Assembly: GCA_010028905.1 (NCBI GenBank)
Contig: RGZZ01000001.1
Span: 1-51,123, forward strand
Origin: Pseudomonadota bacterium
GTDB lineage: Bacteria > Vulcanimicrobiota > Xenobia > RGZZ01
Direction: 5' to 3'
DNA length: 51,123 nucleotides
The notes below the pieces were generated by a model that had not been told where the DNA came from, did no database searches, and saw nothing but the letters and a program-made list of their open reading frames with translations. The position numbers were made by a program, and so were the translations under genes. This document shows positions 1 through 51,123 of the stretch, one piece after another. Each line of letters starts with the position of its first letter. The first letter of the stretch is position 1.

Positions 1-708
1 CAGATCGTGCACGATCTGCTCGTCGTCGGTCGCAAGTCGGGCGTCGAGCAGATCACGCCCTGCTTCCGCGGTGAGATCCCAGGCGGCTTTCACGATCAGT
101 GTGGCCACGGCGAGCGCGGCAACCGGGTCGACCCAGCTCAGCGAGACGGTGGGCCAGAGGTTCTTTCCGACGGTGATGACGCCAAGGCCAGCCATGACCC
201 CCGCGGAGGTGTAGACATCTGTGCGAAGATGCCAGGCATCCGCGCGCAGGGCGACAGAATCGGTCTCCTGCGCGATCTTGAAGAGCTTGCTCGATACCGC
301 GAGGTTGGCCGCGGCGGAGACCGCCATGACCACGATTCCCAGGAATGGCGACTCGATGGGCTCAGGCTGCATGAGCTTGTGCAGCGATTCGAACATGATC
401 CAGCCGGCACCGAGGAAGATGAGCAGCGCTTCAGCCACACCGCTCACGTTCTCTACCTTGCCATACCCGTAGGGGTGACGCTCATCTGCGGGAGCGTGGG
501 CGTAGCGGACGGCCGCAAGCGCAATGAACGAGGCGATGAGGTCGACACCGGAGTGCACGGCTTCAGACACGACCGCCACCGAACCGATGAAGATGCCCAC
601 TGCGAGCTTTGCGATCACGAGCGTGGAGTTCGATATCACCGAAAGGGTTGCGACGCTGCGCTTCTTGCGCTCGATCTCGCGTTGATCGGGGGGAGGTGGA
701 TTCAGCAT
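1..708 (-). CDS. Cation diffusion facilitator (CDF) family metal efflux transporter, partial (C-terminus runs off the left edge)
   Basis: Absent from the ORF track because it has no stop inside the window. My reverse-strand translation from ATG 708..706 reads MLNPPPPDQREIERKKRSVATLSVISNSTLVIAKLAVGIFIGSVAVVSEAVHSGVDLIASFIALAAVRYA..., which carries the CDF TM1-TM2 signature (GS.A..SEA.HS..D). The frame appeared open in my hand translation down to position 1. The ATG overlaps the sdaA stop (ATGCTGA). Confidence 0.8.
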   Translation of the reverse strand, partial: MLNPPPPDQREIERKKRSVATLSVISNSTLVIAKLAVGIFIGSVAVVSEAVHSGVDLIASFIALAAVRYAHAPADERHPYGYGKVENVSGVAEALLIFLGAGWIMFESLHKLMQPEPIESPFLGIVVMAVSAAANLAVSSKLFKIAQETDSVALRADAWHLRTDVYTSAGVMAGLGVITVGKNLWPTVSLSWVDPVAALAVATLIVKAAWDLTAEAGRDLLDARLATDDEQIVHDL

Positions 709-2108
709 TGCTTCACGTGCACGGCCAGCCCTCCGAGGGAGGTCTCCTTGTAGCGTCGCTGCATGTCACGCCCGGTCTCGAGCATCGTCTCGATGACCTG
801 GTCGAGCGAGACGCGGTGCTTTCCGCTTTCCTGGAGGGCGATGCGGCACGCGTTGAGGGCCTTCACCGCGCCCATGGCGTTGCGCTCGATGCAGGGGATC
901 TGAACAAGCCCGCCCACTGGATCGCACGTGAGCCCGAGGTTGTGCTCCATTCCGATCTCGGCGGCCTTCTCGACGTGGTGGTTGTCACCGCCCTGTGCGG
1001 CGGTCAGGCCTGCGGCGGCCATCGAGCAGGCCACGCCCACCTCGCCCTGACAGCCCACCTCCGCGCCAGAGATGGAGGCGTTCTCCTTGTAGATGGTTCC
1101 GATCACCGCGGCGGTGAGAAAGTATCGAAAGAGCCCGGCCTCGTCTGCGCCGGGCACGTAGCGCATGTAGTAGTGCGCCACGGCGGGGATGACTCCCGCG
1201 GCGCCATTCGTCGGCGCGGTCACGACCTGCGCGCCGGCCGCGTTCTGCTCGCTCACCGCGAGGGCGCAGGCGTTCACCCAGTCGAGGGCTTCGAGGGTGT
1301 CGAGGTACGGGCCGCATTCGACGTGGCGCTCCATGTTCGGCGCGCGTCGCATCACGTGCAGGCCGCCCGGGAGCTCGCCTTCGGTGCGCAGCCCGCGTCT
1401 CACGCAATCCTGCATGACCTGCCAGATCCGGCGCAGCCAGGTGTGGATCTCGTCGAGGGAATGCAGTGCCTTCTCGTTCTCGAGTCCCACCTCCCAGATC
1501 TGAAGCTGGTTTCGGTTGGCGATTTCGACCAGTGCCGCGGCGTTCTGGAACGGGTAGGGGACCGAGGGGAACGAGGACGCGGATCTGTCTTCGCCTTCGC
1601 GCACGATGGCGCCACCGCCCACCGAGTAGTAGCCCTGGGAGAGGAGAGGGGTGCCCGTCGCGTCAAGGGCGTCGAGGCGCATGCCGTTTGGATGGAGGGG
1701 CATGCGCTCGCGCTTGTGATAGTGGATGTGACGATCATGCTCAAAGGGCACGGGGTGGCTGCCGTGTAGCAGAAGGGTCTTCTGGGCAGCGATCTCGGCC
1801 ATCAGGGGCTCGACTGCGTCGGGATCGACCTTCTCAGGAGCGTGACCGGAGAGCCCCAGCACGACCGCGCGACCCGTGCCGTGTCCTGCGCCGGTCAGGC
1901 CCAGCGACCCGTACAGGTGCGTTTCGAGCCGCGCCACGCGGTTCAGCAGCCCCTGGTCTGCCAGCATCTCGACGAAGTGATGCGCGGCGCGCATCGGACC
2001 CGTGGTATGGGAACTCGAAGGCCCGATGCCGACCTTGAAGATCTCGAACAGACTGGTTCTCAATGTGCCGTCTCCACAGTGAAGTGGTTTCTCCTCTGTC
2101 GCGCACAC
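702..2108 (-). CDS. sdaA: L-serine ammonia-lyase (iron-sulfur L-serine dehydratase, single-chain type)
   Basis: 468-aa ORF. SLFEIFKVGIGPSSSHTTGPMRAAHHF at the N-terminus and GAEVGCQGEVGVACSMAAAGL / CDPVGGLVQIPCIERNA near the C-terminus are conserved SdaA motifs. Confidence 0.93.
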   Translation of the reverse strand: MCATEEKPLHCGDGTLRTSLFEIFKVGIGPSSSHTTGPMRAAHHFVEMLADQGLLNRVARLETHLYGSLGLTGAGHGTGRAVVLGLSGHAPEKVDPDAVEPLMAEIAAQKTLLLHGSHPVPFEHDRHIHYHKRERMPLHPNGMRLDALDATGTPLLSQGYYSVGGGAIVREGEDRSASSFPSVPYPFQNAAALVEIANRNQLQIWEVGLENEKALHSLDEIHTWLRRIWQVMQDCVRRGLRTEGELPGGLHVMRRAPNMERHVECGPYLDTLEALDWVNACALAVSEQNAAGAQVVTAPTNGAAGVIPAVAHYYMRYVPGADEAGLFRYFLTAAVIGTIYKENASISGAEVGCQGEVGVACSMAAAGLTAAQGGDNHHVEKAAEIGMEHNLGLTCDPVGGLVQIPCIERNAMGAVKALNACRIALQESGKHRVSLDQVIETMLETGRDMQRRYKETSLGGLAVHVKQC

Positions 2109-2150
2109 TCCCGCCGCGCGCTCTGCCCCCCTGTGACTCCGGCGTCGAGC

Positions 2151-2861
2151 TCAGCCCAGGTGCTGGCGAAGGAAGCCAAGGGTCATGTTCCAGGCTTGCA
2201 CAGCCGCTTCCTGATTGTAGCTGGCGCGGGCGTCGCAGTTGAACCCGTGGTCGGCGTCTGAGAACTCGACGCTCACGAACGGCTTGCCCGCTCTTCGGAG
2301 TGGCTCTGTGGCAAGCGCCCGCGCGTCGAGGTCGATGAACCTGTCGAGCCCGCCCCAGAAGAAGAGCTGGGGGCCGTGAACCCGGGTGGCAAAGTCGTCG
2401 CCAGCAAATTTCCCCAGGTAGGCTGTGCTGCCGTAGTATGACACCGCGCACGCGAGGGGAAGCTGGGCGTTGGCCACCACGGAGAGAAGCCCGCCGAAGC
2501 AGAAACCAACCGCGGCGACGCGATGCGTGGGGCAGTTCTCGTTGAGCCATTGGTGCGCGGCCGAGAGGTCTGCGGCCATGCCCTCTGGCGTCGTTGCAAA
2601 GGCGTGCTTGCGTGCGCCGTCGAGGTCGTCGTACTGCCCCTGGAACCAGGGCGCCGTGCGGTGGAAGAGGTCGGGGGCGAGGGCGAGGTAGCCTTCTTGG
2701 GCAAATCGGTCGGTGACGTCCCTGATGTGGGAATTCACGCCGAACACCTCCTGGATCACGAGGATCGCTCCCCCTCTGGCATCTGCGGGGGCGGGGTAGG
2801 CCACGTGGGCTTCCATGAGAGTGCCGTCAGAGACGGGGATGGAGCGCTTCTCGTTCGTCAT
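2151..2861 (-). CDS. Dienelactone hydrolase family protein
   Basis: 236 aa. ILVIQEVFGVNSHIRDVTDRFAQEGYLALAPDLF, nucleophile-elbow-like GFCFGG and C-terminal ADHGF are typical of the DLH alpha/beta-hydrolase family. Confidence 0.85.
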   Translation of the reverse strand: MTNEKRSIPVSDGTLMEAHVAYPAPADARGGAILVIQEVFGVNSHIRDVTDRFAQEGYLALAPDLFHRTAPWFQGQYDDLDGARKHAFATTPEGMAADLSAAHQWLNENCPTHRVAAVGFCFGGLLSVVANAQLPLACAVSYYGSTAYLGKFAGDDFATRVHGPQLFFWGGLDRFIDLDARALATEPLRRAGKPFVSVEFSDADHGFNCDARASYNQEAAVQAWNMTLGFLRQHLG

Positions 2862-2933
2862 GGCCAGGGGCTTCCCCAGCCACCTTTTATTCCCTCCAGT
2901 GCCAGGCAGAGGTCGCGGAAGCCCACACGAGAG

Positions 2934-2967
2934 CGAAAACGCCCCTCCCGCACAGCAGGAGGGGCGT
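2934..2967 (-). terminator. Rho-independent terminator downstream of the Cys-rich small ORF
   Basis: On the minus strand, ACGCCCCTCC-(loop)-GGAGGGGCGT is a 10-bp GC-rich stem (plus coordinates 2939-2948 and 2958-2967). It is followed by TTTTCGC and lies about 50 nt after the stop at 3020. Confidence 0.6.
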
Positions 2968-3019
2968 CTGGATCAGGACAGGCCTGACACGTCTCTTCTC
3001 AGAGGAAGTGGGTCAGCTG

Positions 3020-3283
3020 TCAGTGCTCCAGGAAGAGCGGTCCGGATACCGTGCAGCAGGGACATCCGGCGGGGTGCTTGTCTGCCTTGACGGTGGTGCA
3101 GCAGGGACATCCGGCGGGGTGCGACTTGGGACGGGCAGGGACGCAGCAGGCGCAGCCTGACCCGTGGGCCCCGAGGCGAACCGAGTCTTGATTCGGGGCG
3201 AGCCCGGCAGGTCGGTTGGCCGATGCAGTCGTTGCCGAGAAACGGGGAACGGCGGGAGAGGTTCCGACGCGAAGGTCTGTCAT
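3020..3283 (-). CDS. Small Cys-rich repeat protein (87 aa), function unknown; metal-binding or peptide-precursor-like
   Basis: ATG start and GC-rich third codon positions. The C-terminal 45 residues hold nine Cys as three CxCC clusters (GCACC, GCPCC, GCPCC) at a 15-residue period. A dedicated terminator lies downstream. The SD is only weak (AAGGG about 11 nt upstream). Confidence 0.5.
   Translation of the reverse strand: MTDLRVGTSPAVPRFSATTASANRPAGLAPNQDSVRLGAHGSGCACCVPARPKSHPAGCPCCTTVKADKHPAGCPCCTVSGPLFLEH
3051..3122. repeat. Perfect 27-nt direct repeat, two copies at 45-nt period
   Basis: gtgcagcagggacatccggcggggtgc occurs at 3051-3077 and again at 3096-3122. A degenerate third copy follows at about 3131-3160. 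It encodes HPAGCPCCT on the minus strand. Confidence 0.9.
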
Positions 3284-3416
3284 GGTCTTCTACCCTTTCT
3301 GCAATTCGAGGTCTTGCGCAGAGCGTAGCAGATCTCGAGACCCGGAGTGGTAGCGAAGATATGAACATCACGACACGCGCGCTTCACGATGGCGCAACCG
3401 GATGACGCGTTGGTCT

Positions 3417-3872
3417 TCAGTGGGTCGTCGGCGGAGCGTTCGCCTCGTTGGTGCGCACCGGCCGGATCAACGTCTTGTTGGCCCGCACATAGCATCCGAG
3501 GGCTTCACCGCTTGCGGCGCGCACCCGCATCCAGGGTCTTCCTCCGGCATCTCGCGCATTGATGAAGACCTCGTCTGCGCCCCCTCGGCCGACATCGGCC
3601 TGTATGATCGACCCTTTGGCAAACGTTCGCACAACACTCCCTCCTCCTGGGCGGGATCGCCCTTCCGCGCTCCGGCTCACCACCCGCCAGAGCGACCCGG
3701 GCATCAGGGTTCTCGCAGGAACCCTCCCCGTGACGTACCCCACGTTTCTCGCCCAGTCGCCGCGTGCGTCAGCACGAGGAGTTTCCTCGAGCGGCGCGCC
3801 ATCCTGGGCGAATGCCGTCGAGCCCAGGCAGAGGGCACTTACCAGCGCGAACAAGAGTAGCAGTCGGTGCAT
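3417..3872 (-). CDS. Secreted protein, possibly bacterial SH3-like domain
   Basis: Start trimmed to the internal ATG at 3872, which has GGAGG 7 nt upstream. Signal peptide MHRLLLLFALVSALCLGSTAFA. The C-terminal part (…GSIIQADVG…RPWMRVRAASGEALGCYVRANK) resembles SH3b. Confidence 0.65.
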   Translation of the reverse strand: MHRLLLLFALVSALCLGSTAFAQDGAPLEETPRADARGDWARNVGYVTGRVPARTLMPGSLWRVVSRSAEGRSRPGGGSVVRTFAKGSIIQADVGRGGADEVFINARDAGGRPWMRVRAASGEALGCYVRANKTLIRPVRTNEANAPPTTH

Positions 3873-4073
3873 GGCACGACCTCCGTTTCGTCGGGGATAC
3901 GTTCGAGCTTCGTTGCTGTTGCTGTTCCGCAATGCCCTGCCAGCAGCGCCGGATTGTTACGATACGGAAACACATCGGCAACACGATCGGGGTGGGTTCA
4001 CAATTCGTTTACAAGGCCGCGGTTGTCATCAGCCCCCGGTTTTCGTACCATGACATCATAGAAAGGAAGCAGC

Positions 4074-4355
4074 ATGCGTATCGAGAGCCCGGTTTTGATC
4101 ACCCAGGTGCCGTCAACGGTCTTTGGCGCGTACATCGCCCCCGTCTACGACGGTCTGCGCGAGCTGCTGCGTGAGCGATGCCTTCCCTCCTTTGTGGAGG
4201 TTCTCGTGATCAGCGCCCTGGGCATGTTCTGCGGTTTCATGCTCATCGCCTACGCCCTTCAGGCCATTCTCGTGGCGTGCGTCATGGCGGTGGGCACCAC
4301 GTGGGGCATGGTTCTCGGGCTTCTTATGGATCGGCTCTACCAGGCGCAACTATAG
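4074..4355 (+). CDS. Small integral membrane protein (93 aa), unknown function
   Basis: AGGAAG SD upstream of the ATG, good GC3 codon usage, and two hydrophobic helices (VLVISALGMFCGFMLIAYAL; VACVMAVGTTWGMVLGLL). Confidence 0.65.
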   Translation: MRIESPVLITQVPSTVFGAYIAPVYDGLRELLRERCLPSFVEVLVISALGMFCGFMLIAYALQAILVACVMAVGTTWGMVLGLLMDRLYQAQL

Positions 4356-4384
4356 CGCGCCGGAACCCTTGGAGCGATTTCCGA

Positions 4385-4573
4385 TCAAACCAGGGGTTCG
4401 CGCTCCTTCTTGAGCCGCTCGTTCTCCTCGGCTTCGTGAATGATGCGCAGCAGGCTCTCTCCCTTGTACCGGCTCTCCATGATCTTCTGCTTCTCCTCGA
4501 GAGCGCGAACCTGAGACTCCAGGCGCGAGATGCGATCGCGAAGCATGTCGAAATCGCGGCGTGTGAATGACAT
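4385..4573 (-). CDS. Small coiled-coil protein (62 aa), unknown function
   Basis: Start trimmed to ATG 4573, preceded by GGAGG. Sequence MSFTRRDFDMLRDRISRLESQVRALEEKQKIMESRYKGE... has heptad-like spacing. Confidence 0.5.
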   Translation of the reverse strand: MSFTRRDFDMLRDRISRLESQVRALEEKQKIMESRYKGESLLRIIHEAEENERLKKEREPLV

Positions 4574-4685
4574 CGCAGTGGTCCTCCGGCAAGAAGTGAC
4601 GTGCGGCGCTGGCCACACGCTACAAGCGATGCGTTCGATCTGCCCGCACTGCAAATCCTGCCCGGGCGTTTCACCCGGATGTGGG

Positions 4686-5354
4686 CTACTGCTTCCAGAA
4701 CTGCCAGAACGGGGGCGGCGGAGCAGGCGCCCGGGTCTCCCGGTTCAGATACCACCACCAGTTCTGTCGCGGTGGGTCATTGATGATCTGGTACTGCTTG
4801 AAGTTCGCCCAGCCGATCTCGTCGACGAGGGCCTGGGCACGCCGTCTCACCTCGTCATCGAGCTCGACGGTGCGCAGCCAGTGCGCGGAGATCTCCGTGC
4901 CCGCGGTGGTCAGCTCATCGAGCAGGTCTTGCACCTCGTCGCGATAGTACAGCACCATGGGGGCGGCGACCCCGTTCTCGCCGATGTTCATGACAAAGCG
5001 ACCGTAGTCTTCGAGCACCTCATCGAGGTATTCGAGGGCTTCCTGGATCTCTTTCTTGCTCTTCAGGGGGGGCAGGGGTGCCCCATCGAGCGAGGGGTCG
5101 TCTTCGGGGCCGGGAGGCCCGTCTACCGCGGGACGAGCGCCTGGGCGTGACGCCTCCTGCTGCTTGCGGAAGGCGTCGAGGGCATCGCGCAGCTTCTGCT
5201 TCGGGTCATCTGCAGAATCGCCGTTGGCTGCCTCTGACGAGGGGGATGCGCTACTGGCGGGTCGCGAGGGGCTTGAGCGTCCGAGCAGGCCGCTCTCTCT
5301 CTCCTTCTGGCTGCGCTTCTCGCGCAGCCGCTCCCACATCTCGCGGTCATCCAT
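4686..5354 (-). CDS. Hypothetical protein (222 aa): disordered acidic/Pro-rich N-half, Trp-rich C-terminus
   Basis: Its ATG overlaps the ispD stop (ATGA at 5354). Good codon usage. C-terminus reads NWWWYLNRETRAPAPPPPFWQFWKQ. I do not recognise a family. Confidence 0.7.
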   Translation of the reverse strand: MDDREMWERLREKRSQKERESGLLGRSSPSRPASSASPSSEAANGDSADDPKQKLRDALDAFRKQQEASRPGARPAVDGPPGPEDDPSLDGAPLPPLKSKKEIQEALEYLDEVLEDYGRFVMNIGENGVAAPMVLYYRDEVQDLLDELTTAGTEISAHWLRTVELDDEVRRRAQALVDEIGWANFKQYQIINDPPRQNWWWYLNRETRAPAPPPPFWQFWKQ

Positions 5355-6088
5355 CAGCGCGCTTCACGCCTCGCCAGGATTCCCTCGAGCATCACCAGAT
5401 CTTCCGGCGTCGTGATCTTCAGGTTCTCGTAGTCGCCGAGCACGACCCGAACAGGTTTGCCCGCGTACTCGACGAGCATGGCGTCATCGGTGGCGCTGAA
5501 CCCTGCTCCCTCGGCGGTGGCGTGGGCTGAGAGAAGGGTCTTCAGCGGGAAGACCTGCGGCGTCTGGGCCACCATCATCTGCTCGCGCGGGACGGTCTCG
5601 AGCACGACGTCTCCGGAAACGCGCTTCAGCGTCTCCTTCGCGGGCACGCAGAGCAGCGCCCCGCCTCCACTCGTGAGCGCTTCTGCGTCGGCGGCGTCGA
5701 ACACCGCGCTGAGCCGTTCCGCGGTGATGAGCGGTCTGGCCCCGTCGTGGATCGCCACCAGAGGATCGCCCGCCGCGTCCTTGTCATGCGTCGCGACGTG
5801 ACGCAGAGCGAGATGCACCGACTCCTGGCGCTCGCGCCCCCCGAGAATCACGGCGGCCACCTTGGTCAGACCCTCGGCGACGATCAGGGCGTGGTAGGTC
5901 TCCAGGTCGTCTTCTGACGCGGTGATGTAGATGCGCGCAACGCGCGGGTGGCTCTCAAAGGCACCCAGCGTGTGTGCGAGCACGGTGCGTCCGCCGGCTT
6001 CGAGGAGCAGCTTGTTTGTCGACGTGCCGGCCGCGGCCATGCGGCGACTTCGTCCGGCGGCGACGACGATGACGAGGAGGGTCGTCAC
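5354..6088 (-). CDS. ispD: 2-C-methyl-D-erythritol 4-phosphate cytidylyltransferase
   Basis: VIVVAAGRSRRM…NKLLLEAGG at the N-terminus and IHDGARPL are IspD motifs. GTG start overlaps the upstream stop (GTGA). Confidence 0.9.
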   Translation of the reverse strand: MTTLLVIVVAAGRSRRMAAAGTSTNKLLLEAGGRTVLAHTLGAFESHPRVARIYITASEDDLETYHALIVAEGLTKVAAVILGGRERQESVHLALRHVATHDKDAAGDPLVAIHDGARPLITAERLSAVFDAADAEALTSGGGALLCVPAKETLKRVSGDVVLETVPREQMMVAQTPQVFPLKTLLSAHATAEGAGFSATDDAMLVEYAGKPVRVVLGDYENLKITTPEDLVMLEGILARREAR

Positions 6089-7191
6089 GAAGAGCTGCCT
6101 CCGGCCACGGGCCGTAGCCGAGCGAAGACCATCTTGCCCGCATGGGTCTGGAGAACGCTTGTCACCTCTACCGTGACCTGGCTGCCGAGATGGCGGCGGC
6201 CCTCCTCGACGACGACCATCGTGCCGTCATCGAGGTAGCCCACCCCTTGCCCCGACTCCTTGCCTTCCTTCACGAGCTGCACCGCCATGGTCTCTCCAGC
6301 AAGGGCGACGGGCTTCACGGCGTTGGCCAGCTCGTTGATGTTGAGCACCTTCACGCCTTGCAGGCCGGCCACGCGGTTGAGATTGAAATCGGTGGTGACC
6401 AGCGTCAGCCCTCCTTCCTGGGCAAGTCGAACCAGCTTCGAATCGACGCCGCTCACGTCTGGCACGTCCTTGTCGAGGATCTGGGCGTTGTAGTCACGTT
6501 GCAGGGTCTCGAGCAGCCCGAGTCCGCGTCGGCCACGCGCGCGTTTTCGAGAATCGGAGGCGTCTGCCACCTGCTGAAGCTCTTCGAGCACGAAGCGGGG
6601 GACGAGGAGAGCGCCTTCCAGAAAGCCGGCGCGTGCGATATCAATGATGCGACCGTCGATGATGACACTCGTGTCGAGCAGCTTCGGCAGGCCGGGCTGC
6701 GCCAGTGAGATGAGGCTGTTGCGTGGCGGCATCAACGTGCTCATGGCGTGGGTAACGCCGACCCGCACACCGAAGAAGCCGCCGAGCCCCGCCCAGAACA
6801 CCGTGAACACGATGACCAGGAGCGGCGCGAGCAGCGGGCCCAGATAGGGGATTCGCTGCAAGGAGAGGCTCGTGATGAGCAGGCTGGTGAAGAAGGCGAC
6901 CACGAGCCCGAACACCAGGCCCACCGCGCCGAGCACGATCTGCTGCAGCGAGAGCTGCTCGAGGCGTATCGAGACAACGCCGATGACCCGGAGAAGCCAT
7001 CGCGAGACAACGGGTGCGACAGCGAGCCCGAGCAGAATGCCCAGGCAGATGAGTGCAAAGCTGTTGAGAAGCCGCGCCGGAGGCGTCAGTCCGCCGTAGA
7101 AATCGCTGGTCGCCTGCGCGGCGCTCCAGCCCAGGAGACCGCCGAAGGTGGCGAGGATGACGCTGAGAATTGCTCGCACGGCATTGCCCAC
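6085..7191 (-). CDS. yacL: PIN/TRAM domain membrane protein (YacL-like)
   Basis: Four N-terminal TM helices, a PIN domain (LLDTSVIIDGRIIDIARAGFLEG…) and a C-terminal TRAM-like beta domain (VTVEVTSVLQTHAGKMVFARL). GTG start with GGAGAGGAGGA upstream. Confidence 0.88.
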   Translation of the reverse strand: MGNAVRAILSVILATFGGLLGWSAAQATSDFYGGLTPPARLLNSFALICLGILLGLAVAPVVSRWLLRVIGVVSIRLEQLSLQQIVLGAVGLVFGLVVAFFTSLLITSLSLQRIPYLGPLLAPLLVIVFTVFWAGLGGFFGVRVGVTHAMSTLMPPRNSLISLAQPGLPKLLDTSVIIDGRIIDIARAGFLEGALLVPRFVLEELQQVADASDSRKRARGRRGLGLLETLQRDYNAQILDKDVPDVSGVDSKLVRLAQEGGLTLVTTDFNLNRVAGLQGVKVLNINELANAVKPVALAGETMAVQLVKEGKESGQGVGYLDDGTMVVVEEGRRHLGSQVTVEVTSVLQTHAGKMVFARLRPVAGGSSS

Positions 7192-7321
7192 GCGGTCTCA
7201 TCCTCCTCTCCGCCTGATTCCGGCGCCCTGTCGTCTCGTTCCCCGCCGTGACATCAGACTCGGAGAGGCGTTCACTTTCGTCGATGACAGGGGGCAGGGG
7301 GTGTGGGCGTCGTCTTCGCGC

Positions 7322-8788
7322 TCACGTGTCAATCATCGAACCATCTTCGTCGCTCTGGGGTTGGGAATCCTGGATGCCTGTGCGGTGCGCGCGCGCGCCA
7401 TCTTGTTCCCGTGGCTTCGGCGGGGTCAGGCAGGCACGGAGGGCTTCACGGACAGTCTGCACCCCGTGCAGTCGCATCTCGCCGGTGTCGTGCAGACGAG
7501 CCTTCAGGTTCGAGGCGGGAAGGACGAGGTCGCGCACCCCCATGCGCGCGCATTCGGTGACTCTCTGCTGGGCGTGGGGCACGGCGCGTATCTCTCCCCC
7601 CAGGCCGATCTCCCCGATGACGGCAAACCCTTGCCTTATTGGCCGGTCGGTGGAGGTGGAGGCGATGGCCGCGACCACCCCGAGATCAGCTGCCGGCTCG
7701 TCGACCTCCATGCCGCCGGCGACGTTGACGAAAACGTCGGACTCTGAGAGGCGTAGGCGGCCGTGCTTCTCCATGACGGCCAGCAGCATCACGAGGCGAT
7801 TGCTCTCGATGCCCGTGGCGCGCCTTGCGGGGGTTCCGAACGCGGCTTTGTTGCAGAGGGCCTGAACCTCAACGAGCAGGGCGCGGGTGCCTTCCACCAC
7901 GGGGACCACGCACGACCCAGGGGCATCGCTGACCCGCTGGGAGAGGAAGAACTCTGATGCGTTCGGCACGTCGACAAGGCCCTGGCCCTGCATCTCGAAC
8001 AGCCCGACCTCGCTTGTCGAACCGAAGCGGTTCTTCACCGCCTTCAAGATGCGATAGCTCTGCAGGCGGTCACCTTCGAAGTAGAGCACGGTATCGACGA
8101 GGTGCTCCATGACCCGGGGACCCGCCAGCGAGCCTTCTTTTGTGACGTGACCCACGATGACGAAGGTGACGGCGCTTCCCTTGGCAACGCGCATGAGCGC
8201 GGCCGTGCACTCACGCACCTGAGACACGCTCCCTGGGGCGGACTCGATGGTGCTCGTGAACATTGTCTGGATCGAGTCGATCAGCACGAGGCGTGGCGCG
8301 TGCTCGCTCACGCTGGCGCGCACGGCCTCGAGCTCGATCTCGGCAAGGAGGCGCAGGCGATCTGTCTCGACGCCGAGGCGCTCGGCGCGCATGCGAACCT
8401 GCGCCAGCGACTCCTCGCCGCTCACGTAGAGCACCTCGTGTCCGGCGCGGCCCACGCCTTCCGCGATCTGCAGCAGCAGGGTCGATTTGCCGATGCCAGG
8501 GGGGCCGCCGACCAGGATCAGGGAGCCCGGCACGATCCCTCCCCCGGCAACGCGGTCGAACTCCCCCACGCCGCTGCGGAAGCGGGAATGGCTCTCGAGC
8601 GCGACGTTGCTGAGTCGCACGGCCTTCTGACCGCCGCTGTTCGGTGACAGCGAGGCACCAGAGCGCCCCGACGGGGCGATCTCTTCTGCCAGTGAGCTCC
8701 AGGCGCCGCACTCGGTGCAGCGGCCTTGCCACTTCACCGAGACCGCGCCGCACTGCTGGCAGACGTAGCGGGTTCTGGGCTTCGCCAC
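7322..8788 (-). CDS. radA: DNA repair protein RadA/Sms
   Basis: Zn finger YVCQQCGAVSVKWQGRCTECGAW, Walker A GGPPGIGKST, KNRFG motif (AVKNRFGST) and a Lon-protease-like C-domain. GTG start. Confidence 0.95.
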   Translation of the reverse strand: MAKPRTRYVCQQCGAVSVKWQGRCTECGAWSSLAEEIAPSGRSGASLSPNSGGQKAVRLSNVALESHSRFRSGVGEFDRVAGGGIVPGSLILVGGPPGIGKSTLLLQIAEGVGRAGHEVLYVSGEESLAQVRMRAERLGVETDRLRLLAEIELEAVRASVSEHAPRLVLIDSIQTMFTSTIESAPGSVSQVRECTAALMRVAKGSAVTFVIVGHVTKEGSLAGPRVMEHLVDTVLYFEGDRLQSYRILKAVKNRFGSTSEVGLFEMQGQGLVDVPNASEFFLSQRVSDAPGSCVVPVVEGTRALLVEVQALCNKAAFGTPARRATGIESNRLVMLLAVMEKHGRLRLSESDVFVNVAGGMEVDEPAADLGVVAAIASTSTDRPIRQGFAVIGEIGLGGEIRAVPHAQQRVTECARMGVRDLVLPASNLKARLHDTGEMRLHGVQTVREALRACLTPPKPREQDGARAHRTGIQDSQPQSDEDGSMIDT

Positions 8789-8862
8789 GAATCGCCCTCG
8801 CTTTCTTGTGTGCCGCCTCGCTCTTCATCAGGAGAACGAGACAAAGCAACGGGGCCCGAACG

Positions 8863-8892
8863 CTCGCGCACTCGGGCCCCGCCCTGTGGGGT
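8863..8892 (-). terminator. GC-rich hairpin between clpC and radA (possible terminator/attenuator)
   Basis: GGGGCCCGA (8863-8871) pairs with TCGGGCCCC (8884-8892) as a 9-bp stem. On the minus strand it is followed by the U-containing tract GTTGCTTTGTCTCGTTC. It lies just after the clpC stop. Confidence 0.4.
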
Positions 8893-8902
8893 GCGACAGG
8901 CG

Positions 8903-11380
<2,478 letters not shown>

Positions 11381-11502
11381 GGTGTTCGAGCCTCCTTATG
11401 AGCCTTGGACGTGAGCTGTTGTGAAATGTTCTGTGGTGCTCGATGGAGAGCGAGGGTTGGGCGATGGCGGCTCCCTGGGAGCGGCCTGGATCGCGAGTCT
11501 CT

Positions 11503-12735
11503 TCAGGTTTCTTCTTTCAGTTCTTGTCGAATCCTTCGCGCCCGCATCATGTCGGCCTGCACCGTATCGGAGACCTCACCCATGAGAACCTGCAGGGTGG
11601 CTGGCCGAATGCTGACGAGAAGGTCGTTGAGGCGTGCGCGGCTGATCGGGGGGAGCACTTCCAGCTCGACCCCCAGGCGCACCATGGACAGCAGCTCGAG
11701 GGCCTCGTTCGCGCTCACCACCTGTGCATGCCGGAGGATGCCCAGGGCGCGCCAGACCTTGTCCCCGAGCGGGACCGGGAATTCGCGGCGCAGCTTCTGG
11801 CGGGCGTTCTGCTCCTGCTCCACGATGCGCTCGGCGATGCCTCGGACCTTGGCGGCGAGGTCTTCCTCACGGGGGCCCAGGGAGATCTGGTTGGAGATCT
11901 GGATCAGGTTGCCTTGTACACCGGTGCCCTCACCATACATGCCGCGCACGGCCAGGCCCACCTGTCCCACGATCTGCGCCTTGATGGTCTCGAGGGCGTT
12001 GACGAGCGCGAGGGCGGGCAGGTGGAGCATGACCGAAGCCCGCAGCCCCGTTCCGATGTTGCTCGGGCACGCGGTAACGTAGCCGAGGCGCTCGGTGTAG
12101 GCAAAGTCGAGATGGGCCTCGAGAGCGTCGTCGAGCGCGCTCACGGTCTCCCACGCGAGCTCGGTGTTCAGGCCCGGCAGGAGGCACTGCAGGCGAAGGT
12201 GGTCTTCCTCGTTGATCATCACGCCCAGCACGCCGCGTGGGCCGAGCACCACGCCGCGCGCCGGTCCTCCCTGGCCTACGAGGCTCGCCTGCAAGGGGCT
12301 CACGAGATGCTTCTCCACGAGGGTGTGCAGCTCGATGGGCGAGAGCGCGGCCATGTCGATGGTGAAGAAGTCGTTGAACCAGGGAGAACCTTCGACGATG
12401 GCCGCCACCCTGTCGAACACGCTGCGCAGCTCCTCGGGGGTGGCCACCGAAGGAAAGCGGTGGCCGCCAAGGTTGCGCGCGATGCGGACGCGGCTCGAGA
12501 TCACGATGTGGTCGAGGGGGCCGCTTCCGCGGATCCAGTCGAGGTCGAGCGAGCGCACGGCGTCTCGAGGGGTCGAGCAGCCCGCGCTGACGCGCCTCAC
12601 CCGCAGCGTGGGGAGACCGTCGGACGTCGCTTCCGGGGGGGCGTCGGTCTCGCGCACGGTCTCTTCCTCGGTGTGAGGCGGGCCTTGCAGCGTCTCGCTC
12701 TCGGAGGAGGGGGTGTCAGCGGGGGGCTGCGTCAT
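11503..12735 (-). CDS. mcsB: Protein arginine kinase McsB (ATP:guanido phosphotransferase)
   Basis: SSRVRIARNL and CPSNIGTGLRASVMLHLPAL are the phosphagen-kinase catalytic motifs. Position between mcsA and clpC fits. Confidence 0.92.
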   Translation of the reverse strand: MTQPPADTPSSESETLQGPPHTEEETVRETDAPPEATSDGLPTLRVRRVSAGCSTPRDAVRSLDLDWIRGSGPLDHIVISSRVRIARNLGGHRFPSVATPEELRSVFDRVAAIVEGSPWFNDFFTIDMAALSPIELHTLVEKHLVSPLQASLVGQGGPARGVVLGPRGVLGVMINEEDHLRLQCLLPGLNTELAWETVSALDDALEAHLDFAYTERLGYVTACPSNIGTGLRASVMLHLPALALVNALETIKAQIVGQVGLAVRGMYGEGTGVQGNLIQISNQISLGPREEDLAAKVRGIAERIVEQEQNARQKLRREFPVPLGDKVWRALGILRHAQVVSANEALELLSMVRLGVELEVLPPISRARLNDLLVSIRPATLQVLMGEVSDTVQADMMRARRIRQELKEET

Positions 12736-13237
12736 CGGTCAGCTCCTTCTCGAGTGCGCGAATCTCGTCTCGCAGCCGCGCGGCGTCTTCGAAGCGCTGC
12801 TCTTTCACGGCCCGATCGAGGTCGACGCGCAGGCCTTCGATGACGCGGCGCTGCTTGAACGTGGTCCCGGTTCGCGCGGGGGTCTTGCCGGCGTGCTGCA
12901 CAGTGCCGCCCTGGGCGCGTCGCAGGATGATCTCCATCTGGGGGCTGAAGGCGTTGTAGCACTCGGCGCATCCGAGCATGCTGGTGTGCTGGAACTGGTG
13001 GAACGTGTAGCCGCAGTGGGCGCATCGCGAGGGCCCGGGAAGCGTGCTTGAGCCGTGCGCGGGCGCGAGCATGCCGCCCAGGAGCGCAAAAGGCGCTGGG
13101 GACGGAACCGGGGGCGCGAGCATGCCGCCGTATCGCTGCCCACAGATCTGGCAGAGCGATCGCTCCATGGTCTGCCCCTGGTTCATGAACTGGAACTTCA
13201 TGACCACAGGCCGTTTGTGGCACTCGTCACACAGCAT
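12716..13237 (-). CDS. mcsA: McsA-like activator (zinc-finger pairs + UVR motif)
   Basis: Start trimmed from the 315-aa track ORF to ATG 13237. Begins MLCDECHKRP…CQICG, then CAHCG…CAECY, then a UVR motif (VDLDRAVKEQRFEDAARLRDEIRALE). The track's upstream extension is Arg-rich junk. Confidence 0.8.
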   Translation of the reverse strand: MLCDECHKRPVVMKFQFMNQGQTMERSLCQICGQRYGGMLAPPVPSPAPFALLGGMLAPAHGSSTLPGPSRCAHCGYTFHQFQHTSMLGCAECYNAFSPQMEIILRRAQGGTVQHAGKTPARTGTTFKQRRVIEGLRVDLDRAVKEQRFEDAARLRDEIRALEKELTDDAAPR

Positions 13238-13454
13238 GCGATGGGGTTGCGTCTCCCGTTCCAGCGCGAGGTGCGCTCGCGCTTGACGATATGATTCCCA
13301 CCCAGCGGCGCTCAACCTCCTTCCCCCGAAGCCGCCAGATGGTGCTCGCGTGATGCCGTGGTGCTGAGCGGAGGCGGCGCCGGTCGTTTCCCGTGCTCGC
13401 TGCGGCGCTGCTCTGTGAGGAAGGCGTGCGTGCAGTGCTGACAGGTCGCGATTG

Positions 13455-13560
13455 CGCATTTCGGTTTTGTGTTTTTTGGCTTGGCTGCAGCGTTTTGTTG
13501 ATGTGTATATAAAATATCGTTGCTGTTGCAGTGTTTTTTGCGTGTGTCGTTTATTCCAGG
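13455..13560. promoter_or_regulatory. AT-rich island in the 459-bp divergent intergenic region (candidate promoters for the mcsA operon and glnN)
   Basis: ttcggttttgtgttttttggcttggctgcagcgttttgttgatgtgtatataaaatatcgttgctgttgcagtgttttttg is the most AT-rich stretch I noticed when reading the window. It contains TTGnnn and TATAAA/TAAAAT-like hexamers. Exact -35/-10 elements not resolved. Confidence 0.4.
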
Positions 13561-13696
13561 CCAGACAACGCATTGCGTTCGTGGGTAAGGTTATCGAGGG
13601 GTGAGGTGAGGCAGGAACGGACGGTGCCCTGCCGAAGCACGCGCGCTCAGGGCCACGCGCCATGCGGCCCGCTCACACAACCTGGAGGACTGAGAA

Positions 13697-15895
13697 ATGA
13701 CCATGACCGATACGCGCGGCAACGCCATTGCCGCAGCCATCGCCTGGACCGAGAACGCCGCGAACTCGCGCTCCACCATCGACCGCGTCGACGAGTTCTT
13801 CGGTGCCGATGTGTTCAACGAGGCTGAGATGCGCCAGCGCCTGCCCAAGAACGTGTACAAGTCGCTGATGCGCACCATCGAGCGCGGCGAGCCCCTTACG
13901 CCTCAGATCGCCGACGTCGTCGCCTCTGCCATGAAGGACTGGGCCATCGAGAACGGCGCCACCCACTACACGCATTGGTTCCAGCCGCTCACCGGAACAA
14001 CCGCCGAGAAGCACGACGCCTTCATCATTCCGGACGGGCACGGCGGCATGCACTTCTCCCTCTCGGGCTCAGAGCTCTCCCAGGGCGAGCCAGACGCCTC
14101 CAGCTTCCCGAGCGGCGGCCTGCGCGCCACCTTCGAAGCCCGCGGCTATACCGCGTGGGACTGCACCAGCCCCGCCTTCCTCGTGCGTGGCAAGAACCAC
14201 GTCACCCTCGTCATCCCCACCGCCTTCGTGTCGTGGACGGGCGAGGCGCTCGACCACAAGACGCCGCTGCTGCGCTCGATGGACGTGCTCAGCCACCATG
14301 CCATGCGCATCCTGAAGCTCTTCGGCGCCGCCGAGGGCGTGCACCGCGTGCACACCACGCTGGGCTGCGAGCAGGAGTACTTCCTGGTCGATCGCAACCT
14401 CTACTTCGCGCGCCCCGATCTGGTGACGTGCGATCGCACGCTGTTCGGCGGTCGCCCTCCCAAGGGCCAGCAGATGGAAGACCACTACTTCGGCTCCATC
14501 CCTCCGCGCGTGCTGGCCTGCATGGCCGAGGTCGAGCGCGAGCTCTACCGCGTGGGCGTTCCCGTGAAGACCCGCCACAACGAGGTTGCTCCTGGGCAGT
14601 ACGAGATTGCGCCCTACTTCGAGGTGACCAACGTGGCCACTGACCATCAGATGCTGGTCATGGAGACGTTGCGGCGGGTGGCTCCGCGCTACGGCCTGCA
14701 GGCGCTGCTGCACGAGAAGCCGTTCGCCGGTGTGAACGGCTCGGGCAAGCACAACAACTGGTCGATGGCCACCAGCACTGGCGTGAACCTGCTCGACCCG
14801 CAGGACGACACGCACACCAACCTGCAGTTCATGGTCTTCCTGTGCGGTGTCATCCGCGCGGTCGATCTCCACGGCGATCTCATGCGCATGGCGGTGGCCA
14901 GCGCTGGCAACGATCATCGGCTCGGCGCCAACGAGGCGCCTCCCGCCATCATCTCCATCTTCCTCGGCGATCAGCTCACCGACCTCATCGAGCAGCTCGA
15001 GAAGGGGGCACCCAAGAGCACGCTCAAGGGAGGCACGCTCGATCTCGGCACCAGCACACTGCCCACGCTCCCCCGACACGCGGGCGATCGCAACCGCACC
15101 TCGCCGTTTGCCTTCACCGGCAACAAGTTCGAGTTCCGCGCGGTGGGGTCGTCGCAGTCGGTGGCCTGGCCGAACACGGTGCTCAACACCATCGTGGCCG
15201 AGTCACTCGACTTCCTCGCCACCGAGATCGAGAAGGCCGCGGGCGACAAGCCGGTCACCGAGGAGCGCCTGCGCGACGTCATCCTGCCAATCCTCCAGAA
15301 GCTCATCCGCAAGCACAAGCGCGTGGTCTTCAACGGCGACAACTATACCGAGGAGTGGCATGCCGAAGCCCAGCGCCGGGGTCTGCCCAACCTCAAGGAC
15401 AGCCTGCAGGCCTTCCCGCCGCTCACCACCGCGCGCAACATCGAGCTGTTCGAGAGCTACAAGGTGCTCAACCGGTCGGAGGTCGAGAGCCGAAGCCACA
15501 TCTTCATCGAGAAGTATGCCAAGGAGCTCAAGATCGAGGCCGAATCGATGATGCTCATCGGGCGGCAGCTGATTCTCCCTGCGGTGCTGCGCTATCAGAC
15601 CGAGCTGGCCCAGAACATCCAGCAGGTCGAGGCGGTGGACGGTGATGCCAGTGCCACTCGTGCGCACTTCAAGGAGTACGGCAAGCAGGTGAAGGCGTTC
15701 GTCGAGGCGCTCGAAGATCTGCGCAAGGCCGACAGCCACCACGACGACAATGCCACCAAGCACGCCAAGTGGCTCAAGACCAAGGTGCTGCCCATCATGC
15801 AGCGCGTGCGTGAGGCAAGCGATCTGCTCGAGGCCAGCGTGCCTGCCGATCTCTGGCCGTTGCCGTCGTATCGAGAGCTGCTCTTCGTCAAGTGA
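13697..15895 (+). CDS. glnN: Glutamine synthetase type III
   Basis: 732 aa, the size typical of GS-III. Motifs [34 protein letters not shown] and [22 protein letters not shown] lies 8 nt upstream of the ATG. Confidence 0.93.
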
Positions 15896-17067
15896 GGCGC
15901 ATCGTCGCCCTTGTCGCCCTGGGCGCTCTCACCGTCGCCGCGCTTGCGCGACCGGCGGTGGGCGTGCCTGAGGCGGCGGCCGTGGTGGCGCAAGCGCGGG
16001 CGGCCTCCTCGCTCGTCGATCTCATCGCTGATCTGGGCGACGTCAACCCCACGGTGCGTAAAGCCGCGTCGCAGAAGCTCGCACTCATGTCTCGCGTCAC
16101 CGTTGTGGCGCAGGCGGTGGCCCTGGTGACCGGCAAGGCACAGGCCTCCGAGAGCGAATCTCGCATGTTCAGTCCCGCGTCGGTGGCGCTCGACCTCATC
16201 GTTCGCCTCGACCCGACACGAGCCGAGGCGCTCGCCCTCGACCAGGTCGAGACGAACGACCCGGATCTGCGCGAGACCTCGGCCGCCATCGTGGCCCGTC
16301 TCGAAGACGCCAGAGCCCTGCCGTTCCTCGTTCGGGCGCTGCGTGACTGGGGGGGAGAGTCGGTCGCCGGTCTTCGGCCTGTGATTCTTGGGCTCAGCCA
16401 GGGAGGCCGGGCCGAGACGCCGGAAGCACGCGCGGTCATCGTCTCGGTGCTCGAGACGAAGTCGCTGCCGGCGCGTCAGGCGCGCTTCGTGTACCCCAAT
16501 GATCACGAACCGCCCCAGGAAGGCGATCGCTATCGCTGCTGGCTCTTCAAGGGCGACGCCTGCCTCGGGCTGGTGGTTCGCCATCCTTTTCCCGAGGCGG
16601 AGGCGGGCGTGCGTCGCTCCCTTCTTCTCGACGAGCTCCGCACAGGAGCCGCTCTCGCTCTGGCGCGTCTCGACCTCCCCGATGCCGGAAATGAGATCCG
16701 GGCGTGGCTCGGGCGCGACAACAACGTCGAGCGACGGCTGGGCCTCTACCGCGCGCTGTTCGTCCTGGGGAAGGACGAGACCGCCGATCGCCTTGCCGCG
16801 CGCGACCTGTTCACGTCGACACAGGCTCCCTCTCCCGCGTGGATCGAGGGGTTGCGGGCCATGGTCGATCTGTTCTCTCGTCGCGCTGACGTCCCCGCGC
16901 TGCGCATCGTATCGTCGTGGAAGCTTCGCGGGGAAGCCGCGTCCATTCGCGCGGTTGCGCTCGATGCGATGAAGGCCGCCCACGCGGATGTGTACGCGCG
17001 GGTCCTTGGCAGCGACTACAGCCCGCCCGGCGACGGGGCGTCGGCATCGCCTCGACGCGAGCGCTGA
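15892..17067 (+). CDS. Secreted HEAT-repeat protein
   Basis: GTG start overlaps the glnN stop (GTGA). Signal peptide [23 protein letters not shown]-like units present ([14 protein letters not shown]; [29 protein letters not shown]). Confidence 0.7.
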
Positions 17068-18059
17068 GGCGTCTCCACAGCCGCAGTCGCGCGTGCGACG
17101 GCTTCTTTCGCGGTGTCGAGCCACGTCACCGTCCCATGGTTGCGAAACCAGGTGGTCTGCCGCTTGGCGAACAGCACGATGGCCTGCTCCAGCGCGGTAG
17201 TCATCTGCTCTCTCGACAGCTCTCCCCGCAGGTGGCGGCTCACCCATCGGTACTCGAGCCCGAGGTCCTCGAGGCGCGCGTGGGTGACGCCCTGCGCGAG
17301 CAGGCCTTCGACCTCGGCCACCATGCCCTGCTCCAGCCGCGCTGCGAGGCGCGCGTGGATGCGGTTGCGAAGGTCGTCGCGCTCCACCCGAGGGCCGAGC
17401 ACGGTGGCTCGCCACGGCAGCGTGACGCGGGCGCGCAGCGATTCCGCCGTGCCCGTCTCGCGCACGACCTCGATGGCCCGCATCAGGCGGCGTGGGTTTC
17501 GCATGTCGACCGTGTGGGCTGCGTCCGGATCGAGGGTCAGCAGCTCTGAGGCGAGGGCCTCGAGGCTGAGGCCTTCCAGTCGGGCGCGCAGAACAGGATC
17601 GGGGGGCACGGCAGGAACGACGAGGCCGTCGAGCAGCGCGCTCACGTAGAGCCCGGTTCCGCCCACGAGAACGGGCACGCGTCCGCGAGCGGCCGCATCT
17701 GCCACCGCGTCGAGCGCGAGGGCCTGGTATTGCGCCATGGTGACGACGACGTGGGGGGGGGAGATGTCGATCATCCAGTGGTCGATGCCGCGAGAGACAA
17801 ACGGGGCGACGACGAAGCGCCCGCCCAGCGACTCGACAGCGCGCCCTCGCGCCGTGTCGAGATGTCCCTCGACCTTACCGCTGCCGAGGTCGAGCCCCGC
17901 GTAGATCTGACGAGAGTCTGCCGAGATGATCTCGCCGCCAATGGCTCGTGCGATGTCAATGCCCCAGTCTGATTTTCCGCTTGCTGTCGGGCCCACCACG
18001 GCAATCAGGGGAAGGTTGTGGGGAATGCGGCTCAAGGCCGCCATCATGGGGTGGCTCAT
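17016..18059 (-). CDS. miaA: tRNA dimethylallyltransferase
   Basis: P-loop AVVGPTASGKS and ISADSRQIYAGLDLGSGK. Start trimmed to the internal Met (MSHPMMAAL…); the exact start is uncertain. Confidence 0.88.
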   Translation of the reverse strand: MSHPMMAALSRIPHNLPLIAVVGPTASGKSDWGIDIARAIGGEIISADSRQIYAGLDLGSGKVEGHLDTARGRAVESLGGRFVVAPFVSRGIDHWMIDISPPHVVVTMAQYQALALDAVADAAARGRVPVLVGGTGLYVSALLDGLVVPAVPPDPVLRARLEGLSLEALASELLTLDPDAAHTVDMRNPRRLMRAIEVVRETGTAESLRARVTLPWRATVLGPRVERDDLRNRIHARLAARLEQGMVAEVEGLLAQGVTHARLEDLGLEYRWVSRHLRGELSREQMTTALEQAIVLFAKRQTTWFRNHGTVTWLDTAKEAVARATAAVETPQRSRRGDADAPSPGGL

Positions 18060-18078
18060 GGGGGGGCGATTCTTGTCA

Positions 18079-19623
18079 ATGGGGCTTTCTTTCGGATATG
18101 TTCTCCACGCCGTGCTGCGCTCTTTCTTCGACGCGATCAGACCTTGTGTGATGGCCTTCCTGTTCATCGCCCTTGGAACCTGCTCGATGCTTCAGGCTCC
18201 CCCCACGGCGACCACGGACGCCATCGCCGCGACCTTCTTCCTGCTCGTCATCGCCATCGTTGCGGACCGGTACGGTGCAGACAGCGCCTGCTTCGCTGCC
18301 GGCATGTCGGGGGTGACCTGGACCCTGTTCTTCCTCCGCCCTGAGAGCTTCGGGAACCTGCAGATCGACGAGATGGTTCCCGTTGGCGTGTTCTGCACGG
18401 TCGGGCTGTGGACCGGGCTGATCACGGTCAAGCTGCGCCGTCAGAAGCAGCTGGCGGAGGAGCGCGAGCGCGAGACCGACAGCCTCTATCGCCTCACCTT
18501 GTCGATTCTGGCGACCACGCGCCTCCAGGAGGCGGCGAAGGTGCTGATCGACAGCCTCGGCGGAGCAGGGGAGTGCACCCTGCTCAGTGTCGAGGACGAC
18601 GGCGCGATCAAGCCGGTTGTGGGTGACCTGCCTCTCGATGAGGCGTCGCTCAGACGCGTCCAGCAGGCCGTATCGACGGGCGCGGAGGTTCGCGATGACG
18701 GGGTCGAGCCGCCGCTGCATCACCTTCCCCTTCAGGTAGGCGGTCAGAAGATGGGGGCGCTTACCGTGCGCGATGTGCAGCGCGGCGCGAGCCCCACGCC
18801 ACAGATGTTCGCTGTTGCGGGGCACGCGGCCATGGCCCTCCATCGCCATCGCCTCGAGCGCTCGGCCGTCGAGGCCCTTGCCAGGCTCGAGGCCGAGCGC
18901 CTGAAGGCGTCGCTCCTTGCGTCGGTCTCCCATGACCTGCGAACGCCGCTCGCCTCGATCAAGGCCGCGGCGAGCGGCATCGTGCTCGAGGATGTTGCGG
19001 TGGACGAAGAGGGCAGAAAGACCCTGGTCGAGCGCATCATTGCCAGTGCTGATCGCCTTGACGGTCTCGTGAGCAACCTGCTGAGCATGTCGCGCCTCGA
19101 GGCCGGCGCGTGGAAGCCGGCAAAGGAGCTCTTCCCCTTCTCGGAGATCGTGGCCGGCGTGCTCGGACGTTTCTCGGAGCGCGAGGCCTCGCGTATCATC
19201 GTCGATCTCCCGGAAGACCTCCCGCTGGTCCCACTTGACGGCGTGCAGATCGAACAGGTGGTCTGGAACCTCATCGAAAACGCTTTCAAGTATGTCCCGG
19301 GCGCGTCTCCCCTGCTGCTGCGAATCCGCTGCCGCGGTGCCCGGGTCGAGGTCATCCTGCGCGATCACGGCGCCGGGATCCCCCGGGGGGAAGAGCGTCG
19401 CATCTTTCAGAAGTTCTATCGCGCGCATCGCGGCGGTGAGCGCGGAGCCCCCGGGGTGGGCATGGGCCTGGCCATCTGTCGCGAGATCGTGGAGGCCCAC
19501 GGCGGTGAGATCACGGCCGCAAACGCTCCTGGCGGAGGTGCGGTCTTCACCTTCTTCCTGCCGCTCGAGGAGAAAAAGGAGGCGAAGTCATGTCTGGTCG
19601 AGGCAAATCAGTCCTCATCGTAG
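18079..19623 (+). CDS. Sensor histidine kinase, KdpD C-terminal type (DUF4118-like TM bundle + GAF-like + HisKA + HATPase)
   Basis: H-box SHDLRTPLASI and G-boxes DHGAGIP…GVGMGLAICREIV, with an N-terminal multi-TM region. It lacks the KdpD N-terminal/Usp domains. Start uncertain: Met at 18079 or 18151. The track start at 17926 would overlap miaA. Confidence 0.85.
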   Translation: MGLSFGYVLHAVLRSFFDAIRPCVMAFLFIALGTCSMLQAPPTATTDAIAATFFLLVIAIVADRYGADSACFAAGMSGVTWTLFFLRPESFGNLQIDEMVPVGVFCTVGLWTGLITVKLRRQKQLAEERERETDSLYRLTLSILATTRLQEAAKVLIDSLGGAGECTLLSVEDDGAIKPVVGDLPLDEASLRRVQQAVSTGAEVRDDGVEPPLHHLPLQVGGQKMGALTVRDVQRGASPTPQMFAVAGHAAMALHRHRLERSAVEALARLEAERLKASLLASVSHDLRTPLASIKAAASGIVLEDVAVDEEGRKTLVERIIASADRLDGLVSNLLSMSRLEAGAWKPAKELFPFSEIVAGVLGRFSEREASRIIVDLPEDLPLVPLDGVQIEQVVWNLIENAFKYVPGASPLLLRIRCRGARVEVILRDHGAGIPRGEERRIFQKFYRAHRGGERGAPGVGMGLAICREIVEAHGGEITAANAPGGGAVFTFFLPLEEKKEAKSCLVEANQSSS

Positions 19624-20291
19624 ACGACGAGGCCGAGATATGCAGCTCTCTCGAGATGGCGCTGCGACCTCGCGGGTATGAGGTGCGCTCGGTGGAGAGC
19701 GGAGAGCAGGCGCTCGATTCGGCGCTCGAGCGTCCGCCCGACCTCGTGATCCTCGACCTGTCGCTGCCCGGCATGAACGGTCTCGAGGTGTGCAAGCGGC
19801 TGCGCGAGCACTCGCAGGTGCCCATCATCGTTCTCTCGGTGCGCAGCGCTGAGTCTGACAAGATCACGGCGCTCGATCTCGGGGCCGATGACTACGTCAC
19901 CAAGCCCTTTGCCCTGGGCGAGCTTCTTGCGCGCATGCGCACGGCCTTTCGACACGCCGCGGCGGTGGAGTCAGAGCGGTCGGTGTATGAGTTCGACGGG
20001 CTGAAGGTGAACTTCACCCTTCGGCAGGTCACGGTGCAGGGACGTGATGTGCGTCTCACCCCGAAGGAGTTCGATCTCCTTCACTACTTCATCCAGCACG
20101 CCGACAGCATCGCGACCCACGCAAACCTCCTCGCCGCGGTCTGGGGCGACGAGTACCGCGAAGACAAGCCCTTGCTCCGCGTCCACATCGCAAACCTCCG
20201 CCAGAAGCTCGAGCCCAATCCGTCGCGTCCCACGTTCATCGTGAACGAGCCAGGCGTGGGATATCGCTTTCGAACATCCGCCACAGAGTAG
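19590..20291 (+). CDS. OmpR-family response regulator (KdpE-like)
   Basis: Receiver domain (VLIVDDE…LVILDLSLPGMNG…) plus winged-helix domain (LTPKEFDLLHYF…GVGYRF). Overlaps the kinase gene by 34 nt. Confidence 0.92.
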   Translation: MSGRGKSVLIVDDEAEICSSLEMALRPRGYEVRSVESGEQALDSALERPPDLVILDLSLPGMNGLEVCKRLREHSQVPIIVLSVRSAESDKITALDLGADDYVTKPFALGELLARMRTAFRHAAAVESERSVYEFDGLKVNFTLRQVTVQGRDVRLTPKEFDLLHYFIQHADSIATHANLLAAVWGDEYREDKPLLRVHIANLRQKLEPNPSRPTFIVNEPGVGYRFRTSATE

Positions 20292-20370
20292 GGTCTCCCC
20301 CCTTGTCTTCGACGGGGGGACGCGTGATAACAAAAGTTAAACCATTCATATGATCGGATGGAGATGACGC

Positions 20371-22692
20371 ATGCAGATCCCTGATTCCACGTCCGCCGCC
20401 CAGACCGCCAGACTGTCCTCTCGCGCCGCGACGCCTTCTGAGTCGGTCGCCGCTCCTCCCGAGGTATGCGATCGGGTGCAGGTGTCGTCTCCCGCGCCCG
20501 CGCGAGCCGCGTCCGCCGCATCGGCGAAGCCTGCGCCTGTCTCCGAAGCGCCGGCCCCCGTGGCACAGAAGGCGGCCGAAGCACCGATGGCCCTCATCGC
20601 ATCGTCGACAGCCAGAGCTGAGGCCCAGGCCGCGCCTCGCGTGCTCCTGGCCGAAACAGCGGTTCCGACGGCCTCGGCGTCCCTGCTGGGGCTTGCGCCC
20701 GCATCGTCCCCACCTGATGTGAAGCCCACCAGCGCGGGATTCGATCTCTCGAACCTCGACCCGAGCGTGAAGCCGAGCGAGAACTTCTTTCGCTACGCCA
20801 ATGGGGGCTGGATCGACAAGAATCCCATTCCCGCCGAGTTGCCTCGCTGGGGGCGCTTCCTCGAGCTCAACGAGAGCAACGTGCGCATCTGCAACGACAT
20901 CATGCGCGATGCCTCCGCCGCAGCCCTCACAGCATCCAAGGGCAGCGACCTCCAGAAGATGGGCGACTTCTACGCCAGTGGCATGGATGAACAGGCCATT
21001 GAAGCGGCGGGCCTGACGCCGCTGCAAGCCTCGCTCGACGCCATCGACAAGATCAGCAGCCTCGACGAGCTTCGCCGCGCGGTGGCCGATCTGCACGCCA
21101 GCGGTGTCAACGCGTTCTTTGCCATCGGATCGACACAAGACGCCAAGGACAACACCCAGGTCATCGGCGAGGTCGACCAGGCGGGGCTCGGGCTGCCCGA
21201 CCGCGACTACTACTTCAAGACCGATGAGAAGTCGTCTGCGATTCGTGCCGCGTACGTCGATCACATGGCGAAGACGTTCGAGCTCATGGGAGACAAGCCA
21301 GAAGACGCTCGCGTCAATGCCGAGACCGTCATGGCCCTCGAGACCGAGCTCGCGGCCCATTCCCGCACCCGCGTGCAGCTGCGCGATCCGGAAGCCAACT
21401 ACAACAAGACCGATCGCGCGGCGCTGAGCGCCCTCACCCCGAACTTCGACTGGAACGGCTACCTGGCTGACGTGGGCATCGCAGACGTGAAGGAGCTCAA
21501 CGTGGGCCAGCCCGAGTTCTTCCAGGCACTCGACAGCGTGCTGGCCACGCGTCCTCTCGGCGATCTCAAGACCTACCTGCGATGGCATCTCATCGACTCC
21601 AGCGCGGGCAATCTCTCGAAGGCGTTCGTCGACGAGAACTTCCACTTCAAGGGAACCGTTCTCAGCGGCACGCCCACCATCCGACCTCGCTGGAAGCGCG
21701 TCGTGGGTGCGGCTGACGGCGCCATCGGCGACATCGTCGGAAAGGCCTATGTCGAGAAGACCTTCCCGCCCGAGGCCAAGGCCCGCGTGGGAGAGATGAT
21801 CGACAATCTCAAGGGCGCGTTCCGCGAGAGCCTGCAGAACCTGTCTTGGATGAGCCCCGAGACGCGGACCAAGGCCATCGAGAAGATGGACGCCTTCACC
21901 GCAAAGATCGGCTATCCGGACAAGTGGAAGGACTACAGCGATCTTGAGATCAATCGGGGGCCCTTCGTGCTCAACGTCATGGCCGCCAACCGCCATGCGT
22001 TCGCCCAGGACCTCGCCAAGATCGGCAAGCCGGTCGACCGCACGGAGTGGCACATGACGCCACAGACGGTGAACGCCTACTACAACCCCCTCCAGAACGA
22101 GATCGTGTTCCCCGCGGGCATCCTGCAGCCGCCCTTCTTCAACTTCGCGGCCGATGACGCCGTGAACTACGGGGGCATCGGTGCGGTCATCGGGCATGAG
22201 ATGACGCACGGCTTCGATGATCAGGGAGCGCAGTTCGACGGCGAGGGAAATCTCAAGAACTGGTGGACTGACAGCGACCTGGCCAACTTCCATCAGCGCA
22301 CTGACGCCGTGTCGGCGCTCTTCGACACCTTCGAGGTAGAGCCCGGGCTCCACATCAACGGCAAGCTGGTGACCGGAGAGGCGACGGCCGATCTGGGCGG
22401 TGTCACGCTCGCCTATCGCGCCTTCGAGCGTTCGATGGAGGGGCGTCAGCGGCCGGACAACATCGACGGGTTCAGTCCCGAGCAGCGCTTCTTCCTCGGG
22501 TTCGCCCAGATCTGGGCGGGAGCGCAGCGTCCCGAGTACACCCGGATGCAGGTCACCACTGACCCTCACCCGTACGCTCCCTTCCGGGTCAACGGTACGC
22601 TCGAGAACCTGCCTGCGTTCGCAGATGCGTTCAACGTGAAGCCGGGCGATCCGATGACGCTTCCTCCGGAGAAGCAGATCCAGATCTGGTAG
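20371..22692 (+). CDS. M13 family zinc metallopeptidase (PepO / endothelin-converting-enzyme-like)
   Basis: HEMTHGFD zinc motif, NAYYNP, GEATADLGG and the characteristic C-terminal …QIW. GGAG SD upstream. Carries an unusual ~130-aa Ala/Pro/Ser-rich N-terminal extension. Confidence 0.9.
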   Translation: MQIPDSTSAAQTARLSSRAATPSESVAAPPEVCDRVQVSSPAPARAASAASAKPAPVSEAPAPVAQKAAEAPMALIASSTARAEAQAAPRVLLAETAVPTASASLLGLAPASSPPDVKPTSAGFDLSNLDPSVKPSENFFRYANGGWIDKNPIPAELPRWGRFLELNESNVRICNDIMRDASAAALTASKGSDLQKMGDFYASGMDEQAIEAAGLTPLQASLDAIDKISSLDELRRAVADLHASGVNAFFAIGSTQDAKDNTQVIGEVDQAGLGLPDRDYYFKTDEKSSAIRAAYVDHMAKTFELMGDKPEDARVNAETVMALETELAAHSRTRVQLRDPEANYNKTDRAALSALTPNFDWNGYLADVGIADVKELNVGQPEFFQALDSVLATRPLGDLKTYLRWHLIDSSAGNLSKAFVDENFHFKGTVLSGTPTIRPRWKRVVGAADGAIGDIVGKAYVEKTFPPEAKARVGEMIDNLKGAFRESLQNLSWMSPETRTKAIEKMDAFTAKIGYPDKWKDYSDLEINRGPFVLNVMAANRHAFAQDLAKIGKPVDRTEWHMTPQTVNAYYNPLQNEIVFPAGILQPPFFNFAADDAVNYGGIGAVIGHEMTHGFDDQGAQFDGEGNLKNWWTDSDLANFHQRTDAVSALFDTFEVEPGLHINGKLVTGEATADLGGVTLAYRAFERSMEGRQRPDNIDGFSPEQRFFLGFAQIWAGAQRPEYTRMQVTTDPHPYAPFRVNGTLENLPAFADAFNVKPGDPMTLPPEKQIQIW

Positions 22693-22716
22693 TGCGGCCT
22701 CGATACAGAAAGCATA

Positions 22717-22745
22717 AAGGGCGCCTCGACGAGGCGCCCTTTTTC
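22717..22745 (+). terminator. Rho-independent terminator, probably bidirectional
   Basis: AGGGCGCCTC-gac-GAGGCGCCCT is a 10-bp stem followed by TTTT. On the other strand the stem is followed by TTTAT. It sits between the convergent M13 peptidase and glycine-zipper genes. Confidence 0.75.
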
Positions 22746-22803
22746 ATGTCTGTCTTTCGGGGAGGTGGGTCTGGCCGTGTGCGAGGAGACGGCCGGAAGA
22801 GAC

Positions 22804-23217
22804 TCAGTGGAAGAGGCCGAACACGCCGCCAACAGCGCCGCCGATGACACCGCCCACGGCGAACCCGACGAGTGCCCCTGCCTTGGTGCCGACACCGAGG
22901 TAGCGCTCTTCGAGCGTCGAGGCGGCCAGTCCGGCTGCGCCACCGATCATCAGGCCGGGCAGACCGAAGTGCGAGCCGAACTGCGCACCAGCATAGGCAG
23001 AGCCGCCGATGGCGGCCGCGCCGCCTGCGATGGCGCCGAAGATGGTGCCAAATCCGGACCCGACGGCCGCGCCCGTGGTGACGCCTTCGGATACGGAGGT
23101 TCCCTGGTACTCACTGCGCTTGAACGTGTCGAGCAGCCCCGCCTGGGGCTTTTCAAGGCTCACCCGCTGGGGGCGCGCAAACAGGTTCGGAGCTTGCGAC
23201 GTCAGGTCACGTATCAC
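22804..23217 (-). CDS. Glycine-zipper membrane protein, unknown function
   Basis: GTG start with GGGAGGA 7 nt upstream. Gly/Ala-rich hydrophobic segments (GAAVGSGFGTIFGAIAGGAAAIGG; GALVGFAVGGVIGGAVGGVFG). Confidence 0.6.
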   Translation of the reverse strand: MIRDLTSQAPNLFARPQRVSLEKPQAGLLDTFKRSEYQGTSVSEGVTTGAAVGSGFGTIFGAIAGGAAAIGGSAYAGAQFGSHFGLPGLMIGGAAGLAASTLEERYLGVGTKAGALVGFAVGGVIGGAVGGVFGLFH

Positions 23218-23405
23218 CGAGGTATCCTCCCACGTCTCTGGTCGGGCCAGCGCTGCTGCGCAACCGCCACGCCAGCTCGCATGGGCTGCGCGGACGCAAT
23301 GGCCTCTTCTACGAGTATAGGGAAGGTTCAGGGGCTTGTTGTGAACCCGGTGTGAACAGATGGGCCTGCCGAGCCGGGGCAGCGCATGGACGCTCGGCCG
23401 CGCCT

Positions 23406-25607
23406 CTAGCCGGTCGAAGGGATGCGGGGGCGCGGGCTCACGGGCGACCCGCCACGCGGGCTGAACATCCCGTTTACCGATGCGCGAATCCAGCCTTCCG
23501 TCTCGGCTCTCGAGCTCGCCTCGATTCCGCTTCGGGCGAAGACCGGGTCCTCTTCGAGGATCTGCAGGAAGATGTCGACCAGCTTGGGGTCGAACTGCGC
23601 GCCGCTGTTCTTGATCAGCTCCTGGACGGCCTGATCGATGGAGAGCGCCCTGCGGTAGGGGCGATGGCTGGTCATGGCGTCGTAGGCGTCAGCCACAGAG
23701 ATGACCCGCGCCTCGAGCGGGATGGCGTCGCCGCTGAGCCCGACGGGGTAGCCTCCTCCCGAGCAGTAGCGCTCGTGGTGGTAGAACATGAACGGGATGA
23801 TCTTCTGGAATGCCTTCACGGGCATCATGATGGCCGCGCCGTACTCCGGGTGACGCTTCATGATCGCAAACTCGTCATCGGTCAGGCGGCCCGGCTTGTT
23901 GAGGATCTCGTCGCGAATGTTGATCTTGCCCACATCGTGCAGCAACGAGGCATAGCGAAGGAAGTCGAGATCTCTTCCGAACAGCCCCACGCGCTCGCCG
24001 ATGCGCACCGAGTAGACCGCCACGCGCTCGGAGTGCCCGCGGGTGTAGGGGTCGCGGGCATCGATGGCGTTGGCCAGGGCGGTGATGCTCGAGACGAAGA
24101 GCTCGTGCAGCTCGTTGTGGAGCTTGGCGTTCTCGATGGCGATGGCGGCCTGGTTGGCCATGTTGACCAGAAGATGGAGGTGCTCGTCGGTGAAGTCTCC
24201 GCTGTCGCGACGGGCGCTGATGTTGATGACACCGGTGACGCGGTCGCGCACGAGCAGGGGCACCGATAGGGCTGAGTGCTTCTCTCGGGTGCTGCGTGAG
24301 TCGTGGTGCTGCTCGCCCTTGTGCAGCAGCAGCGGCTTGCCGGATTTGGCGACCTTCCCCGCGATGCCCTCGCCGAGACGCAGGCGCACGCTGTTCACCA
24401 CTTCCTCCGGCAGCCCGCAGGCGACCTCGACCACGAGCTCCTGCGACTCCTCGTTGAGAAGCATGATCGACCCTTGCGTCGAGTCGAGCAGCTCGATGGC
24501 GTGGTCGAGAACGCGCTGCAGGACCTGGTTGCGCTCGAGCTCTGAGTTGATGGCGGTGCCGATGGAGAACAGCGCGCTCATCTCGGTGGCGCGCTTGCGG
24601 GCTCGGTCGTAGGTCTGTGCGTTCGCGATGGCGGCCGCGGCCTGGGAAGCCATGATCGATACGAGGGCCAGGTCGTCTTCGGTGAAGTCGCTGCCGTCGC
24701 GACGGCCCTTGATGTTGAGCACGCCGATGACCTTCTCGCCAGATACCAGGGGAACGCAGAGCGCTGACTTCAAGACCTCGCCGCTCGTCGTCTGGGCCTT
24801 TCCGCTGGGAAGGATGCGCGCCTTGCCTTCCTGTGCGACCTGGCCGGAAACCCCCTCGCCCATCGCCACCCGAGTCGACGCCACGATGTCTGGGCTGAGG
24901 CCGCGTGAGACCGCGATGGTGAGATCGGTGCGCTCGGCGTTGAGCAGCATCACCGATCCTTCTTCCGCTCTCAGCAGCTCGAGCGCCCCCTCGAGTACGC
25001 TCTCGAGAACGTCGTCGGGGCGAAGGTTCGAGGTCACCATCTCACCGATCTTGTGAATGGTGGTGAGGGTTCCCACGGTGCGATGCTGTCGCCGCCGCTC
25101 TTCGAGGAGGGAGAGCAGCACCTGTCGCAGCGAGGCGAGGCTTGCTTCCACCTCGCTCAGTCGGTCATCGGGCACGATCGCTGCGTCAGCCATGAGGCGC
25201 GGGGTGAGAAGCAGGCGTGGGCCGATGGCGTCGAGCAGCGCGACCACCTGCGCCTCGCTGGGGCGCTTGGAGAAGGTCGGTCCGCAGATGAGGGTGCTGA
25301 CGCGGTGGCCGTGAACCTCGACGGGAAGGACCCAGGCCCGTGCTTCTCCCGCCAGGGGGACGCGGGTCAGGGGGGCGCTGACGGCTTCGATCAGTCGGGT
25401 CCGCGCAGAGGACTGCCCTGTAAGGAGCGGGTGGAGCGGGTCGTCGCCGTGTGTGACACAGAGAACTGCGTCGCCCTGGCTGTCGCAGAGAGAGATGGAG
25501 AGCCGCAGGGCAGAGGCCATGGCTTCGAGGACGGGCTTGACCGTGCGGTCATCGCTCACCACAACGCGAGATCCGTTTGACGGTGCCGATCGATCGATGC
25601 CGTACAT
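23406..25607 (-). CDS. HD-GYP domain phosphodiesterase with two GAF domains and an N-terminal sensor-like region
   Basis: HDVGK and HHERYCSGGGYP are the HD-GYP signature. Two GAF-like units present (…GEGVSGQVAQEGKARIL…; …GEGIAGKVAKSGKPLLL…). Start set to ATG 25607, 1 nt after the upstream stop. Confidence 0.88.
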   Translation of the reverse strand: MYGIDRSAPSNGSRVVVSDDRTVKPVLEAMASALRLSISLCDSQGDAVLCVTHGDDPLHPLLTGQSSARTRLIEAVSAPLTRVPLAGEARAWVLPVEVHGHRVSTLICGPTFSKRPSEAQVVALLDAIGPRLLLTPRLMADAAIVPDDRLSEVEASLASLRQVLLSLLEERRRQHRTVGTLTTIHKIGEMVTSNLRPDDVLESVLEGALELLRAEEGSVMLLNAERTDLTIAVSRGLSPDIVASTRVAMGEGVSGQVAQEGKARILPSGKAQTTSGEVLKSALCVPLVSGEKVIGVLNIKGRRDGSDFTEDDLALVSIMASQAAAAIANAQTYDRARKRATEMSALFSIGTAINSELERNQVLQRVLDHAIELLDSTQGSIMLLNEESQELVVEVACGLPEEVVNSVRLRLGEGIAGKVAKSGKPLLLHKGEQHHDSRSTREKHSALSVPLLVRDRVTGVINISARRDSGDFTDEHLHLLVNMANQAAIAIENAKLHNELHELFVSSITALANAIDARDPYTRGHSERVAVYSVRIGERVGLFGRDLDFLRYASLLHDVGKINIRDEILNKPGRLTDDEFAIMKRHPEYGAAIMMPVKAFQKIIPFMFYHHERYCSGGGYPVGLSGDAIPLEARVISVADAYDAMTSHRPYRRALSIDQAVQELIKNSGAQFDPKLVDIFLQILEEDPVFARSGIEASSRAETEGWIRASVNGMFSPRGGSPVSPRPRIPSTG

Positions 25608-25608
25608 G

Positions 25609-26400
25609 CTAAGACCCCGCTTCGGCCAGTCGACGGGCGGTGGCAAGCTCTTCGGGGGCGTCGACGTTGAAGCCCACATCCGGGCAAGGGCTCTCGATGC
25701 CCACGGTCTCTGCCTGCATGAGCAGCGACATGCGCTCTTCGGCGTCGCGCACCGAGAGCATGCCCAGGAGGAGCTTGAAGATGATCTTCGGCCCCAGAAT
25801 CCCGGCCAGCTTCCAGGGACGCTTGCGCGCGACGGTCATGCGGTCGATGAAGGCCTGCGCACGCGTCACCGATTCAGACGTGAGCAGAACGAGCCCGCCG
25901 CCGCAGAAGGTGCCTTCTCGCATCTTCACCCACGTGTGTCGCAGTCCGGGGTAGCGCGACTCCGAGGTCTCGCGCCGCACATAGGAATAGTGAACCTCAG
26001 CGGGGCGCTTCACGCATCGGTCGAGGAAGTCGACGATGCTGCCCGGCTCGAGAAAGCACATATCGCAGGGGATGGCGAGGAGCGGCGCGCTGCTGTCAAC
26101 AACGGCGCGCATGCCGTTCTCCACCGACTGGATGAGCGTGCTGCCCGGTTCAGCCACCCGATCGACGCGCGCGAGGATGGCGGGGGGAACGTCTTCCTTC
26201 CGCGCCACGAGAACGCGCTGCCCGATGCGGCTGCGACAGCCATCGAGGGCGTCGAGCACGCGCTCGACCATGAGCCGACCGCCCAGAGGAATCCACGCCT
26301 TGTGCTTGACGAGCGGCACCACAGGTCGCAGGCACTCTTCCAGCGATCCGCCGGCCAGCACGATTGCGTTGACCACGCTGCTCATCGTACCTCCCGCCAT
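25609..26400 (-). CDS. Nucleotidyltransferase family protein (MobA-like NTP-transferase fold)
   Basis: N-terminal NAIVLAGGS…PLVKHKAWIPLGG resembles the sugar/MobA nucleotidyltransferase glycine-rich loop. Specific substrate not inferable. Confidence 0.65.
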   Translation of the reverse strand: MAGGTMSSVVNAIVLAGGSLEECLRPVVPLVKHKAWIPLGGRLMVERVLDALDGCRSRIGQRVLVARKEDVPPAILARVDRVAEPGSTLIQSVENGMRAVVDSSAPLLAIPCDMCFLEPGSIVDFLDRCVKRPAEVHYSYVRRETSESRYPGLRHTWVKMREGTFCGGGLVLLTSESVTRAQAFIDRMTVARKRPWKLAGILGPKIIFKLLLGMLSVRDAEERMSLLMQAETVGIESPCPDVGFNVDAPEELATARRLAEAGS

Positions 26401-27320
26401 GTTCGAGTGATCAAGGTGTGACCCAGGCCGCGCCCGCGGATGAGCGCCGCGGCTTCACGCGCGGCCGCCCGGTTCCGAGCGAGGCCGAAGAAGACCGAGC
26501 CGCTTCCGGTCATCAGCGCCCCCTCGCAACCGCCTTCCCTGAGGGTCAGCAGAATCGTCTCGAGGTGAGGGTAGCGCTCCATCACCGCATCCTGGAGGTC
26601 ATTGTACAAGTTCGCCGCAACCCCTGCCAGATCTCCCGTCTGCAACGCGTGCAAGACAGCATCGACGCGACCCTGGGCCGCGGGCGAGGGGCGTCCTCCC
26701 GTGAGCTCGTCCCATCGTCGGTAGCACCAGGCCGTGGGGATGCGCTCTTCCGGCTGCACCAGAACCGCCCAGAAGGCCTCTGGCACGCGCAGCGCCGTGA
26801 GGCGCTCGCCGCGCCCTTCGGCCAGTGCGGCCCCACCCTCCACCATGAACGGCACGTCTGAGCCGAGGCGGGCTGCCACCTCGAGGAGAGCAGGTCGCGA
26901 GAGCGGCGACGTAGCGCTGCTCGTGGCCATCTCAGCAAGCATGCGCAGTGCGGCGCCGGCATCTGCGCTGCCTCCCCCCAGCCCGGCCTGCGAAGGGATG
27001 CGCTTGGTGAGAGCCACGTCGAGCTCTGCGGGGGCTCGGCCGCCCGTGGCGCTGATGTAGGCCATGATCGCCCGGACAACGAGATTGCTGCCATCGACGG
27101 GGACATCTTCACCGCCGCCGCTGACACGCAAGCGGACGTTCGGTGACGATGACAGTGGACCGCGACCCTCGATGGAGAGTCGGTCTGCAAGCTCGAGACT
27201 GATCATGATCGAGCGCAGGCCGTGGAAGCCGTCTGGGGTGACCCCCGTGATCTCGAGTGCCAGGTTCAGCTTTGCGGGGGCCGCACCATGCGCGCTGAAA
27301 CAGGCGGTTTCGATGCTCAC
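26382..27320 (-). CDS. ispE: 4-diphosphocytidyl-2-C-methyl-D-erythritol kinase
   Basis: APAKLNLALEITG and the GHMP-kinase motif PSQAGLGGGSADAGAAL. Start trimmed to GTG 27320, which overlaps the upstream stop (GTGA). The track's 390-aa version has a junk N-terminus. Confidence 0.85.
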   Translation of the reverse strand: MSIETACFSAHGAAPAKLNLALEITGVTPDGFHGLRSIMISLELADRLSIEGRGPLSSSPNVRLRVSGGGEDVPVDGSNLVVRAIMAYISATGGRAPAELDVALTKRIPSQAGLGGGSADAGAALRMLAEMATSSATSPLSRPALLEVAARLGSDVPFMVEGGAALAEGRGERLTALRVPEAFWAVLVQPEERIPTAWCYRRWDELTGGRPSPAAQGRVDAVLHALQTGDLAGVAANLYNDLQDAVMERYPHLETILLTLREGGCEGALMTGSGSVFFGLARNRAAAREAAALIRGRGLGHTLITRTWREVR

Positions 27321-29308
27321 CGCGGGGTCGACCGGGTTGGCGGCGGGATCAGGACCACCCGCTCTTTCGTTGCTGTCGCCATCAGGTCCATGAGCTCCTT
27401 GAGCTGCGGATACTGGGCCAGGGTGACCTCGGGATGCCTCAGCACGATGCGGCTGAAGTAGTGGATGCCTCGCGCATCGGCGCGAACGTCGATCTGAAGA
27501 GAGCCCACAGTGTTGCTGCGGGTCACCGAGTGGGGGAGTGTCTTCACGGTCCACCCTGAGGGGATCACGATGTCGAGCCGTCGCTCTTCATAGGTGGTGG
27601 AGCCCAGCACGACCGGATACTTGCGACGGTCGGCAGGCAGCTCGGCGTAGCTGATGAGGCGTCGCTGCGGCGTAAGGGGAATGGCGAACTGGAACCCCTC
27701 ACCGTCGCTGGGGCGGCTTCCCGCGCGCGACTCCTCGAAGCCGATGGTCAGCTGCAGCGGGCCATCGCTCGAGCTCGGCACGTAGAAGTCGCGCAGCACG
27801 GCGGTCGGATTGATGTTGGCCACGATGAGCTGGAAGACTTGCTGCTGCTCCTTCTGGCTGGTGCTGTTCACCATCGAGCGCCAGAGGATGTTGTTCGCGC
27901 CATGCTCGGTGAGAACCAGACGCGTCTCCATCGACCCATCGGTGTCGAGACGCGCCACCCCCCGGATCTCCTCGCGGTTTGCGTGCGGGGGCGTCAGCTC
28001 TGTGGTGGTGAGCTGCCCCTGGCCGTTGAGAACCAGGGCCGGGCGGTCGTTGCGTCCGGGACCCAGCACGCCAGGCGCGCTCGCCGCGGGGTCGAGCCAC
28101 TGCCACCCGGCAGGTGTAGCCACGGCGACGAGAACGCGGTTGAACTGCTGCAGCGACGGTGTGCCTCGGGTAGGATCACCGTAGTCGGAGGTGGCGACGA
28201 GGGCGGGGTAGGCACGGACGTTGGCCGCGCGAAGCATGGCCGCGAGAAGCACGGCACGGTCCTGGGCCACGAGATCGACGGCCTTGAAGGCTTCAGCCGC
28301 GGTGGCGGGAGGCAGCGTGTCGAGGTCGACCTCGCCCTTGGCCAGGGGCTTCTCCTTGTCGAGCCAGGCCATGATGGCGCGGATGCGCCCGTCGTCAGTG
28401 GTCTGCCGGCTCACGAGGGCCGCGGTCTTCGCGGTGATGCCGGCATCCGGGGCGAGGGCCGCCTCCCAGACTGTTCGTGCCCAGGTCGCGAAGTCATCCC
28501 ACGAGGTGAAGCTGCTGACCTGGATCTGCGTGGAGATCTGGCGCAAGGGGGGCATGGCGGCTTCTTGTGCGAGGGCGGGGCGGTTCTCGAGATGCCAGCG
28601 CAGAACCGTGCGCCCGTTAAAGCGTTTCACCTCATCGGGCTGGAGCCCGAGCATGCCGGGCGTGGCGATCTCGACGGCGAGCCGATCGGGCGTGTCGAGG
28701 GTGAAGCGCGTGTCGACGATGGGCTCGAAGTCCTGGGTGTACGAGATCTCCCAGAAGCGCTTCGCGGGCCACGGCACGCGACGGCGATGGGTGAGCTTGA
28801 ACTCGACCACCGCGCCTTCGGCCACCTCGCCGAACGTGATGGTCTTCATGTGCAGGCGCTGATACAGCGGGGAGTGCGTGAATCCGCTCGCAACAGCGTC
28901 GGTGACCGCGCTTGCGGGAACGGTCGTCACCTGCCCGGATGGGCTGGTGACCCGGGCTTCGGTCACCTCGAGGGTCTCTGTTCTCGAGTCGTACACGCGG
29001 GACGTCCGCCCGAAGCGCTCGACGCCGTTGCGGTCGAGAACCTTGATGGCGTCGTACTCCACCAATTCAGACGTGCCATCGGCATTGATTGTCGCCTGGA
29101 TGTCGTCCTTCAGGATGATGGCGGAGGCGTCCGGGAACTTCTCCTTGCCCGGCGCGTCGGCGAAGGGCGAGGTCGCCGTTCTCTCGCTGGCGCGCGTCGG
29201 CGGCGACGACGCAGGGGAAGGCGCGGCGGTGGGGGCGCTCCAGGCGTGGGAGAGCGCTCCCACCCAGAGCAGGCTGGCGGTCAGTACGGTCGCGTGGAGC
29301 TGGCGCAT
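27317..29308 (-). CDS. Secreted DUF3857 / transglutaminase-like domain protein
   Basis: Signal peptide MRQLHATVLTASLLWVGALSHAWS. The N-terminal region resembles DUF3857 (…AIILKDDIQATINADGTSELVEYDAIKVL…) and the central region resembles a transglutaminase-like core. Family call is from memory of the architecture. Confidence 0.65.
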   Translation of the reverse strand: MRQLHATVLTASLLWVGALSHAWSAPTAAPSPASSPPTRASERTATSPFADAPGKEKFPDASAIILKDDIQATINADGTSELVEYDAIKVLDRNGVERFGRTSRVYDSRTETLEVTEARVTSPSGQVTTVPASAVTDAVASGFTHSPLYQRLHMKTITFGEVAEGAVVEFKLTHRRRVPWPAKRFWEISYTQDFEPIVDTRFTLDTPDRLAVEIATPGMLGLQPDEVKRFNGRTVLRWHLENRPALAQEAAMPPLRQISTQIQVSSFTSWDDFATWARTVWEAALAPDAGITAKTAALVSRQTTDDGRIRAIMAWLDKEKPLAKGEVDLDTLPPATAAEAFKAVDLVAQDRAVLLAAMLRAANVRAYPALVATSDYGDPTRGTPSLQQFNRVLVAVATPAGWQWLDPAASAPGVLGPGRNDRPALVLNGQGQLTTTELTPPHANREEIRGVARLDTDGSMETRLVLTEHGANNILWRSMVNSTSQKEQQQVFQLIVANINPTAVLRDFYVPSSSDGPLQLTIGFEESRAGSRPSDGEGFQFAIPLTPQRRLISYAELPADRRKYPVVLGSTTYEERRLDIVIPSGWTVKTLPHSVTRSNTVGSLQIDVRADARGIHYFSRIVLRHPEVTLAQYPQLKELMDLMATATKERVVLIPPPTRSTPR

Positions 29309-29330
29309 TTGATTTCTCTCGTAGTGGGTC

Positions 29331-30545
29331 TCAGACAGATGCCGCACTGCGGCCGGCCACGCGTGCCGCGGCTTCGAGGGCCTGTGTCACGTCAGCCCGA
29401 AGGTCGTCGATGGATTCGATGCCCACCGACAGGCGAACCAGCCCGTCGGTGATGCCGAGCTCTGCGCGGCGGGCGGGGGGGATGCTGGCGTGGGTCATGA
29501 TGGCCGGATGGTCGGCCAGCGATTCCACGCCGCCCAGGCTCTCGGCCAGGGTGAAGATCTTCAGGCTCTCCATGAAGGCTCGTGCGGCCTCGAGCCCCCC
29601 GCGAACCACGAACGAGATCATGCCGCCGGACGTGCGCATCTGCCGCTTCGCCAGGGCGTGCTGGGGATCTGACGGCAGCCCGGGGTAGTAGACCCGCTCT
29701 ACGCCCTCGTGCGCGCTGAGAAGTCCGGCCAGGATCGTCGCGTTTGCCGCATGGCGCTCCATGCGAACCGCCAGTGTCTTGAGGCCGCGCATCACGAGAA
29801 AGGCATCGAACGGCCCGCACACCGCCCCAACGGCATTCTGGTGAAACTTCTGGTTCTCGAAGATCTCCTTTGAGCGGGTGGCCATCAGTCCCAGGACAAC
29901 GTCGCTGTGACCGCCCAGGTACTTCGTGGCGCTGTGCACCACGATGTCGATTCCGGCCTCGAGCGGGCGCTGGTTGTACGGGCTCATGAACGTGTTGTCG
30001 ACAACGGAGATCAGGTTGTGGCGCCGGCAGAAGGCGGCTGCGGCCTCGAGATCGGTGAGCTTGAGCAGCGGATTGGTGGGCGTCTCGATCCAGAGCATGC
30101 GGGTGTTCGGTCGAACGCGCGATTCGAGCGCCGCGGCGTCAGCGGTGTCGACGAAATCGAACGTCAGGCCGAACTTCTCGAACACGCGCGTGAACAGGCG
30201 ATAGGTTCCGCCGTACACGTCATCGCCCACGATGACGTGATCGCCGGCCTTGAGCAGGTTCATGAGGTTGTTGGTGGCGGCGAGGCCGGACGAGAACGCG
30301 AGGCCGTACTCGCCCCCCTCGAGGGATGCGATGCAGGTCTCGAGGGCTTTGCGCGTGGGGTTCTCGGTGCGCGCGTACTCGTAGATGCCCTGGTAGGGCT
30401 TGCCCAGGGCCTCCTGCGCGTAGGTCGAGGTCTGGAAGATGGGGACGCTCACCGCGCCGGTGAGGCCTTCTGGCGCTTGTCCAGCGTGGATTGCTCGGGT
30501 CTCGAAGCCCAGGGAGGTCAGATCTGCATCGCTCTTCATTTCCAT
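29331..30545 (-). CDS. PLP-dependent trans-sulfuration enzyme (cystathionine gamma-synthase / gamma-lyase family)
   Basis: FETRAIHAGQ…, SGLAAT… and the PLP-lysine motif HSATKYLGGHSD. Start trimmed to ATG 30545, with GAGGAG 5 nt upstream. Confidence 0.9.
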   Translation of the reverse strand: MEMKSDADLTSLGFETRAIHAGQAPEGLTGAVSVPIFQTSTYAQEALGKPYQGIYEYARTENPTRKALETCIASLEGGEYGLAFSSGLAATNNLMNLLKAGDHVIVGDDVYGGTYRLFTRVFEKFGLTFDFVDTADAAALESRVRPNTRMLWIETPTNPLLKLTDLEAAAAFCRRHNLISVVDNTFMSPYNQRPLEAGIDIVVHSATKYLGGHSDVVLGLMATRSKEIFENQKFHQNAVGAVCGPFDAFLVMRGLKTLAVRMERHAANATILAGLLSAHEGVERVYYPGLPSDPQHALAKRQMRTSGGMISFVVRGGLEAARAFMESLKIFTLAESLGGVESLADHPAIMTHASIPPARRAELGITDGLVRLSVGIESIDDLRADVTQALEAAARVAGRSAASV

Positions 30546-32191
30546 TTCCACTCCTCGATGTTCCAGGTGATGCTTCCAAATGTTCGCGGAGAGACGCCCT
30601 CGAGGTCGCTGCGAAAGACGGTGGCAAGGGGCGTGAAGTAGAGAGGGAGCAGGGGCACCTCTCGGGCCAGAAGGCGCTGGTGGCTGGCAACGGGGTTCGT
30701 GGCCCCTGCTGGACAGGGCTGCGCGCCGATCTGTGACAGCAGCCGCGTGTTCTCCGGGGAGGCCCAGCGGCTGATGTTCTCGCCGTGGAAGTTGTTGCGC
30801 TGGCTGGGGATGGCGTCTTCCGCGAGATAGGTGCTGGGGAGGGTCCACGGGTACACCTCGATGGCTTGCAGCGCAACTGTGTAGGCACCTTCATGGATGG
30901 CCGCCACATACGACGAGTGCGGGCGCCCATCGATGGTCACAGTGAGGCCGAGGCGTTCCCAGCTCTTCTTCACGTTCTCTGCCGTTGCAACCATATCCGG
31001 GCTCTCTGCGTCGAGCAGCAGGCGAACGTCGACAGGGGGGCGCGCAGCGTCACCTGCACCCGCCGTCTCGAGCTTGCCGTTGATGGTCTTCAGACCCGCC
31101 TCGGAAAGGGTCTTGCGGGCTTTCTCGACGTCACCGCTGTAGGCGGCGAAGGTTGGAAGGCTGCCCAGCCGATTGGGCTGCAGCCACGAGTCGGCTGCAA
31201 CCGCGCGGGCCGTTCCGAGCGCCTGCACGATGGCGATGCGATTGGTGGCCTGCGCCAGAGCGCGACGCGCCTCCGCGGCGGCGAAGGGGGCTATGCGGGT
31301 GTTGAACACGAGACAGACGAGCCGCGGACCTGGGGTCATGACGACCGTATGTGCTCCTCCTTCCGGCCACTGACGACGGGCGACCTCTTCGGCGGGGACG
31401 CGGTCAATCACGTCGACCGCGTTGCTCGTAAGGGCGTCGAGCGCGGCCTGTGGGGTCTCGTAGAACTGGAACGTGGCGTGCTCGAGTGCGGTTGGCCGCG
31501 GCTGGTAGCTCGGGTTGCGCTCGAGGTCGATGCGGTTTGAAGCGCGGCTCTTGAACCGAAATGGCCCATCGCCCACCGGCGACTGATGGAACGGCGCTGA
31601 TGAGAAGTTGCGCACATCGCGATTCAGCGTCTGCTCGAGAAGGTGGCGGGGAAGGGGAAAGATGTCGAGGGCGTCGTGCACCGCGGTCCGGTCGACGGTG
31701 AAGGTGAGCGTGTCTCCAGCCTGGGTGAACCCCTTGATGGCCGACGACCACCACGCATGTCCCTTCATGAACAGCGGGTGCATCAGCACGCGGTAGGTGA
31801 ACATGAAGTCGTCGAACGTCATCGGCTGGCCGTCGCTGAACGTGGCCCCCTTGCGAAGACGGAACGTGTAGGCGGCGATGTGCGTGTTTCCGCGAAAGGT
31901 TCCGCTCGTGACGCTCGGAACGTCGGTGGCCCACTCCGCGCGCAGCGAGCCGTTGGCCGCATAGGTGAGGAATCCGCGGAACATGGCGTCTTGAACCACC
32001 ATGGCGTCGGGGGCGCGATCGTAGAGCGGACTCACGCCTGGCGCGCCACTACCCGCGATGGCGATTCTGACCGTGGTGTGCGGGTCGCTCTTCCAGCACC
32101 CGAGTGCCCCCAGCGAGAGCGTTGCAAGCGCAAAGATGCAGAGCCCCGCCAGCGGGAACCTGCGGGTCGCTCGGGGGGGCATCGGCGTCAA
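30536..32191 (-). CDS. ABC transporter substrate-binding lipoprotein, family 5 (peptide/nickel type)
   Basis: Lipobox-like LSLGALGC. Size and pattern are SBP_bac_5-like (…YTFRLRKGATFSDGQPMTFDDFMFTY…). Start is TTG 32191 or ATG 32182. Confidence 0.82.
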   Translation of the reverse strand: MTPMPPRATRRFPLAGLCIFALATLSLGALGCWKSDPHTTVRIAIAGSGAPGVSPLYDRAPDAMVVQDAMFRGFLTYAANGSLRAEWATDVPSVTSGTFRGNTHIAAYTFRLRKGATFSDGQPMTFDDFMFTYRVLMHPLFMKGHAWWSSAIKGFTQAGDTLTFTVDRTAVHDALDIFPLPRHLLEQTLNRDVRNFSSAPFHQSPVGDGPFRFKSRASNRIDLERNPSYQPRPTALEHATFQFYETPQAALDALTSNAVDVIDRVPAEEVARRQWPEGGAHTVVMTPGPRLVCLVFNTRIAPFAAAEARRALAQATNRIAIVQALGTARAVAADSWLQPNRLGSLPTFAAYSGDVEKARKTLSEAGLKTINGKLETAGAGDAARPPVDVRLLLDAESPDMVATAENVKKSWERLGLTVTIDGRPHSSYVAAIHEGAYTVALQAIEVYPWTLPSTYLAEDAIPSQRNNFHGENISRWASPENTRLLSQIGAQPCPAGATNPVASHQRLLAREVPLLPLYFTPLATVFRSDLEGVSPRTFGSITWNIEEWKWK

Positions 32192-32204
32192 CGTGGAGCG
32201 TCGC

Positions 32205-32771
32205 TCAGATCGCTCGCGCGGCGCGGCCCCAGCCCAGCCAGAGCACCAGCGAGAGCACGATGAACAGCACTGCGAAGCGGGTTGTCCACTGGCTGAGCTG
32301 CTCGTCGGCGCTCTTCTTGCCCCGGAACACAGACGAGCTCACGGTGCCGCCGATCACACCGGACAGCCCCTCGTTCTTGGTGGTCTGGAACATGACGCAG
32401 CCGACCAGGCCGATGCAGGTGAGGAAGTACACGGTCAGGAGCAGGCCGTGCAGCACAGGGTGTGCGCTGCTCTGCGCCTCGATGGGAGGCACCATGGTGT
32501 TCACCTGGGGAGCGACGGTCATGGGCATCTGCGGAACGCCTGCCCCCGGAAGCGTGGGCGGCGCAGCGGCCGGAAGGCCGGATGCGACAGCGGCCGGGAG
32601 CGTGGGTGGCGCTGCGGCAGGCAGGCCGGATGCGACGGCGCCCGGCAGCGCGGGAGGAGCGCCTGGGGCAACGCCAGCGGGAACGCCAGAGGCGGCTGGG
32701 GCGGCGGGCACGGCCTGCGCCAGGAATGCCCAGGACTTGATGCAGAGGTTGAGATAGAGCTGGGGAAGCAA
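32205..32771 (-). CDS. secG: Preprotein translocase subunit SecG with an N-terminal Pro/Ala-rich repeat extension
   Basis: C-terminal ~85 aa are SecG-like (HGLLLTVYFLTCIGLVGCVMFQTTKNEGLSGVIGG…TTRFAVLFIVLSLVLW). Position after tpiA is canonical. TTG start at 32771 has AAGGAG 9 nt upstream. Alternative internal Met starts (32528, 32522, 32495) lack an SD. Confidence 0.72.
   Translation of the reverse strand: MLPQLYLNLCIKSWAFLAQAVPAAPAASGVPAGVAPGAPPALPGAVASGLPAAAPPTLPAAVASGLPAAAPPTLPGAGVPQMPMTVAPQVNTMVPPIEAQSSAHPVLHGLLLTVYFLTCIGLVGCVMFQTTKNEGLSGVIGGTVSSSVFRGKKSADEQLSQWTTRFAVLFIVLSLVLWLGWGRAARAI
32545..32660. repeat. 45-nt tandem repeat (about 2.3 copies) inside the secG 5' extension
   Basis: Units beginning near 32545 and 32594 are near-identical (…agcgtgggYggcgcNgcggcMggMaggccggatgcgacRgcg…). 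They encode LPAAVASGLPAAAPPT twice on the minus strand. Confidence 0.7.
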
Positions 32772-33009
32772 GATTCAAATCTCCTTTGGATACCAGAAAG
32801 GATGCGGATTCGTGCGGTGCGGGCAGGGGCCGTTCGGGCCTGCCGCGCCGCCTCTGCGATAAGCGGCGGCGCCTTGCGTCGACAACGGGAGAGCCCGTGT
32901 GGACGCTTCATCTCGCGACGAACCCGCGCCTATTCTTCGCCGGGTCGGGAACCCCTTTTTTTGGTGCGCAGGAGTTCAGCGCGAGACGACGCGCGCTGAA
33001 CCCCCTGCG

Positions 33010-33777
33010 TCAGTGGAACTCGACGATGCGCAGGAACGAGGCCGCTTCGAGGCTGGCGCCTCCCACCAGGGCGCCGTCGATGTGGGGCTGGGCCATGTAG
33101 GCGTCGATGTTGTCTGGCTTCACGCTGCCCCCGTACTGGATGCGGATCTTCGCCGCCACCGACTCGCCCAGCACCTCACCGAGCACGCTGCGGATGTGGC
33201 CGCAGGTCTCGTTTGCGTTCTGCGGGGTGTCGCTCTTGCCCGTGCCGATGGCCCAGATGGGCTCGTAGGCGATGACCAGGTGATCGCCCTCGGCTGTCGA
33301 CACCCCCGCGAGGCCCGCTCGCACCTGACCCTCGACCTTGCTTCGGGTCAGCCCCGCTTCACGCTCCTCGAGGGATTCACCGACGCACAGAATCGCCGAC
33401 ATGCCCCAGTCGAGCACCGCCCGCACCTTCTTCTGGCAGAGGGCGTCGGTGTCGCCGAAGAGCGCCCGTCGCTCGGAGTGGCCCACGATGACGTAGCGGC
33501 ACCCTGCATCCTTGGCCATCTCGGCCGAGACCTCGCCCGTGAAGGCCCCCTTCTCGGCCCACCAGACGTTCTGGCAGCCCAGGCGGATTCGACCTTTTCG
33601 GGAGACGATGGCGTTCACCGCGCTCAGCGCAGTGAACGGCGGGCACACCAGCACCTCTCGATCGCTGGCGTGCCCGGGAACGTCGAGTCGCTCGCAGAGG
33701 GCCTCGACGAGACCAACGGCGTCGCGCACCGTCTTGTGCATCTTCCAGTTGCCGGCAAGAAGGGGAATGCGTTGCAT
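33010..33777 (-). CDS. tpiA: Triose-phosphate isomerase
   Basis: AGNWKMHK, VIVGHSERR and YEPIWAIGTG motifs. Confidence 0.95.
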   Translation of the reverse strand: MQRIPLLAGNWKMHKTVRDAVGLVEALCERLDVPGHASDREVLVCPPFTALSAVNAIVSRKGRIRLGCQNVWWAEKGAFTGEVSAEMAKDAGCRYVIVGHSERRALFGDTDALCQKKVRAVLDWGMSAILCVGESLEEREAGLTRSKVEGQVRAGLAGVSTAEGDHLVIAYEPIWAIGTGKSDTPQNANETCGHIRSVLGEVLGESVAAKIRIQYGGSVKPDNIDAYMAQPHIDGALVGGASLEAASFLRIVEFH

Positions 33778-33779
33778 CG

Positions 33780-34976
33780 CTAGCCACCTACCTTTGCGTC
33801 AGCGTCGAGGAGGCGCGCCACGCCGGGGAGCTCGCGTCCCTCGAGGAACTCGAGGGACGCGCCCCCGCCCGTCGAGATGTGCGTCATCTTCGCGGCAACC
33901 CCCATCTGCTCTGCGGCGGCCGCGGTATCGCCACCGCCCAGCACGGTGGTGGCCTGCGTGCTGGCCACCACTTCGGCCAGCCGCTTCGTGCCGTCGGCGA
34001 ACAGGGGGTTCTCAAAGACGCCCATGGGGCCGTTCCACAGCACCGTGCGACTGTCGGCCAGGGCGGCCGCGAAGCGCTCCACAGATCTCGGACCGATATC
34101 GAGGCCCATCATGTCGTCGGGGATCGCATCGACCGAGACCACCTGCGTGGGCACGCCGTCGGCAAGGGCGGGCGCCACCACGACGTCGACGGGCAGCAGC
34201 ACCTGCTTGCCGAGGGCCCGCGCCTCCTCGAGGAACGCGCGGGCGTTCTCCGGGTTCGGATCGAGCAGGGAGCGCCCGATCTTCTTTCCCTCGACGTGCA
34301 GGAACGTGAACGCCATGCCGCCGCCGATGATGAAGCGGTCGACCGGCCCCAGGAGGTTCTTCAGAACCGCGATCTTGTCGGCCACCTTGGCCCCGCCGAG
34401 AATGGACACGAAGGGGTGGGCCGGGTCGTGCAGCACCTTTCCGAGGAAGGTGATCTCCTTCTCCATCAGCAGGCCCGCGTACGATGGCAGATGGTCGCAC
34501 ACCCCCGCGGTCGATGCGTGGGCGCGGTGCGCGCTGCCGAACGCGTCGTTGCAGTAGATGTCGCCCAGCTTCGCCAGCTGCGCGGCAAACGCCGGGTCAT
34601 TCTTCTCCTCCTCGGCGTAGAAGCGCAGGTTCTCGAGGAGCATCACGCTGGCGGGCGGAGCCCACTTCACCGCTTGTTCCACCCGCTCGCCAACGCAGTC
34701 GTCGAGTGCGGTGACCGGGCGCGTGAGCAGGATCGCCAGGCGCTCAGCGACGGGAGCGAGGCGCAGGTCGGCGTTCACCTTGCCCTTCGGTCTTCCCAGG
34801 TGCGACATCAGCACCACCCGTCCGCCGTTGTCGATGATGTGGCGGATGGTGGGCAGGGCGGCGAGGAGACGGGTGTCGTCGGCCACCTTGCCGTGATCGA
34901 GGGGAACGTTGAAGTCGACGCGCACGAGCACGCACTTGCCGCGAACGTCGATGTCTCTGATGCTGGCCTTGTTCAT
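33780..34976 (-). CDS. pgk: Phosphoglycerate kinase
   Basis: RVDFNVPL, GGGMAFTF and GGGDTAAA motifs. 398 aa. Confidence 0.95.
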   Translation of the reverse strand: MNKASIRDIDVRGKCVLVRVDFNVPLDHGKVADDTRLLAALPTIRHIIDNGGRVVLMSHLGRPKGKVNADLRLAPVAERLAILLTRPVTALDDCVGERVEQAVKWAPPASVMLLENLRFYAEEEKNDPAFAAQLAKLGDIYCNDAFGSAHRAHASTAGVCDHLPSYAGLLMEKEITFLGKVLHDPAHPFVSILGGAKVADKIAVLKNLLGPVDRFIIGGGMAFTFLHVEGKKIGRSLLDPNPENARAFLEEARALGKQVLLPVDVVVAPALADGVPTQVVSVDAIPDDMMGLDIGPRSVERFAAALADSRTVLWNGPMGVFENPLFADGTKRLAEVVASTQATTVLGGGDTAAAAEQMGVAAKMTHISTGGGASLEFLEGRELPGVARLLDADAKVGG

Positions 34977-35043
34977 GGGGTACCTCTGCTCTACTGGACT
35001 TGTGCCGCGAGCGGCGCGCGCGCCGCCGCGACGAGGGAGATCA

Positions 35044-36672
35044 TCATGTGTCGAAGAGACGATTCGTGACGGTGAGGCGGTGCTGGCAGAGACCCTTCAG
35101 GTTGATGCACACGTTGTACCACGCACCCTGCGCCGCCGCCAGGGCGAGCGCTCCCGCCACGCCGGCGTCGCTGAGCGCATTGGGATTCCCCTGCTCGCCC
35201 ACCGTGCAGGCCAGGGCCGCGGCCCTGCACGCCAGTCGCATGGTCTCGAGCGGGGCTGCGATGGCGCCTTTCGTCGCGTCGGCCACGGCCTGTCGCTTCG
35301 CGGCCTTCTCGGCGTCTGTCTCGGCCTTCTCGCGCATCGCGCCCATGAGCACGTTGAAGGCCTCCGTGTCGCGATCGACACCGCCCAGCAGCCCGTCCTT
35401 GAGCTGCTGCGCGTCTTCAGCCAGCGCGCACATGCGCTCGAAGAGCGCGGTTCCGTCGGGCTTGCGGCGCTGATAGACCGACAGGCCGTTGGCGGTGAGG
35501 TTGGCCACCATGGCCACCAGCGAGGCCGCGAGCGCGCCCGCCAGGGCCGACACGCTGCCGCCGCCGGGGGCCGGCGCGTCGCTCGCGGTGACGTTGGCGA
35601 ACGCGCGTACCGGGAGCGACGCCAATGGTCCGGAGAGAGAGCGGAAGCGATACTCGATGACCTTCTGCGCGGGGTCGAAGGGCCCCAGCTGGTCGAGCCC
35701 CAGCGATCGGATGGCCGTCTCGACCAGCTCCTCCTCGCTCACGCCAGGAGATCGGTTCGCCTTCAGCAGGTAGTGCCGTCCGGCTGCTGTCAGCGCCTCG
35801 AGGGGGATGAGCCCCACCAGCTCGCTGCCCGTGACGAGAACGCCGCGCTTCTCAGCTTCGGCGCGAATGGCGTCGAAGACCACGTGCGGGGGGCTCACCT
35901 TGAAGTTGGTGAGGTTGATGGAGACCTGCGCCTGCTTGTAGGCCTCGATGTACCAGCCCACGGCCTTCACGTGCTCGAGCATGCCGGGCACCCGGGCCTG
36001 GCTACCGTCCGGCAGGGAGATCGGGTTGCCGTCATCGTCTCGGGCAAGGCGTCCGGACTCGCGAACACTGAGGGCGATGTCGCTGGCGATCTTCTTGTCG
36101 CGGGTGTTGAGGTTGACGTTGTAGGCGATCAGGAACTCGCGGGCGCCGATGACCGTCGCCCCCGCCTGGGCGTTGAACCCGTCACCGAAATCGGGGGCCC
36201 AGCGCGGATCGGCGAGCTTTCGCTCGAGCCCTTCGTATTCGCCCGCGCGGATGTTCGCGAGGTTGCGGCGCTCCTCGTTGCGCGCGGCGTACTCGTACAG
36301 GAACACCGGGATGGCGAGCTCACGCCCCACCCGCTCTCCCAGGCGCTCGGCGAGCTTCACGCACGTGGCGATGTCGACGCCTTCGATGGGGATGAGCGGG
36401 CAGACGTCAGTGGCGCCCATGCGTGGATGCGCCCCGCTGTGCCGACGCATGTCGATGCGCGCGGCCGCTGTCTTGATGGCCTGGAAGGCGGCTTCGATCA
36501 CGTCTTCAGGCGGCCCCACGAAGGTCATGACGGTGCGGTTGGTGTCGGCGCCCGGATCGATGTCGAGCAGCTGGACGCCGCTCACACCGCGAATGGCGGA
36601 TGCGATGGCATCGATGACGGCGGGGTCACGGCCCTCGCTGAAGTTCGGGACGCACTCGATGAGCTGCGGCAT
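35044..36672 (-). CDS. Bifunctional glutamate formimidoyltransferase / formimidoyl-THF cyclodeaminase (FTCD-like fusion)
   Basis: Start trimmed to ATG 36672 (AGGAG upstream). MPQLIECVPNFSEGRD… is the formiminotransferase N-terminus. The C-terminal ~200 aa are a helical cyclodeaminase-like domain. About 542 aa in total. Confidence 0.85.
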   Translation of the reverse strand: MPQLIECVPNFSEGRDPAVIDAIASAIRGVSGVQLLDIDPGADTNRTVMTFVGPPEDVIEAAFQAIKTAAARIDMRRHSGAHPRMGATDVCPLIPIEGVDIATCVKLAERLGERVGRELAIPVFLYEYAARNEERRNLANIRAGEYEGLERKLADPRWAPDFGDGFNAQAGATVIGAREFLIAYNVNLNTRDKKIASDIALSVRESGRLARDDDGNPISLPDGSQARVPGMLEHVKAVGWYIEAYKQAQVSINLTNFKVSPPHVVFDAIRAEAEKRGVLVTGSELVGLIPLEALTAAGRHYLLKANRSPGVSEEELVETAIRSLGLDQLGPFDPAQKVIEYRFRSLSGPLASLPVRAFANVTASDAPAPGGGSVSALAGALAASLVAMVANLTANGLSVYQRRKPDGTALFERMCALAEDAQQLKDGLLGGVDRDTEAFNVLMGAMREKAETDAEKAAKRQAVADATKGAIAAPLETMRLACRAAALACTVGEQGNPNALSDAGVAGALALAAAQGAWYNVCINLKGLCQHRLTVTNRLFDT

Positions 36673-36677
36673 GGGGT

Positions 36678-37205
36678 TCACTCCTGGTGCATGCGCGCCT
36701 TGAGCACGCGCACGCTGCCTTCGACATTGCTCGCGTCGCCGTCCGGATGCAGGCGGACCTCGACCCACTTGTACTTCCCCAGCGGACAGGAGCTGAGCGG
36801 CGCCTGGTAGAGCACGTTGCCCCCGCCACCGGTCTTGAACGAGAAGGGCGGGTTTCCGATTCCGGCCCGCTCGGCGCCGGCGCGGCCGGAGGTCGTGAAC
36901 CACACCGTGTAGACCGAGCGGGTCTTCATGCCGCTCAGGTCCATGCGGAAGCTGTCCTTGTCATCGGAGTAGCACGACACGCGCACCTTGCCGCGGGCGC
37001 TCCCCTGGTCGCCTTCCGTCTGGAAGGTCCACTCGCTTGCGGTGATGCCGTCATGATGCTCTTGCGGCGGCTTCGCGTTGTAGGGCTGCTTGATGAACCC
37101 TCGAGGACGGCCATCGTCCTCCTCGTCATCGGCGTGGGCGCCGGTCATCGGCAGGAGCGTGGTCAGCAGCGCGATGAGCAGCAGGCTGAGGAAGCGTTTT
37201 CTCAT
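36678..37205 (-). CDS. Secreted hypothetical protein (175 aa)
   Basis: Start trimmed to ATG 37205 (GGAGG 6 nt upstream). Signal peptide MRKRFLSLLLIALLTTLLPMTGAHA. Its stop lies 5 nt before the FTCD start. Confidence 0.65.
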   Translation of the reverse strand: MRKRFLSLLLIALLTTLLPMTGAHADDEEDDGRPRGFIKQPYNAKPPQEHHDGITASEWTFQTEGDQGSARGKVRVSCYSDDKDSFRMDLSGMKTRSVYTVWFTTSGRAGAERAGIGNPPFSFKTGGGGNVLYQAPLSSCPLGKYKWVEVRLHPDGDASNVEGSVRVLKARMHQE

Positions 37206-37474
37206 GGGAACCTCCGGGCATTCGGGGGATGTGGGGTGGCTGGCGCGGAGCGGCGGTGTCGTGAGCCCCGTACGCGCGAGCCGATGTCGGCGGTCAGACC
37301 CCGCGAAGCGTCGGGGGGTTTCTTCGCCCCCAGCGCCGGTTCCTGGAAGGAGGAGCCTGCGGAAGAGAGGAGACCACCCTGGGGGAGCGAACCCCGTACT
37401 CCCGCCAGGACGCCAGAGATGCATCTCGCCGAGGCTTCCCGCGCGCGGGCAGAGCGAACACCGTTGGAGGGGCC

Positions 37475-38278
37475 ATGGCCGCAGAGCAGAGCACGCACGC
37501 ATCAGAGTCGAATGGGGCCGCGCCGCCCGCGGGGCGCCCCGCAAGGCGCACCGTCGATCTCGATCCCAGCGGGCAGGTCACCCACCGCGAGCCGGACCGC
37601 GTGAAGCGCCAGTACCTCAACTACGCGTTCTTCAAGCTCGACCCCGCGTTCCGCCGCCTGTCGGCCGAGGAGAAGGCGTCGGCACGCGCCGAGTTCCTGG
37701 GGTCTGTGCAGCAGTGGGAGGGTGAGGTGCGCATCCAGCGCACCTACAGCCTGGTGGGCATGCGCGCAGAGGTCGACTTCATGCTCTGGCGCATCGCCTT
37801 CGATGTGCGCGACTTCCAGGAGTCGCAGGCGGCCATCAATCGCACGCGCCTGGCCGGCTACCTCACGCAGCCCTACAACTTCCTCGCCATGCAGAAGCGC
37901 AGCCAGTACGTCAATCGCGTGCAGGGAAGCGGTCACGGGGTCGAGATGCTGCCCGGCGAGGGACAGTACCTGTTCGTGTACCCCTTCATCAAGACGCGCC
38001 CCTGGTACGACCTCACGCCCCACGCCCGTCAGGGCATGATGGACGAGCACATCTTCGCCAGCGAGCCGTTCAAGGGCGTGCGCATCAACACCTCGTACTC
38101 GTACGGCATCGACGATCAGGAGTTCGTGGTCTCGTTCGACAGCGACTTCCCACAGGAGTTCGTCGACCTCGTGCATCGCCTGCGGTACACCGAGGCCAGC
38201 AACTTCACGCTGCGAGACACCCCCATGTTCACGTGCGTGAAGGCCTCCCTCGAGGAGATCCTCGATCAGATCTGCTGA
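37475..38278 (+). CDS. hemQ: Chlorite dismutase family protein (HemQ/ChdC-like coproheme decarboxylase)
   Basis: YLNYAFFKLDPAFRRL…, VDFMLWRI… and …FVYPFIKTRPWY… fit the Cld-like/HemQ fold. GGAGG upstream. Confidence 0.82.
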   Translation: MAAEQSTHASESNGAAPPAGRPARRTVDLDPSGQVTHREPDRVKRQYLNYAFFKLDPAFRRLSAEEKASARAEFLGSVQQWEGEVRIQRTYSLVGMRAEVDFMLWRIAFDVRDFQESQAAINRTRLAGYLTQPYNFLAMQKRSQYVNRVQGSGHGVEMLPGEGQYLFVYPFIKTRPWYDLTPHARQGMMDEHIFASEPFKGVRINTSYSYGIDDQEFVVSFDSDFPQEFVDLVHRLRYTEASNFTLRDTPMFTCVKASLEEILDQIC

Positions 38279-38297
38279 CGTCCGGGGCTGATCCGGG

Positions 38298-39302
38298 TCA
38301 GGCCAGGAACCAGTGGTCGCGTCCTTCCACGCGTCCCTGGGCCGAGAGCTCGGCCCGTATCTGCTCACGGGCGCCCGCGACGCCCACGGCCACGAGCAGG
38401 GGCAGGCGCCGCGCGGTCTCGTCGTCGGTCGACACGACCGGTATGCCGTCGATGCGCTGTCCGATGCGGTCCGGGTCTACATCGACGATGCGCTGCACGT
38501 CCCACCCGAGCGTTCGCATGCGTCGCATAAGCTGCCGCCCGGTGGGTCCTCCCCCTCGAAGGGCCACCGCCCCGGGCACCTGCGCGCGCAGGTGCGCGAG
38601 CTTGCATCTGATGATGGCGTCGACGCTGCAGACCGGGCTTGTTCGGGTGTATCGCTCCGCGCGCTCGCACCAGAAGAACAGGGTTTGCGGCACCTTTGCG
38701 AAGCGCGCGCCTCGAAGGTGCAGGCGCAGGAAGAGGTCGTAGTCTTCTGGCCAGCCATTGTCGATGTAGCCGCCGGCCGCGATCAGCGCTGCGCGACGCA
38801 TCATCACGGATGGATGCGCCACCGGGCTCTCGACGAAGAAGTCCGCCGCGATACGCTCAGGCGTGATGAGGCTGTTGAGCCACGCCTCATAGCGCAGCAG
38901 TCCGACGCGCAGCACCCGTCTGGGGAACAGGCGCACGAAGCAAGACACCACGTCGATGTCCGGGTGGGCCGAGAGCCAGGCCAGCTGCGCTGCTAGCCGA
39001 TCGCGATGGCATGCATCGTCGCCGTCCATGCGGGCGACCACGGGCGCGCGGCATTGCTCGAGACCGCGGTTCAGCGCCGAGACGAGGCCGCCATGCGCCT
39101 GTGCCGACACGACGAACCGCTCGTCTGCCTGCGCGAAGCGCTCCGCGATCTGGCGGGAGCCGTCTGTGGAGCCGTCATCGACGATGACGCACTCCCAGTC
39201 GGTGAGACGCTGCCGCTGCAGGCTTCGCAAGGCGCGCGCCAGTCGAGGGGCTTCGTTGCGGACGGGGAGGAGAACGCTCACGCGGGGGAGGGAGAACGGC
39301 AT
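38298..39302 (-). CDS. Family 2 glycosyltransferase with a C-terminal Rossmann-like extension
   Basis: Start trimmed to ATG 39302. VSVLLPVRNE…VIVDDGSTDGS…ARMDGDD are GT2 motifs. The C-terminal ~100 aa (GGGPTGRQL…VDVDPDRIGQRIDGIPVV) resemble a nucleotide-binding domain. Confidence 0.82.
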   Translation of the reverse strand: MPFSLPRVSVLLPVRNEAPRLARALRSLQRQRLTDWECVIVDDGSTDGSRQIAERFAQADERFVVSAQAHGGLVSALNRGLEQCRAPVVARMDGDDACHRDRLAAQLAWLSAHPDIDVVSCFVRLFPRRVLRVGLLRYEAWLNSLITPERIAADFFVESPVAHPSVMMRRAALIAAGGYIDNGWPEDYDLFLRLHLRGARFAKVPQTLFFWCERAERYTRTSPVCSVDAIIRCKLAHLRAQVPGAVALRGGGPTGRQLMRRMRTLGWDVQRIVDVDPDRIGQRIDGIPVVSTDDETARRLPLLVAVGVAGAREQIRAELSAQGRVEGRDHWFLA

Positions 39303-39398
39303 CTGCGCTGCGATTTCGGGTTCGAGGCCTTCGGTCCTGGCAGGCCGGCGACCCGAGCCAGGATACGTCGGAGAGGTGACGAGGCGGTGTCGACCTCG

Positions 39399-40313
39399 AT
39401 GGCGAACGAGAGCAGCATGATCACGCATGCCGTTGAACCCCCTGACCTCGAAGCCGTCGTCTCCGCCGCTCGGGCGCGCATCGTCGCTGCCGGCGACCTC
39501 CCCCACGTCACGGTCGACGAGCAGCTCGCGCTGCTCGAGGGGCTCACCGAGTTCCCCATGGGCCGGTTCATGCTGGTCAACCGCGGATGGAACGGCTGGT
39601 TCACCGGCTTCGCGGTGGTGTATCACCCGACCGTGGGGCGTGAGAAGGGGGCCGACGAGAGCGGCCGCCCCTACACGGCGCTCGAGCGGAGAATGCTCGA
39701 GCTCCCCTTGTGTCGCGCCACGCAGGAGCGCTTCGTCGTGTTCCAGCGCGCCCTGCAGGCCAGGGTGCGTGATGGGGCTCGCCTGGGCTCACTCCCCTGC
39801 GGTCTCATGGACGACCTGCTCTCCCTCGACTTCAGCGGGGTCGGCGAGTTCGAGCTCGTGGGCATCGATCTCGACGCAGAATCGCTGCGCCAGGCTGCCG
39901 CCAACGCCGAGCGGCGCGGCCTGTTCTCGCGCGCCGCGTTCCGACGGGAGGATGGCTGGGATCGGGGTGACGACGAGCTCGACGTGCTCACCAGCAACGG
40001 CTTGAACATCTACGAGCCGGATGATGCGCGGGTCGTGGCCCTCTACCGCGCGTTCCGCCATCGAATCCGTAAAGGAGGCACGCTCGTCACGAGTGCGCTC
40101 ACGACGGCAGATGAGTGGGACGGCACCGCGATTGACGCAGACGAGGCGAGGCTGCAGCGCATTCTGTTCGCGGACGTAATCGGGGTGCGGTTCAGCTGCC
40201 TTCGAACCGAAGCCCAGACTCGCGCCCAGCTGGGTGAGGCCGGGTTCGAGGTCGAAGACGTGACGTATGACCGCGCGCGCCTCTTCCCCACGTTTGTGGC
40301 GAAGCGTCGCTGA
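39399..40313 (+). CDS. Class I SAM-dependent methyltransferase
   Basis: Start trimmed to ATG 39399. LGSLPCGLMDD…VGIDLD…SNGLNIYEPDD… follows the spacing of methyltransferase motifs I-III. Divergent from the GT2 gene. Confidence 0.72.
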   Translation: MANESSMITHAVEPPDLEAVVSAARARIVAAGDLPHVTVDEQLALLEGLTEFPMGRFMLVNRGWNGWFTGFAVVYHPTVGREKGADESGRPYTALERRMLELPLCRATQERFVVFQRALQARVRDGARLGSLPCGLMDDLLSLDFSGVGEFELVGIDLDAESLRQAAANAERRGLFSRAAFRREDGWDRGDDELDVLTSNGLNIYEPDDARVVALYRAFRHRIRKGGTLVTSALTTADEWDGTAIDADEARLQRILFADVIGVRFSCLRTEAQTRAQLGEAGFEVEDVTYDRARLFPTFVAKRR

Positions 40314-40319
40314 CGCGGT

Positions 40320-40742
40320 CTACTTCAGCAGGATGCCGCTGGTGACGTACTGGGGGTAGCCCGGGCTGCACAGGTCAGAGACCACGGTGGAGTGCACGCC
40401 CTGGCAGAACAGGGTGAACATGGTGCCGGTGCTGTACGAGTAGGTGTAGGTCGCGCCGTTGCTTGGGCAGATGATGTTCGAAGGCAGGTAGGGACGGGTG
40501 CCAGACGTGGCCGTGGTGAGCAGCGTCAGGGCGCTGGGCAGCTGCTGGCCGTTGTCGTTGGCGTAGAGGTTGACGGCCTTGGCGATGGTGTTCAGGTTGC
40601 CCTGGCAGGCCGTGAACTGGGCCACGAAGCGGGCTCGCGCGAAGCGAGGCATGAGGATGGCGGCCAGCAGGCCGATGATGACGAGTACCGTGAGCAGTTC
40701 GACGAGGGTGAAGCCTCGTGCCGAGCGACGTTTCAAATGCAT
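40320..40742 (-). CDS. Prepilin-type N-terminal cleavage/methylation domain protein (type IV pilin / pseudopilin-like), paralog 1
   Basis: MHLKRRSARG|FTLVELLTVLVIIGLLAAIL is a class III signal peptide. GGAGG lies 10 nt upstream of ATG 40742. Four conserved Cys. Confidence 0.85.
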   Translation of the reverse strand: MHLKRRSARGFTLVELLTVLVIIGLLAAILMPRFARARFVAQFTACQGNLNTIAKAVNLYANDNGQQLPSALTLLTTATSGTRPYLPSNIICPSNGATYTYSYSTGTMFTLFCQGVHSTVVSDLCSPGYPQYVTSGILLK

Positions 40743-40860
40743 GCCAGACAAGCCTCCGCAAGCGCTTTTCTGGCATGTTTTTGCGGAGGCTCCTGAAATC
40801 CTTCAGGGTCTTTTACTCTGTTCTGCTTGCGCGTCTACGTAACGAGAGACGCGCAATGGG

Positions 40861-41295
40861 TCATTTCAGCACGATTCCGCTGGTGACGTACTGTGGGTAT
40901 CCTGCACCGCACAGGTCGGAGACCACGGTGGAGTGAACGCCCTGGCAGTACAGTGTGAAGAGGGTGCCGGTGCTGTAGGCATAGGTGTACGACGCACCAT
41001 TGCTCGGACAGTTGAGCTTGTTTGGAAGGTAGGGTCGGGTGCCAGACGTGGCCGTGGTGAGCAGCGTCAGGGTACTGGGCAGCTGCTGACCGTTGTCGTT
41101 GGCGTAGAGGTTGACGGCCTTGGCGACGGTGTTCATGTTGCCCTGGCAGGCCGTGAACTGGGCCACGAAGCGGGCTCGCGCGAAGCGAGGCATGAGGATG
41201 GCGGCCAGCAGGCCGATGATGACGAGTACGGTAAGGAGCTCCACGAGTGTGAAGCCACGCTGCTGGTGCCGCGTCGTTCGGCATGCTGCCGTCAT
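40861..41295 (-). CDS. Prepilin-type N-terminal cleavage/methylation domain protein, paralog 2
   Basis: MTAACRTTRHQQRG|FTLVELLTVLVIIGLLAAIL. AAGGAGG lies 7 nt upstream. Highly similar to paralog 1 along its whole length. Confidence 0.85.
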   Translation of the reverse strand: MTAACRTTRHQQRGFTLVELLTVLVIIGLLAAILMPRFARARFVAQFTACQGNMNTVAKAVNLYANDNGQQLPSTLTLLTTATSGTRPYLPNKLNCPSNGASYTYAYSTGTLFTLYCQGVHSTVVSDLCGAGYPQYVTSGIVLK

Positions 41296-41352
41296 GTCGC
41301 TTGCCTCCTTGCTATCTGCTCTGGGGGCTGTCTTTCTGTCTTAGACCTGGCC

Positions 41353-41404
41353 AACCAGGAATGGAATCCTGGTTGAAGTAAGTTTTCTGTAAAGTTTCTT
41401 TACA
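41353..41404. promoter_or_regulatory. Two inverted repeats in the divergent promoter region upstream of pilin paralog 2
   Basis: AACCAGGA-atggaa-TCCTGGTT at 41353-41374 and TGTAAAG-ttt-CTTTACA at 41388-41404, within an unusually AT-rich stretch. Confidence 0.35.
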
Positions 41405-41465
41405 AACCTCATTGGCGCCACGATGAACAGCCCGAGTGCTGTGGCAGGGTTTGGTTCCAGGAGTG

Positions 41466-41936
41466 ATGAATACAGCCCCCATGGCAAAGCAGAGCGTCTC
41501 CTTCTCCTCCGGATTGACCCAGAAAGCCATGATTCTCGGCGTCGCGCCCGTGATCGTGGCCTTGTACTCCATCTGGAACGGTGTGTACTACATCAACAAG
41601 TTCCCCGGCGCGGGAAACCTGCCGTTCCTGCTGCTGTTCAGCATCCTGCCGCTCGTCTTCGGAATCGGCATCGTGGCCTTCACGGCCTTCGTCATCTCGA
41701 AGAACCTGGGGAGAAAGCTCGTCATCAATCCCGACGGGCTCGTCTACACACACGGCAAGGAGAGCGTCGCGTTCTCGTGGGCGCTGGCCGCGTTCTCCCT
41801 GCCGCGCACCGGGAAGCTCTACCGCACGCTGGCCATCACCGATGGCAAGAAGGTGGTTCGCGTCGAGGAGCTGTTCTTCAACGATTTCGACCACATTGCG
41901 CAGACCGTCGCCGACGCCAAGGGCGGCAAGCGCTGA
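41466..41936 (+). CDS. Membrane protein, two TM helices plus a small cytoplasmic domain (possibly PH-like)
   Basis: TM segments MILGVAPVIVALYSIW and LPFLLLFSILPLVFGIGIVAFTAFVI. Good codon usage. Start ambiguous (GTG 41436, ATG 41466 or ATG 41481) and none has a well-spaced SD. Confidence 0.5.
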   Translation: MNTAPMAKQSVSFSSGLTQKAMILGVAPVIVALYSIWNGVYYINKFPGAGNLPFLLLFSILPLVFGIGIVAFTAFVISKNLGRKLVINPDGLVYTHGKESVAFSWALAAFSLPRTGKLYRTLAITDGKKVVRVEELFFNDFDHIAQTVADAKGGKR

Positions 41937-41960
41937 GCGCTTGCCGCAAGCGGCGTTCTC

Positions 41961-42722
41961 TCACTCCTCGGCTTCGCGGCGCTTGCGCATGATCGACCAG
42001 GTGATGGCCGCCGCGGGAACAGCCGTGAACAGGTAGGCGGCTGCGAGCCATGGGCCGCTTCCCCACAAAACCCAGCCTTCCACCGCGAACGCGGCGATGC
42101 AGGCGGCCATGACGGTCAGCCACGTGCTCACGGGCCTTCTCGGAAAGCGGTCGACCAGGCACTGGCCAGACAGACCGTCGACAATGATGCGGTAGGAGCG
42201 CCCGTTGTAGTTATACGGGAACTCGAAGAGGGGCACGCGTATCAGCCAGGTCTGAAGCCCGTCTTCCTCTGTGCCACCGACCTGGGACAGGGCAGACTCG
42301 AGGGGCACGGTGGGCGCGGCCGTCTCCTCGTCACCGTCGTAGCTGGGTTCCGGCACGACGAAGCGGGCGGGGATCTCGACGTTTCGCAGCTCTCGGAGCA
42401 CGGTCTTGACGGCGGGCACGAGGCTCTGGCGATCGTATCCGATCTCCCCGCCACTGAAGCTCCAGAAAAGGAACTCATAGGCCTTTGCCTGGCCGAACGC
42501 CATCTCGCCGTTCAGCTTCGCGGGACCGGCCTGCGCCTCCATCCAGCCCTTCATGAGGGCCGTGGCCTCGATGAGGTCGAGGGTCGGGCGTAGGCGGAAG
42601 AACGGCACGAGGCGGTCGTCACAGGCAAACGCCGCCTGGTTGCAGTTGAAGCATCGCACGAAGGTGGAGCCTTCGTCGACGACCACCGTGTTGCCGCACT
42701 GGGTGCAGGGAAGCACCGGCAT
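41961..42722 (-). CDS. Zinc-ribbon protein with two C-terminal TM helices, unknown function
   Basis: N-terminal CTQCG-x14-CFNC Zn ribbon. C-terminal helices VSTWLTVMAACIAAFAVEGWVLW and PWLAAAYLFTAVPAAAITWSI. Confidence 0.65.
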   Translation of the reverse strand: MPVLPCTQCGNTVVVDEGSTFVRCFNCNQAAFACDDRLVPFFRLRPTLDLIEATALMKGWMEAQAGPAKLNGEMAFGQAKAYEFLFWSFSGGEIGYDRQSLVPAVKTVLRELRNVEIPARFVVPEPSYDGDEETAAPTVPLESALSQVGGTEEDGLQTWLIRVPLFEFPYNYNGRSYRIIVDGLSGQCLVDRFPRRPVSTWLTVMAACIAAFAVEGWVLWGSGPWLAAAYLFTAVPAAAITWSIMRKRREAEE

Positions 42723-42952
42723 ACCTCCGTTGCCGGTGGAACCGGCCTTCTCTAGGATTGGAGCATTCCCACCGAGGTCCTGCTTCGCGCGATGTCGCGG
42801 TGCTCACCAAGCCTGCGTGGCGGTGGGGCACGAGGCGCCTCCTCTCGGTGCGGGCTGAAGAGGCGCAGGGAGGACTTTTGCCCCTCTTCCTTAACTCTCC
42901 CTCGGCTTTTCCTGAGGCGTCGCCTCGGAACAAGGGCCGTCAATGACAAGCG

Positions 42953-43555
42953 ATGACCGCCACGTGGTCTCGCTGCGCAAAGGTGACCGCAGTGTCCAGA
43001 CTCGTTCTTGCATTCAAGATGTTCTTTCTCATCATCTTCAACGGAGCCATTGCCGACGCTGTGCGGCAGGCCTATGAGGCCGTACGCGCGGGCAGGCAGA
43101 TCCCCACGGCCGCCGCGCCGCCTCCGTCGAAGGAAGGAGCCGGCAAGAAGCCGGGCAAGGGGCCATCGGCCGAGCCTGGGCTCGGCGCCGTGGCGGCCGT
43201 GCTCTCGCTGCTGCAGCGCGAGGCCCGTTTCGTCGACTTCCTCATGGAAGACATCGATGGCTACAGCGACGCCCAGGTGGGCGCGGCCTCGAAGGGCGTG
43301 CACCGCGGCTGTCGCAAGGCGCTGCGCGAGTACATCGAGCTGCAGCCCGTGCGGGTCGAGAAAGAGGGCGACAACCTCACCGTCGAGGTCGGTTTCGACG
43401 CCAGCGCCATTCGACTCGTGGGCAATGTCACGGGCGATCCGCCGTTCAAGGGGCGCCTCGTGCACCCGGGATGGCGCGTGGTGAAGGCCAGCGTGCCCAC
43501 CCCGCCCGCTTCGCAGGATGAGACCATCGTGATGCCCGCCGAGGTCGAGATCTAG
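42953..43555 (+). CDS. DUF2760 domain protein
   Basis: LLQREARFVDFLMEDIDGYSDAQVGAASKGVHRGCRKALREY … GDPPFKGRLVHPGW … VMPAEVEI matches my recollection of the DUF2760 family. N-terminus is amphipathic (RLVLAFKMFFLIIFNG). The true start may be GTG 42992 (AAGGTG upstream), giving MSRLVLAF…. Confidence 0.75.
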   Translation: MTATWSRCAKVTAVSRLVLAFKMFFLIIFNGAIADAVRQAYEAVRAGRQIPTAAAPPPSKEGAGKKPGKGPSAEPGLGAVAAVLSLLQREARFVDFLMEDIDGYSDAQVGAASKGVHRGCRKALREYIELQPVRVEKEGDNLTVEVGFDASAIRLVGNVTGDPPFKGRLVHPGWRVVKASVPTPPASQDETIVMPAEVEI

Positions 43556-43558
43556 CGG

Positions 43559-46390
43559 TTGGCTCGCAGCAGCCGGTACATCATCGGCATCGACCTGGGC
43601 ACCACCAACTCTGCCATCGCCTATGTCGAGCGCCGTCGCCACGAAGCGGCCGTGGTCACGCCCTTCCCCGTCACGCAGCGCGTCTCTGAGCATCAGGTGG
43701 CCGCGCGGCGCACCGTGCCGTCGTTCCTCTACCTGCCAGGCGAGCACGAGCTGCCGCCCCAGGCGCTCTCCCTTCCCTGGACCGATGACGTCACCAACGT
43801 GGTGGGCGAGTTTGCTCGCGCCCAGGGCGCCCGCATCCCCACGCGCCTGGTGAAATCGGCCAAGTCGTGGCTGTGCCATGCCCGCGCCGATCGCACGGGC
43901 CCCATCTTGCCGTGGGACGCGCCGCCCGACGTGCAGCGCGTCTCGCCGGTCGAGGCCTCGGCGCGCTACCTGGCCCACGTTCGTGACGCCTGGGACCATC
44001 AGTTCGGCAAGCAGGCCCGCTTCCAGGACCAGGAGGTCGTGCTCTGCGTGCCCGCCAGCTTCAACGAGGTGGCGCGTGAGCTCACCGTGCAGGCCGCGGG
44101 TCTGGCCGGCATGGAGGACATCACCCTGCTCGAAGAGCCGCAGGCGGCCTTCTACGCCTGGCTCGATCGTCATCGCGACGACTGGCTCGGCCCCCTCGCC
44201 GAGGCGCGCAGCATTCTCGTCTGCGACATCGGTGGGGGCACTACCGACTTCACCATGATCGACGTCACGCAAGAGGGCGATGTCCCTGCGCTTCGTCGCG
44301 TGGCGGTGGGCGAGCACATCATGCTGGGCGGCGACAACATGGATCTGGCCATCGCCCACGTGGTCGAGCAGGCCTTGGGGGAGCGCTACGACTCGCGCTC
44401 CTGGGGGGTGCTGGTGCACGAGTGCCGCGGTGCCAAGGAGGCGCTGCTCGCGCCAGACGCGCCGGAAGAGTTCACCGTGGCCATCGCGGGAAGGGGCAGC
44501 CGTCTCATCGGAGGCGCCACCACGGTTGGGCTGCCGCGTGACGACGTGCGCCAGATCATTCTCGAGGGCTTCTTCCCCCTGTCTCCCTACGGTCAAGATC
44601 CCAGTGTGGCGCGACGCAGCGCCCTTGCCGAGTGGGGGCTGCCCTACGCCTCCGATCCCGCGGTGTCGCATCATCTGTCGGCCTTCCTGCGCCACCAGGG
44701 CGGCATCGAAGACCCCTCGCGCATTCCCGACGTGGTGCTGTTCAACGGCGCCGCGCTCGAGCCCGAGATCTTGCGCGAGCGGGTGCTCGACGTCATGCAG
44801 GGCTGGTCGGGGCATCGGCCGCGGGCCCTGCCCCATCACGACCTCGAGCTGGCCGTGGCGCGCGGCGCCGCATACTTCGGATGGGTGCGCGAGAACGGCG
44901 GCCTGCGCATCGCGGGCGGCACGGCCCGGGCCTACTACGTGGGCATCGCGGGCGGTCCGCCGCCCCAGGCCGCATGCCTCATCCCCCGCGGACTCGAGGA
45001 AGGGCAGAGCGTCGAGATCACCGAGCCGGAGTTCAAGGTGGTGGTCGATCGGCCGGTGGCGTTCCCGCTGTACACCTCGAGCGTTCGCCACGGCGACGGT
45101 GCGGGCGACCTCGTGACCCTCGACAGCGAGAACTTTCAGGGGCTGCCGCCCCTGGCCACGGTGCTGGGCACGAAGCGCCGCGAGTCCGCGCGCGCGGGCG
45201 CAAGCGCGGCCGATCGCGCCGCGGAACCGGCCGAGGGCGCGGCCGATGCAGACGCACCTCTCGAGGCCTCAGAAGAGATGTCGGTGCATCTGCGCGCGCG
45301 GGTCACCGAGATCGGCACCCTCGAGCTCTGGTGCGTCGGGCGCGAGAGCAGCCGCAAGTGGCGCCTGCAGTTCGAGCTGCGCGGCGCGGCCGAGGTGGCG
45401 GTGGGCTCTGCATCGGTGGCCGCGGCGCCCACCGAAGATCCGGTGGCGGTGCGCCAGGCGTGCCAGCGCATCGTCGAGACCTTCAGCGTCAAGCCCACGC
45501 GCATGTCGGCCTCTGACCTCAAGCCTCGCGGCCTCATGTGGGCCCTCGAGGAGACGTTGCGCGAGAAGCGCGATGGCTGGTCGCTGGGGCTGCTGCGTGA
45601 CGTGTGGGAAGCCCTCGATCGGGTGAAGCACCGCCGTCGCAGCAGCGCCGAGCACGAGGGGCCGTGGCTCAACATGTGTGGCTTCTCGCTGCGCCCGGGC
45701 TTCGGCTACCCGCTCGATGACTGGCGGGTGAACCGCACGTGGGCGCTGTTCGAGCATGGGTTGCAGTTCCCCAGAACAATCAACGGGCGACTCGAGTGGT
45801 GGGTGCTGTGGCGACGCATCGCGGGAGGGCTCGACCGCGATCGCCAGCGCGCGGTGCTCGACGAGCTGGCGCCGCATCTGCTCAGCGGGCTGAAGCATGT
45901 GAAGACGCGTCTCGGGCCGCCGGCGAGCAGCGCCGAGTGGAGCGAGATCATGCGCCTGGCGGCGTCGCTCGAGCGCGTTGACGCGGGGGTGAAGCAGCGT
46001 CTCGGGCAGGCGGCCATCGAGCGCCTCGAGAAGCGCCCGGGCAGCCTCGAGTACTGGATGCTGGCGCGTCTCGGCGCCCGCGTCTCGCTAGCCGCCAGCC
46101 CGCAGTTCTGCGTGCCGCCAGACGTGGTCGAGGAATGGATCCGCTTCCTGCTCGCGCAGGGTTGGAAGGATCCGCGCATGGCCGGTTTCGCCGTCACCCA
46201 GATGGGGCGCCTTACGGGCGATCGAGCGCGCGACCTGCCCGAAGACGTGCGCCTGGCGGCGGTGAAGCGGCTGCGCGAGGAGCAGCTCGATGCGCTCACC
46301 GCGCCGCTGCTCGATCTGGTCGAGCTGGCTGACGACGAGAAGGCCACATTCGCGGGCGAGTCGCTGCCTGTGGGCCTTCGCATCGCGTAA
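43559..46390 (+). CDS. Non-canonical Hsp70 family ATPase with a long helical C-terminal extension (943 aa)
   Basis: IIGIDLGTTNSAIAY, VLCVPASFNEVARELTVQAAGLAG and ILVCDIGGGTTDFTMIDV are Hsp70/actin-fold motifs. TTG start lies 3 nt after the DUF2760 stop. The C-terminal ~450 aa are unlike a DnaK substrate-binding domain. Confidence 0.88.
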   Translation: MARSSRYIIGIDLGTTNSAIAYVERRRHEAAVVTPFPVTQRVSEHQVAARRTVPSFLYLPGEHELPPQALSLPWTDDVTNVVGEFARAQGARIPTRLVKSAKSWLCHARADRTGPILPWDAPPDVQRVSPVEASARYLAHVRDAWDHQFGKQARFQDQEVVLCVPASFNEVARELTVQAAGLAGMEDITLLEEPQAAFYAWLDRHRDDWLGPLAEARSILVCDIGGGTTDFTMIDVTQEGDVPALRRVAVGEHIMLGGDNMDLAIAHVVEQALGERYDSRSWGVLVHECRGAKEALLAPDAPEEFTVAIAGRGSRLIGGATTVGLPRDDVRQIILEGFFPLSPYGQDPSVARRSALAEWGLPYASDPAVSHHLSAFLRHQGGIEDPSRIPDVVLFNGAALEPEILRERVLDVMQGWSGHRPRALPHHDLELAVARGAAYFGWVRENGGLRIAGGTARAYYVGIAGGPPPQAACLIPRGLEEGQSVEITEPEFKVVVDRPVAFPLYTSSVRHGDGAGDLVTLDSENFQGLPPLATVLGTKRRESARAGASAADRAAEPAEGAADADAPLEASEEMSVHLRARVTEIGTLELWCVGRESSRKWRLQFELRGAAEVAVGSASVAAAPTEDPVAVRQACQRIVETFSVKPTRMSASDLKPRGLMWALEETLREKRDGWSLGLLRDVWEALDRVKHRRRSSAEHEGPWLNMCGFSLRPGFGYPLDDWRVNRTWALFEHGLQFPRTINGRLEWWVLWRRIAGGLDRDRQRAVLDELAPHLLSGLKHVKTRLGPPASSAEWSEIMRLAASLERVDAGVKQRLGQAAIERLEKRPGSLEYWMLARLGARVSLAASPQFCVPPDVVEEWIRFLLAQGWKDPRMAGFAVTQMGRLTGDRARDLPEDVRLAAVKRLREEQLDALTAPLLDLVELADDEKATFAGESLPVGLRIA

Positions 46391-46433
46391 CGCTCACGGG
46401 CGATGTTTCTGCATGAGCAATGAGGAGAAGGCA

Positions 46434-48518
46434 ATGAACCCGGAACTGCGATGGACGATCTACGAGCAGCAGGCGGCCCAGGGCGCGGCCGATGCGGCCT
46501 ATGAGCAGGCGTGGGGGCGACGGATGGCCGATGAGCTGCGCGCCACGGGTGCTGTGCGCATGACGCCGAGCCAGGCGCTGTCTCTACCTGATCTGGTGAT
46601 GGTGTCGTTCTATCGCGCGCTTGCGGGTGACCATCGGCTGAAGCCGGCCTTCGATTCTTCGTGGATGCTCGACACCGACTTCGCGTTCGTGAACATCCGC
46701 GCGTGCAGCCCTGACCCGACCCGCACCGGCCGCGTCACCGACGCGCTCAAGATCCTCCCCACCATGCGGGTGAGCGGCATCCACCTGGCCCCGTTCTTCG
46801 ACAACACCCTCGAGAACCTGTATGCGGTCGACAGCGTGCGCGTCGTCTCTGATGCGGTGCTCGATCCCTCGCTGGTCGAGGCGGGGCTCGATGGCGACGC
46901 GCAGATCTGCCTGCTGGTCGACGCCATCCACACCCTGGGGTGGCGCGTGGGGTTCGATCTTGAGCCCCACACGAGCAACTTCTCGCGTATCGCGCTGGCC
47001 AATCCGAAGTGCTTCCGATGGGTGCGCCTCTCGCCCGATCGCAAGACCCTGTACGGCAAGGTCACACAAGAGAAGATGCTCACGCCCACGGCGCAGAAGC
47101 GCCTCGTGAAAGAGGTGTCGGCCATCGTCGCCGACACCCTCGCGCGCCACGGGCTCAAGGCGGTTGAAGACCTCTCGAAGGGCGTGGCGGCCGTGCGGGC
47201 CTGCCACGATGAGACCCTGCATCGGCTCATCGACGAGGGATACTGGACCCTTCCCAGCCACACGTGGAGCGGCGCGGGCCTGCCACGCTACGAACACTGG
47301 GTCGAGAAGGGGCTGTTCAGCCACCCCGACTACACCTATCTCAACGCGGCCGGCGAAGATCAGCGCGAGCACGCCTTTGGCATGCTCAGCCCCTACAAGC
47401 TGTTCGATCACCTGCCCATCAACGGGGTCGCCACGAGCGACGATCCGCCCGTGCCGGTGCCCGAGGCGCACGCCTTGCTGCAGGGCATCTTCCCCGATGT
47501 GCAGGCCCGCTACGGCTTCGATTTCGTGCGGCTCGACTACGTCGATCACGTCTTTGATTCGACCGTCGACGGAGACTGGACGCTTCCCGTGAGCGATCGC
47601 CTCGCTCCACGCACCCTCGAGAGCCTCTTGGCGGCGGCGCGTCGCGCGCGGCCCGAGACGGGGGCCATGGCCGAGCGCATGGGCGTCGATGTAGAAGACT
47701 ACGGCGCCCTTGGCTTCGACCTGCTGCTGGGCAGCGATGTGCTCACCGCCATGCACGACGACTATGTCACCTTCATGCTCGACCTGCAGCGCGAGCTCGA
47801 CAATGCCGATGCACACGCCCCACGCCCCATGACCCGCCTGGCGCCACGACCCGCGGGCCACGTCGATGGTGACGGCGCGCGGCGCTGCTCGGTGCTCGCC
47901 GCGGTCGACACCCACGACAGCGGCCATCCCTTGTTCTGGACGAAGCCGCTCTCTGACGTGGTGGGGCCCGAGGGCCTGCACCTGCGCCACTTCCTGGCGC
48001 GCTTCACGACGTGCGGATCGCGGCGCCGGCCGAAGTACGAGGTCATGGGCAATCAAGACATGTCGAGCGGGCTGTACGAGGCCAACAACAAGCCCGTGTC
48101 GCTCACATGGGCCGACGATCGCGCCTACAACGCCCGCTACCACGCCATTGAAGACGTGTTCGAATCGCTACGCCCCTTCCTCGCGGAGGCACGCATGGGG
48201 CTGTCGTACGTCGACCGCGAGGACCACTGGGCGGCCTGGTTCCTCGAGGGGGAGAACGAGCGCCTGCTCTGCGTCGCCGCCCTCGAGCCCAACGTGGGCC
48301 GGGTGGCCAGCTGGCTCGCCTCGCCGCCGGTGCTCGAGCCTACCGGGCGAATCACCATCGATGTGTGCGTGGGGCGCGACTGGGGCTGGGCCACGGTGAC
48401 CGCGCTGCCCATCGATGGAGGTGAGGCAGAGGTCGTGGGGCTCGACGGCAAGATGCTGAGCCTCGATTCACTTGCGCGCCAGGGGTGCCGCGCATATCGG
48501 GTGGTGCGGGCGGGGTAG
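46434..48518 (+). CDS. Alpha-amylase family (GH13-like) protein
   Basis: Start trimmed to ATG 46434 (GAGGAGAAGG upstream). GH13 conserved regions by eye: VGFDLEPHTSN (I), GFDFVRLDYVDHV (II), GAMAERMG (III) and AAVDTHDSG (IV). No signal peptide. Confidence 0.72.
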   Translation: MNPELRWTIYEQQAAQGAADAAYEQAWGRRMADELRATGAVRMTPSQALSLPDLVMVSFYRALAGDHRLKPAFDSSWMLDTDFAFVNIRACSPDPTRTGRVTDALKILPTMRVSGIHLAPFFDNTLENLYAVDSVRVVSDAVLDPSLVEAGLDGDAQICLLVDAIHTLGWRVGFDLEPHTSNFSRIALANPKCFRWVRLSPDRKTLYGKVTQEKMLTPTAQKRLVKEVSAIVADTLARHGLKAVEDLSKGVAAVRACHDETLHRLIDEGYWTLPSHTWSGAGLPRYEHWVEKGLFSHPDYTYLNAAGEDQREHAFGMLSPYKLFDHLPINGVATSDDPPVPVPEAHALLQGIFPDVQARYGFDFVRLDYVDHVFDSTVDGDWTLPVSDRLAPRTLESLLAAARRARPETGAMAERMGVDVEDYGALGFDLLLGSDVLTAMHDDYVTFMLDLQRELDNADAHAPRPMTRLAPRPAGHVDGDGARRCSVLAAVDTHDSGHPLFWTKPLSDVVGPEGLHLRHFLARFTTCGSRRRPKYEVMGNQDMSSGLYEANNKPVSLTWADDRAYNARYHAIEDVFESLRPFLAEARMGLSYVDREDHWAAWFLEGENERLLCVAALEPNVGRVASWLASPPVLEPTGRITIDVCVGRDWGWATVTALPIDGGEAEVVGLDGKMLSLDSLARQGCRAYRVVRAG

Positions 48519-48679
48519 GGGGGCGAAAGCAGGCGCTCGCTGCTTCGCTCGGGGAATATCACCCAGGCGCCCCTCGGCACTGCTGGCAGCGATGCGGAAT
48601 GTTCGCTGGCAAGGCCGAGGAGAAGGTTGCGCCCCGCGGCTTGCGCTACGGAGACTACAACGCTCTGGAGGACCTCCCC

Positions 48680-49135
48680 ATGTCTCGTGCTCGATCTCGT
48701 TCGTGGACTCTCCTGCTTGGGGCCGTCATTCTCCTCACATCCGTGCAACTGGTGGCTGTCAGCTTGCCGGGTCTGGCTTCGTCTGGCATCGAGGTGCGCC
48801 GTGAGGGTCGTTCCTGGGCCACAATGGAAGACGATGGCAACATCCGCATCAATGGGGTCAGTGTCGGCCGCATCGATCGCGATGGCACGGTACGCCGAGA
48901 CGGGCGACGCGTCGGTCGTGTCGAGGCCGACGGTGACATCTACCGGGAGGGACGTCACTACGGCAAGATTCACGATGACGGCACGTTGCGCGTCGATGGC
49001 CGCAGTGTGGGCCGCATCGCCACAGACGGCGACATCCATCGCAACGGCCGCTCGTGGGGAAGAGCCCGTCCCTACAACGTGGGCGATCGCTTCTGGATCG
49101 CCGCTCTGCTCGTGTTCTTCAGCGGAGACCTCTGA
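48680..49135 (+). CDS. Membrane-anchored protein composed of six 16-residue repeats
   Basis: Start trimmed to ATG 48680 (GGAGG 9 nt upstream). N-terminal anchor WTLLLGAVILLTSVQLVAV. Repeats follow G-x-[IVL]-[RYH]-x-x-G-[RV]-x-x-G-[RK]-[IV]-x-x-D across 48785-49075. Hydrophobic C-terminus FWIAALLVFF. Confidence 0.7.
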   Translation: MSRARSRSWTLLLGAVILLTSVQLVAVSLPGLASSGIEVRREGRSWATMEDDGNIRINGVSVGRIDRDGTVRRDGRRVGRVEADGDIYREGRHYGKIHDDGTLRVDGRSVGRIATDGDIHRNGRSWGRARPYNVGDRFWIAALLVFFSGDL

Positions 49136-49457
49136 GCGGGGGAGCGACACGAAGTCTGGCCGGTTAACGATCTGGTCGCCCGCCATTCGCGTTGTTCGGC
49201 TCGTTCACAGCGACGTTGAGCATCAGTTCGGGGAGGGTAGGGCATCGACAGCCATCGTCGCCTCAGGGCGCGCTCCCAGGCTGTTCGCCTCCCTCGGTGC
49301 GCGCGCCACGGCAAGGACTCTCGTGCTGCGTCCGCGAAGGGCGCCTTGGCGCGATTCCACGCGCGTCACGGAGCGTAGCCCGTGACTTCGGGCTGGCGCT
49401 GGGCCATGTCTCCCGCTTCCAGGGAATGTGGGCTGCGAACGAGTCGACAGGAGCGAC

Positions 49458-50477
49458 GTGCTGAACGAGCGTTACGAGCCGCTGGGCGTGCTGGGCGAGG
49501 GAGGCTTCGCAGAGGTGCTGCGCGTGCGCGACCAGCGCCTCGGGCGTGAGGTTGCTCTCAAGCGACCGCTCGCAAGCAGCACGTCCGCCGCCGACGTTGA
49601 GGCCTTCCAGAAGGAGGCCCGCCTGACCAGCATGCTCGAGCACCCGAGCATCGCCCCGCTCTACGACAGCGACGTCGATGCCTCCGGACTCCCCTTCCTC
49701 TGTCTGCGGGTGGTTCGGGGCCGCACCATGGCCGAGATCATCGAGCGTCTCAACGAGGGTGACGCGGCGCTCTTCGAAGCCTATCCCTATCGTGAGCGGA
49801 TTGCCATCTTTCTCAAGGTCTGTGAAGCGGTGGCGCACGCGCACGACAATGGGATCTATCACCGCGACATCAAGCCCGGCAACATCATGATCGGAGATCT
49901 CGGCCAGGTGTTCCTCCTCGACTGGGGTCTGGCGCGGCGAGAGGATCCGACAGTGCGCGATCGCGCTGACTCTGCGAATTTCTTCAAGGGAACCCTTCTC
50001 TACGCTCCTCCTGAAGCTGTTGTCGGTGAGCCTTTCACGGCCCAGTCCGACCTCTACTCCCTGGGAGCCACTCTCTATGAGTGGCTTTCGCTTCGCCCGC
50101 TCTTTGAGGGCAAGGATGGTGGTGCCGTGTTGATGGCCGTGCTCGACGAAGAGCCCGTCAGTCCATACAACCACAGGCACCCGATTCAGGGCAGGGTACC
50201 CATCGAGATCTCTCGCATCATCATGGGAACGCTGGCGAAGAACAAGGCCAGACGTCCCGCTTCGGTGCACGCGTTCGCGGCTCGGCTACGTACCTGGCTC
50301 CAGGGTGAGGTCAAGCCGGAGTGCCCCTGCACGGTGGTCAAGTTCACGTTTGAGCACCTGATGGAGTGGGTGAACAACCGCCCGCTGCTCGCCCCTTTCC
50401 TCCTGTTGTGGCTGCTCTATCCGGCCATCGCCCTGTTGCAGGTGCTGCTCGACAGGCTGCTGTGGAACGTGCCCTGA
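49458..50477 (+). CDS. Ser/Thr protein kinase (Hanks type) with a C-terminal TM anchor
   Basis: GEGGFAEV, VALK, HRDIKPGNIM, DWG (in place of DFG) and YAPPE. GTG 49458 has AGGAG upstream. C-terminal helix LLAPFLLLWLLYPAIALLQVLL. Confidence 0.88.
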   Translation: MLNERYEPLGVLGEGGFAEVLRVRDQRLGREVALKRPLASSTSAADVEAFQKEARLTSMLEHPSIAPLYDSDVDASGLPFLCLRVVRGRTMAEIIERLNEGDAALFEAYPYRERIAIFLKVCEAVAHAHDNGIYHRDIKPGNIMIGDLGQVFLLDWGLARREDPTVRDRADSANFFKGTLLYAPPEAVVGEPFTAQSDLYSLGATLYEWLSLRPLFEGKDGGAVLMAVLDEEPVSPYNHRHPIQGRVPIEISRIIMGTLAKNKARRPASVHAFAARLRTWLQGEVKPECPCTVVKFTFEHLMEWVNNRPLLAPFLLLWLLYPAIALLQVLLDRLLWNVP

Positions 50478-50628
50478 TGCGCGAAGCGCCGAGGGGTTGC
50501 TCGCGCGTGGGGGCGAGCGCGCAGCAGTATGGGAAGAGCGGGTCGGTCGTCAATTCGTCGCCCATACACGGAGCGGTGCTTGTGCTCGAGACGCGGGAAC
50601 GTCTCTTGGGCTCGGGCAACGGCGTGAT

Positions 50629-51123
50629 TTGAAAGCAAGGTTCGCCCTCGTGGCAGTGGTGGCGGTGCTCGCGGGGTGGTGGCTCTGGCCGACGGGCAAG
50701 CGCTATCCACCGGGGGTTCTTGTGCCCGCCGATCCGAAGATCACCCCCGTCACGGGGGCCTCGCCCTTCCCCTACCTCGCGCATGATCGCCGCTACGACC
50801 TCACGCCCCAGGCGTCATACACGCTGCAGGCACGGGTGCTGTCGGTCAACCTTGAGTACGGCGATTCGCTCATCGGCCCCGTTGATCTCACCGTGGGCTG
50901 GGGTGCCATGTCCGACCAGGCGGTGCTCGACCGCATGCAGATCTGGCAGGACAACACCCGTCACTGGTTCTGCAAGCCCAAGGGTGATTGGCCCATCTCT
51001 CCAGACGAGGTCGCCCATCATGCGGTGAACACCCATCTCATTCCCGCAAGCCCCCAGATCGAGAAGGCGCTGCTGGCACTGGGGAAGGGCGACCTCATCT
51101 CTCTCGAGGGGAAGCTGGTGAAC
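50629..51123 (+). CDS. Membrane-anchored hypothetical protein, partial (runs off the right edge)
   Basis: Not in the track because it has no stop. My translation from TTG 50629 reads (M)KARFALVAVVAVLAGWWLWPTGKRYPPGVLVPADPKITPV…DLTVGWGAMSDQAVLDRMQIWQDNTRHWFCKPKGDWP…. Good codon usage. Start uncertain and no family recognised. Confidence 0.5.
   Translation, partial: MKARFALVAVVAVLAGWWLWPTGKRYPPGVLVPADPKITPVTGASPFPYLAHDRRYDLTPQASYTLQARVLSVNLEYGDSLIGPVDLTVGWGAMSDQAVLDRMQIWQDNTRHWFCKPKGDWPISPDEVAHHAVNTHLIPASPQIEKALLALGKGDLISLEGKLVN

Follow-up and report, generated by a model that had tools for sequence, protein, structure and literature searches.

Two adjacent open reading frames (ORFs) on the plus strand of the 51,123-nucleotide stretch of DNA analyzed here (the window), located at 42953-43555 and 43559-46390 and separated by 3 nt, are a genuine copy of a widespread bacterial DUF2760/Hsp70 module. 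This module consists of one DUF2760 protein and one or two paralogous non-canonical Hsp70 ATPases; the window carries its short-less form, and the pair does not stand out within its uncharacterised family. The best explanation as a whole, which we put forward tentatively, is that the pair may well be a membrane-tethered, J-independent Hsp70 machine with the DUF2760 protein as its dedicated partner, a mechanism that we infer. The 943-aa protein would be a complete Hsp70-type machine with a catalytically intact ATPase domain, a beta domain that occupies, in the model, the position of the substrate-binding beta domain of DnaK or BiP in the ATP-bound state, and approximately 300 aa of helical repeats (DUF3731) in place of the normal lid. 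The DUF2760 protein would be anchored to the cytoplasmic membrane face through its N-terminal hydrophobic helix, with a flexible linker bearing a novel alpha/beta domain that ends in a near-invariant A-E-V-E-hydrophobic tail. As the dedicated partner, it may recruit the ATPase to the membrane and assume the targeting or regulating role that J-proteins have for DnaK, and clients would be remodeled at the membrane by ATP-driven binding and release, without DnaJ or GrpE.

Domains and conserved residues of the two proteins

The ATPase (nucleotide-binding) domain of the 943-aa protein comprises aa 1-446 (43559-44896, plus strand), as judged from matches to PF00012 and to DnaK structures in the PDB. 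A preliminary description of this DNA had expected PF00012 over roughly the first half of the ORF; the family does match, but only at aa 8-276 (E 3.8e-19). The ORF spacing and all motifs quoted in that description were found as reported, including IIGIDLGTTNSAIAY at aa 8, VLCVPASFNEVAR... at aa 161, ILVCDIGGGTTDF at aa 219, VVLFNGAALEPEI at aa 392 and RLEWWVLWRR... at aa 744. The equivalents of D8, K70, E171, D194 and T199 show no variation among 110 long and 96 short paralogues, and both paralogues, which keep all catalytic ATPase residues, look active. The J-contact residues R167 and N170 of DnaK correspond to Thr189 and Glu192 in the 943-aa protein; among the same sequences, the N170 position is Glu in every one and the R167 position is mostly Thr, with Arg kept in approximately a quarter of the long paralogues. 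The departure from the GG motif that had been pointed out is real and small: the family consensus is LFNGGAL with both glycines, and in the window protein the first is kept and only the second is Ala, a change also seen in 8 of 110 long paralogues. The protein shares approximately 45% identity with long paralogues from other phyla, and its best scores against the HscA and DnaK models of NCBIfam are about 68-82 bits versus cut-offs of 620-1019.

The remaining ~450 residues had been treated as one unassigned region, and this view was not upheld. A beta-rich middle domain (aa 458-605; 44930-45373, plus strand) is followed by a C-terminal helical domain (aa 628-943 plus the stop codon; 45440-46390, plus strand; PF12531, AlphaFold2 (AF2) model and alignment A2), in which helices are predicted across aa 628-935 and PF12531, the catalogued family DUF3731 ("DNA-K related protein"), matches aa 696-942 (nt 45644-46384) with an E-value of 1.7e-74. 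The AF2 model of the whole protein (pLDDT 84.9) contains the ATPase domain, a docked beta domain and the helical repeat domain, and its best PDB matches in Foldseek are domain-docked ATP-state Hsp70s (docked 6ZMD, TM 0.72, rmsd 5.9 A, versus undocked 6HAB, TM 0.55, rmsd 23 A). Judging from these global Foldseek scores, aa 458-605 appear to be docked on the ATPase domain in the manner of an Hsp70 substrate-binding beta domain. The claim that the C-terminus does not resemble a DnaK beta-sandwich thus holds by sequence, as no similarity of the beta domain to the substrate-binding domain (SBD) of DnaK or to any PDB Hsp70 was found, but not by fold, since the AF2 model and Foldseek mark it as SBD-beta-like. 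The same beta domain is present in short paralogues. The reported Leu/Arg/Trp enrichment is likewise genuine, albeit modest (L 14.5, R 10.9 and W 4.0% versus 9.3, 9.1 and 2.2% in the ATPase domain), and the helical domain has many invariant Arg and Trp residues in alignment A2. The protein ends ...LPVGLRIA and, as had been noted, lacks an EEVD tail.

The smaller ORF (plus strand; 200 aa as listed), which had been recognized correctly as DUF2760, matches PF10816 with an E-value of 1.3e-47 (161 bits; Pfam cut-off 25), and contains RLVLAFKMFF at aa 16, LLQREARFVDF... at aa 86 and VMPAEVEI at aa 193. From its AF2 model (pLDDT 82), alignment A1 and hydropathy, it is laid out as a hydrophobic N-terminal helix (aa 13-45), a low-confidence linker rich in Pro/Ala/Lys (approximately aa 46-76) and an alpha/beta domain (aa 77-200) with the C-terminal tail PAEVEI; no structural match to this fold was found in the PDB or BFVD. 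The AEVE tail is near-invariant in alignment A1, in which invariant residues were also seen, and the same set of 21 conserved positions, the tail included, is found in trio, short-only and direct contexts. As the protein keeps the same conserved surface beside either paralogue, its contact site is probably the ATPase-plus-beta-domain part common to both. A hydrophobic N-terminus is a family trait: its hydropathy is transmembrane-like in 53 of 116 homologues, and some members have unmistakable transmembrane helices, which makes the suggested action at the membrane plausible, with anchoring judged from hydropathy. With a Lys in it, the helix of the window protein may be amphipathic, or may itself serve as an Hsp70-binding peptide.

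Gene linkage and the Myxococcus orthologue

Linkage of DUF2760 to atypical Hsp70 genes across phyla, which the preliminary description had stated, was borne out by a census of 80 GTDB loci: an Hsp70 paralogue lies directly downstream of DUF2760 in 68, and the full trio is present in 38. DUF2760 is usually followed by a lid-less short Hsp70 of ~610 aa and, after that, by the long Hsp70-DUF3731, and the description of a two-gene module is therefore true of the local state of a module that normally has three genes. The short paralogue is indeed missing here, since the window yielded a single Hsp70 ATPase domain, that of the 943-aa protein. In a reverse census of 80 metagenome loci starting from the long gene, 27 had the trio, 6 the short plus long genes at a contig end, 10 a DUF2760 gene immediately preceding the long one and 24 the long gene alone; because these 24 loci have no DUF2760 nearby, the long protein needs no linked DUF2760 gene. 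According to the long-paralogue tree, the short-less arrangement arose in at least five separate clades and is thus not special to the window. Natural fusions of the short and long paralogues, 1,500 aa in length, occur in three independent assemblies, which speaks for the two working as a physical pair.

As the preliminary description had stated, the window has no detected J-domain or GrpE-like ORF (phmmer, E<=10), and none was detected in 90 related loci either. J-independence is suggested by this gene context together with the two replaced J-contact residues; J-proteins from other parts of the genome could nonetheless take part.

The same three protein families occur in Myxococcus xanthus in the same gene order, strand and tight spacing, as a DUF2760 protein of 208 aa, a short Hsp70 of 620 aa and MXAN_5323 of 925 aa (PF00012 plus PF12531); the window differs in lacking the short paralogue and in having lineage-specific zinc-ribbon and GH13-like genes. 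Since the 925-aa gene of this trio lies precisely between the published knockout primers, MXAN_5323 and the 943-aa protein are orthologues, and the earlier remark that no function is known from experiment was too strong. Deletion of MXAN_5323 left growth, motility and predation normal and reduced sporulation and H2O2 survival, a mild phenotype common to three unrelated hsp70 deletions. By extrapolation from this orthologue, the module probably serves proteostasis under stress or in stationary phase, in a non-essential capacity. Vibrio cholerae VC1375-VC1373, compared by annotation names and operon listing, is probably the same module; if so, its promoter is directly activated by HapR.

Comparison with other Hsp70 systems

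E. coli HscC is a specialized non-heat-shock Hsp70 paralogue whose gene lies next to those of the small membrane-anchored J-proteins DjlB/DjlC. The concept is similar, a specialized Hsp70 beside a small membrane-anchored dedicated partner, although DUF2760 has neither a J-domain nor an HPD motif and the C-terminal domain of the Hsp70 differs from that of HscC. The yeast triad of Ssb and RAC (Ssz1 and Zuotin) also combines two paired Hsp70 paralogues with one anchoring protein, and Ssb (5TKY) is among the top structural matches of the 943-aa model in Foldseek. The anchor of the triad, however, is a J-protein bound to the ribosome, and Ssz1 lacks catalytic activity, which both bacterial paralogues appear to have.

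Hsp110/Sse1 and Grp170, eukaryotic nucleotide-exchange factors derived from Hsp70, resemble the 943-aa model in their ATPase, beta and extended helical domains and docked ATP-like conformation, and the Hsp110/Sse1 structures 2QXL and 3C7N are significant Foldseek matches. It is therefore conceivable, though unlikely, that the long protein is an Hsp110-like co-chaperone that enhances nucleotide exchange or disaggregation by ATPase-to-ATPase pairing with housekeeping DnaK or the short paralogue, rather than a chaperone in its own right, with DUF2760 only localizing or regulating it. The natural fusions, in which two Hsp70 ATPase domains would work together, suggest that the long protein pairs with a second Hsp70. 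Hsp110s carry a charged insertion in the beta domain, and the window lineage has a low-confidence charged insertion there (aa 541-569), but this is lineage-specific and not a family trait. A 2026 review proposed just such a co-chaperone role for bacterial DnaK derivatives. Nevertheless, the strictly invariant catalytic residues of both paralogues exceed the needs of an exchange factor; fusion and linkage imply as partner the short paralogue, which is missing here, rather than DnaK; and MXAN_5323 fails to substitute for dnaK in E. coli. By sequence, no specific relationship to these eukaryotic factors extends past the Hsp70 ATPase domain, and the module differs in being bacterial, with DUF3731 instead of the Hsp110 lid and a DUF2760 partner.

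Flanking genes and remaining alternatives

The pair is followed by a gene for a divergent GH13-like (alpha-glucan) enzyme of 694 aa (46434-48518, plus strand; lineage-conserved), the family profile of which matches the GH13 enzyme 1GJU (E 3.5e-12). The gap of 43 nt from the Hsp70 gene holds GAGGAGAAGG ahead of the ATG and no terminator-like site was found in it; the two genes are probably co-transcribed. On the other side, as had been described, a zinc-ribbon protein of 253 aa (41961-42722, minus strand) is divergently transcribed, with an N-terminal CxxC...CxxC zinc ribbon, a hydrophobic C-terminus and no Pfam family above cut-off; homologues are found at the same position in loci L001-L005 and L028 and at no other locus. 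In the window lineage, both genes travel with the pair.

We considered whether the pair is, in this lineage, a dedicated chaperone system for the GH13-like enzyme or a membrane-associated glucan process involving it, and judged this improbable. The GH13-like gene adjoins the module in L001-L005, with a 4-nt overlap with the Hsp70 stop in L003, and the four-gene block stays together amid rearranged surroundings. One GH13-like family member (P0406) has a J-domain at its N-terminus, HPD motif included (33.3 bits; cut-off 27.8), and another (P0378) adjoins a PatA_N/TPR/DnaJ protein. The J-domain, however, occurs in only 1 of 103 members scanned, and adjacency is limited to relatives that share 66% or more Hsp70 identity with the window: no DUF2760/Hsp70 module was found beside five more distant family members, no Hsp70-system gene lies near four members examined besides P0406 and P0378, and the module occurs across phyla without a GH13-like gene. 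Operon hitch-hiking explains the adjacency equally well.

Still more doubtful is a conflict or anti-phage component related to CnuD of the Type III CoCoNuT (McrBC-type) restriction system, binding RNA rather than unfolded proteins. CnuD, compared by its description, has the domain order of the long paralogue, an Hsp70-like NBD/SBD followed by HEAT-like helical repeats, but its ATPase motifs are degenerate, whereas those of the window protein are intact. PADLOC matched none of five local proteins, the window neighbors are housekeeping genes, and no McrB/McrC-like or other conserved neighbor accompanies the module across 85 loci. DUF2760 was not found in 50,697 phage records or IMG/VR, and occurs on 11 of 72,556 plasmids, mostly megabase-sized replicons. 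That the 943-aa protein is an actin/MreB-like filament former and not a chaperone is very improbable, as the weak PF06723 MreB_Mbl match (E 1e-9, aa 150-270) spans only the shared ASKHA core, the Hsp70 matches are far stronger, the Foldseek matches of the whole model, docked beta domain included, are Hsp70s, and the Hsp70-specific catalytic Lys (K70 equivalent) is invariant.

The divergent intergenic region (42723-42952), which presumably contains the promoters of both transcription units, has no detected sigma-70-like promoter or CIRCE element, only short imperfect inverted repeats. The DUF2760 start codon downstream of it is uncertain, with candidates at ATG 42953, GTG 42992 and ATG 43019. 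The GTG start has AGGTGA just upstream and gives a protein of 187 aa, as long as the close homologues P0123 and P0124, and ATG 43019 gives 178 aa, as in the 100%-identical P0121.

The gene pair and its census

The pair consists of a DUF2760 gene (42953-43555, + strand, 200 aa as listed) and, after a gap of 3 nt, a gene for a 943-aa Hsp70 (43559-46390, + strand); both lie where the preliminary description had placed them, and each motif quoted there could be assigned to a definite position. The 200-aa product matched PF10816 (DUF2760) with 161.1 bits against a Pfam cut-off of 25 (E 1.3e-47, profile positions 7-124 of 124), well above the gathering score, as predicted, and the recognition of a DUF2760 and atypical Hsp70 pair was real and correct. 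The start codon of the DUF2760 gene is ambiguous: GTG at 42992, with AGGTGA just before it, would yield a protein of 187 aa, as long as the close homologues P0123 and P0124, and ATG at 43019 one of 178 aa, in agreement with P0121, a database entry of 100 % identity. Among named organisms, the two proteins have their nearest relatives in Xenobia/Eremiobacterota. Membership in the DUF2760/Hsp70 module is secure; its mechanism we infer. The locus is an ordinary member of a widespread, catalogued and mechanistically unexplained module, in a sub-architecture without the short Hsp70 paralogue, and the significance lies in the family and not in the locus, as the window adds no new family.

A DUF2760 profile was scanned against one genome per GTDB species, which yielded at least 592 confirmed relatives and places the module among the most widespread of its kind. 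The best 80 loci of these were annotated with purpose-built HMMs for DUF2760, DUF3731 and the ATPase and middle domains of the Hsp70s. An Hsp70 paralogue followed DUF2760 immediately 3' on the same strand, as in the window, in 68 of the 80 loci, so that the neighbourhood is conserved across phyla, as had been proposed; the loci came from Myxococcota, Planctomycetota, Desulfobacterota, Betaproteobacteria, Riflebacteria, Cloacimonadota and Xenobia. A full trio of DUF2760, a short Hsp70 (~610 aa; ATPase and middle domains, no lid) and a long Hsp70-DUF3731 was present in 38/80, the short paralogue without the long one in 22/80, and the short paralogue followed by the contig end in 8/80. DUF2760 stood alone in six loci, mostly of Gemmataceae, and was cut off by a contig end in six others; none of these best 80 GTDB loci had DUF2760 directly before the long paralogue.

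A reverse census covered 80 metagenome loci retrieved by the long paralogue. Here the trio was found in 27 loci, the short and long genes at a contig end in 6 and the long gene alone in 24; in 10, DUF2760 immediately preceded the long gene, as it does in the window, in 11 the long gene lay at a contig start with nothing visible 5' of it, and 2 were truncated. The short-less layout was also seen in five loci of the close lineage (L001-L005). The whole 51-kb window contains one Hsp70 ATPase domain, and the short paralogue is missing between DUF2760 and the long gene, which bears out the earlier remark that a shorter second Hsp70 is absent here. Compared with the trio that contains MXAN_5323 of M. 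xanthus, the window is alike in the adjacency of DUF2760 and Hsp70 and unlike in the missing short paralogue. On a neighbour-joining tree of 105 long paralogues, short-less loci fell into at least five separate clades, and the window clade was sister to Xenobia long paralogues standing alone beside unrelated genes (L009/L010). In another Xenobia MAG (L064), the long gene is missing from the locus at which DUF2760 and the short paralogue sit side by side; the Xenobia module is split between loci. Because of these census layouts and the scattered clades, the window arrangement is a recurrent derived state of the three-gene module and no separate system, and its value is that of one data point: not every such cluster encodes the short paralogue.

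Three proteins of 1,499-1,536 aa (P0010, P0011 and P0012, from Polyangiaceae and two metagenome assemblies) are independent, natural single-chain fusions, in which a short part of ATPase and beta domain is joined to a long part of ATPase domain, beta domain and DUF3731. As Rosetta-stone evidence, these three fusions imply that the short and long paralogues would act together as a physical pair. Broken Hsp70 genes were also encountered: in Archangium gephyra PVMSAZ the long Hsp70-DUF3731 gene is split over two reading frames (L035, 12450-15250), and in a MAG (L014) both Hsp70 genes are in fragments; these are either frameshift pseudogenes or assembly errors.

The long Hsp70 and the DUF2760 protein

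The 943-aa product matched PF00012 over aa 8-276 (68.8 bits, cut-off 20.6, E 3.8e-19), corresponding to profile positions 1-241 of 599, i.e., the first ~40 %, and PF12531 (DUF3731, 'DNA-K related protein') over aa 696-942 and the full profile (251.3 bits, cut-off 25, E 1.7e-74). The view of this protein as a non-canonical Hsp70 stands. Its C-terminus, to which the preliminary description gave no name, is the catalogued DUF3731, which replaces the DnaK lid. The Hsp70 search scored at least 8,000 clusters, and both domains were common to all 120 listed homologues. NCBIfam models of DnaK and HscA gave about 68-82 bits against cut-offs of 620-822 (TIGR02350, 68.6 bits against 822.55; PRK00290, 67.3 bits against 648, both DnaK equivalogs whose cut-offs were missed), and because these scores are so far below the cut-offs, the protein is no canonical DnaK or HscA.

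Residues were numbered by alignment to E. coli DnaK. The equivalents of the catalytic residues D8, K70, E171, D194 and T199, as well as the glycine loops, showed no variation in the window protein or any other of the 110 long paralogues, nor in the 96 short ones. Departures from DnaK common to both paralogues were R71S, Y145S, N170E and D231N. The equivalent of R167, a classic DnaJ-contact residue, is mostly Thr in the paralogues (Thr189 in the window), and that of N170, likewise a DnaJ-contact residue, is Glu192 in the window and Glu throughout the family alignment. The adenosine-binding 'GG' motif had been described as deviant, and the window protein indeed reads NGA; the family, however, retains NGG, with NGA in 8 of the 110 long paralogues.

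An AlphaFold2 model of the 943-aa protein, built from 56 homologues (mean pLDDT 84.9), predicted three parts: the ATPase domain spans aa 1-446, a beta domain of nine strands aa 458-605, and an all-helical domain aa 628-935. The beta domain carries a low-confidence, charged insertion rich in Ala/Glu/Asp/Arg (aa 541-569, window 45179-45265), which is present in the window lineage but absent from the family consensus, and the position of which recalls the loop insertion of Hsp110 proteins. At the sequence level, the middle domain is unlike a DnaK substrate-binding domain, as had been stated for the C-terminal ~450 residues: its hhalign comparison with the SBD of E. coli DnaK gave a probability of 0.1, and the beta-domain profile matched no Hsp70 among PDB sequences. 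The middle-domain HMM also matched the short paralogues, whose C-terminus directly follows that domain. In a Foldseek comparison with the PDB, the top ranks were held by full-length, ATP-bound, domain-docked Hsp70s, such as DnaK (4B9Q, E 9e-22) and BiP-ATP. For ATP-like states of lid-less BiP, superposition on the whole model gave a TM of 0.72 (normalised to the target) and an rmsd of 5.6-6.9 A, whereas undocked Hsp70s of the same length gave a TM of about 0.55 and an rmsd above 20 A; for one pair of structures, the rmsd was 5.9 A docked and 23 A undocked. Because docked Hsp70s superposed better than undocked ones in this whole-model comparison, the beta domain is predicted, albeit indirectly, to be SBD-beta-like and docked on the ATPase domain.

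The DUF2760 alignment contains 18 invariant columns, all kept in the window protein, including Q88, R92, D95, D106, G110, H171, G173 and W174; in 114 of 120 homologues, and in the window too, the tail A-E-[VIL]-E stands 1-2 residues from the C-terminus. In each gene context, whether trio, short-only or direct (DUF2760 straight before the long gene), the same 21 positions were conserved in at least 85 % of the sequences, and six stand-alone genes largely kept them as well; since the same positions are conserved whatever the gene context, the comparison suggests that the conserved surface may target a feature shared by both paralogues, or a third party. In 53 of 116 homologues the N-terminal segment was of transmembrane-type hydropathy, for which a Kyte-Doolittle mean of at least 1.6 over 19 residues was required; in the window it reads LVLAFKMFFLIIFNGAIA, with a mean of 2.2, and in some homologues it exceeds 3.0 and is unmistakably transmembrane, with two additional hydrophobic segments in a few. 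In the predicted structure (pLDDT 82), a disordered Pro/Ala/Lys linker joins the N-terminal helix (aa 13-45) to a compact domain built of three helices and four strands. A Foldseek search with it gave no significant match, the best E being 0.67 in the PDB and 0.21 in BFVD, so the predicted fold is not recognisably GrpE-, J- or BAG-like.

The absence of dnaJ and grpE from the window agreed with a phmmer search with the E. coli J-domain and GrpE, which matched no window ORF at E<=10 and none in 90 related loci at E<=1e-3, the single query sequences having limited sensitivity. The canonical DnaK system differs in having linked dnaJ/grpE genes, none of which were detected near the window Hsp70. 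The small DUF2760 protein, tightly linked to the Hsp70, belongs neither to the J-proteins nor to GrpE. The reading we favour is a membrane-tethered, J-independent Hsp70 machine, which DUF2760 would anchor and regulate as its dedicated partner. This proposed role has its closest analogies in DjlC (for HscC), Tim44 (for mitochondrial Hsp70) and Zuotin of the yeast triad. In a bolder form of the proposal, which we regard as tentative and rather doubtful, DUF2760 would be a new class of Hsp70 co-factor, membrane-anchored and non-J, with a docking tail and a fold that no solved structure resembles, and would stand in for DnaJ with a dedicated pair of Hsp70 paralogues; the recurrent short-less form would then make DUF2760 and the long Hsp70-DUF3731 a self-sufficient two-component machine that needs neither J-protein nor GrpE. 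If DUF2760 is a targeting or regulatory factor, Hsp70 ATPases could be driven by a different class of co-factor, and the two-gene form, as the simplest version, may offer a convenient minimal system for in vitro reconstitution.

The architecture of the long protein, which resembles that of Hsp110/Grp170, and the paralogue fusions are in line with a less probable rival explanation, namely an Hsp110-like exchange factor for DnaK or for the short paralogue, which would act through a heterodimer of ATPase domains. A 2026 review, in which bacterial DnaK derivatives are called 'dark matter', proposed Hsp110-like co-chaperone roles.

Neighbouring genes in the window lineage

In relatives with an Hsp70 66-81 % identical to that of the window, a four-gene block is kept, with rearranged flanks: a Zn-ribbon membrane protein on the minus strand (41961-42722 in the window), DUF2760, the long Hsp70 and a protein of 670-700 aa. 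The last of these, 694 aa in the window (46434-48518, + strand), had no Pfam match. Its family (P0375-P0524) is rare, with 156 representatives at E<=1e-3 among 1.84 billion proteins, and the family profile matched the GH13 maltodextrin glycosyltransferase 1GJU (E 3.5e-12) around conserved regions I and II. Distant members include four starch-synthase fusions and one alpha-amylase fusion. Of 103 members scanned, one (P0406) has an N-terminal J-domain with an HPD motif, and another (P0378) adjoins a PatA_N/TPR/DnaJ protein; the window lineage and six distant members (loci L172 and L177 among those related) thus show links to Hsp70 systems in 3/7 gene contexts, and the other four contain no Hsp70-system gene. 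These contexts hint at a recurring link of the GH13-like family to Hsp70 systems. Under the bolder form of the proposal, the machine may in the window lineage be coupled to an alpha-glucan enzyme family that elsewhere gained a J-domain of its own. A rival reading, which we consider improbable, is that the downstream enzyme would be the specific client of the chaperone in the window lineage.

Several other ORFs lie in these flanks. Upstream of the Zn-ribbon gene, a 166-aa ORF (41436-41936, + strand), the product of which has two hydrophobic stretches, had no Pfam match above the cut-off; it is kept in L001, a fragment of it is at the end of L002, and it is missing at the same position in L003 and was found in no other locus. 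On the other side, a 216-aa ORF (48485-49135, + strand), the true start of which is probably later, has a hydrophobic segment followed by ~5 tandem ~16-aa repeats DGxIxxxGRxVGRI and had no Pfam match at E<=0.01. Judged from the translations alone, the N-terminus is of prepilin type, GFTLVELLTVLVIIGLLAAILMPRF, in two tandem paralogous ORFs of ~143 aa (40320-40751 and 40861-41295, - strand), the first halves of which are nearly identical.

Mobility, regulation and orthologues

All-against-all ORF clustering of 85 loci showed no fourth conserved partner, only DUF2760, the Hsp70s, antisense shadow ORFs and generic kinase families. These results bear on the improbable reading that the long protein is a component of a conflict system akin to CnuD of Type III CoCoNuTs, with which it shares its domain order. 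CnuD, however, has degenerate ATPase motifs and McrBC partners, whereas the ATPase motifs of the window protein are intact and its neighbours lack McrB/McrC-like CnuB/CnuC domains. For five local proteins, PADLOC-DB 2.0 contained no defence-model match at E<=0.01. Relatives of DUF2760 were found in none of 50,697 phage records and in no IMG/VR contigs, and on 11 of 72,556 plasmids, mostly megabase-sized replicons; in PHROGs, the long protein matched only generic Hsp70-like families of unknown function. An MreB-like filament former is the reading of the long protein that we consider least probable. The window contained no CIRCE heat-shock operator and no Rfam element, and no sigma-70-like promoter was seen near the module.

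Within the library that was searchable, the literature returned no mention of DUF2760, DUF3731, PF10816 or PF12531 and, for Hsp70-family operons and the membrane, nothing relevant, and a transposon preprint on M. xanthus does not mention the locus. The M. xanthus stkABC genes were considered as the same module and rejected, StkB being SCP2-like and StkC PhaE-like. The trio of M. xanthus encodes proteins of 208, 620 and 925 aa. Because published MXAN_5323 knockout primers match the bases immediately before the ATG and after the stop codon of the 925-aa gene, MXAN_5323 is the orthologue of the window 943-aa protein. Its deletion was reported to be viable, with normal growth, motility, predation and fruiting, and to result in fewer spores and, after H2O2, in slower recovery and lower survival; these phenotypes were mild and common to three other hsp70 deletions. 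MXAN_5323 was modestly induced by H2O2 and was not heat-induced by qPCR, although the transcriptome data of the same paper list it as a possible exception, and it failed to complement a dnaK mutant of E. coli at 37 C.

In V. cholerae, VC1373-VC1375 are listed as one operon of 'DnaK-related proteins' and are, by annotation only, a candidate for the same module. VC1375-VC1373 were found in a screen for genes repressed in biofilms, and the quorum-sensing regulator HapR directly activated the VC1375 promoter in vivo and in vitro; if the operon is the same module, the module is under quorum-sensing control there.
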